A DNA stretch of 64,000 nucleotides from Octopus vulgaris. Lineage: Eukaryota. The position numbers and the translations under genes were made by a program. The DNA lies in assembly GCA_951406725.2 (NCBI GenBank), contig OX597823.1, positions 23,126,001 to 23,190,000 on the forward strand. The letters are read 5' to 3'. This document shows positions 1 to 64,000 of this stretch, piece after piece. Position 1 is the stretch's first letter. Every line of letters starts with the position of its first letter. The notes below the pieces were generated by a model that worked only from the letters and a program-made list of their open reading frames with translations, had not been told where the DNA came from and made no database searches.

Positions 1-1313
1 CATATATGTAGATACATTGAAATACCTACACACGTACATGTGTGTGAGTTGTTGGTAATAAAAATTCAAAATTTTTTTTACGTCCAGTGTTTAATTTCAT
101 TGCTTTCTGATATTGGCTTTTCTTATATTTGTTTACACTACGTAAATCAATACAAATCTTATTAATGTCATTGTCATCAAACTAAACGTGATACAACTCT
201 TTACATTCTGAGTTCAAATCCTGCAAAAATCAACTTTTCTTTTCATCTCTCTAGAGGAGATGAAATAAATTTTTTTTAAAACCATCAAATATTAGGGTTG
301 ATATTTCATTAACCCCCACCTCCTTTCAACATTACTGTGCTAATGCCTAAATTTGAAAATAATTATCATCATTATCCACACCCTCATTATTTTCAATTTC
401 ATCATCATCACCATCAAAACTAGCATCATAACCTTCATTGTTACTAGCCTCTTTACAAACCATCAAAGCCATCATTGCCATCATCAGTTTAATGACCACA
501 TCTCCTCCCGCCTGCCAAATTATGTCCAACAGGGACACACTACAATTACTCTCCCAGTCCAATGTACCTTTATCATCTCCACCCTTGCAAACTAAATATT
601 TTTTTTTCAGTTCTAAATTTGGTCAGCCTCTGTTTTAAAGCCTGTACCAAAGGCTAGATTTTACCATACTAGATTTTTAAAAAATGATAACTGAAGCTAC
701 CTAGATGATGTATTAAATGCACATGATAACTGAGAGAAAAGATCTGGTCAATCAGGGCTGACCTGACGCAAACAATAACATACCTTGACTATTATGCTAC
801 ATGGTATCCTGTAATGTAGCACATCTTATGTTCTGCCATACTACACCTCCTACAACATGTTACTCAGTAAGCTTTACCACACACATACACAGACTATCAC
901 ACTACCAACTGCACACACAGTTGACCTTGACCACTACACACCACACACTAACCTCCTCACATGACTCTGTATTACCATTCTACACCTCAGTTCACTACAG
1001 TAAAACTACAGTGACAGAATATACAGAGCTGTGTATTGCCAAGTTTAGGGAACCAGGACCAAATTGTAAGTAAATAAGAATGGTGGGAGTGGGAAATCCT
1101 CAATGAGTTAATTCACTGAAAATTTATTGTAAAGTCAACTCTGATCTAACAGAGCTAGATTCAAAGGTAATAAATATAGCTATGACCACCATCACAAAGG
1201 AATATTTTGAGTGATTGTCTTGTATTATTGTTTTATCATTTCATTCTCAGGTCTTAATTATTTAGCAGTCTTTCATAGATCAGCAGCACTACTAACACAC
1301 ACACACACACACA

Positions 1314-1367
<54 letters not shown>

Positions 1368-1544
1368 TTATCTATCTATCTAACTATGTCCATTATAGTA
1401 ATCTCCTATTCTGTCTCCCTCTATTCACTTCCTGCCTGTCCATTTCCTCTTTCTTTCAGTCTCTCATTCTCTCCCTATTTCTAATTTTCATTATTTCTTT
1501 TCTACTTTCATTATCCTTTCTATGTCATTGTCATACACACCTCT

Positions 1545-1885
1545 GTGTAAACAACAGAACACACACAACACACGTCACTGTAAACAACAGGACATCTTCA
1601 ACATGCTTTTGTTAACAAGAGAACGCATACAATACATGTCTATGTGAACAACAGAGCATACACAGTGCATATCTGTGTAAATAAAACACACACAATGCAT
1701 CTATGTAAACGGCAGAACTTGCACACACTGCATGTCTACATAAACAATAGACCATGTACAACACGTTTGTGTAAACAACAAAACATAGAATACTTCTGTG
1801 TAAACAACAGGACATACTCACCATGCATCTCCGTCAACAACAGAATACCCATACAACACACATTTATGTGAAAGTACCAGAACAC
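1545..1885. repeat. Degenerate ~30-bp minisatellite (TGTAAACAACAG core)
   Basis: About 11 units at ~30-bp spacing. Confidence 0.8.
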
Positions 1886-2514
1886 ACGCCATTTATTATG
1901 TTACTTATGTTCCAGTTGTTCCATATCTGATTTGTTTTGTTGTCATAAAATGAGAGTGACTTGATCTCTGTTGTGCCAATGTGGAAGCTTCTATATGGCC
2001 AATCAATCAGCTAGAAATAGCTGTCAAATCTCCCTTGTATTAGACCAAATCATTTTGAGAAGCAGTGTGCTCATTGGATTACATAATGCCCAAGAAAAGA
2101 AGAGGTCCTCATGACTTCAATACCTTTGATCATAGGTTTGCTTAATCAAGGCTAATCTGCACACATACACACTCATTGCAGGGTGTGTATGTGTGTGTGT
2201 GTGTGTATTTATTTGACTATTTATATATGGCTGTTTGTATATGTATATGTGTGAATTCATGATAGTGTGTGTGTGATTGTGTCCATGTGTAACAGAATGT
2301 ACATTGTGTGTATGTGTGATCATATGTATGTGTGATTGTGTATATGTGTGCATCTTTGTCTAGAGAAGTGAGTACTTATATTTCAGGTAGAACACAGCTT
2401 CATCACACTCTAGTTTTGCTCTTTACATTTTTACAAATTCTATGAAATATTTTACAGATTCTATTAATGATGCATGCATATGTATGTGTATATATGTGGG
2501 TGCATGAATGTATG

Positions 2515-2556
<42 letters not shown>

Positions 2557-2717
2557 TGTATATTGGCAGGGCTTACTGCTAGGGAGTCGGCCGTATGCTA
2601 GAAATAGACCATCAACGGTCATACTACAAGGAAATTCTCTAGAGGGAAAAATACAGCGAACACCAGAACCAACTTTGGCGGGCATGACAGATGAAAATTT
2701 ATATAAAAAACAGAATT

Positions 2718-2794
2718 AAATGCATACCTCGGTTTCAGCCTTAACAAGAGAATTACTAATGCAATCCAAATGTCCGTGCTTCTTCAGTGCATCC
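2718..2794 (-). ncRNA. Type I hammerhead ribozyme
   Basis: Minus strand: ATGCA-CTGAAGA-AGC(38-nt loop)GCT-GAAA-CC GA GG-TA-TGCAT. Intact core, three helices, GUA cleavage triplet. Confidence 0.7.
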
Positions 2795-3529
2795 GTTCAT
2801 AGTAATGTAAGCGGAAAAGCTAACCCCAGCTTTCGTGCCAGTACAGACACGTGTGTAGCTTTACCGATTACACTAGTGATAAAATTTCAAATGTCTTGAT
2901 TCTGGCGCGCTAATAAATTTCTGAGGCGAAGGGCTGCAGTAAATAATTCACTGCGGTTCTTACTTAGTACTAGAGAACGTATTTATTTCAATATATATAT
3001 ATATATATATATATAACATTCGCCATTCTTGACCGCTGAACTCTCCACATTTTTTCATTCTCTCTCTTTATTTCCTCTTATTCCTTTCTCTTGAAGAGCA
3101 TAGGCTCAATATGTAAAAGACTTTTTCATTTTTCCTGAGCATCAAACTAATATACTTGCTTGTTGTTCACACACCTATCTTCATCTTTTGTTTTTCTATA
3201 AATTTCGACTATATATATATATAAAGGTCTCAATCACTTGTCACCTCCTCCAAGTGATTAAGATGTTTGACGATACATCATGCTTGAGAAGACCTATCAA
3301 GCCAAGTGAGATCACAGCCATGGTTGATGCCAGTGCTGCGTGACTGACACCTGTCCCGGTGGCACATGAAAAGCTCTCACAAATCTCTTGGAGGGGTTGG
3401 CATTAGGAAGGGCATCCAGCCATGGAAACCATGCCAAATTGGATTGTAACCTGGTGTATGTAACTCACCATCTTACCAGTTTCCGTCAAACCATCCAACC
3501 CATGCCAGCATGGAAAAAAGGGACATTAA

Positions 3530-3570
<41 letters not shown>

Positions 3571-4141
3571 AATGATATTTATATTTCAGGAAAATAACTG
3601 ATTCACTACATGCTGTTTTTCATCATAGATCAGAATTAAATTAATATTGGAAATCATCAGCATTTATACATAGTTCAAAACATACTAACATGGATAAATG
3701 ATTGTAAAATTAAAGATAACATTATCTATCTGTCTGTCTGTATATGCGACGTCCATTTTTTTTTTCCATTTTTGTCGTCATTCAACAATAGATTAAGAAT
3801 ATTTATTAGAGACACCTGCATAAGTTAGATTAAATTCACAACTCTTGAAAGAGGTCAATCTCAACTCATATCTTGGTGCTTGTTTTCAGCACACAAAGAC
3901 GTTGATTTGCAGAAAAATAATCACACCAGCATCAAAATACAAACATTGGAGTATATATAGTAAGAATTCAAGAATAATTTTTGACTTTGGTATAAAAGAC
4001 CACAAAATTTGTAGCAGATTTAAAGTCAATTTAATCATTTTCAGTTCTCGATTGATACGTATTTTAAATTCATATTGGCATTTATCTTCTTACAAACACA
4101 CACACACACACACATGCGCGTACATGCACACACATATACAT

Positions 4142-4186
<45 letters not shown>

Positions 4187-4968
4187 TATCTCAGTATTTA
4201 ATTAATGCTCCACTGTCAACGAATGCACTGGTATGCAAATGAGAAAAATCAGTGCTTTTAGTCATAGCATTTTTCATTCGCAGATACAAATTGCTCTTTT
4301 TCTCTCACTCTCTCAAAGTAAACACACCTGATGAGCTAGCAATACCCAGGTGAAACTAGTCAAGTTGTTCTTCAATTCATTCTGAAGAGAGATCATTATG
4401 GTTGAACAACAAGGTTTATTTACAGAACAAGGCTAAACATATATTATTAAACATGCACGTAAACTTATTTATAATTATATATATATAAGCATACACACAC
4501 TTGATATTGGCATCAATGTTTTAGAAATCTCATCAATGGTTCTTCATTCATTCTTTCATTTGCCGTCGTTCCATTCTCATCTTATCATTGTAGTTGTTAT
4601 TTTCATTGTAGTAATAATTATTGACGCTGTTGTTGTTTTTGTTATTGCTGTTGTTGTTTCCTACTCTCAATTGAGAACACTTGTTTTAAAGAGCTGCTGA
4701 GAGATCAATATTCTTTGAGACAAGATGGCATTGTTCTGATATTTCTGTAGGGCAAAGAAATGGAGCCATAGATAAGTAGAAAGAGAGAATATAATAGAGA
4801 AAAAGAGAGAGAGAGAGAGAGAGAGAGTGTGTGTGTGTGTGTGTGTGTGAAAGAGAGAGGAAAGGGGAGGTACGGAGAAGACAATGATGTGGAGAAAAGG
4901 AGTCAAGATAGAGAGAGAGATAGTGTGTGTATGTGTGTGTGTGAAAGGGGGACAGTGGTGGATTAGGC

Positions 4969-5009
<41 letters not shown>

Positions 5010-5121
5010 AAGAAGTGACTGTAAGGGAGTTAGAATGAGAGAGCATGTGTGAAAGAGAAAGAAAGGTGTGTGTGTGTGGAAGAGAGAGAGAGAGAATTAG
5101 AACAGTGGGATGTAAAAATGA

Positions 5122-5159
<38 letters not shown>

Positions 5160-5626
5160 CACAGAGAGAGAGAGAAACTGTTAATGTAGGGAACTGTGTT
5201 GTTGGTGTTCTTCAACAAGTGGTTAGTCAGACATAAGTACTTGCAGTGAAGTGTGACATATCAACAGTGAAAGCCTCTCCGATGTTAACAATTACTGCTT
5301 ATAACATGCATTTCTGTGAAAATATATCAGAACATTAAGGAACTGCAAAGAATTGACCTCTCTAACTACATTGATTATAAGAAGGTGGTGCTTGCTGTGG
5401 TAGCAGTTTTTGTTGCTGTTGTTTAGCTCTAGGTCAGCTCTGATAGAGCAAACCCATGATCAAAGACATTCTAGCCATGACTATCCTGTTGCCTTTTCTA
5501 CCACTATTGCAATGGCCTTTGCTTCTCAGAAACTGAGTCTTGTACCACATTGCTCTAAGCGCAATTATCTCACAACCTACCAAAAAAAGGGTAAAAGAGG
5601 GGTGACAGGAAACAAGTGGTAAGTTT

Positions 5627-5852
5627 AGCCCTTTAGCATTTAAATCAGCCATATCCAGCCCAAATATCCGACCTGTTTTATGTTCAAACCTGCCAGATCT
5701 GGGCCCCTCATTTCAAAGATAACCCTTGTCATTCTGAAAATAAGCAATCAGATCATTAAAATGTGGAAGCTACGAGATGATGTATGATTTATTGAAAACA
5801 ATGAGAATAAATAAGCATTACATTTGACAGAGTAATCTGAATGCTAAACAGT
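5627..5852. mobile_element. Degenerate MITE related to the termini of the 59465 piggyBac (another copy at ~57130-57341)
   Basis: Begins CCCTTTAGCATT; ends aataagcattacatttgac...aatctgaatgctaaa, matching the piggyBac right end. Confidence 0.6.
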
Positions 5853-6286
5853 TGGTAAAAGAACTCAGTAACAATAACCAAAGGTAGCTGCAGAGTAGAC
5901 AAGATAAACACACATGCAAGAAAAAGTTTCTAAAAAGAGCTATAAAGAAGAAAAGAGTATGTTAGGCAAATCAAGAGTAGTGTTGGTGATTACAAGATGC
6001 ATCAAAGTTTTTGAAGGATACAGTATCCAAACGGTTAATGAATGATGTGAGTAGTTTGTCCTATGCTTCAATAATTCTGAGCTGTCTTCTACACTTGTTC
6101 CAATCTGTGTTTTATACTTCTCCACACTGCGAGGTCTCAGTCCCGAATCTACACCATGATTAGAGTGTCACAGGAAAGAACTGCATGACAGATTTCTTCA
6201 AGTCAAGCCAACTAGTGAGGAGGCCCTAGGAGCAGACCAAGAGTGAATTGGATGGACAATGTCTCTTATCTCAGTTGGTCATTTTG

Positions 6287-6586
6287 GGGAATCCGATCGG
6301 AATCCGACCAGAAAGTGTAATAACAGTTGCTTGTAATAGGACCCTATAGAGGATTTGTTTGAGGACCCTACCCCCAATGACTTTCCCAGGGATAGTGGGC
6401 AAAGAAAATTGATTGATATAGTAATATTAGGACATTGGGAATCCGATCGGAATCCGACCAGAAAGTGTAATAACAGTTGCTTGTAATAGGACCCTATAGA
6501 GGATTTGTTTGAGGACTCTACCCCCAATGACTTTCCCAGGGATAGTGGGCAAAGAAAATAGATTGATATAGTAATATTAGGACATT
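6287..6586. repeat. 150-bp tandem duplication
   Basis: 6287-6436 vs 6437-6586, two substitutions. Confidence 0.9.
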
Positions 6587-8337
6587 CTATAAGTTTCTCT
6601 ACTTTGTCTGAAATGTGTGATGGCAATTAGGCTGTCATAAAAGTCTATTCACTTTCGGTTTTGGACATAAAAGTGTGTGGTCACCATTTTCGAGATGGCA
6701 TGTGGTGAGGGGTTGGTGGTTAGAGACTATTTACTCTTTCTCTCCCTATCTCTTTCTCTCTCCTTCTCACACACACATTACCTCTCTCTTTCTCTTTTCT
6801 TTTTTCTTACATTCCTCTTCTTTCTCTCTCTTTCACACACACACATACATGACCTTTCCTTCTGATTTTCTTACACACTCTCTCTGTCTCTCTCTTTCTC
6901 ACTCTTGTATGTGCACTTTCTTTCTCTCACACTCACACATTTCTTTCACACTCACTCACTCTTGCCAACACAAGCACATTTTTACACCACAAACACACTC
7001 TCGCATACATACACACTCACTCTCAGTCATATGCACACAGACTTTCTTTCTCTCTCTCTCTCTTAAAATAGAGTGAGGCCCTTATGTGATACTGGATGCT
7101 GCATTGAGCAGTTAAAAAAGATTACAGCCAGCCATCAGTTGGCAACAGGTACTGTTTTCCCTAATTGTTTTGGCTGCTTATGTAATCACAAGCAGAATTG
7201 GACACCCTCTTGCTCCCCACCTTACCCTTGATCCAGTGGAGCATTCAGGATGTGATAGCTGGAGAGAAAAAGGGCTGCATCTGGTTCTTATTACAACTGA
7301 ACAGAATGGAGTATTGTGAAGTGAAGTGTCTTCCTCAAGAGCACAATATATCTCTTGGTCTGGAAACTGAACTCACAATTGTACAACCATGAGTCCAACA
7401 TCTTAACTACTAGCCCACACACCTTTACATCGAACAGACATGTATTGAAATATATCGAAGCTTCTTCTTTGGCTTGTGTAGTCATCTATTTTACAGATAG
7501 GAGAGAGTTGACAGAAATCTTATTGCTACACTAAGTTTATTGACATTGGTCTTATGACCCCTAATTTAGAGGCAGTACGAAGTTCATTAATGTTTCATTG
7601 AGAAGGTCTAACAATAAGTTGCTTCATTAGTCTTATGGTCTATTTTTTAATAAAATAAGAAGTTTGTGGAATGAAGTTTTACTTTGTTGAGTTAGTCACA
7701 TATTCACATAGAAACTGCCTTCATCTTTTCACAGGGTCAACAACAAGATGCATTTTTTATGTAGTTGGTAAATTCTGTGAGCTTCAGAAAAGTTTATATT
7801 ATACAAGAAATTGTAGCATTCATGCCTTTTCTTGAATGCATTAGCAAGTGATATATGCAACAAGTCGGAAACAAAATGGTTACAATTGAAAACAAGCAAC
7901 GAACTTGGTAGTGAACTCAGATTACCTCTATAGTCTATATAAATTTCTTAGATGTTTGTCATATATATATTTTAAGACAGTTAATTCTGTAACACTGATG
8001 TCAGATAATGAAGAAAAAAGCACAAAGCAAATGCCGTTGATAATGGTAAATGTATTGATAATGTTAAAGTGTGGATAATGATAATGATGTTTATTGCTAA
8101 AACTAAAACTAAAAAAAATGTATTATTTCCTATACTAATCTATTTACAGATACTTTATAGATTTTGGTCAAAATGGTAGTGAGGTAGAATTGGGAGAAGC
8201 TCATGTTTTAATATTTGTTGATATTCTTTGTTTTGTCGCATTGTTTTTATAACTTACTTTTTATTGGCTTTCTGTTTGTTTCTCTAAACTGTGAAGTTTG
8301 TCATTTATTTTCTCTCTGTTTTTAACACATTGTCTTT

Positions 8338-8390
<53 letters not shown>

Positions 8391-9290
8391 ATTCTTTCTC
8401 TATTTTTATACTCATAGTGTCTCTTTCTCAAAGTGTGTGTTATTGTGTTAAGTGTGTATTTATGTAAAAGATTGTTTTTGTTAGAATTTGAAAATGAATT
8501 TATATTTGTACATCACCCATCATCATCATCATCACCTCTGGTGGGTTTTTCTGTGTTTCTGTTCTTGTATGGGTTAGATGGGTCTTCTTCAGCACAGAGT
8601 CTCACTATTTGCTGTGGTCATTTGTCATCTCATTTCTACAGATCAGCCTTCACCACACTTTCCCATGTCTTCCTTTTCCATATGCCCTTTCCATTTGGAT
8701 TAGCTGATAATTCTTTACACAACTATAATCTTCCATACACATCACATGTCTGCACCTGTGCAATCTTTTCTCTTGCACACTTACATTATATATCCAGTTC
8801 AACTCATTTCTCTCCAACCTTCACATATTTTCTCCATTCAGTTCCCATGTATCGCTACCATACAATATCACACTTTGTAAGCAAATACATAATCTTCCCT
8901 TCACTCATAGAGAGAATCCTTTTGTTGCTACCAATGATAATAGCTCCTTAAAGTTTTTCCATTACACTGATTTAAAAACTGGAGACAATTGTATGTGGCT
9001 TACTTTAGTGTTAGACATGACCCTCTTAATGATTTTCACAGTTTGGTTCAATGGCAAATGATTGTCACAAATGATTGAAGATAATAGATTGCTTCTGTAA
9101 TCATCTACTGCCACAGTCATTGATGTATTTCTCCAAACTTTGGATTTCACTTTTCCCATAGTGCCACCTTGACTCCCTAGACATAAGAGATAACTTCTCT
9201 AAGGAGAATCCAGCACTATATCAATAATGTACCTGTTGTCAATCTATATGGTGTAGCAGTGTGTGTATATATATATATATATATATATGT

Positions 9291-9588
9291 GGAGGCGCAA
9301 TGGTCCAGTGGTAAGGACAGCGGACTCGCGGTCGTAGGATTGCGGTTTCGATTCCCAGACCGGGCGTTGTGAGTGTTTATTGAGCAAAAACACCTAAAGC
9401 TCCACGAGGCTCCGGCAGGGGGTGGTGGCGATCCCTGCTGTACTCTTTCGCCACAACTTTCTCTCACTCTTTCTTCTGTTGGCCTGCTCGCTTAACCAGC
9501 GGGGTGGCATCATTCGAAGGCTAAAACAAAGCCAAGACGCATTGTGACCAGCGATATGTAGCAACATCTGATAGCCTGGTCGGTCACG

Positions 9589-9591
<3 letters not shown>
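9291..9591 (+). mobile_element. tRNA-derived SINE (family B), CpG-rich and probably young, inserted in (TA)n
   Basis: GGAGGCGCAATGGTCCAGTGGTAAGG (A box) ... GGTTTCGATTCCC (B box). Confidence 0.75.
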
Positions 9592-9649
<58 letters not shown>

Positions 9650-12127
9650 CTGATGTAAATAACAGTGTGCTGCTGATGTATAAACAATGAGTATCTGTAA
9701 TAAAATTAGCAAATGTAAACATCATGAGATGAGGTGAATTTGGCTAGAGCCATCTTTACATGTACAAATTGTGCAAAGTGAGTCGAATGGCAGTAGATTA
9801 GGTAAGAGGATGTAGTAATAAGAAAAGTGGGGTTGAGATAAACAAGGGTAGGTTGCAGGCCAAAAAGACAAAGAGGTGAAGGATTAAGGTAAGTGTATAT
9901 GCCTTCTGTTCATTGATATGATATCAGGAGTATAGAAATACACCGACCTTGCAGCTGCTGATTAATAAACTTTGTAAGTGAGGCAACATATGTTACTTCT
10001 CTAATCTAAATCCAAGATCTGGATATATCTGTAAATAATCTACTTCCTAATTATTGACCCATTCTACCCCACCCCCACCCTACTGTCCTTCTTCAACCTC
10101 TATCTTTACTTCAACTATTTTGATTAACCTAATCACCACTGCTGCCCCTCCAGTCATTCTCTGATGAAAAATAATGTGAACACACACACATGCAGTCTGT
10201 AGAGCTCATCTTTTCTGTTATTGCACTTGTTCCAGTTTTTTTGTTTTTTCTGTCCTTATTCATCTATACCATATATCATTATCATCATCATCATCATCAT
10301 CAACATCGTTTAATGTCTGCTGTCCATGCATGCATTGATTGGACAGTTTGACAGGAGCCGGCCAAGGAGAAGACTACCCCAGGCTACTGTGTCTGTTTTG
10401 GCAGGGTTTTTACAGCTGGATGCCCTTCCAAATGCCAACCACTTCACAGTGTGGACTGGATGCTTTTTACATGGCACCAGCACTAGCAAGGTTACAAAGT
10501 AACTTGCAAGACAAGACATTTTTGAGAGGGAAGGGGACATTGGAGGAGGTTAATCTTGTGTCAGATGATGAACGGTTAGAGTGTGGCAGAGAGACAGAAA
10601 CTGGTGTCTTGCCTTAGAGGAGGTACATGCTTACCCACCCAGAGAGACAGAGAGAGAGTCTTCTATTACTGGAATAAACCAAAGAACTTGTCAAGAGTAT
10701 GACTAGTGTATATACGTGATGACGATGCTGCTATTTATTCCGCATAATTGAAAATTATTGCATAATGTTATTTTAGTTGTTGTTAATGCTGTTTCAGCCC
10801 TGGGCATTCCTTTTTATCAGCATTGTGTATCTAGGATTACATTATCCAATGTTTTCATCCTTTTTTTTAAATACATTACATGGGAATTAAGGAGAAAGGA
10901 GAAGGAGACTTGGAGAGAAAGTTAGAGATGGAGAGATAGTGGTGGATATTTTTCAGGACGTACTCGCAAGGCACAGTGGGGGAGAATATAGATGAGGTGA
11001 TATAGAGGATAGGACTGAGTGAGTGATCAGGGGGAACAGAGGGTAAAATTTCATAAGAAAGTGAGAGGAGATGGTTAGATGAGATAGAGGTGGTTGTAGT
11101 AATTGAAGGTGAAAAGTACAGGAATGACTCAGGGGGACACCTTATGTTGTTTTATGGACACACTGGCAAACTGTTCAGAGACAGTTTAAATGATTTGTTT
11201 TATTTCTTAGGAAATTTAACCTCATGAAAGAGAAAGATAATGATTAATAAAGATATAAAATTATTTTTATATAAAGGTTTCCTAAGGTATAAAATGTATG
11301 TCAAGGGTCCTTAAGAGTAAAAAGACTGGGGTATGCTGTTCTCTAGTTTCTCTTTAGGTATCTAGCCATGATATCAACACAGCCCAGTGGTAATGGTGTT
11401 TTAATTGTTTGGTTTTGTTGTAATCATCTATTCTAGTTATCGTGTGTCAAATCTTTTCTCTCCATTAGACCTGCATACAACTTCCAAGTGGTCTGAGGTC
11501 ATGATCGGTCCAGTTATATCTAAATCAGCTATATACAATAAGGTCACCTAAATGTTGGTTACCTCATCATTATTGCAAGACATGCTTTTGTGGAAGAAGC
11601 TTGTGATTCTCAATGAAGGAAAATATATTGTTGAGATTTTGACTGGGACAATGAGATTGCCAAGTGACTTTTTCCTCTTTCTCTCTTTTCTTTCACTTAT
11701 TTATCTCTCTCCCTGCCCCTCATCTCTCTCTCCTCCCCTCCCTCCCCGCCCCTCAACTCTCTCTCTCTCTATCTACCTATCTATCTATCTCTTTCTCTCT
11801 GTCTTTCCCTTCTCATCTCATCATCATCATCATCATTTAGCATTCGCTTTCCATGCAGGCATGGGTTAGACAGTTTGATTGGAACTAGTAAGCTGGAGAG
11901 CTGTACCCAGTTCCAGTCTGATCCAGCATGGCTTCTACAGCTGGGTACCCTTCTGCAGCTGGGTACCCAACCACCCCAAGAGTATAATAGGTACTTTTAT
12001 GTGTCACCAGCACAGGTGCTTTTACATGTCACTACCATGGGTGCTGGTTACATGACATTGGCATTGGCCATGACTATGATTTCAAGCATCAGCCACGGCT
12101 ATGATTTCAAATACACACACACACACA

Positions 12128-12170
<43 letters not shown>

Positions 12171-14029
12171 TTTTGCTTTCATTCATTTTTTCCTTTCTCT
12201 CTTGTTCTCTCTTTCTTTTCCTTGTCTCTTCTGTCTCTCACTTGCTCTCATCCTCTCTGCCTCCATCAGATACACACATGCTATCCACCTATCTATCTCT
12301 CTTGCTAACTTCTTCTTATGCATGCTCCCACTTCAAAGACAATTACACTGAACACCAGTTGAAGAGAAACAATGAATATAAAGAGAAGACGTACGAATAA
12401 CTTGCAGTTGACATCCAACATACACGTCACAACAAATCTCTGTCTTTGCAGCTATGGAAATTCCAAGAAATAACAACTCACGTTTGTTTCTTTATCTTTT
12501 GTCATGCAAGTCAAGAAGGGAGCCTCTATGTTGTTGCTTCAAGAATGCTAGAAACAGCAGCCAAATCTCCTTAATTCCCATGGTAATGTATTTTAAAAAA
12601 GGATGCAAACATTGGATAATGTAATCCTAGATACTCAATGCTGATAAAACAGAATGCTGAGGGCTGAAATGCTTTGACAATATAACTCTTCTGGATCAGA
12701 GCTGGCTTGGGGCTAAACAACAACAATAACTAAAAATAACATTAAGCAATAATTTCCAATTATCTGGAATATAGAGCAGTATTGTCGTCACATGTGTACA
12801 CTAGCCATACTCTTGACAAGTTCTCTGGTTTATTCCAGCAATAGAAGACACTGGAGACATACGTCATTGGATAATTAGTAACACCTTTAGCTGGAAATAC
12901 ATAAGTGTGTGTGTGTGTGTGTGAGTGTACATAAACATATAAATAGACAGACAGACAGATAGACAGACAGACATATGTTTAATTATATTGTGTACTCCAG
13001 ATTGTGTACTAGAGATAGGTGTTATAGTAATTAGTAACACACCCAACTAATAGTTTACCTTTATCAACTTTCTCTCTCTCCCTTTCTCTCTTTCTCCTTT
13101 TCTCCCTCTCTCTCTTCCTGTCTCTCCTCCTCCTCCTTCCTTCTCTCCCTCTCTTCTCTCTCTCTCACACACACTCATGCACACAGATATGCATGTGTGT
13201 GTGTGTGTGTGTATGTGTGTCATATCTGTGTGGTTTAGAAGTTGCTTCTGAACCATGTGATTTCAGGTTCAGCCCCACTGCATGGCACCTTGGGCAAGTG
13301 CCTTCCACTATAACCCTATGCAGATCAAAGCCTTGTGAGTAGATCTGGTAAAAAGAAATTGAAAGAAACCTGTAGTATATATTTGTGCCTTCTTGTCTTA
13401 ACATGTAATAGCTGTAAACGAGCATCACCTTCATACATACAAGCAGAGTCGTTTGTTTCCACTTTTCCATCAAAACATGTCTGGCTTATGGGAAAATATT
13501 GCCTTGCTTGGAAATAAGTGAGGGTTGGTGACAGGAAGGGCATCCAACCATAAGAATCTGTCTCAACAACTCTCATCAGCCTCATACAGGCATTAAAAAG
13601 GGAACACTAAAATACTGATATACATATGTATATATGTGTGTATATATTTCTGTGTTTACAAAGATGTACGCATGTATAAGTAAGTATATATTTATACCTG
13701 TATACATACATACGTATGTATGTATGTGCATGTGTGTGTGTTAGTATGCATAAACACACTACAATCTGACAAAAGCACAAGAATAAAACTGTAAGCTTTT
13801 GAGTCACTCCTATAGCTATCTCAGTTTGTGGAAATAAAAACCTTCTAGTGCTGGTGCCATGATAAAATGTGCCCTTGTTTTCATGAGAAGTGTTCTTCTC
13901 TTTATACAACATTTTCATTATACAAACTGTGATATGAAGGGTATTTGATAGGTATTCTAATAAGTCTTGTATATATGTAGGTGCTCCCTTGTATGCATAA
14001 ATTTTACAATAAATGCAAGAGAAATACTG

Positions 14030-14215
14030 CATAACAGGTGTCAGTTACAACATCCATTGGAAGATCTTAGCCAATCTTAGCCCTACACCAACGGCAGTGG
14101 AAAGTGCGGTCTTTGTGATATGGAAAGATGGCTCATCTGGAAAAGCAGCTTAGACCCCGCTACATGTCTGAATTCAAGAACTGAACTTTTCAGATCATGC
14201 CCATACGTGGCTAAA
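14030..14215 (+). mobile_element. Penelope-like element ORF C-terminal fragment
   Basis: YNIHWKIL...YTNGSGKCGLCDMERWLI...CLNSRTELFRSCP (one frameshift), matching the C-terminal end of PLE GIY-YIG ORFs. Confidence 0.65.
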
Positions 14216-14946
14216 TATTTATGTTTTTGGTCCCCCCGAGATTACAGATAGGACTTGCTTTCTATATTGTGTCCACATACAAGCTTTTTATCTCTTTATA
14301 CTTTTTACTTATATTCCTGATACATTTTTATATATATTTATATATTTTTTATTCATATATTTTTTACATATTTATAGAGATATTGTTTCATAGGTTTATT
14401 GCTCATATATTTTTTACACATTTTTTGTATTCTACCTTCCACCCTGCATTTTCCCTGTGTGTATATAGATATGTATATGGAATCTCTTGTGCACGCGTGT
14501 GGATGTGTGCGTGCGCGGGTATGTGCATATGTAGATGTGTGAGTGTGTGTGTGCATGCGTGTATGTGCATATATAGACATATTTTACTCATTATTTTTTA
14601 TACATTTTTTACACATTTTCCTGTATTTTGCCTTTAGCCCTGTTTTTGCTTGTGCATGTGTGTATATAGACGTGTGTATGAACTTTTTTTGTGTGCGTGT
14701 GTGTGCATATATAGACGTGTGCGGGTATGCACATATATAGACGTCTGTGTGTGCATGCATACAGGTATGTGCGTATATAGACGTGTTTTACTCTTATTGC
14801 TTATTTTTTAATACTTCTTTACTCTTTTTTCTGCATTGTTACCCTTAGCCCTGTTTTTTCTTGTGCATGCGCATATATAGACATGTGTATGAACTGTTTT
14901 GGGTGCATGTGTGTGTGGGATTGTGTATATATATATATATATATAT

Positions 14947-15056
14947 ATAAATATAAGAGAGTAACCACTATGTGGTCGACTCTAGCACTAAAAATAGATC
15001 CGCTTCTATTTTTAGTGCTAGAGTCGACCACATAGTGGTTACTCTCTTATATTTAT
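14947..15056. repeat. Perfect inverted repeat (52-bp arms, 6-nt loop)
   Basis: Arms 14947-14998 and 15005-15056. Confidence 0.95.
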
Positions 15057-15149
15057 GTATAAAATTTATCGAAATCCAGGTTTTTTATGCACTAAGCCAC
15101 TTGGATGTACTATTAAATTAGTATCCAATTTTCTCACCCTTATTAGTTG

Positions 15150-15191
<42 letters not shown>

Positions 15192-15567
15192 CGAATGGTG
15201 TGGGTGAGAATGTGTGTGTTTCAAGTGAGGGTGGATGAGTTTATACTTATAAGCGCATGTACGTGGGTATGTGGGCGCACAAGTGTAGGTATGGACATGC
15301 GCGCTTATGTCAATACTATGAAAATTTTTACCCCCTTACTTTTACTCCCTCCCCTCACTTAGCGGTCATTCAAATAGCTCGTTTGTTTTAATAACGGTCA
15401 ATCACACAGTAATTTTCCTTTGTTTAACGGTCATTTTCATAGCATTTTTTCCGATGCCCAGATAACTGAAGAGATGGCGGCATGAACTTCCACCTCGACA
15501 TCCAAAACTTGGAATTTTATAATGGCTACCAAATAATTGTCACATATTACATTTACATATATATATA

Positions 15568-15627
<60 letters not shown>

Positions 15628-15629
<2 letters not shown>

Positions 15630-15800
15630 ATGGGCTTCTTTCAGTTTCTGTCTATCAAATCCACTCAAAAGGCTTTTGTTGACCTGAGCCTATAATAGAA
15701 GACACCTGCCCAAGGTGCCACACAGTGGGACTGAACCTGGAACCATGTGGTTGGTAAGCTGGTAAGCAAGCTACTTACCACACAGCCAATCCTGTGCCTA
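15628..15800 (-). mobile_element. SINE family A, 5' half
   Basis: Reverse complement of the SINE head. Confidence 0.8.
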
Positions 15801-16445
15801 TGAGTATGCATGCTTTAATTCTTTCAAGTCTTAGGAAGTCCTTTGCATTCGATGCACATATCTCACAGTTCACATACAAATATCCTACAATCTGAGAGGG
15901 AAATACTTAGGAACCAGTTCTCACTCTGGATCCTATATCTTCTGACCATCTACTTCCACTGCTTATTAGGTCTTCTAGTAAACAGAAACTATCAACTGTT
16001 TCTCGGGGTCTTTCCAGATATTTGAAACAAAGTATTCCCCATATGTTTTTAGTACTTGTTACTCCTTCTCATTTGACAAAGTCTGCCTTCTACAATAGCC
16101 TGTCTCTTTCCAGCTCAACAGTAAGACACCTCAGTTCTATATTCAACAGATGAGGAATTACTATTTACATTATTTACATTCGACAGATAGTTGTCCTCAT
16201 CTTGTTTGTTGTTAACACGTTTCAGCTGATATACCCTCCACACACACCCATCACACACACACATACAACCACCACACACACACACATCATACATACAAAC
16301 AAAACTGTCCAACAAACGGGAACATGAAACTCTGAATAACAGTTTTTGTGATATTTTTGCTGTTTTAATAAAGCATATTACTCTATCTCTGGTATTCAAG
16401 TACTATTTTTTCTATCTTGTTTCACATTTATGTGCTTACTCTGGT

Positions 16446-16489
<44 letters not shown>

Positions 16490-16490
16490 A

Positions 16491-16908
16491 GGTGCAGGAG
16501 TGGCTGTGTAGTAAGTAGCTTGCTTACCAACCACATGGTTCCAAGTTCATTCCCACTGTGTGGCACCTTGGGCAAGTGTCTTCTACTAAGCCTTGGGTTG
16601 ACCAAAGCCTTGTGAGTGGATTTGGTAGACGGAAACTGAAAGAAGCCCATCCTATAAATGTATGTATATATATATATATATATGTGTGTGTATATGTTTG
16701 TGTGTCTGTGTTTGTCCCCCCAACATCACTTGACAACCGATGTTGGTGTGTTTACATTCCCGTAACTTAGCAGTTCGGCAAAAGAGACCGATAGAATAAG
16801 TACTAGGCTTCCAAAGAATAAGTCCTGGGGTCGATTTGCTCAACTAAAGGCGGTGCTCCAGCATGGCCGCAGTCAAATGATTGAAACAAGTAAAAGAGTA
16901 AAAGAGTA
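16491..16908 (+). mobile_element. tRNA-derived SINE (family A), full length
   Basis: tRNA-like head with A/B-box-like motifs, internal (TA)n/(TG)n, (TAAAAGAG)n tail; many copies in the window. Confidence 0.85.
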
Positions 16909-16954
<46 letters not shown>

Positions 16955-17354
16955 CATATATTGCACATATGTGTGTATTTGTAAGTATGTGTAGTGAATG
17001 TGAATACATTCTTTTATATTATAGTTCATGGTATGTAGCATTACTAACAACCTGACAAAAGCCATGCATGCATGTAACAGGTATTTCAGAAACTTAATTA
17101 TAATTTTAACCTATTAGATATAGTAACTGTGACAGGTGAAATGGCACGCTTTCATTTTAATGTGTGACTTAATACAGAGGTCATGTGTACTTTCAGGGTA
17201 CCCCAGCCATGCAGATTTCTTGTGCACTAAAGGTGAAAAGACTAATAGGCGGGGGAAAGTGGATTGGATTTTCTACCAAATATTAGTGGTAGTTTCTTCT
17301 AATGTATTGCAAATAACAGATATATATATGTGTGTGTGTATGTGTGTGTGTGTG

Positions 17355-17399
<45 letters not shown>

Positions 17400-17473
17400 G
17401 TATGTGTGTGAGGATAACAAGATCAATAGTGCTGGTGTGTATTTGTGTATATGGATAGATATTGATTTCATAT

Positions 17474-17644
17474 GTAGGTGCAATGACAAATTCAAGGTGT
17501 AATCAAGTGATTACATTCACACCATCCCATTTCTCCCATTATCATCATCATCATCATCCATTAAATGATGATGATGATGATGGGGAAATGGGATTGTGTG
17601 AATGTAATCACTTGATTATACCTTGAATTTGTCATTGCACCTAC
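17474..17644. repeat. Inverted repeat (~80-bp arms) centred on (CAT)n/(ATG)n
   Basis: gtaggtgcaatgacaaattcaagg... / ...ccttgaatttgtcattgcacctac. Confidence 0.9.
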
Positions 17645-17707
17645 GTGAAACCCAGAAGGATGGAAGGTTAAATTAGCCTCAATAATATTTGAACTTTGAA
17701 AATAAAT

Positions 17708-18000
17708 GCAGGAGTGGCCGTGTGGTAAGTAGCTTGCTTACGAACCACATGGTTCCGGGTTCAGTCCCACTGCGTGGCACCATGGGCAAGTGTCTTCTAC
17801 TATAGCCTCGGGCCGACCAAAGCCTTATGAGTGGATTTGGTAGACGGAAACTGAAAGAGGCCCGTCGTATATATATATATATGTATGTGTATATGTTTGT
17901 GTGTCTGTGTTTGACCCCCAACATCGCTTGACAACCGATGCTGGTGTGTTTACGTCCCCGTAACATAGCGGTTCGGCAAAAGAGACCGATAGAATAAGTA
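17708..18000 (+). mobile_element. SINE family A, 3'-truncated
   Basis: High similarity to the 16491 copy. Confidence 0.85.
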
Positions 18001-18561
18001 TTAATGGCATGTCTGTGTGTGCATATGTGTATAGATTGGAAACCAAAAGAACTGAGTACTCTAGTGTAAGACAGTAGAGAGTATTTGTGTTTTAAAATGA
18101 AATTATTCAGTATGTCACGTACTTACCAATCTCAACTTCACACTTCTATGAAGACACTTTGAGTTGTAATTACGTGACATGTTAAACTTCTCAGCATAAA
18201 GTTATGTGTGTGTATATGTATATATATATATATATGTGTGTGTGTGTTCATGTAAAAATGTGTTTGAAAAACATTACTGATACATACACACACACATATA
18301 TATATACTATGTAAAAAATGTATACATTTATTATATATATACACATACACACATATATGTAAAAGTGTATACTTAAATATGTGCAAATATGTATACATTT
18401 TTACATGTATGTATAAATACACATGCATACATAATTATGTATGTATAAATATATATACATATAACTCACACACACACACACACACAGTTACACATATCTT
18501 GAGAAGTTCATTATACCAGTAATTGATATGTGCACTACTTTTATTTCATTTATTATTATTA

Positions 18562-18611
<50 letters not shown>

Positions 18612-19544
18612 CAACTAGTTAACTGATCAAGTAGTTAATTAATCAATTGTTTGATTAATTGGTTAATTGTTTTGTTAATCAATCAACAAGCTGATTGATT
18701 AATTGTATATATACACGTGTAAATGGGTGTAAGTACATTTAAAACATACATATTTAAAATATACACACACATATATTTATATGTATACATTTATGTATAT
18801 ATATATTTATTATCACCTGTTTATCATTGTACCTCTTGCTTTTATGCAAAATGATAAATTGGTGACAGTAAATATGTTAAATAAGAGAGATCCATCTCCC
18901 TGATCCAATTTTAACATCCATTTTGCTATGCTTGCAGGAGAGATTGGGTTTCCTCCAGATCAAAGTGACCCAATATAGGCTCTCTCATTGGCTCATAAAC
19001 AGTTGTTGTTGTTGTTGTTGTTGTTGCTTAGTCCCAGGTAAGCCTTGATCCAGCATATCTCAGCCATGACCATCCCATTTGGTGCATGTGTATGTCCTTC
19101 CCTTTTTAAGATGGTACGATGTAATTTGAGGAAGATTAGGCTGCTATTCAGGCCAAAGAGATACTTTAGATGCTCTTTCATTGGCTCAAATCCGTTACAT
19201 TTATCATAGCACAATCTATGAAATGTGAAACAGATGGCTGGAACCCTAGAAGTAAAACATTAAATCAATAAACTTCCTTTGCTCTGAATATCAGACTACT
19301 AGGCACGTGTATGGTATAGGCACAGGCATGGGTGCGTGGTTAAGAAATTTGCTTTCCAACCACACAGCCTGGGGTTCACTCTTACTACATGAAACTTTGG
19401 ACAAGTGCTTTTTATTATAACCCCAAGCAGACATGCCTTGTGAGTGAATTTGGTAGATGGAAACTGAATGAATCCCATCAATGTATGTGTGTGAGAGAGA
19501 GAGAAAGAGAGCAGTTATGATCATAAGATTGAAGTTTTGATTCA

Positions 19545-19899
19545 TGGAATGGGCCGTTGCTAGCCCCGCCCCAACTGGCCTCCGTGCCGGTGGCACGAAA
19601 AAGCACCATCCAATTGTGGCCGTTGCCAGCCTCGTCTGGCCCCCGTGCTGGTGGCACGTAAAAAGCACCATCCGATCGTGGCCGTTAGCCAGCCTCGTCT
19701 GGCACCTGTGCAGGTGGCACATAAAAAGCACCCACTACACGCTCGGAGTGGTTGGCGTTAGGAAGGGCATCCAGCTATAGAAACACTGCCAGATCTGACT
19801 GGGCCTGGCGCAGCCTCCTGGCTTCCCAGACCCCAGTTGAACCGTCCAACCCATGCTAGCATGGAAAACGGACGTTAAACGATGATGATGATGATGATG
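19545..19899 (+). mobile_element. RTE-type LINE 3' end with internal tandem repeats and (GAT)n tail
   Basis: ggcgttaggaagggcatccagc...ccaacccatgctagcatggaaa..gacgttaaacgatgatg. Related copies at ~3240-3570, 10280-10500, 34318-34478 and 51203-51378. Confidence 0.7.
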
Positions 19900-20775
19900 C
19901 ACATATATATATTGTTATATCTATGCACATATATCCATTTGTTATATTTATGCACATATACATATTTGTTATATATATATAGTTAATCCAAACAAGAAAG
20001 CACAAAAAAACACAACAACGCGAGGACGTGGAACAAATATAGTATTATTGGACGCTCAGGAAAAAGGAGGGTTTAACGTTTCGAGCAGAGCTCTTCGTCG
20101 GAAACATAGGAGAAGGAAAGATCCAGAGAAGGGAAGACAGAGGAAAAAAAATCGCCAACGGTACACACGAGGTCACATTTTGAAAGCACTTCCTTTATAT
20201 ATATATATATATATTTATTTATGTATATATATTTAATTATATATATATATGTATTTATGTGCCCCAGCATGGCCACAGCTTGTGAGCTGAAACTAGGTAA
20301 TTTTTTTTTTAAATATATATGTATTTATTTATATATATATATTTATTTATATATATATATATTTATATATATATATATGTATTTATATATATTTATATAT
20401 ATGTATTTATATATATTTATATATATATTTATCTATATATGTAGGGAGAGTTTACGAAAAAAACAACAAAAGACGAAGACAGGTGGTGTACAAAACAAAC
20501 AGATGTATTAGTATAACACTCAGGAATAGAAAAAGTCTTTTACATTTCGAGCATATGCTCTTCTACAGAAAGGGACACAGAAAACAAGGAGAGGAAAAAA
20601 ATGTGTATAGTGGCTAACAATCTATCATAGCGTCTGACTCGGACAGAAGGGTCACACTGGTGTGTGCGTGTGTGATGATACCTCTTTCCAAGAGCACATT
20701 ACCAGGATGGCAACAATATGCAAATGACTGGCTGGCTGGATTCTGAGAACATTCAGAACCAGAGAGAAGGAAACC

Positions 20776-21260
20776 ATGATACTCCTCTGGAGAACATTCG
20801 TGCTCAGCCGCCTGGATTACTGCTCCCAGCTATGGTGACCCAACAGAGTAAAATTAACAGCAGAACTTGAAGCAATCCAGCAAAGCTTCACAAAGACAAT
20901 TGCCTCATTGCAACAGTTCAGCTACTGGGATAAGCTGAAACAGCTAAGACTTTACTCCCTGGAGTAAAGGCAGGAGAGGTATGCAGTAGTATATATCTGG
21001 AAGACCCTGGAAGAAATGTGCCAAATTTTGGCATTGACACTGCACAGTGCCAAAGATCCCAGCAATGTCGTCATGCTTCTGGACCAGTGAGTGCAACAGC
21101 TGGGGTTTTAGGGGCCCACAGCTTTTTAATATTCTTCCAAAGAGCCTGAGAGACCTAAGTGGATGTAGGTGTTTTCAAATCAAAACTGGACCTCTTTGTA
21201 TCAAGTGTCCCAGATGAACTTACCTTACTGCAAGAAGTGAAAATGAGGGCAGCGACAGCA
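20776..21260 (+). mobile_element. CR1/L2-type LINE 3' fragment (related fragment at ~30170-30560)
   Basis: DYCSQLW...LEAIQQSFTK...SYWDKLKQLRLYSLE. Confidence 0.75.
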
Positions 21261-21369
21261 AATATATATTTAAATAGTTATTTAAATATATATATATATA
21301 TATTTATTTATATATATTTATTTACCTATCTATATATATTTATTTATATATATGCATATCATCACCATC

Positions 21370-21420
<51 letters not shown>

Positions 21421-21797
21421 AAAAATGGTAAATAACTCTCCTGTGGTTTTTCATGTAACCAACAATTATTTACCAGTAAATTTCGGTATGTAAATACGAC
21501 AAAATAATTGTCAAGACCTTTGTAAGGTTCAGTATATAGTAAAGAAAAATAAGTTGGCTAGCAGCGAGCTGTTTTGCCTCATACCGAAGGAATTAGAAAT
21601 GGCAGTCAAAGACCCTTTTTTCCATTTCTATAAGTGGAGATTCCAAAAACGAAGGCCCTTGCGGCTCACATACACAAAACCGGAGTGGCAAATACACGAA
21701 TTCAGTCACTTACCGTTAATAGCGAACACGGTGTTTCTGGATCACAAACTTAAAAAAAGGGGAGTTTGAATTCCTTCTTCAGCGCTATATTCATTAG

Positions 21798-21839
<42 letters not shown>

Positions 21840-24447
21840 GCATTAGAAAGGACATCCTGCCGTAGAAGCCAAGTCAAATCAAACAATAGTTTGGTGCAGC
21901 TCTCTAGCTTGCTAGCTCTGGTCAAACCATCCAACCCATGCCAGCATGGAAAACAAATGTTAAAGGATGGTGACAGACATAGGGTGAGGTTGTGTCTCCT
22001 TGTTTTGACATTATCGAATAGTTATAAACAAATAGCACTTTTGTCATACAAGCATTTCTAATCTCCCATAAAAATGTCCAGCCAGTGACAGGTATTACCT
22101 TGTTTTGAAGCACAAGGGATGCCAACAGGAAGAGGGTCTAAGTCAGAGAAAATATGTTGACATGAATTCCATCAGAACTATCTAAGCTTGGAAAAGTGAA
22201 CATTAAAACAATGATGATAGGTCGGCAACAAGTCTTAAATCCTGCACTGCTAGAGATAGCAGCTGTTCACTAACTTCTACATAAATTTGAAAGCCACATA
22301 GGACAAGGGGTACAGACTGAAACAAGGTTATACAAAGGTCAAATTGTCCATGCTATTGATTGTTATTATTAATCTTATTCGTTAGTTAATTCATTAGAGC
22401 TAGTCGGATTAGAAACACTAATTAGTGTATCAGATAAAAAAAATCTGTTGCTTATTTGCTCATTTCTTTCTTTCTATTTTCATTGTATTTTTTTTTATAT
22501 TATTTTGCTTCTTTAATATTTTTTTTACTTTTTTATTGTTAAGCCTCATTGAATAAATGTGCTATAATGTGTACGTATATGTGAGAATGTAAGTATGTGT
22601 GTATGTATACATAGGTATGTGCATGTATGTATATATGTGTGTATGTATATGTGTGTGTATATATATATGTGTGTGTATGTGTGTGTTTATACATATGTGT
22701 GTGTGTGTTTATACATGTGTGTGTGTGTGTGCGTGCGCATATATGTGTGCACATACATACACAAGTGGATAATCCTACTGAATCCAAAGCAGATTTCAAG
22801 CCATTTTGTTTATCTTTGATACAAGGTTTCTTTACAGTTCAATCAATACATACACAGAAGAACTGAAGACCCTAGTTCTAAAAGTACTTAGGTCACATGA
22901 CAATCAGTATGGCTTAGGCACTTTTAGCAGTAGGGCTTTCTGTTGCATTACATGCTCTATGTGTGTGTGTATCTGTGTGTGTGTGTCTCTGTCTGTCTGT
23001 CTGACTGTTAGTCTGGTAATCTCTTAACTCATCAGAAATGTTTAAAACTATTACTGATGAGCTAAGAAATATACATAACATAATACTACATAATGTAATA
23101 CACATTCTAGATGTATTAAGTCCTTTCATGTTCCATTGTATTTTTATTTTTATATCCTACTGTCCAACCATCTACCACCAATACAGATATTCTCCTTTCT
23201 TTTACTCTATAGATGTCTTCAAAATTTGGATTACTTTCTGAAAGTGGTTCTAAAGTACAAATTATCTTAGCTGAGACCCCAGGTGTTAAAACCATCTGTA
23301 AAGAGTCTATGTTTTACTGTCTAAATAAAACAGTTGTGGGTCTATCAACCCCTTAAGATCTTCATAGAAGGGAGTTTTGTCATCAGCATGCAATAAATAT
23401 TGACTATCATCTGCATCAACTTTAAATTTCATATCTTGCATCATTTATGCAAGGTTATTGCTGAACGAGATTGCCTCAACCTCTATTCTTTGATCTTCCT
23501 TAACTACAATTTTTTCCAAACTTCAATCAAACATGCAGATTTAACTTCTTATGAAGCATCTTTAATATTTTTTTTTTTTTTTGCATGCATAATGCTGTAA
23601 TTTTTTCAGAATACTTTGACAGATTGATGTTTATCATTAGTTGCTGTAATCAAACTGGCTTAAAGTTTTCCTAAGATAATGCACTGTGAAAGCAGAATTA
23701 ACTCCCTGATTCATAGGGTCAATAGCAATGAACGTGTGTTTGATGGAATGAAAACAACTTCAGCAAGTACACAGATTTGGAGTTAATCAAGATTTGAAGG
23801 ATGATCAGGAGCATTGTCTAAAAGTGGAAATGCCTTAAGCTTAAAATTATTTTCAAACAGTAACATTTGACATTAGGGCAAAAATGTTCAGTGAATCTTT
23901 CTGTAAGCAAATTATATGTAATTCAAGGTTTTTTGTTAGATTTCAATAGAATAGGCAATCAAAACTTGGAGATGCTTTTCATAAGCTTGAGAATGATAGA
24001 ATGATAAACAAGCAATGAATTAAGCTTCTAGTCTCCGGTGGCATTTACTCCTAACAACAATGTTGGACAACATTTTCCTGTTAAAACTCATTCTTCCTCT
24101 TTTGGGATTAAAGTTTCAAAATGTAAGCATGTCCAAAATAGCCTGTATTTATTTACTGTTAAAATAGATTTTACAACATCCTTCAGTTGTGCTGGAAATT
24201 CCAATACTTGGATATTAAACTTGCTGATTAACATTTTATGGAATTTTTGTTGTCAATAGGGCCTTTAAAAGACAGGATTTTATTTTTTCCAGCCTCTAAT
24301 GAAATCTTGACATTTTAAAATATTTTTTGCATGTTTTATGTTTTCCTTGTTCTGACTGTCACTTCTATCAAAAAACTAGAAACATGAAACTTTGGAGTAA
24401 CAGATTGTGAAACTTTCAGCTTATATAAATGCGCACACACACACACA

Positions 24448-24495
<48 letters not shown>

Positions 24496-24579
24496 GACTG
24501 AGTTCCTTTGGATTCTTCACAATTAAGACAATTCCATTTACTTCATCCCAACTCTTTTATCTATTCATATTTAATTTGA

Positions 24580-25494
<915 letters not shown>

Positions 25495-26053
25495 TAATTA
25501 TTTTAAAAAATAAAAAATTTTAAATTACTATATGTGAAAATATATAAAAATATATGTGTGTGTGTATATATATTAATATAAATATAACTAAAGATATACA
25601 TACACACACACATATATATACATACATATAGACACATGAAAAAATTCATATATATACACATACATATATTTATATATACCTATGTATGTATTTATGCATG
25701 AGTATATTGGTGATTCCCATAGTCTATTGGGTCATTGTTGGGGCACTTGTGGAGACTTAGTCTTCAAGCAATGTGTCTAGGGCAAACTAGCCCTATCCTT
25801 CTCCTAGCTATTTCTACCTATGGTGGGTTTTGAACTCAGCACTGCAAGATAACAACTCATTATTTAGACAGCACTCATTGCAACTTACAGCGTTAAGCTT
25901 CACCTACCTGTGGTACCAATTTACAGCTAGGTGGACTGAGTCAGTGAGAGTCAAGTATCTTGGCCCTTGACACAGAGCAGCACCATTGGCTGGATGCAAA
26001 CCATCACATTTTAAAACAGCAGCCTGACACCCAATCAACTTGGCTAGCTGTAA

Positions 26054-26057
<4 letters not shown>

Positions 26058-26091
<34 letters not shown>

Positions 26092-26206
26092 CATATATAT
26101 ACATACATATATACATACATATATATATACATATATATATACATATGTATATACATACATATATATATATATATATGTGTGTGTGTATGAATATATGTAT
26201 ATATGC

Positions 26207-26248
<42 letters not shown>

Positions 26249-26671
26249 GTGTATATAAATGTATATATATATAAAAATGTATATACATATGTATATATAT
26301 GTATATATATGTTTATATATGTATATATATATGTATATATTTGTATATATATATGTATATATGTGTATATATATGTATATAAATTATATATATATAAATC
26401 TATATACTTATGTATATATATGTATATATATATATACATATATATATATAAACATATATATATACATATATATATGTGTAAATATATATAAATATGTAAA
26501 TATATATATGTGTATATATATATGTATGTAAATATATATATATGTAAATATATATATATGTATATATATATATGTGTATATATATATGTATATATATATT
26601 TATTTATATATATATATTTATTTATATATATATATGTGTATATATATATATGTATATATATATCTTAATTC

Positions 26672-26713
<42 letters not shown>

Positions 26714-26838
26714 CTATATATATGCATGCATGTATATATAAGTGTGTGCATGTGAGTATATATATATGGATATATAGGCATGTGTATAACTATATATGTG
26801 TATGTATATATATATAAATATAAATGTATATATATATT

Positions 26839-26897
<59 letters not shown>

Positions 26898-27135
26898 CAT
26901 ATACATGTATACATATATATATATGAATATATATACATATGCTTATATATACATACATGTATGTATGTGTGTATATACATATATATATGCATATATATAA
27001 ATGCACATATATTTAGATATATATGCATATATATATATATGCTTATATAGAAATGCATATGTATGTATATATATGCATATATACATATGCATTTATATAT
27101 ATAAATGTATATATTTATTTTTATATATATATAAA

Positions 27136-27170
<35 letters not shown>

Positions 27171-27631
27171 GCATATATATACTTATATATATATAAATGC
27201 ATATATATATTTATATATATATATAAATGCATATATATATATATATTTATATATATATAAATGCATATTTATATATATATATAAATGGTATATATATATA
27301 TATATTTATATATATATAAATGGTATATATATATATTTATATATATATAAATGGTATATATATATATAGATATATGCATGTGTATGTATATATATAGGCA
27401 TGTATGTGTATATATATGTATATATATGTTTGTATATATGTGTGTATATATATATATATGTATATGTGTGTGTATGTGAGTATGTATATATGTGTGTGTA
27501 TATATATATATATATATATTTATATATAATGTATATATATATATATATATGTGTGTGTCTGTTTATACATACATACATACATGTGTATGTGTGTATAAGT
27601 ATGTAAATATATATATATATATATGTGCATC

Positions 27632-27696
<65 letters not shown>

Positions 27697-27700
27697 TCAT
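26058..27700. repeat. ~1.65 kb degenerate (TA)n/(TG)n microsatellite downstream of the K+ channel stop
   Basis: Direct inspection. Confidence 0.95.
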
Positions 27701-28928
27701 GTATAAATTTTAACACAGATACATATATATGTTGCTTTTGTAACTTTTTTCTTCTTCTTTAGAATCTATTTAATCTTTTAAATTATCACTAAAACCTGTT
27801 TTAAAAAAAAGAAAAACAAAAACAACCACCACATTATCAACAAAATACAATTTCAACTAAAAGCTAAAAAAAAAAAAAATGATTCGATTGGGGTGTAGCA
27901 CTGCCAAATTGAACCTTGCTGCCTCTAATATCTCCTTGATTATTCTTACTCTCATCATCTACTTTGTTTTGTTTTTTTTTTGTTTTTTACTTTTTTGTTC
28001 TTTTGAGTTGAATTTTTTCTTTTAAAATTATTCATTGTTTTGTTGATTTTAATTTAAATGTTTATTTTTTTTCTGTTATATTTTGTCATTTTTATCAATG
28101 AAGTTACCCCCAAGTCCTTCTGTTCTCTATCTTCTATCTATCTATATCTATCTCTTCATCATATTTTTTCTTGTTTTTTTTTTTTGTTTTGTTTTTTGCA
28201 ACATCCCCTACCTCCAGATTGGTGCTGTTTTTCCTTTGTTGCAGATATCCTGGTATTTATGATGAAATAAATTTTGAAAAAAAAAAAAAAATATATTATA
28301 TGCATATATATATATTTCTGGATTTTTCTACAAATTAATAACACAACAATAATTTTAGAATTCATTCAAATATAAATGCACTGAAATTATAAATGAATTC
28401 TAGGATTTCCCACAATACTCATAATATGGTTTCAAATTTTAGCCCTCAGCCAGCAGTTTTGGAGGAGGTGTAAGCCAATTACATCAGCATCAACCCCTAT
28501 GCTCAACTGGTACTTATTTTATCAATCCTGAAAGGGATGAAATGCAAAGTTGACCTCAGTGGAATTTGAACTCAGAATGTGCAGTTAGACAAAATGTGAC
28601 TGAAGAGCATTTTGCTACCCTAATAATTCTTTCTAATATTGGCACAAGGCTAGTAATTTTGAGGGAAGGTGACAAGTTGATAACGCTGACCCCCAGTACT
28701 TGACTGATACTTTATTTTACTGACCCTGGAAGGATGGAAGACAAAGTTAACATCAGTAAGATTTGAGCTCAGGACATAAAGAGTAGAAGAAATGTTTGCT
28801 AAGCATTTTGTGGGATATGTTAATGATTCACCCAGCTCTAGGCCCTCTTACTAGTAACAATAGTGACCACAATAATACTGATATTCCAACCTTAGTAATA
28901 ATAATGATGATACTGGTAATAATGATGA

Positions 28929-29103
28929 GGCGTAGGAGTGGCTGTGTGGTAAGTAGCTTGCTTACCAACCACAGGGTTCCGGGTTCAGTTCCACTGCGTG
29001 GCACCTTGGGCAAGTGTCCTCTACTCTAGCCTCGGGTCGACCAAAGCCTTGTGAGTGGATTTGGTAGACGGAAACTGAAAGAAGCCCATTGTATATATGT
29101 GTG

Positions 29104-29162
<59 letters not shown>

Positions 29163-29365
29163 ATGTATGTATGCGTATGCATATGTTTGTGTGTCTGTGT
29201 TTGTTCCCCCAACATTGCTTGACAACCGATGCTGGTGTGTATACGTTCCTGTAACTAAGCGGTTCGGTGAAAGAAACTGATAAAATAAGTAATAGGCTTA
29301 CAAAGAATAAGTCCAGGGGTCGATTTCCTCGACTAAAGGCAATGCTCCAGCATGGCCGCAGTCAA
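28929..29365 (+). mobile_element. SINE family A
   Basis: High similarity to the 16491 copy. Confidence 0.85.
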
Positions 29366-29450
29366 AGTGCCCAAGGTGCCACGCAGTGGGACTGAATCCA
29401 GAACCATGTCGTTGGGAAGTAAGCTTCTTATCACACAACCACAACTGCAG

Positions 29451-29511
<61 letters not shown>

Positions 29512-30573
29512 CGTGTATACACACACACACACATACATGTGTGTGTTATGTATATACACATACATGACAAGCTTCTTTCAGTTTCCATCTACCAAATCCA
29601 CTCATGATGCTTTGGTCGGCCCAGGGCTACCCACTTCTTTATAGTTTAGTCATCACTTATGCACTCCCACATTAACACATACATGCATACATATGCAGTA
29701 CAAGATGATTTGCAAATGCCATCACAGCCAAGACCCAATCACATGACTTGAAAAATAATGCGAGAATATTGTAGTTATCTCCCTTATTGACGAAAATTAA
29801 TTTTGGTTGAGTTACTTCCCTTGAACCATAGCACTGCCTAAACGTCACGCCTTGCAACTAAACTCTTTCATCGCGTGACTCGATTCTAGTTTACAGCAAC
29901 CAATAAAGAACCATCTTTCAAACTGACAACTGCTAAAGATTTATTCATTCCTATTGTCTACATGGGAGTCATTAATTGCTAATATATATTCGACAAAACA
30001 TATTGTGTATTTTCTCTTGTTTGGGCAACGTTTTCTACTACAACATGGTAAATACACACACATATTTACATATTCATATTTGTTTTGTTCCATACTTGCA
30101 CATGGGTTAGACGAATATGCCAACACTCACTTGTTTTTCAAGGAAGAGATTGTATTCCTATATATTGTTCAAACAGTATTGCCCAAATGATATCAGTATC
30201 ACTTTTAAAATCCACCCAAGTCTTGGTCCCCATGCCAAGCGTCCTCTACAGAAATCGTGCTCTCTGCACATCACAACACTAGGACAGAACTACTTCTCCT
30301 CAACTGGACCTGCTCTTTTTAATATCATTCCAAAACATATAAAGGAGGAAAAAGATTTCATAACCTTCAAAAAGTTTGTGGATGAATAACTCCAACTAAT
30401 TCCAGATAAGCCACCTACACCAGGATATACTGCTGCAAACAACAACTCTTTAATCAAAAGAGCAATGGTGCCTAAAAATAACTATACAAAAATACATTAC
30501 TAAAGGTCTTTTCCAGGTGGTGCTATTAAGTTAGCTATGGCCTGGGCCAATGTGGCTGAAACCTTATATATAT

Positions 30574-30984
30574 ACTCTTTACTCTTTAACTCTTTTACTT
30601 GTTTCAGTCATTTGACTGCGGCCATGCTGGAGCACCACCTTTAGTCGAGCAACTCGACCCTGGGACTTATTCTTTGTAAGCCCAGTACTTATTCTATCGG
30701 TCTCTTTTGCCGAACCGCTAAGTGACGGGGACATAAACACACCAGCATCGCTTGTCAAGCAATGCTAGGGGGACAAACACAGACACACAAACACAGACAC
30801 ACATACATATATATATATATATACGACAGGCTTCTTTCAGTTTCCGTCTACCAAATCCACTCACAAGGCATTGGTCGGCCCGGGGCTATAGCAGAAGACA
30901 CTTGCCCAAGATGCCACACAGTGGGATTGAACCCAGAACCATGTGGCTGGTTAGCAAGCTACTTACCACACAGCCACTCCTGCG

Positions 30985-30986
<2 letters not shown>
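30574..30986 (-). mobile_element. SINE family A, full length
   Basis: Reverse complement of the 16491 copy. Confidence 0.85.
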
Positions 30987-31044
<58 letters not shown>

Positions 31045-32642
31045 TACATACATACACACACAAACAAAATAAAAAAATCAACATTTTTTTTATGCCTGCT
31101 TTTTGTATTCAGGAGAGGGTTGGGAGAGACTTTTACTAAGGTCAGATTCCTTTCTTGACATTGACCCCTGTTTTAAAAGATAAGTCATTCCTTTTATTTC
31201 CAAATTGAGCCCCTGATCTGCCTTAGTGATTTTAGTGTATGTACATGCATGCACACACACAAACAAGCATGGGTGTATTGTTAAGAACTTCACAACCAAG
31301 TGGTTATAGGTTCAATCCACTGTATGTTAACTTGAGCGAGTATCTTCTACACCTGAGTTGACCTATACTTTAGGAGACCAATCAGGATGAAGGAAACTGG
31401 ACAGATACAAACTGTGGGTGGGTGAATGGGTGTGCATATATCTTCTCAGCTTGTATTTACATTGACACCACACAGGTAATCATGTTGGTTGTATGCAATA
31501 AATACAAAAAAGTTTGGCAATTCAGCAGTTTGTTGTGCAAAAATATACAGCAAAGTTACTTGAGAAAAAAAGTATGGATTGGCATCAGGAATGGCATCCA
31601 GCAGCGGAATATTGCCTCAAGAAGTCTCATCCAATGCATGCCACCATGAAACACAAGTAAAAGTAACAATGTATGTGTGTGTGTGTACACATACACACAA
31701 AGGGTCTTTTACAGTTTCTGTCTAGCAAACTTCATTTCCAAAGCAGTGACTATGGTAGAAGAATCTTGCTCAAGCTATGACACATTGTGAATGAACCTGA
31801 AACTATGTGGTTGCCAGGACTCTCAAAATGGCATGCTTAACAAAAACCTACCTTGTATTCTTTAAACTGTGTAGCCCATCAGATGATGAGTCATGCCTCA
31901 TGCATCTCACATCTTGAAAAAGGTTGCCTATACATGATCAATGGCTTTGTGATATGGATGGTAGTTTCTATCAGAACGCCCATCTTGGCTATTTGTTCCA
32001 TCAATAAATCGTCTTGAATATACAATGAAGGCTGTAAGTCTTGATACTAGATATTAGTTTGACCCATAAGGAAGAGGTGTTTGATGGTATATAAGCCTTG
32101 ACAGGGATACAGGTCTTAATATTCAGATAATCTGGGATGGGGGTTAACCTTGAGTATTATCAATCACCAACAATACTGTTGTGAAAATTTCCAAATCACA
32201 GATAGATACATAATTGATATTTCCCTCATTGGTCATGGTGTTTCTGAAAGATAAATGATCAATATCTTCAGCCTGGAGTCTACTGAATCATTACAACTAA
32301 GTAGTAACATTAAACAGTCTTCTCCAATCTAAAATCCACCTAAAGACTTTTCTTTTTTTAAAATTCTCTAGAAATGAAAGTGCAGTTAAGGCTACTTTCA
32401 TCTATTTTGAATACAAGTTTAATAGGTTAGTTGATACAATGTTAGTCTTCTGTGTGATTAGTAACTTCTGTTTTTAGATGTAATCTTGATTAGCTCTAAA
32501 TGCTGTCATACAGCCATTACAAGCAAAATAACCCATAACCTAAGAAGTGAATTTTGCTCCCAGCACTATTTGTGCAACTAATTCCAAACTTGGATACATT
32601 ATATAATGTATTGTTTTTGGTCATCTGAAAATCCAGATGGAC

Positions 32643-32693
<51 letters not shown>

Positions 32694-32749
32694 CACACAC
32701 ACACATACATACATACACATATAAACATAAAGAGAATGATTGAAAGATA

Positions 32750-34260
32750 GATGGCCCAAGTAGAGAGACCAGCCACTGAAGTTGACAGCATTACACCTGG
32801 AGAATATAGAGGTAAGAAAGGCAACTGGTCCATCAGGGGTGTTTGCTGTGATGATGAAACTAACTGACAAAGTAGATTACATGCTAATCCCTTGCATAAT
32901 TAATCAGAAAAATGCTATATCCAGTCTCCGACAGAGCAGTATCAACTGCTACGAGGATAAAGGAGATTCAGTTTATGGAAGTAAGCACGGCTGCATCCAT
33001 TTGATTGAATTGTTTAAAAAGTTACTAAGAGTTATAACATAACTGATCAGAAAGGAAATTGAACTAGATTGTTTTGCACTTTGGATCTGATGAAGGGCAA
33101 GGTACTGTCGACGCCCTCTTTATGAGACAACTGCAGAAGTATTTCTCTTGGAATTAGCCATTACTGCTTAGCATTTAGTGGCCTAGAGAAAGCTTTTGAT
33201 AGAGTTTCATGGTCGTGGTTTGATGAATAGCTTGTGATAGTCAGCCAATCCATATGCAGAGACTTAAACAGCAAGGTAAGAGTTAGCAATGAATTCAGTG
33301 ATTAGTTTATCATGTAAGCTGATGTACATCAGGGCTCAGTTCTCAGCCCCCTCTGATATAATATGAACCTTTGGCCATAACAAAGGAGTTTTGGGTAATC
33401 CTGAATGTCAATGATCTAGTTCTCAAAGCTGAACTGGTGAAAGATTTAAATAAGAAATTCCAAACTTATTTAACCAAAACATAGTTTTAAAGTAACTCAA
33501 ATCTGCTTAAAAAAAGAAGACAGGACTCTACTGCCATTTCAAAAGTGATTCTGTCTAATGTGTAGAAAACAAGTAAGTGGGAATTCTATACAATACACCC
33601 CATGTAAACTATGAATACACGAGAGGTGTAAGCTGAAAGGGAAGTAAACTTTATAGTTAGCTGAAAAAGTGCATGTGAAGTATGTTCCTTCTGATGCTCA
33701 GAAGTATCCCTAGAAGTAATTGATAGTTTTTATTACTTAGGTAACCTCATTAGCAGCAGAGGCAGATGTTCCAACAGCAGAGTTGCTAGGTTAAGGATGA
33801 GACAAAATAGTTCAAGGCGTTCCATCTACTTACAACAAAGTGATTTTCAATCAAAGTGGAAGTTAGATTGTATGATGCTTGTGTACAAAGTGTGATGCTG
33901 CACAGGCCTTTGATGCAAAAGATTTGCAACCACCAGAAAGAAATGAAACAAGCATGTGTGAGTTAATATTAACATGCATGAATAGCAGAAAATAAATGGG
34001 TTGAGAGAAAATCTGAATATAACAAGAGTCACTTGTAGTGTGCAAGAGAAAAGACTCTGCAGTATGATGGATGTCAATTATATAAAGTGCCACATTCTCT
34101 GTACGAGAAGAAAACTGAAAATAGTAAGGGGTGATGTCATAAAGCCTGATCTCAAGAAACTGAACCACATGAAGAAAATGCTAAGGGACTGCAATAAGTG
34201 ATGGAATGCTGTGTAGAGGAAGACACACACCCCCAACTCATCTACAAAAGTATAGAAAAG
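32750..34260 (+). mobile_element. Decayed RTE-type LINE reverse transcriptase
   Basis: KATGPSG, LEKAFDRV and VHQGSVLSPL remnants with many stops. Confidence 0.7.
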
Positions 34261-35591
34261 TGTAAAAAATGATGATGAAAATTAGGATGTTTAATGTTTA
34301 CATTTAGGAAGGGTATTTGGCGTTAGGAAGGGCCTTTGGCATTAGGAAGGGCATCCAGCTGTAGAAACTCTACCAGATCAGATTGGAGCCTGGTGCACCA
34401 TCTGGTTTGCCAGTCCTCAGTCAAATCGTCCAACCCATGCTAGCATGGAAAGCAGACGTTAAACAATGATGATAATGATTTAGATCTCTCTAATCCATTT
34501 TCTTCAAAGCAACCTTATCTCTCTCCCATTGCACCACCTATGCAACAAGAACTATCCTAGTTTCAATGCTCCTCGGACCATCATTTTTTCAACTGCTATG
34601 CATCTCTCTTTCACATTCCTCTTGTCACTTTCTCTCCCCAATTCCTTCCTCTTTATCAATTATTATTGATATCCTTGACTTACAATTCTCTCCTACCACA
34701 TTCCCTTTCTCTTCCATTTATCTACCTTTTATCATCTACCCATTCCTATCACTCTGATTCTTTTCTGTTATTCTTTCTTCTGTCACCACGCCATCTTTAC
34801 TCTTTCTTTTACTCACCTCTTCATAGCCAATGAATCAGTAGAATCATTAGAGCATTTGATCCAAATCTGTAGGTTCTGAGTTCAAATCTCACCAAAATCA
34901 ATCATGCCTTTTATTTTCTGGGTTCAATGAAGCAAAATGCCAGTCTAGAGTACAAAAACTGAATCATTTGGACACAATTTGCCTTTTCCTTGCACAAAAT
35001 TGGTGATATGGAGTGGGGTAAATATACATGTGTGTGTGTGTGTGTGTGTGTGCATGCATGTGTGTGTGTGTGTGTGTATGTATGTAGATGTGCAGTTATC
35101 TCTAACACATTTGTGTTCATTCAGACATGCAAAGAACTGTTGCTGTGGAGATAACTTCAGGAAAAAAATTTTCGTCATGGACAATATGCATGTAAACACA
35201 TCAACTGGAATATGAAAGACATCATTAGATCATAGGACACTCATGTTTCTATTCAACACCGCTACTTTGTGCAGCTCCAGAAAAGAAGCAGAGTGTTAGT
35301 ATAGAATAGATATTCATTATCTCCTATCGCCCTCTGTCACCTAGAAATCCCATGTGACATCAGTAAATACTGATAATAACAATCCCCCAAACCTTGCCAG
35401 GCCAGCATGAATCGATCTGAGAATGGCCAGATGTCGAGGATGTAGGACAGCTTTTGAATATATGTATGCTTATATGCTTACATGAGTGTGTGTGTGTTTA
35501 TATGCACACACACACACACACACATATATACATTATAAATATATAGATAGCTAGATAGATACACGTACAAATATGTATACATATATACATG

Positions 35592-35685
<94 letters not shown>

Positions 35686-37637
35686 AGTATACATACTCTT
35701 AATCACACACATATAAATATAGACCTTGCATAAAAAAAAAACAGCATTAAAACATGTTTCCTTTGAAATTGATTTACAAAAACAACATATTGTGCATATA
35801 TCAGCAGCAGCAGCAGCAGGATCATTTTATGCATTTTCAGTACAGTATGGATTGGGTGGTTGTCATGTTTTTAACCAATTTTTATTCAGAATTACTGTCT
35901 TCCCAGACAAATCAGAGGACGATGTCTTGTTTGTACAATTCATTTCGGTAGGATTTCCACCATTGGATACCTTTTCTAATACCAACTACTTTACATAGTT
36001 TACTGGGTAGATATTATCATGTACCCACTATACTCTCTACAAGCACTAGAGATGTTGTCTTTAACAAGTCTAACAATACTTCTGTATCTTACATTACCTT
36101 CATTTATTTGCCAACTACTTTAATAAGTGGACCAGTTGTTTTTGTTTTTTTTTATCATGGCACAAGCACTAGAGAGGTTGCCATGTCTTCGATGAATGGA
36201 CAAAGAGAACATAGACCTAAAAGATCCTTTTCAGTTTCTTGATCATATGTTGCTTTTGCTTGTTTGCCCACCGCTTTACAAGGTGAACTGAATGAGCTTT
36301 ATGAGTGGCTCCAACATTAACTGAAACTGCTTTGTTCTGTGTAAGACCAAATACTTCTCATTACCCTACATTTTCTTCAAAGCTATAACTGGTTAAATGG
36401 GCAGCATGGTACAATGAGTAGAAGAATGAGCGAGGGACCCAAGTAAATATATATTATACATCCTAGTCCCCAAACTATCACAATTTAAATATTCGTTTCC
36501 TCATGGGTAGATAATCTCCAACAGTACATATCAATCATCATATAGTCTCCTTCATGAGGTTCAATGTCTTGAAAGCAGTCTTCATCACTTCATCCCATAT
36601 CTTCCAAGCTTTCCTTCTTCCACATATTCCATCCATTTTGAGCAAACTGCAATTCTTTATACAGCAGTTATCCTCTATATGAATTACATCCCTGCTCCAG
36701 CATGGTCTTCTCTCTTGCAAATAACACATTAGTCTTCTCACATACAGCTTTTCTCTTTGTTCATTTGTACCATCATTCATGTACACTAATATTACATATC
36801 CAGAGTCTTCACAAATCCACTGCATGACAAGACCCATATCTTGCTAATGCATCATATTATACAATGTACACAGGCATCATACTATTGGCATGTCACTAAG
36901 AGAGAGAAACATTTTGATACCAGTAAAGATAATAGCTCTGTAAACTTTTTCCAGCCCATGGTTTTGCTGACTGCTATAATTTCAAAACACCCAGCCCAGC
37001 TGTTAATTATTAGTTATTACATTATATACATATATGAGAGAGAGAGAGAGACATACAGAGAGATAGACACAGATATGGCTGTGTGGTAAGAAGTTTGCTT
37101 CCCAACCACATGGATTCAAGCCCATTGTGACACCTTAGGAAATTGTCTTTTACTACAGCCTCAGGTCAACTAAAGCTCTGTGAGTGGATCTGGTAAATGG
37201 AAACTAAAAGAAGACCATTGCATATGTATGTATGTGACTGTCTCTTTGCATTGACATCACGTCACAGTTGCAAATGAGTGTCAACATAATGCAAGAGATG
37301 TCCTCTGCTTCCAGTATTCTGTCACCAAAAGCATGCCTGGTCATTCCAGACATGCTTTTAGTGACAAGAATGGCACCCAACTATAGAAAATCTGCCTCAA
37401 TATATTTAGTCTGACCCATGCAAGCATGGAAAAGTAGATGTTGAAACAATGATGATGATTATTATATCTTTTATGTATTGTTTAGAATTAGTCCCTCAAC
37501 ACTGCTTGATAACCATTGTTGGCTTGTTTATGTCCCCATGACTTAGTGGTCCAGCAAAAAAGACTACAGCATGGCCACATTCCAATGACTGAAACATGTA
37601 AAAGTTATATATATATATATGTATGTATGTACATATA

Positions 37638-38355
37638 TAGGGTGTTTGGGCTAAATTTGACAGTTTTCAGGACAGGAGAAAAATATACAATATCCCATCT
37701 AAAAATAAAATTAATTTTAAAAAATTAAAAAATATCAACTAGATTATGGCTGGGTGATAACAGTTTGTCCAAAGCAGCCATACTCTGCCTCCACTATTGC
37801 CTCAAGACAGCTCTGGAACTTGACACATGCATTCCTCACTGTGTCCCTGGAAAGATCTTCAAACACTTCCTTGATCTTGGCCATCAGCTCAGCCTTGACA
37901 TTACAGGGAGAGCAGTTGGTGTCTTTCTCAACTGTATCCCACACATGAGATTACAATACAGGGAGTCAGGAGGCCAGAAATTGTTGCTGATGAATTTGTA
38001 GAAATTCTCCAGTAGCCACTTCTGATTCTTTCTGGAGATATGGCAAGGAATCAAATCCTGCTGCCATGTATGGCCTTCCAGCAGCAACCCTCTCCAGCCA
38101 ACCTTTTAGAGTGTTTACAGAGCATTGAGCAGCACTTGTGACATCAGCATTTTGATACCCGGCACAAATCATCATGATACAGGTAACTCTTTTTCAATAT
38201 TCAAATGGCTTCCAGTCCTCCACACCAGCTAACTTTTTCTCAATTACAACTTTAATCTTTATGCTCTCCAATGCCATTGACTGCTCATCAATACATCAAG
38301 CTGGTTCTGGAAAAAGGAGACATTAAAAATCGTCAAATTTATCCCAAACACCCTG
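37638..38355 (-). mobile_element. Internally deleted Tc1/mariner-superfamily (maT-like) element
   Basis: TIRs AGGGTGTTTGGGCTAAATTTGAC / GTCAAATTTATCCCAAACACCCTG with flanking TA; WQQD..PCH and FWPPDS remnants. Confidence 0.8.
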
Positions 38356-38399
38356 TATGCATACATACATACACACAGATATATAAATATATATATATA

Positions 38400-38628
38400 G
38401 TGACGTACATTTGCCATTTAAATATGGTTAACCCCTAAGGGTGGATACTACTGTAGTTTGTAGCCCCAGGAGGACACCTCCTCCAGCTGGCCATAGACAC
38501 AATTGCTGTGCCCTATCTCAAAAATTGTGTCGATGGCCAGCTGGAGGAGGTGTCCTCCTGGGGCTACAAACTACAGTAGCATCCACCCTTAGGGGGTTAA
38601 CCATATTTAAATGGCAAATGTACGTCAC
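38400..38628. repeat. Near-perfect inverted repeat (~105-bp arms, 18-nt loop)
   Basis: Arms 38400-38504 and 38523-38628, about 3 differences. Confidence 0.95.
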
Positions 38629-39174
38629 GATGTGTTGTAGCTACTGTTTATAACTCACTCTGAGATTTATTATATATAGTTTAATGTAAAAGTTGTACTA
38701 GAGTGTATTGAAACATCTTTTACAGCATGAACAGCCCTGATATAGGCAACAATCACAACAGACTGTCAACGTTTGATTAAATAAACATGCGTGAGTGTGC
38801 GTTTATAAATACACGCATCAATGTGTGTGTGTGTGCATGTAGACAGATGCAAGCACAGCAATGTGGTTAAGAGGTTTGCTTTGCAACCACTTATTTTTAG
38901 GTTCAGTCCCATTGTGTAGCACCTTGAGCAGTTGTCTTCTACTGTAGCCCTGAGCCGACCATTGGCTTGCTAATGAATTCGATAACTTTGCTATATGAAG
39001 ATGTTAGCACAAGTACCTGGATTAAAATTACTATTGGGGATGATTTATTCAATTATATTCATATAGTCAGTGCCCCAGCATGGCCACAGTAAAATGAATG
39101 AAACACGTAAAAATAGAAAGGTTAAAAAGGAATAGGTGTGAATACACACACAGGTATATATGTATGTATGTATG

Positions 39175-39496
39175 CAAACCTGGGCACCAAACCGTTAATT
39201 TTTGATTAACGAAGTTAACATTTTCGTTAATGATTTAACTTTTAAGTTAACTTTGGAAATTATTATCGGACTAATTAACTTCCGTTAACTTTAATTGAAT
39301 TGAAGTTAACGGATTTTAAAGTTTTGGAACTTTTTAAAGGTGTTTTTAAAGCAAAACCTGATTTTTTTTTATGATAAAAATTATCGTTAACTTCCGTTAC
39401 ATTTTTAAAGAATTAACTGATTAACGGTTATCGAAGTTAACTTTTCTGTTAACGAATTAACGAAGTTAAATTTTCGTTTAACGGTGCCCACCTTTC
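39175..39496. mobile_element. MITE with TGGGCACC..GTTAA terminal inverted repeats and many internal GTTAAC motifs
   Basis: ctgggcaccaaaccgttaa ... ttaacggtgcccacct, inserted in (TATG)n. Confidence 0.6.
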
Positions 39497-39539
39497 TTTG
39501 TTTGTGTGTTTGTATGTATGTATGTATGTATGGATGATT

Positions 39540-40557
39540 GGATGCATCCAGCATAACAGCGAGGATCAGAAGGACTGAAACAATTCAAATATTACCATGC
39601 CGGAGCTGCAGTATAAAGCCTAATTCCTGACTGCCAAGCAAACTGATACAACTCTGGAGCCTTCTCTTTCACTGAGCTAAGGGTGACATCGCAACTGAAC
39701 TGACAGTATTTCGTGTCTTCTCACTACGTTCTGAGTTCAAATTCCGCCGAGGTCGACTTTGCCTTTCATCCTTTCGGGGTCGATTAAATAAGTACCAGTT
39801 ATGCACTGGGATTGATGTAATCGACTTAATCCCTTTGTTTGTCCTCTCTGTGTTTAGCCCCTTGTGGGTAGTAAAGAAATAGATATTTCGTGTCTTTTTC
39901 ATGGAGCTTGAAACCTGGACGAGTGTTCACGAATGTCTCTTGTGTTATGAACGGGTACTTCGCCCTTCAGTTCAGTACCAAATGCGAATTACGAAGAGAA
40001 GTCTCAAAGTAAAACCACTGCCCATACAATAAAGAACGTTTGCAGGGGGAGTTACTCTCAGAAGAAAGTTTCTTTACGAAATGGTCCAAACATTCTAGAA
40101 TTTCAAGGAAAGCGTTGATGGCTGTCAGAAATTCCGTCCTGTGAGACATTGGTGGCGAAGACCATCAGTTCTGGAACCAAACACTGTAGAAAGGGGTGTA
40201 ATTACCTTTCTGACTTTATCTGAGGATAAATTGGACCTCAGAAATCCAACGGTGTCATTGGAAACTATCAACTGCTGAGTTTGAATGTCTCATAATGACA
40301 CTAAACAAAAATAGAAAGAATATGATGTTAAATTTACTCTGAAAAATAATTTTGTTTCTCGGTACACTTGCGATGAGAAATAGTGAGGTTTCGAATTATC
40401 CTTTCAAAGATGTGAGTGAACTGGCTTCTTCGTCAGTTAGATAGAGATATTCATATTTGAAGGGGCCACGGGCGAAACAACTTACGGTCCTTTGTGATTC
40501 GGTTGATTAACTTTGTGCCTCGAAGTAACAGTAAAATCCCCAACAGAGAGATGGTCG
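39540..40557 (-). pseudogene. Spliced pseudogene of unidentified family (exons 40486-40557 and ~39540-40300)
   Basis: Phase-matched GTAAGT/AG junction; one continuous frame of ~220 codons with 5 in-frame stops after removing the SINE at 39720. Confidence 0.5.
39720..39883 (+). mobile_element. 5'-truncated SINE with 13-bp target-site duplication
   Basis: TATTTCGTGTCTT at 39707-39719 and 39884-39896; B-box-like GAGTTCAAATTCC. Confidence 0.8.
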
Positions 40558-40681
40558 CTGGAGTTACGTTCAAATTTACAATAAATGTCAGAAATGAAGA
40601 GCAGTTTTAGTAAATTAACAATAAAGGAACTCTGATCATTCCCAATATCAAATATATTTTGTTTTATAAATAATAAAATAA

Positions 40682-40837
40682 TTCGATTCACTTCAACATT
40701 TAAGTTTAATTTGTCAAAATATTTTCATCGCTTTAAGACCGCGACCTATTCATTGACAAAATCCGTGGAACAGGTCGAGGTCTTAAAGCGACGAAAATAT
40801 TTTGATAAATTAAACTTAAATGTTGAAGTGAATCGAA
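40682..40837. repeat. Inverted repeat (~70-bp arms) containing a hammerhead-like motif
   Basis: ttcgattcacttcaacatttaag... / ...cttaaatgttgaagtgaatcgaa. Confidence 0.9.
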
Positions 40838-41910
40838 CGGCTTTTGTGTGTTTCTTAAATGGCTTATAAACACCTTCCACGCTGCAATTGTTTTCGTTTC
40901 AGCACATGATCTCAGATCAAATTACTTGCTATGCAAGTACATCTCCGTAATAAAATAATTGAATTATTGAGAATGATTTATGTGGGACGGAGAAGTCATT
41001 TCTATTCCCTTACACTAGCAACTTAATGGAATGCTTTTCTTCAACCAATTCTCATATAAGTCATAGTAAAAAGACGATCGATCCCTATAAATAATATCCT
41101 CTTCGTTATTCACGTATATTTCCTTCTAAATTAATATCCAAGTGAAAATATATTAACTTTTCAAATATAAACTTTAGGACATCAGAAAAAGGCACAAATG
41201 TTACAGTTTTCGTTTTCTGGCTGTCATTGCAGAATCTATTTCCCTGCCAGTGAATTATCAGATGGAGAAAAATCCATTTATAAATATTTGCCTTTCATAA
41301 TTTTGTTGTAGACAAGTTAAAATAAAACTCGACAAATTCAAAATTGCTGGTCTAAGGGAGATAAATCTGCTGCACCGGGAAATGAAGTGTTTCACTAAAA
41401 AAAAATTCTTTTTCAAATATATCGTTTCGAAATAGAATGAATTTTCTTAATTGTCATTTTGCAATAATTTACTACAAAAAAAAAAAAAAATAGAAAAGAA
41501 AAAGAAAACCAATTTGAAGGAACGGAGCAAGTAAAATCCAGGCAACACTTTTCCAAGTTAGAAACTCGAAAGTTATTTCTCAAAGAAAGCTTCTTCTCTA
41601 GCTACTCGAAGGTTACACTGTCGTCAAGGAATTTCAATCGCTTTATATGCACCACACAAACGCAGAGCAGGTTTTCTACAGGTTCCATCTGAATATCAGC
41701 TCTTTATGCACAAAACCGTTACTGAATCGTTTAATATACAAATAGTAAAGATGCAGGTGGAATGGGATACAAAATACTTTATCGTTCTTAGGTAAACTGG
41801 CAGCAAAAATTACGGCATTCTGCGTAAAATGTAATTTAAAAGGAGTGATGAAAAACCGCCAATTTAGCTCGTACTACTACGGATTTTGAATTTTTATTCG
41901 CATTCATATA

Positions 41911-42294
41911 GGCGCAGAAATGGCTGTGTGGTAAGTAGCTTGCTTACCAGCCACATGATTCCGGGTTCAGTCCCACTGCATGGCACCTTGGGCAAGTATC
42001 TTCTGCTATAGCCTCAGGTCAACCAAAGCCTTGTGGGTGGATTTGGTAGACGGAAACTGAAAGAAGCCTGTCGTATATATATTTGTGGGTGCCTTTGTTT
42101 ATCCACACACACACACACATTATTTGACAACCGATGCTGGTGTGTTTACGTTCCCGTAACTTAGCGGTTCGGCAAAATTGACCAATAGAATAAGTACTAG
42201 GCTTACAAAGAATAAGTCCAGGGGTCGATTTCCTCGACTAAAGGCGGTGCTCCAGCATGGCCACAGTCAAATGACTGAAACAAGTAAAAGAGTA
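41911..42294 (+). mobile_element. SINE family A, full length
   Basis: High similarity to the 16491 copy. Confidence 0.85.
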
Positions 42295-42420
42295 CTCATA
42301 GTAACCCTAGGTGCTGACCATGAACTATAAAAAAACTTTTCGCAGCTTATCGAACTTCATACAACCTTCTACGCCAATAAACTATTATTGTTCCTGAAAG
42401 TGTTTTTTTTTTTTTTTTGT

Positions 42421-43030
42421 CATCATCATTTAACGTCCGCTTTCCATGCTAGCATGGGTTGGACGATTTGACTGAGAACTGGCGAACCAGATGTCTGCAC
42501 CAGGCTCCAATCTTGATCTGGAAGAGTTTCTACAGCTGGATGCCCTTCCTAACGCCAACCACTCCGAGAGTGTAGTGGGTGCTTTTACGTGCCACTAGCA
42601 CGAAGGCCAGTTAGGCGGTACTGGCAACGGCCACAAAAATATCGGGGTTTTTTTTTAACGTGTCACCAATGTTGCTTATGTTCCACCGGCACGAACGCCA
42701 GTTAGCCACTCTGGCAACGATCAAGTTCAGATGGGGCTCTTCGCGCTCCACTAGCACGGGTGCCAGTCATCGAATTTGATTTCGATTTCACTTGCCTCAA
42801 CAGGTCTTCGCAGTGTCCAATGAAGGGAAAATACGCATAAGTGGGCTGGTTACACCCCTGGCATAAGCTGCAAGGTTATAGTCTCACATGGCTTGCCGGG
42901 TCTCCTCAAGCACAGCATATTTCCAAGTCTCAGTGACTGGTCATTGCCTCGGTAAGGTTTAATGTTCGAAGGTCGTGCCTCACCACTTCATCCCAGGTCT
43001 TCCTGGGTTTACCTTTTCCACAGGTTCCCT
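42421..43030 (-). mobile_element. RTE-type LINE 3' fragment
   Basis: Same 3' end, plus ORF remnant GKPRKTWDEVVRHDLRTLNL. Confidence 0.75.
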
Positions 43031-43292
43031 CAAACGGAGAGCAGGTTTTGTACAGGTTCCATCTGAATATCAGCTTTTTATGCACAAAACCATTACTGAA
43101 TCATTGATGTTGTTTCCTTTAATATACAAATAGTGGAGATGTAGATGGAATGGGATCCAAAATATCTTCAGGTTCTTAGGTAAACTGGCAGCAAAAGCTA
43201 CAGTATTCTGCATAAAAATAATTTGAACATGGAATGCTGTGCCACCCAATAGCTCTCTAAGTGGACAGTATTATCACAAAGGAAACATGTTA

Positions 43293-44585
43293 TACGAGGG
43301 ACGTTCAATAAGTAATGCCTCTAACCCACTTGTAGTTGGTTGATCTAGCTGAAATTTTGCATGTGCAATTATTTATATCTCAATAGATTAAGTGGCAAAT
43401 TACAGCTCTGAACTAATTGTGGTTTCTGATTTACAGGTGTTTGAACTCAGTCAAGTGTGAAATGGAGCCTGTTCAGTGTTGAGCAGTGATTCGGTTTTTG
43501 TATTTGAAAGGACGCACACCACGGGAGACTTTTGATGAAATGAAAGTAACTTATGGTGATGATACCCCATCATATGACCTTGTAAAACGCAGGCATCGTG
43601 AATTCAAGCATGGTCGGAACTCTGTGGAAACAGCTCCCAGATCTGGTCACCCCACTTCTGCCATTGATGAGGCATCTGTCCGTCAAGTTGAGGCTGCTAT
43701 TTTGGAAGATCGACGCATAACTATTTGCCAAATAGCCCATGAGGTCAAGATTAATACCGGGTCCGTGGAAACCATCATTCATGGACATTTGCATATCCAA
43801 AAGTTGTCTGCCAGATGGATTCCCAGGTTGCTCACACCTTTCCAGAAGCAAGAACGCGTTGAGTGCTCAAGGATGAATTTGGAGATGTGCCAAGAAGATG
43901 AGTCAAAATTTTTCAAGACTGATTACACAGGATGAAACCTGGGTCCATCACTATGATCCAGAGACAAAAAAGCCCAGTCAATGCAGTGGAAGCACCGTGA
44001 CTCACCTCCTCCAAAGAAGGCAAGGGTGCAGCCCTCCGCTGGCAAGGTCGTGCTCACAGTCTTCTAGGATCAGGGCGGAGTAGTGACGACAGAGTTCCTG
44101 GCAAGGGGCACCACAATTACAGGAGCCTATTATGCTTCACTTTTGAGGAATTTAAGAGAAGCTACCAAAATCAAGAGGCAGGGCAAGATCAGGAAAGGCA
44201 TCCTCCTCCTGCAGGACAACGCTCCGGTCCACGACTCATGTGTCACCAGATCAGAAGCACAGGCGTGCTGTTATGAACTCCTCCCCATCCCCCCTACTCT
44301 CCTGACCTTGCACCCTCTGATCTTCACCTCTTCCCAGCCATGAAGTTGTTTTTGAAAGGAAAGAGTTTCCCAGATGATGCAGCCTTGATTTCTGAAGTCA
44401 CGTTGTGATTGGAGGACCAAGCTGGGGTCTTCTACAAAAATGGTCTCCAGAGCTGCATCAAACGATGGGAAAATGCGTAACTCTGGGTGGTTCCTATATA
44501 GAAAAAGACTAATAACTGTGCCAAGTTCCGTTGCTCTACTGCTATGGGAAGTGGGTTACGGATTACTTATTGAACACCCCTCATA
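43293..44585 (+). mobile_element. Full-length (~1.3 kb) mariner element, inactivated transposase
   Basis: Imperfect TIRs TACGAGGGACGTTCAATAAGTAAT / ATTACTTATTGAACACCCCTCATA; WIPRLL, ITQDETWVHHYDPE, LLQDNAPVH and YSPDLAPSD motifs with frameshifts. Confidence 0.92.
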
Positions 44586-44997
44586 AATGTACTGGGGACA
44601 AGTACAGACGCACCTTTTTTAATTGCCCTTTCAAAAATATTTTCAATTTGTCTATCTCTAATTTATAAACTGTACCCAATGGTGTTTTTTTCTTTTTTCA
44701 ACTACAGTAAAATCCCGATTCCATCTGAAAATTGATGACCTGTACACCACCAAAACTCAGCCAGACTGGAAAGCAGTTTAATCTAAAATTGATACAGTAC
44801 AAGCCATAAACCACTGCAATGTCCTTAGCTACAACTACAGTAAATTACATTCGTTATTTTAGGTTTTACAATTTGATGCCCAAGACTTTACCAGCAAACC
44901 AATTAAATTTAACCGAAGCAGAGAGTTCTTATGCAAGAAAGTCATTAAGATACTAAACAGCATCAAAAATATACGAAAGGATATAGAAGCTGTCACA

Positions 44998-45573
44998 TTG
45001 GTCAAAAAATAATATACAGCCCTGGTTATGGTATGGAAGTGATAAATTCCAGACCACATCACTCCCTAGGCCATGCTGACTAACATTATTTTCCCTGTAT
45101 AAAAACTAAATCCAGTATTTGCTTCATAAATTTTCCGAAATTTGAACCCCCATTTTGTGTTTGTTTATATTCTGCGTAAGTTTGTTTCCGCATTGATCGC
45201 TTCAAACAATAACTTCCAGACCACATCATACCCTAAGCCATGCTGACCAACATTAGTTTCCCTGTATAAAAACTAAATCCACAACAGTACCCAGTATTTG
45301 TTTCACAAATTTTCCAATTCGGAATCAATGCTTGATAACATGAAACTCCTATCCATTTTCAAAGTTGAAGAAAAATCGATGCCAAAAAAAATCTCCCAAA
45401 GTTCAGGGAATTAAAATTACATGTCGATCGTTGTACAAAACTGTAGATGAACTGTTTACGAAGCATAATCACGTGTTTTCACGAATGTACTAAAGAGATT
45501 TGCTCTGATATTCTCATTTAAATATTAAAATAGGTAAATTCGGGCGACTTTGGGCGGTTTGGTAATGAAAGGG
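44998..45573. mobile_element. Partial copy of the same non-autonomous piggyBac-type family
   Basis: Shared block ggtcaaaaaataat...ctggttatggtatggaagtgataaattccagaccacatc; ends GTAATGAAAGGG-TTAA. Confidence 0.7.
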
Positions 45574-45700
45574 TTAATGGCTTATTATTTGTTGCCATGT
45601 CATGAGACAAAGTAAAGATTAAATCCAGATCATAAGCTCAGCTGAAGAGATAGAGAGAGAAATAAAAAACAAAGAAACCATTTTAGTTAACCTGGTGAAA

Positions 45701-45706
45701 TTTATT
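45701..45706 (-). promoter_or_regulatory. Polyadenylation signal AATAAA of RPL7
   Basis: 13 nt after the stop codon; a short 3' UTR is typical of ribosomal protein mRNAs. Confidence 0.7.
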
Positions 45707-45719
45707 ACAAGTTTTCTCT

Positions 45720-45928
45720 TTATGTCATTTTTCTGAGAAGGGGATTAATTTGGTTTTCCCTGTTGCCAAAATCACCTCCATCATTATAGTGGTTATATTT
45801 GCGCACCCAGCCACCTCGTGGATTGTTTAATTTGAATGGCCAAAGGAAGTTGGAAGCGTATTTGAAGTGTTTGCCAACAGTGTGAATTTCGTGGATTAAA
45901 TCTTCCATACAAATGATACCAAAGCGAC
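45720..45928 (-). CDS. RPL7: RPL7 last coding exon ([15 protein letters not shown]...[14 protein letters not shown]...INPLLRKMT-stop)
   Basis: Acceptor ttcttcttctAG; conserved uL30 C-terminus; TAA at 45720-45722. Confidence 0.95.
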
Positions 45929-46274
45929 CTAGAAGAAGAAAAATCCATAATATATTATTATACAATCAAGTGGATCAAAGAGTATTATCAAACAAATTTA
46001 AAACAAAATACATCAATATTTGTACAATCAAAATCTTATCACTAAAATACTATTCATTTAACTCGACACTTGTATAGATCTTGGTGAAATTTGAATTCAA
46101 AGCACAACGAGCAAAAATAACCACAAAGCAATTCTATTTAATGCTTTATGTGTATATTTAACTCACAATATGGACGTCTGTTCAGATTACCACTCAAGGA
46201 TTCAGTCAGACCAGCATTTTAAAAGATGTTTTCCCAAAGTGTAATGCAGCATAAATGAACTTAAAACCATGTCT

Positions 46275-46960
46275 TAGTTAAGTTAAGTTAATCTTTTGGC
46301 TCAAAAAGCAAGGCCATGTAGGGAGACATGGAGTTATGTACAGGGTGGTGCTTATGCAAGGAGTTCAGGCCATTTCTAGTCAAGAGAGACTTTGAACCGA
46401 GCGGTCGTTGGCATCTTCACTATCTCGTCCAGCAGCTTATTCCACGGATCCGCAACCCGGACGGAGAAAGCCCCTCTCCTTCGACTGAGATGAAATCGTC
46501 ACAGATAGAGCTTTTCGGAGTGACCCCGCAGCCGACGCTCTGGAGCAGGAGTGAAGAACAGCTCTTTTGAGAGGTTACACTTTCTGCTTATGATGTAAGA
46601 ATGAGATCACCACGGCGTCGGCCTTTCTTCATAAGACAAATGCTTGAGACCAAGAACCATGCGGGTAGCCAGCTTCTGGACTCTTTCGAGATGATGTATG
46701 TCTTTGAGGAGATAAGGAAAAGAGGCTTGAATCCTGTACTCCAATGTGGGTCTCACCAACATGACATAGAGCGGTAGGAATATGGCTGATGTGAGCATTC
46801 CGGACACACTGGGCCAAAGGCGAAAAGGAAGAATCCACCAAGATACCCAGGTCCTTTACCTGGTCGGTCCTCTCCAGCAGCAGACGACCCGGCTTGAAAT
46901 CAAGTTGAGTTGCAGGAGAAGAGCCAACAGGCAGATGTCAGCAGGCAACAGTAAGTTGGA
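46275..46960 (-). mobile_element. CR1-type LINE 3' fragment in the last RPL7 intron
   Basis: LYVMLVRPTLEY...LERVQKLATRMV.GLKHLSYEER; (TAACT)n tail. Confidence 0.8.
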
Positions 46961-47073
46961 ATGACCAAACAAAAAATAGTAACAGGAACTGGTGACAATA
47001 TGCTATTACACATGTTTAGTGTAACTAAAATTTGCTGCCTATGTAGAAAAAGAGAGATCTAAAATTTACTTAC

Positions 47074-47183
47074 CAAGCTTCCTTTCAATGAGAGCATTGT
47101 CAGTCAATGGAATACGCCGTCCTTCTATTTTACCATATCCTCTTTTATAGACCAATTCACGAACACTCTTCAGGTTAGGGTAC
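47074..47183 (-). CDS. RPL7: RPL7 exon ([36 protein letters not shown])
   Basis: AG/GTAAGT boundaries; phases join both neighbours; conserved uL30 sequence. Confidence 0.95.
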
Positions 47184-47574
47184 CTAACAATAACAAAAAA
47201 AATCCATGTCAAAATCAAGATAAAACAAGCTTATTCAAAGTGACAAGATAAATGTATTTTAATATGAGCAAACCATCCCACATATCAGACAACATATATT
47301 TGTAATTATTTGCCTCTCCGTATATCCATAAAAAGATATTCTCACTTAGTCAACTGATAAGCTTCAAAGGATATTGTCAGCACATGCTATTCAATACCTC
47401 ACTTGATTATCTCTAACAAAAAACTAAATACTCTTGTGAGTTTAGCCTCATTCTAGAAAAAGCTGTCAATATCTATGTGTGTGTGTATTCATGCAATAGT
47501 TAATATTTTGATTATTTTTTATTAAGCTGTACTAATTACATTCTATCAAAATTTTATTCCCAACATGATTGAGA

Positions 47575-48525
47575 TATGGGGTTGGCAAGAAAGTAATTTC
47601 CTTTTTGCAAATAAATAGTTACGATTTTTTTAAATGACTTTTGTCTAGGTTATGATTTTTTTCCTTCTGACATTTGAAAGCTGTTACTTCTAGCTTACTT
47701 CAGGCAAGAAAGCTGTTGAGGTTCACAAAGAAATATGTGAAGTTTATGGTGTTGATTGCTTAACAGAACGCACATGTTAGAAATGGTTTGAAAAATTCCG
47801 TTCCGGAGATTTATCATCGGAGATGACCAAATTAAAGCCATAATTGAATCCAACTGTCACATAACTGTGCGACAGCTTGCAGAGGTTAAATGCATCACAC
47901 ACAATTGAAAATCACTTAAAGTGCCTTGGACTTGTTGGGAAGCTTGATATTTGAGCTCCACATAAATTGAAAGAGATTCACTTATCACAACAAATCAATA
48001 TTTGTGATATGCAGCTCAAACGCAATGAAATCAACCTTATTTAGAAACAAATCATCACTGATTATGAAAAATGGATTGTCTATAATAACATCAATTCAAA
48101 ACGATCATTATCCAAGCGTAATGAACCAGCACAAACCACATTGAAAGCTGAATTGCATCAAAAAAACTTTTTTTTATTAAAAAGTCATGCTGTCAATTTG
48201 GTGGGATTACAAAAGTGCTGTGAATTTTGAGCTGCTTCCAAGGAACCAAACAATCAATTCAGATGTTTACTGTCAACAACTAATGGAACTGGAGGAAACA
48301 ATCAAAGAAAAACGGCCAGAATTAGCAAATCGTAAAGGAGCTAGACCAAACAGGTCTTTGCTAACTCGTAAAAAATTATTGGAGTTTGGCTGGGAAGTGA
48401 TGTCACATCCACCATATGGCCCTGACCTTGCACCATCAGATTACCATTTATTTCAAAGTTTTCAAAATTCTTTGAATGATAAAACTTTCAACAACAATGA
48501 TGACCTGAAATTGTACTTGATCAAA
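47575..48525 (+). mobile_element. Degenerate mariner element in an RPL7 intron
   Basis: KWIVYNN, MLSIWWDYK and HPPYGPDLAPSDYHLF motifs; deletions and frameshifts. Confidence 0.88.
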
Positions 48526-48685
48526 GCTAGAACACTATTCGCTTTTCCAAACTAACATTATCAAAACTACCCCAAGTTCCAATGTTACCAGTCTCTCTGA
48601 AACAACCAGCACTAGAAGTGCTCATGCTGAAATTAAAATGAAAATCACATCACACAAATGATAACATGCCAGGATGGCTGCTTAC

Positions 48686-48823
48686 CCCCAAGTGATATAA
48701 GGTTCGCAAATCTTGATCATCTGTAAAGTTGCTTTGTTCACTTTGACAAAGATACCATTGTTAATCTGTCTCAACCTAAACAACTGCATTACCTTTCTGG
48801 GTCGTGGATGGACTCCATTGATA
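48686..48823 (-). CDS. RPL7: RPL7 exon ([46 protein letters not shown])
   Basis: ttccAG / GTAAGC boundaries; L30 domain signature. Confidence 0.95.
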
Positions 48824-50246
48824 CTGGAAAATAGAAATATGCCCATTAGATAATGTACATGAAATGTAGGAAACTGAAATAGGAACATTACATTTCATGA
48901 AAGGTTGGGGTTATTAATAGTACTGTAAGGTAGCATTAACCCTTTCTAACACACCTTATGTGTTTCACTTAAATTCTAAAATAATCATGAATTTAGACTG
49001 GTTTCATAAAACAACTAGAACTTTTTTGCTTATCAATTCATTGATGTAATCTTTGAAACAATTTAACGAAATGTTCTTAACACAGTCAATTTACAATTTT
49101 TGTCTGAAAGCGAATTTCATTACAGGTAAATTCAACAAAATATAAAATTATTTGAATTTTGTTTGAAACATCAGCATAGAAAATGAGTTGTTGGCTAATA
49201 TTCAATGAGAATACAAAGAAAAAAATGATGCAAATTACTGGATTATTTATCAGTTAAGATTAATGTACCATAGAAGAAAACTAAATACTGGAATTTGTTT
49301 TTGAAGAAAACTAGGAAATGAAATACATCCTATCAACTATATGAAAAACTCACATGTATATATAAATACAGTGAAACATACAATAATGAACTAAAAGATA
49401 ATTGTAAGTGGTGGAGATACAAGTAAAATTCAATTTTTGCAGCCATCACATATGTTATTTACAGTTTATACTGAAAATTGCTTCTGCTGGATTCATAGAA
49501 CTTAAGATTACAAATGTTGAGCTAGTTCTGCATCAAGTGTATTGATTTATTCTTTAATACAGAAAGTGACTTTTCCTTACATCGTCATCATCCAACGTCT
49601 GCTGCCCATGCAAGCAAGCTGCACCAGACTCTAGTCTGATTTGGCATGGTTTTTATGGTTGGATGCTCTTCCAAACACCATTTTACAGATTGTGCCGAGT
49701 GCCTTTAGGTGGCACCAGCCTTGCAGGTCGACCTTCACTTAACAGTTCTGCTGTGGAGTACCGGTTTACTCAAGTACAGCAGGGTGCCAGGCACCTTGGA
49801 CTCCTGTCATCTCACCTGAAAGGTTCAGAGTCCTGAGATCATTCTTCAGTACTTCGTCCCTGGGCCTCCCACTTCCACACTTTACATCTACTTTGAAAAA
49901 TCGGCACTTCTTTATAGAGCTGTCAACAACCCTCGTCACATGATCAAACCAACAGTCTTCTCTCTTACACACAGCAACTAATTCCTATGCCTAACTTCTC
50001 TCTCAAAACATTAGCACTGTCAAACGTACACTTATGTTACAAATCCAGCAGAGCATACTAGCTCATTCCTTTCTAACCTTCACATGTCCTCTGCATTCAG
50101 GCCTCACGTCTCACAATCATGTAGAATGTAAACACTCATATACACCATATAGTTCTACAAAACCTCAGTCATCACCCAAAATCAAGAGAAAAAAATAATC
50201 TGTTACAATGAGTTAAGAATTTGAAACATTTTTTGTAGTAACATAC

Positions 50247-50413
50247 CCTCTAATTCTTATGACAAAAGCCAGTTTTGCACCACTGGGAACATAGTAGTTT
50301 CCAGCTCGGCGAGCTTCACGACGCAGCCTGATCTCTTCACGTGCCTGCATGCGATACTCTTTTACATATTTCTCAGCTCGGTGAAAGATTGTTATCTTCT
50401 TCTTCTTGAGTTT
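50247..50413 (-). CDS. RPL7: RPL7 exon ([21 protein letters not shown]...[19 protein letters not shown])
   Basis: ttcAG / GTATGT boundaries; conserved RAEKYVKEY and [10 protein letters not shown] motifs. Confidence 0.95.
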
Positions 50414-50817
50414 CTGAAGTGAAAGATTAATTATTGGATCACTCTACTGCTTTAAAATGGACAACCAGAAATGGGAAGAGCAAACTAAGAACTTTGCCAT
50501 TCATCTGTGAAAAATATTCAGATGGCATATATAAGCTAACAACTATTTAACATTCATTCACCTGTTCCAGTTTATAAATCAATAATTTCTTACAGTTGAG
50601 TTACATAACCACTAAAGAGAAATTAAAACATTTTTATAAATACCTGAACTACATTTTAACAGATTTTAATAAAAAAAAATTAAAAAAAGAAATTTAATTA
50701 CTGTTCAATTTTTAATCAAAAACAAGTTTTCCTTTTCAACATCAATATCTAGTTCTAATAAAACTATCTCCACTAAAAAGAATGCAAAATGACTAAAGAA
50801 TAGTAAGAGATACATAC

Positions 50818-50920
50818 GGCTTTCTTCTGGAGAAGGTCAGCCTTTCGTTTGATAGCCTGAGCTTTCCTGGTTTTCCTTCTCTTCAATATACTTTCAGGTA
50901 CTTTGGGGATTTTTTTGTCA
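50818..50920 (-). CDS. RPL7: RPL7 exon (DKKIPKVPESILKRRKTRKAQAIKRKADLLQKKA)
   Basis: ttccAG / GTATGT; conserved N-terminal VPES.LK motif; begins in phase 2. Confidence 0.93.
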
Positions 50921-51052
50921 CTGGAAAGAAAAGTAATTTTCAGATAGAGAAAAAAAACTATATTCATGGAATTTAGAAATAACTTCATAAGAGCTTAAAT
51001 TATCAATACCAAAAGATGTAATAAGTCAATGAGAAAACAAAATCACACTTAC

Positions 51053-51073
51053 CCTCCAGCTTCTTTCCCAGCA
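51053..51073 (-). CDS. RPL7: RPL7 microexon, 21 nt (T GCT GGG AAA GAA GCT GGA GG; AGKEAG)
   Basis: aatttttcAG / GTAAGT; phase 2-2. Confidence 0.8.
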
Positions 51074-52504
51074 CTGAAAAATTTAAAAAGTACACATTGA
51101 AAACTTTCATGTTACTCAATATTTCAAATAAATTGATAATCATCTAAAATATGTTTAAACTGATGATAATCATCTAAAATATGTTTAAATAGAAAATATA
51201 TATCATCGTTTAATGTCCGCTTTCCATGCTAGCATGGGTTGGACGGTTCTACAGCTGGATGCCCTTCCTAATGCCAACCTCTCCGTGAGTGTAGTGGGTG
51301 CTTTTTACATGCCACCGGCACAGGTGCCAGACAAGGCTGGCAATGGCCACGATTAGATGGTGCTTTTTACATGCCACCATATATATATATATATATATAT
51401 ATTGCATATTATTTGGACTGTTTTTAAAAGCACAATAAAACACTCAGGATATTGTAAGTTGGCCTCATCAGCTAAACATAGATAACATAGATTAATAAGG
51501 TTTTAATGAAAGCTACAGGGTTAACTTTCCAGTTGTTTATAAAATTTGTGTGGCATGATCTTTACTCTTATGTGGTATATATTCATAATGCATGGTGCTC
51601 AGTATTATTTAACTAAAAAGTAAATATATCACATTCTTCAATGAACAAAATTTCTGCTTATGAATTTACTGTTGAAAATGTGTAGAATGTTATGAAGACA
51701 TATTTCAATTCTTCGATATTGCCAAAGTGTATGGACAGGGAAAAGGTTGAGCACAGAGTGATAGTGTGAGGCCTATTGGTTAAAGTACTGCACTCACAAA
51801 TGCAAAGTGGTGATTTCAATTCCTCAACTGGACAGGGCAAGGTGTCCTTGAGCAAAACATTCCACTTTGCTCCTGCCCGCACATCAGTAAATGAGTAACC
51901 CTACAACAGACTGGCATGCCAGTCAAGAGGAATCTTATGATCTCTTATATGCTACAAAAACTTGGTAACTAACCCAATGAGTCCTAGTACTTGAAACAGT
52001 AATGGTTGCACACAATAGTGTAGACAAGATATTCTAGTATCACCACTTTAACCATTTTAGCATTTAGATTACTCTCCCAAATTTATTGCTTACTTATGAA
52101 CAGTTTTGTTTTAATCATACATTATCTTGAAGCTATGAAATCTCACTGATGTGATTGTGTATTTTTAGAAAGATATAGTAGGGTAGGTGTGAGAGGCAGG
52201 ATCTAGCTAGTTTGAATACAAAACAGGTAGAATATTTGGCCAAATTAAATGCTAACGATTTAAGCTCTAGAGCATTAACAATTAAAAAATGGTTATCTAC
52301 ACAAACAAGACAATACCCGAGTCAATCAGAGGCCTCTACTAACAGCCCCAAATCCCTCAAACTCTACCCTACAGTTTTAAACAAGGACACATTGGATTAT
52401 ATAGTTCAAAGACGTCCTGAAAGGACAAGTTAGTCACTGCTGGAATGCTTTTGATGAATATGAATGGTGAGCTGGAATTAAAAATCTGATAAAATAATAC
52501 TCAC

Positions 52505-52525
52505 GCTCTTGCTTTCTTTAGAGCC
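52505..52525 (-). CDS. RPL7: RPL7 microexon, 21 nt (G GCT CTA AAG AAA GCA AGA GC; ALKKAR)
   Basis: ttttaatttttcAG / GTGAGTATTAT; phase 2-2. Confidence 0.8.
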
Positions 52526-53004
52526 CTGAAAAATTAAAATGACATCAGTCATATATTGACAAGCATTTCAACAAAGTAATTTTCAATATTACATAGCTAA
52601 TGTTTATATTAAATTAAGACGTATCTTCATAATCATCATTAACATTCATGTCTCTTTGCTTGCATGGATTAGACACATTCATTAAGACAGATTTTCTATG
52701 ATTGGATGCCACTTCCTAGCACCGACCCTCACCCATTTTCAAGTATGGTAATATTTCTCTATGGCCAGATAACACATTTTCAGATTGGGACGACAGATTA
52801 GTAAAGCTCGTTTACAACTAGGTTGATGTCAAGACAGAGACACAAGTACACATATGGCAGGTTGTTTGTTTTTAACTACCTAATTTCCTCATTAAGCTTT
52901 GATTGAACTGGGTTTACAAAAGACATCTGCCCAAGTGTCATGCCATGAGGCTGAACTGAAAATCATGTGGTTGGCAAGAACTTAACCACATAGTATTGCT
53001 TTAA

Positions 53005-54150
53005 TCTTTTCGTTACTATATTTCTGACCAAAATACACCTCTCATGAGTTTCAATTAAATTCTAAAACAATCATGAATTTAGACTTTTTTTACTTATCAA
53101 CATAGTGATATTTGGAACATAATTAAAGAAAGGGTTCTTAATCTTATTGCATAACTTTTGTCTCAAAGTGACTTTAATTACAGGTAAATCCAGGTAAACT
53201 GAGCAAAAGGTAAAAATATTAAAACATCACCATAGAAAATGAATCATCAGCTAACATTCAAATGGGTATGCAACAAAATTTTGATATAGAAGAATTGTGC
53301 ATATCACTAGATCATCAGTTGAATTTAATGCACAACAGAACAGGTGTACCATAAAGGTGAAACAAACTGAAATACTGGAATCTACCACAAGTTTGACCGA
53401 ACAAAAGAAATCGGTCAAAAAATAATGTACAGCCCTGGTTATGGTATGGAAGTGATAAATTCTAGACCACATCGTACCCAATGCTGACTAACATTATTTT
53501 CCCTGTATAAAAACTAAATCCACAGCAGTACCTAGTATTTGCTTCACAAATTTTCCAAACTTTGATCCCCCATTTTGTGTGTGTGTTTACATTCTGTGTA
53601 AGTTCGTTTCCGCAGTGATTGCTTCAAACAAGCATACTGAAAAAAATAAAAGTCTAATGGTTTCACTCCCTAAGAAAGACTACAGATAATCTCCTCAGAA
53701 AAATTGCTAATAAAAACATTTTTAAAGTTTTTACTTCATTCCGACGTAAAATCGTCTTTGCTGTCGCTATCGCCGTTTTGTTTCTTCAGAATTGCTGCTT
53801 TCGGTTTCAGATACAGAAATATCCATTCATTATTGTACACCATGTGCTTTTGTACCTCATTCATTCTTTTTCTCAATATCTCCCTATTTTCTGTTGAAAA
53901 AGCTTTAAATTCGGAATCAATGCTTGATAATATGAAACTCCTATCCATTTTCAAAGTTGAAGAAAAATCGATGCCAAAAATCTCCCAAAATTCACTGAGT
54001 TTAGATATCACGTCAAGCAATGTCGAAAACTATAACGCAACTATTTACCAAGTGAAATCACATATTTTCACAAATGTACTAATGAGATTTGTACTTAAAT
54101 CCACATTTAAATAACAATGGGTACTCTTGGCCAGGTTAGTAACGAATGGG
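53005..54150. mobile_element. Non-autonomous piggyBac-type element
   Basis: TTAA-TCTTTTCGTTAC ... GTAACGAATGGG-TTAA; internal sequence shared with 44998-45573 and 63528-64000. Confidence 0.75.
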
Positions 54151-54516
54151 TTAAATATTCAATAATTTTGTCATTTTTATAATATGCAAAACTTTTGTCA
54201 AGAAAATTATCGAATTCCACAAATGTACAGTCAGCCGTCACTTGCAAGCAAGTATGGCATAACAACATGTACTGTACTTTGATAATTATTTTCAGTACCT
54301 AGTCATGAGCTAACAGATCCCCCCTACATATCCAGGATATCAGTAGGAGGGAGAGAGAGCTGTTTCAGTAGCCTGTTAGTACCATTACAGCTGAGTAGAT
54401 TAGAGCAATCCAATGTCCAGTTCAAGAATTGAACCCCATGATTTTACAATGAGTCAAACATACAAAGACAATGAGCTTTCACATATTCAACTACATATGA
54501 ACAAAGTAATACTCAC

Positions 54517-54537
54517 ACTCTAGTTTTCCTGGTAACA
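54517..54537 (-). CDS. RPL7: RPL7 microexon, 21 nt (T GTT ACC AGG AAA ACT AGA GT; VTRKTR)
   Basis: ttttaatttttcAG / GTGAGTATT; phase 2-2. Confidence 0.78.
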
Positions 54538-55346
54538 CTGAAAAATTAAAACAGCATATTAAAGATCTATATTGATCAACATTTCAATTAAGTGATTTAC
54601 AATATTATATAAATATGAACACCATCTAAAGAATATATTGTCTTAAATTACTAAAATATACTGCTTTCATAATCATTTAATGCCTGTTTTCAATGCTAAC
54701 ATGGTTTAGATGGTTTGATTGAAAACTAGTAAGCCAGAGAGCTGCACCAGGTTCCAATCTGATTTAGCATTCCTTACACCATTGCTAAAACAATGATGAT
54801 AATGATTCAGTTTTATACATGTAGAGCAGTGGTTCCCAAAGTAGGTAGTATTGCACACACACTCCTGGGAGCAATGGAAAGTTCCAAGGGACTGTTGAAG
54901 ATAAGTGGGGCAAAATGGGGTTGCGATTCATGCCAAAACAACAAAATAATGGGTTCAAAGGTCAAGTTTTATTTGTGAAATACAGTTGCTTTGAATTTGT
55001 TTCAGAAAGAGTTCTATATTTGTGATGTTTAGTTAGGGTGGAGGTGCTAGGAATGTCACCTGGGTGTCAAGGGGGCAGCAACCTGAAAAAGTCTGGGAAC
55101 CACTGATGCAGAGCATGTGTAAGGTCTTACACCACTACATTCCTCTAAGAGACCACCTATCCTTATAGATGGTTGGTTGTCACTTATCCTATTAAGTTTA
55201 TTTGTAATTTCTTACTACCCATTACAGCTGAGTAGATCTGAGCAATGCACTGCCCAGTTCAAGCTTTAAACCCATGACTTTAGTCAAACATCCATAGATA
55301 ATGAGCTTTCACATATTCAACTACATATGAATAAGATAATACTCAC

Positions 55347-55367
55347 GGTGCAGCTTTCTTTGCAACA
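55347..55367 (-). CDS. RPL7: RPL7 microexon, 21 nt (T GTT GCA AAG AAA GCT GCA CC; VAKKAA)
   Basis: ttttaatttttcAG / GTGAGTATTAT; phase 2-2. Confidence 0.82.
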
Positions 55368-55438
55368 CTGAAAAATTAAAATAACAGCATATTAAACATT
55401 TATATTGATCAACATTTCAATTAAGTGATTTACAATAT

Positions 55439-55650
55439 ATTGGGATGGTGTATAATTATTGCAGCTTTTTTCCCCCGACAAAATTTATTCAACAAAAACA
55501 TCTTTAAATGATTATTCTGGAGCATATTCACCATCTACTTCAATTAATGCTCTCCATTTGCTTGGCAGACAGTCAGACCGTTATTTAAAGATGTATTTGT
55601 TGTATAAAATTTGTTGACAGTAAGCCACAATAATTATGCACCAACCTAAT
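55439..55650. mobile_element. mariner-derived MITE, present in only one copy of the duplicated intron unit
   Basis: TIRs ATTGGGATGGTGTATAATTATTG / CAATAATTATGCACCAACCTAAT; absent from the paralogous sites near 54600 and 56525. Confidence 0.75.
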
Positions 55651-56435
55651 CATCATCATCATCATCGTTTAACGTCCGCTTTCCATGCTAGCATGGGTTG
55701 GACGGTTCAACTGGTGTCTGGGGAGCCCGAAGGCTGCACCAGGCCGTAAATATGAAAACCATCTAAAGAATTTACTGTCTCAAATTACTAAAATACACTG
55801 CTTTCAATGCTGGCATGGGTTAGACAGTTTGACTGAAAACTAGTAAACCAAGGAGCCACACCACATTCCAATCAGACTGAGAATGGTTTCTACAGCTGGA
55901 TGCCCTTCCTTACACTCTTTTTAAAATGATGGATAATCATTATTCACCTTTATGCATGCAGTGCTTTGGTTCCCAAAGTCGACAACATTGCTCATTCCTC
56001 CCCCTGGGAGCGGTGGAAGATTCAAAGAAAGTGGGGCGATAATGGGTTGTGATTCATATAAAAACGACAGTTGCTTTGAATTTGCTTCAGAAAGCAGTCT
56101 ATGTTTGTGATGGTTAGTTAGGGTGGGGGTGCTAGGAATGTCGCCTGGGCGCCAAGGGGAAAGTAGTCCAAAAATGCATGGGAAACGCTGATGAAGAGCA
56201 TGTGTAAGGATTTACACCACTTCATTCCTCTAAGAGACCACCTATCCTTATAGGTGGTTGGTTGCCACTTATCCTATTAAGTTTTTCTAATTTCTTACTA
56301 CTCACTACAGCTGAGTGGATTTGAGCAATGCACTGCTCAGTTCAAGAATCAAACCTATGACTTTACAGTGAGTCAAACATCCATAGACAATGAGCTTTCA
56401 CATACTCAACTACATATGAATAAGATAATACTCAC

Positions 56436-56456
56436 GGTGCAGGTTTCTTTGCAACA
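56436..56456 (-). CDS. RPL7: RPL7 microexon, 21 nt (T GTT GCA AAG AAA CCT GCA CC; VAKKPA)
   Basis: ttttaatttttcAG / GTGAGTATTAT; phase 2-2. Confidence 0.82.
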
Positions 56457-56955
56457 CTGAAAAATTAAAATAACAGCATATTAATCATTTATATTGATTA
56501 ACATTTCAATTAAGTGACTTACAATATTATATAAATATGAAAAACATCTAAAGAATTTACTGTCTTAAATTACTAAAATATACTGCTTTCATAATCATCG
56601 TTTAATGTCTGGTTTCCAAGCTGGCATGGGTTAGACTGACTGAAAACTAGCAAGCCTAGTTCCAATCTGATTTAGCATGGTTTCTACAGCTGGATGCCCT
56701 TCCTTACACCATTGTTAAAACGATGATGTTGCCTTTAAACATGTAGAGCACGTGTAAGGTGTTATACCACTTCATTCCTCTAACCGACCACCTACTCTTA
56801 TAGGTGGTTGGTTATCACTTATCCTTTTAAGTTTATTTGTAATTTCTTTTCTTTATGCTTATCATTAAAACTTGGTATGTATCTGAATGTTACTGTTTAA
56901 TTTATCTCAACATAATTTTAATACAAAGTCTATATTGATTATAAAAAATACTTAC

Positions 56956-56976
56956 TCTTTAGCAGCCACCTTCTTC
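56956..56976 (-). CDS. RPL7: RPL7 microexon, 21 nt (G AAG AAG GTG GCT GCT AAA GA; KKVAAK)
   Basis: ttcttttcattttAG / GTAAGT; phase 2-2. Confidence 0.82.
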
Positions 56977-57995
56977 CTAAAATGAAAAGAAAAAAAAACA
57001 ATTATTTTAAAATTTAAGAGACGAAAATTCTAGTTAGCTTTAAATTCATTGCAATACAAGTCATTTCTAAACTATCCCTTTTCCTCAATAACTAAGAAAT
57101 TAACCATTACAAAATTAAATGAAAAATATTTAATCCTTTAGCAACCAACCAAAATATTTGACCCATTTTATATTCAAACTGACTAGATCCAACCTTTCCA
57201 ACATACCCCACAATGCCATTCTAAGAATAAAAAACTGTCACACCATTGAAATCTCAAAGCTATGAGATGATGCATGGTTAATACAAAGCAATATGATTAA
57301 AATAAGCATTACATTTTAACAATCCGAATGCTAATGGATTAAATCTCTGAAATTCTACTAGAATACTGAAAACACTTGTTTACAGTACCATAAACTAACC
57401 AGATTAACAGTTTGTATAACAAAATTTCAATGTAAATTTTATTAAATCATTGATCATTAGGTAAACGCTTATATATAATCTGACATAGATGTACCAAATC
57501 TTATGTTCTCTTGGAATTAGGCCATTTCTATAACATTCTACTCTTTTTTAAAAATTATACGAACTTCAGATTTAGGAGTAGCAAGTAAATTAGAAAGATT
57601 TCCAAAGGGAGTAGCTACAGAGAGACAAAGAACAAGTATAATCTACAGCAGAGTTTGAACAAAATGTGAATAGAATTTGCACAGCTATACTGAAAGCAAT
57701 AATGAATTGATTCTGGTAAGTAAACAGAGTGAAAATATTTTCCCTATTTTATATTTGTCCTGGTTAATATACATGGCAATATTTAAAATTTAAATCTCAT
57801 TGAAATTACATATAGCGTAGCTTGCAGAACCTGTCAGTTGTACTCCAAATATCACTTGAAAATAATAAACTTTGTTTTCTATGAAACTAACTTAGAAAAT
57901 TCATTAAAACACATTATAGTTAAAGTGTACTAATAAAACACGTAAAAACTTATATTGAATATTTTAATAAGTTTTATAAGCAAAATAATACTCAC

Positions 57996-58016
57996 TCTAC
58001 AGGTTTCTTTGCAACT
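57996..58016 (-). CDS. RPL7: RPL7 microexon, 21 nt (A GTT GCA AAG AAA CCT GTA GA; VAKKPV)
   Basis: aatttttcAG / GTGAGTATTAT; phase 2-2. Confidence 0.82.
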
Positions 58017-58512
58017 CTGAAAAATTTAAATTATATCATATGAAAAGTGGTTTTCAATATTCATAATATAGGCAAATTTAAATAAAAAGATTAATGCTTA
58101 AATAACTCAATATTAAAGTGTAGAGGTTTGATTATACTCAGAGAAGTGTATAAACTGATTTTCTGTTTTAGAATTATAGTTAGAAGCTGACTTTCTTCAC
58201 TTTTGTTAAGATGTTTCACAACAATAGATGTTCAATGCCCATTCAATTCAATCTATTGATACTGTTAATTCTTTTCATACTATGAAACACAATGTCTAGT
58301 TGTTTGCTGTTAATCAAAATCATTACAAACTTTATTACTATAACATTGTTTTAACACTTTCGATGATAAATTATAATAAAAAAAAAATTAAAAAAAGAAA
58401 AATACTTAGGAAGATTTTAGTTTGAAACACCAAGACTAACAAAAACAAGGCAGTTGCTTCTAATCATTTATATCTCCAACAAAATACATTACTTAATTAA
58501 CTTTATACTCAC

Positions 58513-58536
58513 GGCTTCTTTGCTACCTTCTTCTCC
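58513..58536 (-). CDS. RPL7: RPL7 microexon, 24 nt (G GAG AAG AAG GTA GCA AAG AAG CC; EKKVAKK)
   Basis: ccttatttttgtAG / GTGAGT; phase 2-2. Confidence 0.82.
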
Positions 58537-59227
58537 CTACAAAAATAAGGAGAAAAACGTTTAATTATCTACATTTTACTATTATGTGTTTAAAATAAAA
58601 CGGCTATACTGAAATATTCATCAGAAAGATTAGAAAGACAACAAAAGTCCCACGAAGTACATGGTTCAAAACTTCTGTTGAAAAATTATGGTTAGCATGA
58701 AAGCAACTCCAAAACACTAAGACAAAAAATAAATTTAAAAATCAGATTTCAAGTTATCTCTCTCATCTATATATGTATTCACCTCTTCAGCAAGACACTT
58801 GCCAATTTCATATCTCTCAGTATCATACCAAACGTAGTTGGCTGGTGCCACACACATACAAGCACCTAGCTAACTTTCAAGTGGCTGTCATTAGGAAGGG
58901 CATCCAGCTATAAAAAAGAGCATGCCACAGTAGACACTGGAGTTCAGTGCAGCCCTCTGGCCCATCAGTTCATGTTGAACCATACAACCCAAACAACATG
59001 GAGTATACAGTTCAACATGAACCAGACATCTATTACTGAAGAGATGGGACATGTTGAAATCGCGTGATCAGGCAGTTCCAGCATCCATAGCTGGGGATTC
59101 TTATCTGCCAGTACCATGCATGTGCTTATATGCACATTGCATCCACAGGAGGTCTTCGAGTTAGATAAAATGGAGTATTTGACACTAACAATATCCACAA
59201 TATGTTGGAAATAGATTGCATTTTTTT

Positions 59228-59266
<39 letters not shown>

Positions 59267-59464
59267 ATGCTAGCACGGAAAGTGGACTCTAAATGATGGT
59301 GATATATAGAGAGAGAGAAAGCAAGAGAGACACTGAGTGAATTAAGCAGACATGATGTAATAGTGAAACTGAAATGTCTGACAAAAGCAGTTCTGTCATG
59401 GACAGCATCTATGTCTGTTCCTATCTACTTATAACACATGACAAACCAAAGCATCACAATTTAA

Positions 59465-61443
59465 CCCTTTAGTGTTCAAGCCAGCCGTAACCAGCCAAAA
59501 TTAATTCCCCTTTATTTGTTCAAACTGGCTGTATCCGACCGCTCTACGAAATCGCTAAAAAAATAAACAAATCGCGTTATTAAATTCTCGTAGCTTTGAG
59601 ATAATGTGAGATGAAGCCTTTCCCCCTTTTATTTAAGTATAAATACTGTGAAATTGTTTAGACCACATGGTCATTTCCACGTTTTGAAGAGAAGTGTATA
59701 CGTTTGTTGTGAAAGAAATGGCGACAGCAAGTAGCGATTCCGACTTTGAAGGTTTTACTATTGATGATATTGAAAATATCAACGAAAAAAAAAGGACTTT
59801 GACTTTGGATTAATCTGATATTGATATCAGTGATTACTCGTCGGACGAAGAAGATTTTGATAATGAAAGTGATGAAAACGATATTGTAAACAAGGCAACA
59901 TGGTCGAAAATTACGACACCAATCACAATTTCTGATTTTACAGAAAACACTGGTCCACAACATAATTTACCTCCTGATGCTCAACCACTGGACTATCCAT
60001 TTTATTTTTGCCTCAAGGTTTTTTTGAAAATGTTGCGGAGGAAATGAACAAATATGCGCAACATTTAATTTCTGTTCGAGGAAGAAACGATCCGCTATGG
60101 CAGCCAACTAATACTGTGGAAATGAGAGCATTTTTCACAATTAATATTATGTTTGGAGTTAAACAGCTTCCTCGACTGTGGAACTATTGGAGTCTCGATG
60201 TAAGGTATGGCGACCCATATATTTCGAGCATCATGTCGAAGACGAGGTATTCGAAAATATCTCGGTATTTGCATTTAACTGATTCTGCCAATGCCCCCAA
60301 CAAAAACGACCCAAACTACAATCCCCTGTACAAAGTACGTCCCGTGATAGATTCACTTGTAAATAATTATAAAACTGTTTATTTACCTAGGAAAAATCTC
60401 AGTGTAGATGAAGCCATGATAGGCTATAAGGACAGAGTACATTTTCGGCAGTACATGCCTGCCAAACCTACTAAATGGGGGATCAAGGTATGGGAAGTTT
60501 GTGAATCAGACGGGATACTGTGTAAACTTCGTTGTTTACACAGGTAAGAAGTATAATGGGAAAAGACCGCATGGATTGGGACATGATGTTGTATGGTCCC
60601 TTACACAACCTTTTCACCATCAGCACCGACACCTCTATTTCGACCATTTTTTTTCTTCAGTGGCTTTGGCTGAAAATCTGGCCCATGTAAGCACTTACAT
60701 GTGCAGCACTGTTATGGGAAACCATAAAGGTTTACCCCATGAAATAAAAACAAAATTTAAAAAAAGAGGGGACATTTTGCAAATGCAAAAAGAAAATTTA
60801 TTAGTTACTGCATTTAAAGACAAAAGATTTTATTTCTGTCTTCTAACGAACAACCTGGTGTTGGTGCTGAGGAGAAACCCCTCGTGAATATTTGTTACAA
60901 CAAATATATGGGTGGGGTAGATAAATCCGACCAACATCGGGCATATTACCTAGTTGGTCGACCTGGGAAGAAATGGTGGAGGTACATTTTGTGGCTTTTA
61001 GTTAATTTAACTATAGTAGAAAAAGAGTAAAATCTTGTACCGATTACACCTGTATTTTAATTAATTAAAATAATGTACCTCATCTTGAAAAATGTAAAAT
61101 TGTTGGCCGTTGACATCCAGGATAATTTTAGCAGCAAATCAAACAGGTAAGATGTATTAAGAATATGAAGTTTAGTGTATATTCATAATGTTATTGTTTT
61201 TACACCTGTTAATTAAATTCACCTGCCCATAAAAGTCAAATTTAGTAAGAAAGATCAGCTAAAATTACGTAATTATAAACCACTGGCATATAAGCACCCA
61301 TTTACAAAGTTTCAAAGCTGTATGTAGAAAATTAACAAAGTTACAAGTAAATATTGTGGACACCCCACTTGAACTTGAATAAATCAAACTTAATGTGAAC
61401 AGATAAGCATTACATTTGACAAATTAATCTGAACACTAAAGGG
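59465..61443 (+). mobile_element. piggyBac DNA transposon with frameshifted transposase, in an RPL7 intron
   Basis: TTAA on both sides (59461-59464, 61444-61447); 14-bp TIR CCCTTTAGTGTTCA / TGAACACTAAAGGG. Transposase motifs LSVDEAM, YMPAKPTKWGIKVW, LYFDHFFSS and YNKYMGGVDKSDQ lie across several frames from ATG 59718. Confidence 0.93.
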
Positions 61444-61669
61444 TTAAATAAGCAACACTCATTTGCAATTTAGAAATTTCATAGTTTTTCACAGCAAGAA
61501 ACCCAATGAAACAGCATAAACAATTAAACCATACACCTATAAGCTCTCTCTGGTACGCAAATACTAAAGTTTGTTTAATGATTTAAAACTGTCAACAAAA
61601 CAATCAGTTGAGAAAGAAAATCATTTATATCTCCAACAAAATACATTGTTTAATTAACTTTATACTCAC

Positions 61670-61693
61670 GGCTTCTTTGCTACCTCTTTCTTC
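61670..61693 (-). CDS. RPL7: RPL7 microexon, 24 nt (G AAG AAA GAG GTA GCA AAG AAG CC; KKEVAKK)
   Basis: ttcttatttttatAG / GTGAGT; phase 2-2; paralog of the 58513 exon. Confidence 0.82.
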
Positions 61694-62435
61694 CTATAAA
61701 AATAAGAAAAAAAAACGTTTAATCATCTACATTTTACTATTATGAGTTTAAAATAAAACGGCTATACTGAAATATTCATCAGAAAGATTAGAAAGACAAC
61801 AAAAGTCCCACAAAGTACATGGTTCAAAACTTCTGTTGAAAAATTATGATTAGCATGAAAGCAACTCCAAAACACTGAGACAAAAAATAAATTTAAAAAT
61901 CAGATTTCAAGTTATCTCTCTCATATATATGTATTCACCTCTTCAGCAAGACACTTGCCAATTTCATATCCCTCAGTACCATACCAAACGTAGTTGACAG
62001 ATCCTGTCTTAAAGGTATTTGATGACCTCACCAGTGCTGGTGCCACACATACAAGCACCTAGCTAACTTTTAAGTGGCTGTCATTAGGAAGGGCATCCAG
62101 CTATAAAAAAGAGCATGCCACAGTAGACACTGGAGCTCAGTGCAGTCCTCTGGCCCATCAGTTCATGTTGAACCATACAACCCAAAACAACATGGAGTAT
62201 ACAGTTCAACATGAACCCGACATCTATTACTGAAGAGATGGGACATGTTGAAATCACGTGATCATGCAGTTCCAGCATCCATAGCTGGGGATTCTTATCT
62301 GCCAGTACCATGCATGTGCTTATATGCACATTGCATCCACAGGAGGTCTTCGAGTTAGATAAAATGGAGTATTTGGCACTAACAATATCCACAATAAGTT
62401 GGAAATAGATTGCATTTTTATATATATATATATAG

Positions 62436-62466
<31 letters not shown>

Positions 62467-62772
62467 AAGAGAGCAAGAGAGACACAGTGAATTAAGCAGA
62501 CATGATGTAATAGTGAAACTGAAATGTCTGACAAAAGCAATTCTGCCATAGACAGCATCTATTTCTGTTTCTATCTACTTATAACACATGACAACCAAAG
62601 CATCACAATTTAAACAGTGTGGTTCAAGAGCCACATATATAACTTTAACAGTGTCCAGAAATATTTTCTAGTGAATTATGATTGCATATTAAAATCATCT
62701 TTTAAAAAAATTAAGACAAATGGCTATCACTAAGAACTTGTTACACACAACAAAGGTGACAAAAATACTTAC

Positions 62773-62790
62773 TTCTCCACTTTCTTTGGC
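62773..62790 (-). CDS. RPL7: RPL7 microexon, 18 nt (G CCA AAG AAA GTG GAG AA; PKKVE)
   Basis: ttttcttcttttctAG / GTAAGT; phase 2-2. The ATG exon was not found and presumably lies beyond the window. Confidence 0.8.
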
Positions 62791-62967
62791 CTAGAAAAGA
62801 AGAAAATATTTTGTTTAGTTACATGATATATTTACAAACATGGGATTATTGTTAATGTATTTCATGTATCGATATGAAACTTTTTATTACCAGTAATACT
62901 TTATACTTTTAACTTTACTAAAGCCAATTTCCATTTACTCTTGCTGTTCTAATTGTCTTTTCCTTAA

Positions 62968-63188
62968 CCCTTTCGTTACCAACCCGGCTGAAACCAGCTC
63001 TGGCTCTTTAGTATAAATGTCTTGTTTTCATAAGTTTTGAATTAAAATCTTCCACCAAATCTTAGTCACAATTTATGTTCTTAACACTAGCTGAATGATA
63101 ACTAAGTTATTTTACTAAATTCTTTGTTATATTTAAAATAATTGGAAGAAACACAGAGCATCTCAAAATAAATACAGTAACGAAAGGG
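62968..63188. mobile_element. piggyBac-type MITE
   Basis: TTAA-CCCTTTCGTTAC ... GTAACGAAAGGG-TTAA. Confidence 0.85.
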
Positions 63189-63527
63189 TTAACAAGATTT
63201 TTTATATAATATCAATGTAGCAGTAGGACCAATATATAAAATATAAGGGGCTAAGGCAGTTTTGCACTTCTTGAAAAACACATTTAAAAAAAAAATTTTT
63301 CCCCGGATTCCTACATTTTAGATGTCAGAGATTTTTTGTTTCCTGTTTTAGATGACAGAGATTCCGAATATGCAAGAAACCACGTTTTCACAATTTTAAA
63401 TTCAATAAGCATATAGATATGTGTATGAAGATAGATAGATCTGTCTTCCTGGGGCTAAAAACAATAGTAGGACCACCACATTTAGTTGACAAATGTATTT
63501 TATGAATAAACGGACAAATGGAAGAAA

Positions 63528-64000
63528 TTGGTCAAAAATAATATACGACCCTGGTTATGGTATGGAAGTGATAAATTCCAGACTACATCGTTCCCTAGGC
63601 CATGCCAACTAACATTATTTTCCCTGTATAAAAACTAAATCTACCGCAGCACTCAGTATTTTGATTCACAAACTTTGATCCCCCATTTTGTGTTTGTTTA
63701 CAATCTGCCTGAATTTGTTTCCGCATTGATCGCTTCAAACAATAACTTCCAGACCACATCGTTCCCTAGGCCATACTGACTAACATTAGTCTCCCTGTAT
63801 AAAAACTAAATCCACACCAGTACCCAGTATTTTGCTCCACAAATTTTCCAAACTTTGAACCCCCATTTTGTGTATCTGTGTAATTTGTTTCCGAAGTGAT
63901 CGCTTCAAACAAGCATACTGAAAAAAATAAAAGTCGAATGGTTTCACTCCCTAAGAAAGACCATAGATAAACTCTATCTCCTCAGAAAAATTGCTAATAA
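63528..64000. mobile_element. Third copy of the same non-autonomous family, running off the window end
   Basis: Same internal block, with an internally duplicated subunit as in the 44998 copy. Confidence 0.7.

Follow-up and report, generated by a model that had tools for sequence, protein, structure and literature searches.

Basic tails on ribosomal proteins are known, and so are tails encoded as one repeat per exon, each separately. Lineage-specific, histone H1-like tails on a conserved ribosomal protein are described, in the available parts of two papers, for insect L22 and L23a and mosquito S6 (PMC1934995, PMC11764897); these are different proteins from uL30, and one repeat per exon is absent from those parts of their descriptions. 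Human RPS24 likewise carries microexons in a ribosomal protein gene and yields tissue-specific isoforms, but they number three and their regulation is demonstrated in the accessible text (PMC11162997), whereas octopus uL30 features 13 duplicated in-phase exons. The chicken BG genes build a tail from 13–36 exons that are each 21 (sometimes 24) nt long, and their splicing is to some extent alternative; the units are coiled-coil heptads of a membrane protein, according to the part of the source at hand (PMC4046983), whereas the octopus units are basic, proline-containing and predicted to be disordered, and belong to a housekeeping ribosomal protein. In troponin T, alternative exons determine how long and how charged the N-terminal tail outside the core is—some of these exons are tandem repeats, and the variable region includes seven avian P exons—but this region is acidic, muscle-specific and, in the excerpted account, of demonstrated developmental regulation (PMC11016001), whereas the octopus tail is basic. 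The schistosome MEGs have 10–20 very short exons with long introns between them; they comprise several genes for secreted products, in which splicing of the central exons creates diversity, as the accessible portion of the preprint has it (bioRxiv 10.1101/2023.06.21.545858), whereas octopus uL30 is a single intracellular gene with a conserved core. The traits of the MEG family—secretion, an N-terminal signal peptide and no conserved housekeeping core—do not appear in the octopus protein, whose N-terminus is basic and hydrophilic and whose core is uL30. Arrays of the troponin T or MEG type contain several short symmetric exons, a trait that octopus uL30 shares: all 13 microexons have a length divisible by three and phase 2-2.

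The window analysed here is a stretch of 64,000 nt of Octopus vulgaris DNA, and the gene on its minus strand is, by its domains, octopus RPL7/uL30. Pfam PF08079 (Ribosomal_L30_N) is followed by PF00327 (Ribosomal_L30), with E values of 2.9e-23 and 7.1e-17; both exceed the curated cut-offs and the searched exon has a single match in the genome, which upholds the identification made in the earlier note. In a tree of the core (33 rows), octopus uL30 falls among molluscan RPL7. A PDB search returned 66 sequences at E ≤ 1e-30, with the RPL7-like-1 paralogue lowest among the best 60 of the 66. Of the 24 sequencing runs listed, 20 contain the last exon; no RNA run is on record among these 20, which speaks neither for nor against transcription.

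The first coding intron carries an array of 13 microexons of 18–24 nt, all phase 2-2, that amount to 273 nt across 16.3 kb and encode a 91-residue lysine-rich tail (Table 1). The earlier note had described at least ten minus-strand exons (18, 24, 24 and seven times 21 nt); all ten are where it placed them and of the sizes it gave, each flanked by a YAG acceptor and a GTRAGT donor and each beginning and ending in phase 2, and they join the first conserved core exon in frame. Its lower bound holds, but the true count is 13: three microexons and the ATG exon lie past the window end, m1–m3 and the 11-nt coding start exon together occupying G000:C10:23190758-23195738. The absence of every microexon from the track of open reading frames is expected for exons of 18–24 nt. 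The 19-exon splice product equals P0125, the annotated O. vulgaris uL30, at 336/336 residues; P0125 is probably an annotation of the same genome sequence and hence not independent. Octopus uL30 tails and isoforms are already in public databases (CAI9728784.1, XP_029640698-700.1, XP_036361705-708.1 and XP_052826945.1).

Table 1. Features of the octopus RPL7/uL30 locus. Positions are those of the window unless given as contig coordinates (G000:C10); residues are those of P0125.
Feature	Position	Strand	Remarks
Probable non-coding first exon	G000:C10 about 23196109-23196140	-	pyrimidine-led; start inferred
Start exon	G000:C10 23195722-23195738	-	ATG at 23195732; 11 coding nt; phase 2
m1	G000:C10 23193322-23193339	-	18 nt; residues 5-10
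m2	G000:C10 23191407-23191427	-	21 nt; residues 11-17; duplicate pair with m3
m3	G000:C10 23190758-23190778	-	21 nt; residues 18-24
Intron running off window end	62791..64000	-	
m4	62773..62790	-	18 nt; residues 25-30; missing with m5 in O. sinensis X6/X7
m5	61670..61693	-	24 nt; residues 31-38
DNA transposon remnant	59459..61449		perfect 20-nt terminal inverted repeats containing TTAA
m6	58513..58536	-	24 nt; residues 39-46; missing in O. sinensis X4, X5
m7	57996..58016	-	21 nt; residues 47-53
m8	56956..56976	-	21 nt; residues 54-60
m9	56436..56456	-	21 nt; residues 61-67; duplicate family m9/m10/m11
m10	55347..55367	-	21 nt; residues 68-74
m11	54517..54537	-	21 nt; residues 75-81; possible internal acceptor, in frame, for a 12-nt form
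m12	52505..52525	-	21 nt; residues 82-88
m13	51053..51073	-	21 nt; residues 89-95
First conserved core exon of uL30	50818..50920	-	103 nt; phase 2-0
Core exon	50247..50413	-	167 nt
Core exon	48686..48823	-	138 nt
Core exon	47074..47183	-	110 nt
Last coding exon	45721..45928	-	holds stop codon

Chance occurrence was gauged by scanning positions 51000-62850 for YAG, 9–36 nt and GTRAGT, requiring 12 or more pyrimidines in 20. The scan gave 12 matches, 11 of them multiples of three: nine of the ten exons, an alternative acceptor within m11 and one 30-nt match with a stop. The exon missed, m7, lies slightly below the pyrimidine cut-off. Over 200 dinucleotide shuffles, matches in multiples of three average 0.49 with a maximum of 3, and the same scan yields two matches on the remaining minus strand and five on the entire plus strand. 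A 35-place pattern of acceptor, 21-nt exon with a Lys-Lys pair and donor, built from these same exons, has six matches in the 2.8-Gb genome—all six within RPL7/uL30—and the reversed control has two. Stops are absent from the coding frame of all 13 microexons, compared with 5/13 and 4/13 containing one in the other two frames. GTRAGT donors are found on 13/13 microexons versus 1/4 core exons.

By comparison of its units, the array grew through repeated tandem duplication of exon plus intron, with blocks 88–96% identical. The m5/m6 blocks of about 1 kb share 934 of 974 columns (95.9%), the m2/m3 blocks 286 of 309, the m9/m10 blocks 659 of 747 and the m10/m11 blocks 197 of 223. An older kinship is visible over exon plus 20-nt flanks among m7 and m9–m13 (69–80%) and between m1 and m4 (71%), and the flanks of m8 are only weakly similar to other units (best score 41 versus a null 95th percentile of 29). 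The 3' ends of m5/m6 and of m2/m3 share 16 identical bases each. Duplicate exon pairs differ at 1–8 sites, too few for selection tests. No decayed extra copy at ≥68% was found in 45000-72000 (numbering extended beyond the window end). Rfam at gathering thresholds gave no match in the window and L002, so the intron duplications are not explained by any known snoRNA. At its 5' edge, the m6 duplicate block borders on the transposon remnant, which we take to be piggyBac-like and which encodes a PF13843 transposase across two overlapping frames. Phase symmetry is an unavoidable outcome of tandem duplication within one intron and by itself does not prove combinatorial splicing. A duplicated block would presumably persist only when the length of its exon is divisible by three and its phase is that of the host intron; the array would thus lengthen or shorten by single units of 6–8 residues, a symmetry that would call for no splicing function.

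On balance, the array is best explained as built by duplication, with most units probably present in nearly every mRNA and forming one long tail that is predicted to be disordered and would contact rRNA. The near-consensus donors would likely keep the short exons included, and the product would be a single long, lysine-rich tail of predicted disorder on the ribosome surface. The N-terminal helix of uL30 lies on the solvent side, next to expansion segment ES7L. Given this position and the charge of the tail, a non-specific rRNA-contacting appendage is its likely role. Some of the newest units, around m2–m6, may be optional, or their copy number may differ from one individual to another; either would lengthen or shorten the tail by one or two units with no need of a regulated code. 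Yeast tolerates the comparable tail of fly L23a with slower growth, as stated in the accessible part of that study (PMC1934995).

The RefSeq annotation of O. sinensis, whose X isoforms are computed models, holds five distinct proteins of 322–343 residues. Ten of the 13 microexons, the seven 3' exons (m7–m13) among them, are present in all five; the annotated variation consists of three microexons missing in some isoforms and one extra duplicate, and the net charge of the tail ranges only from +21 to +27. A rather unlikely alternative is that the tail is fully constitutive and that the isoforms reflect short-read mapping ambiguity or copy-number differences between individuals. Most isoform variants involve duplicates with 16 shared 3' bases, so mapping artefacts are possible: short overhangs cannot separate an m5-to-m7 from an m6-to-m7 junction, nor does m2/m3 escape the same sharing. 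The pairs X2/X3 and X6/X7 are each two names for one protein, and in X1 and X4 there is a second unit of the m2 type, which is absent from G000, where the search described above found no unlisted near-copy. However, the ambiguity argument is transferred to O. sinensis from G000 sequence, and the fact that X6/X7 lack m4 and m5 together is not a shared-suffix effect; the shared 16-nt ends do not account for the resulting m3-to-m6 junction, which makes some real skipping plausible.

Regulated splicing would go further: octopus tissues or stages, notably neurons, would select subsets of uL30 microexons, giving ribosomes whose 60S tail is regulated in length and charge exon by exon. We consider this unlikely, a shade more so than a constant tail with spurious isoforms. 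All 8192 exon subsets are open (0/8192 with a premature stop) and each specifies a distinct protein, several proteins are annotated in O. sinensis, and microexon splicing of human RPS24 is tissue-specific in the text available (PMC11162997). The donors, however, are uniformly strong, and the annotated differences in exon content and charge are small. UGC just upstream of the acceptor is the neural (SRRM3/4-type) microexon enhancer. TGC is located near the acceptor of 4/13 exons (in three through common descent) and of none of the three that are annotated as optional. Fast troponin T, moreover, shows only 13 isoforms in mouse and 11 in chicken despite many alternative exons, in the portion of the review at hand (PMC11016001). 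The earlier note's proposal that any subset could be skipped for combinatorial tuning is divided in its fate: every subset is frame-safe and the O. sinensis annotation includes some skipping, but tuning fits poorly with variation confined to three exons and one duplicate. If regulated splicing were true, octopus would have a second ribosomal innovation alongside the H88 rRNA break, one that might help account for the slower translation which, in the accessible text, this break does not explain (PMC13321053).

The N-terminal 101 residues contain 34% K, 21% A and 9% P, with a net charge of +26. The structure model shows no secondary structure for residues 1-100 (pLDDT 39–47), a weak indication as few of the 53 aligned rows span the tail. 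The description as histone H1-like is apt for the K/A/P composition but does not extend to homology: no Pfam match to the H1 globular winged-helix domain or any other H1 family occurs at E ≤ 1 in the four proteins scanned. That the tail acts mainly off the ribosome, with chromatin or nucleolar partners as its targets in the way reported for the H1-like tails of fly L22 and L23a, is quite improbable. The composition resembles that of an H1 tail, the fly L23a tail binds PARP and fly L22 is recovered together with histone H1 on purification, as cited in the available part of one study (PMC1934995); however, the analogy is compositional, the H1 domain is missing, and no data on location or partners in cephalopods were found.

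Other octopods and a sister clade likewise have tails, and these vary in length. The O. sinensis protein has one mismatch in 336 to the spliced product, O. bimaculoides features a single unit of m5/m6 type, 8 residues long, together with a heptad run that differs, and Argonauta uL30 has an N-terminal stretch of 46 residues. Bivalve and gastropod uL30 (P0007, P0182 and P0170) carry 9–10 residues ahead of the core motif. No tail-less octopus uL30 is among the top matches listed. Rodent L7 has basic N-terminal repeats; the PDB matches show only a 270-residue chain. Seven-residue periodicity was rejected as unspecific proof of a shared exon structure in other species: the lag-7 peak is 0.27 in O. 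vulgaris, 0.33 in O. sinensis X1, 0.35 in O. bimaculoides and 0.34 in an insect tail, and is absent from Argonauta and P0004. A metagenome scan with P0127 gave five loci from 516 pattern matches at 51–71% identity (L010 and L011 translated), none close to P0127 itself, and when short protein fragments carrying the tail (30–183 residues) were sought, 0/7420 candidates scored at E ≤ 1e-8. That the microexons are unspliced pseudo-exons copied by intron duplication, with the ATG exon joined straight to the core, is very improbable: direct transcript evidence for this genome was not seen, but the separately annotated O. sinensis proteins agree, related tails exist in O. bimaculoides and Argonauta, the long-tailed relatives P0004 and P0127 lie on contigs of 961 and 1169 nt that are too short for introns, and only the coding frame is open through all exons. 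Persistence of a K/A/P tail in octopods and the sister clade could reflect a specific selected function.

No published description of the octopus uL30 microexon array was found in a search outside which most subscription journals lie, and none of the top literature matches listed combines a basic tail with one repeat per exon in a core ribosomal protein. Chain F of PDB 9EHO lists a 343-residue sequence equal to O. sinensis X1; the octopus ribosome preprint depositing this entry studied O. bimaculoides, and RPL7, uL30, extension and exon are absent from its main text, as are RPL7 and uL30 from one supplement (PMC13321053). The gene poses two questions that can be tested directly: does the selection of microexons make octopus ribosomes heterogeneous, and does the available octopus ribosome map reveal the tail or a function for it? 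Should the array prove to be constitutively included, it would be a clear case of 13 consecutive exons of 18–24 nt being spliced in a likely very abundant mRNA. With duplications of several ages within a single intron, octopus uL30 would illustrate how a disordered tail changes its length unit by unit.

The RPL7 microexon array is real and bigger than first noted. The ten minus-strand segments of the earlier note are all present, with sizes of 18, 24, 24, and 7 × 21 nt; each is flanked by YAG (acceptor) and GTRAGT (donor) splice sites and is phase 2-2. Their count of at least ten was borne out but covers only m4–m13 (numbered 5′ to 3′): the full array has 13 microexons, with m1–m3 lying in the 10 kb past the window end, together with an 11-nt coding start exon ending in phase 2 and, probably, a pyrimidine-led noncoding exon. 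The 13 microexons total 273 nt across 16,287 nt. Spliced with the start exon and five core exons, they encode 336 residues identical to the annotated O. vulgaris uL30 protein P0125 (CAI9728784.1); this record was probably made on the same genome sequence, and the match is therefore prior annotation, not independent support. The product carries the Pfam domains PF08079 and PF00327 and matches no histone family in Pfam.

All 13 microexons are free of stops in the coding frame; the other two frames contain stops in 5 and 4 of the 13. A splice-site scan of positions 51000–62850 yielded 12 matches, 11 of them multiples of three; shuffled controls (n = 200) averaged 0.49 such matches and never had more than 3. 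These 11 comprise nine array exons, an internal acceptor of m11, and a 30-nt match containing a stop; m7 falls narrowly below the pyrimidine cut-off of the scan. Across the window, the same scan gave two matches on the rest of the minus strand and five on the whole plus strand. A pattern made from these exons matched the 2.8 Gb genome six times, always within RPL7, which excludes a dispersed repeat; a core exon used as query matched the genome once, in the window, which spans contig positions 23126001–23190000.

The array bears the marks of growth by duplication. Sequence alignment reveals blocks spanning exon and intron sequence alike: m5/m6 (95.9% identity, 974 columns), m2/m3 (92.6%, 309 columns), m10/m11 (88.3%, 223 columns), and m9/m10 (88.2%, 747 columns). 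Older similarity connects m7 with m9–m13 (69–80%) and m1 with m4 (71%), and m8 has weak links to other units. At the m5/m6 duplication junction, a transposon remnant adjoins the m6 block on its 5′ side and may have caused the duplication. The corresponding edge of the other copy looks like a decayed end of the same transposon repeat.

Coordinates of further features of the gene, its surroundings, and two metagenome contigs
Feature	Position	Strand	Description
Transposon remnant	59459-61449		~2 kb; perfect 20-nt terminal inverted repeats; PF13843 transposase split over two frames
Internal m11 acceptor	54517-54528	-	in frame; would yield a 12-nt exon, a form absent from all five distinct O. sinensis proteins
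Similar intronic stretches	48949-49205; 53035-53261		different introns; 67% similarity across 259 columns; Rfam search negative at gathering thresholds
Two-pore potassium channel-like gene	24580-25494	+	long exon (PF07885, E 3e-22), strand opposite RPL7
Mariner-type transposase fragment	43483-43935	+	PF17906
Mariner-type transposase fragment	48181-48555	+	PF01359; within an RPL7 intron
Metagenome locus L011	1-1141		one contig; single open frame appears to join a globular domain (presumably histone-H1-like) and a K/A/P stretch to the uL30 core; possibly an assembly chimera
Metagenome locus L010	1-1028		one contig, possibly chimeric; twice-repeated unrelated stretch in frame ahead of the uL30 core

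This origin bears on the phase symmetry, which had been taken as a sign of combinatorial splicing. Within a phase-2 intron, a copied block would leave an essential protein in frame only when its exon length is divisible by three, and such a copy would automatically be phase 2-2. The symmetry is thus expected from block duplication and is, on its own, no sign of combinatorial use. The proposal that any subset can be skipped does hold for the frame: a premature stop arises in none of the 8192 subsets, so that skipping is frame-safe.

The seven RefSeq isoform names of O. sinensis represent five distinct proteins of 322–343 residues, each fitting the O. vulgaris exons with one mismatch. One contains the complete set of 13 units, and another adds a second unit of m2 type to this set; of the others, one lacks m6, one lacks m6 but has the additional m2-type unit, and one lacks m4 and m5. 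Ten of the 13 exons are common to all five, and the tail charge rises from +21 in the shortest to +27 in the longest. The extra unit suggests a rapid change of copy number. Within m5/m6 and m2/m3, the 16 3′ bases are identical, a site of ambiguous short-read mapping; these shared bases do not account for the form that lacks both m4 and m5, which may reflect real skipping. GTRAGT donors occur in 13 of 13 microexons versus one of four core exons, a uniformity that fits selection for inclusion. Neural microexons have a UGC enhancer near the acceptor; this motif is found at 4 of 13 microexons, and the three that annotation treats as optional are not among them. A protein search for short tail fragments gave no match.

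The comparison of species is one of proteins, with the exon layout drawn from O. vulgaris. The O. bimaculoides tail has a similar length and different units; that of Argonauta is shorter. Two JGI proteins, P0004 and P0127, bear different K/A/P tails and come from contigs no longer than 961 and 1169 nt, which leaves no room for introns. They form the sister group of octopods (support 100/100) in a core tree of 33 rows hand-chosen from named molluscs and a few outgroups, and presumably represent mRNAs from other coleoids. Among the 188 of 232 proteins starting with Met and having a locatable core motif, the N-terminal stretch before the core has a median of 17 residues; the seven longest (87–108 residues) belong to P0127 and six octopus records, and in some insects the stretch is up to 39 residues long.

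Lysine makes up 34% of the first 101 residues, alanine 21%, and proline 9%, and this stretch carries a net charge of +26. AlphaFold2 gives residues 1–100 no secondary structure (pLDDT 39–47; a weak indication, as the alignment over the tail has little depth) and begins the long uL30 helix at residue 104. Judged from charge and known ribosome structures, the tail most likely makes loose contact with solvent-side rRNA. Chain F of PDB 9EHO lists the O. sinensis X1 sequence (343 residues), yet the depositing preprint studied O. bimaculoides, whose database protein has a different tail. Its subject is an rRNA break in helix 88, and its available main text and single supplement contain no mention of RPL7 or uL30 (PMC13321053). 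Translation is described there as ~30% slower than in squid or slug, a difference that does not depend on the break (PMC13321053); a link to the uL30 tail is speculation.

H1-like tails are described on fly L22 and L23a (PMC1934995) and mosquito S6 (PMC11764897), and regulated microexons in the ribosomal protein gene RPS24 (PMC11162997). Schistosome micro-exon genes (MEGs) share the exon pattern but encode secreted proteins (bioRxiv 10.1101/2023.06.21.545858); the octopus gene is a member of uL30 and neither an H1 nor a MEG. The chicken BG tail is built alike, with one repeat per 21-nt exon (PMC4046983). In troponin T, exons control the length and charge of a tail (PMC11016001), and octopus RPL7 might work similarly if regulation were shown. 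Among the top results listed from the literature searched, a scope mostly outside subscription journals, no published description of this array was found; it is annotated in databases, yet apparently undescribed. That ribosomes are tuned by regulated microexon choice in the uL30 tail is unlikely.
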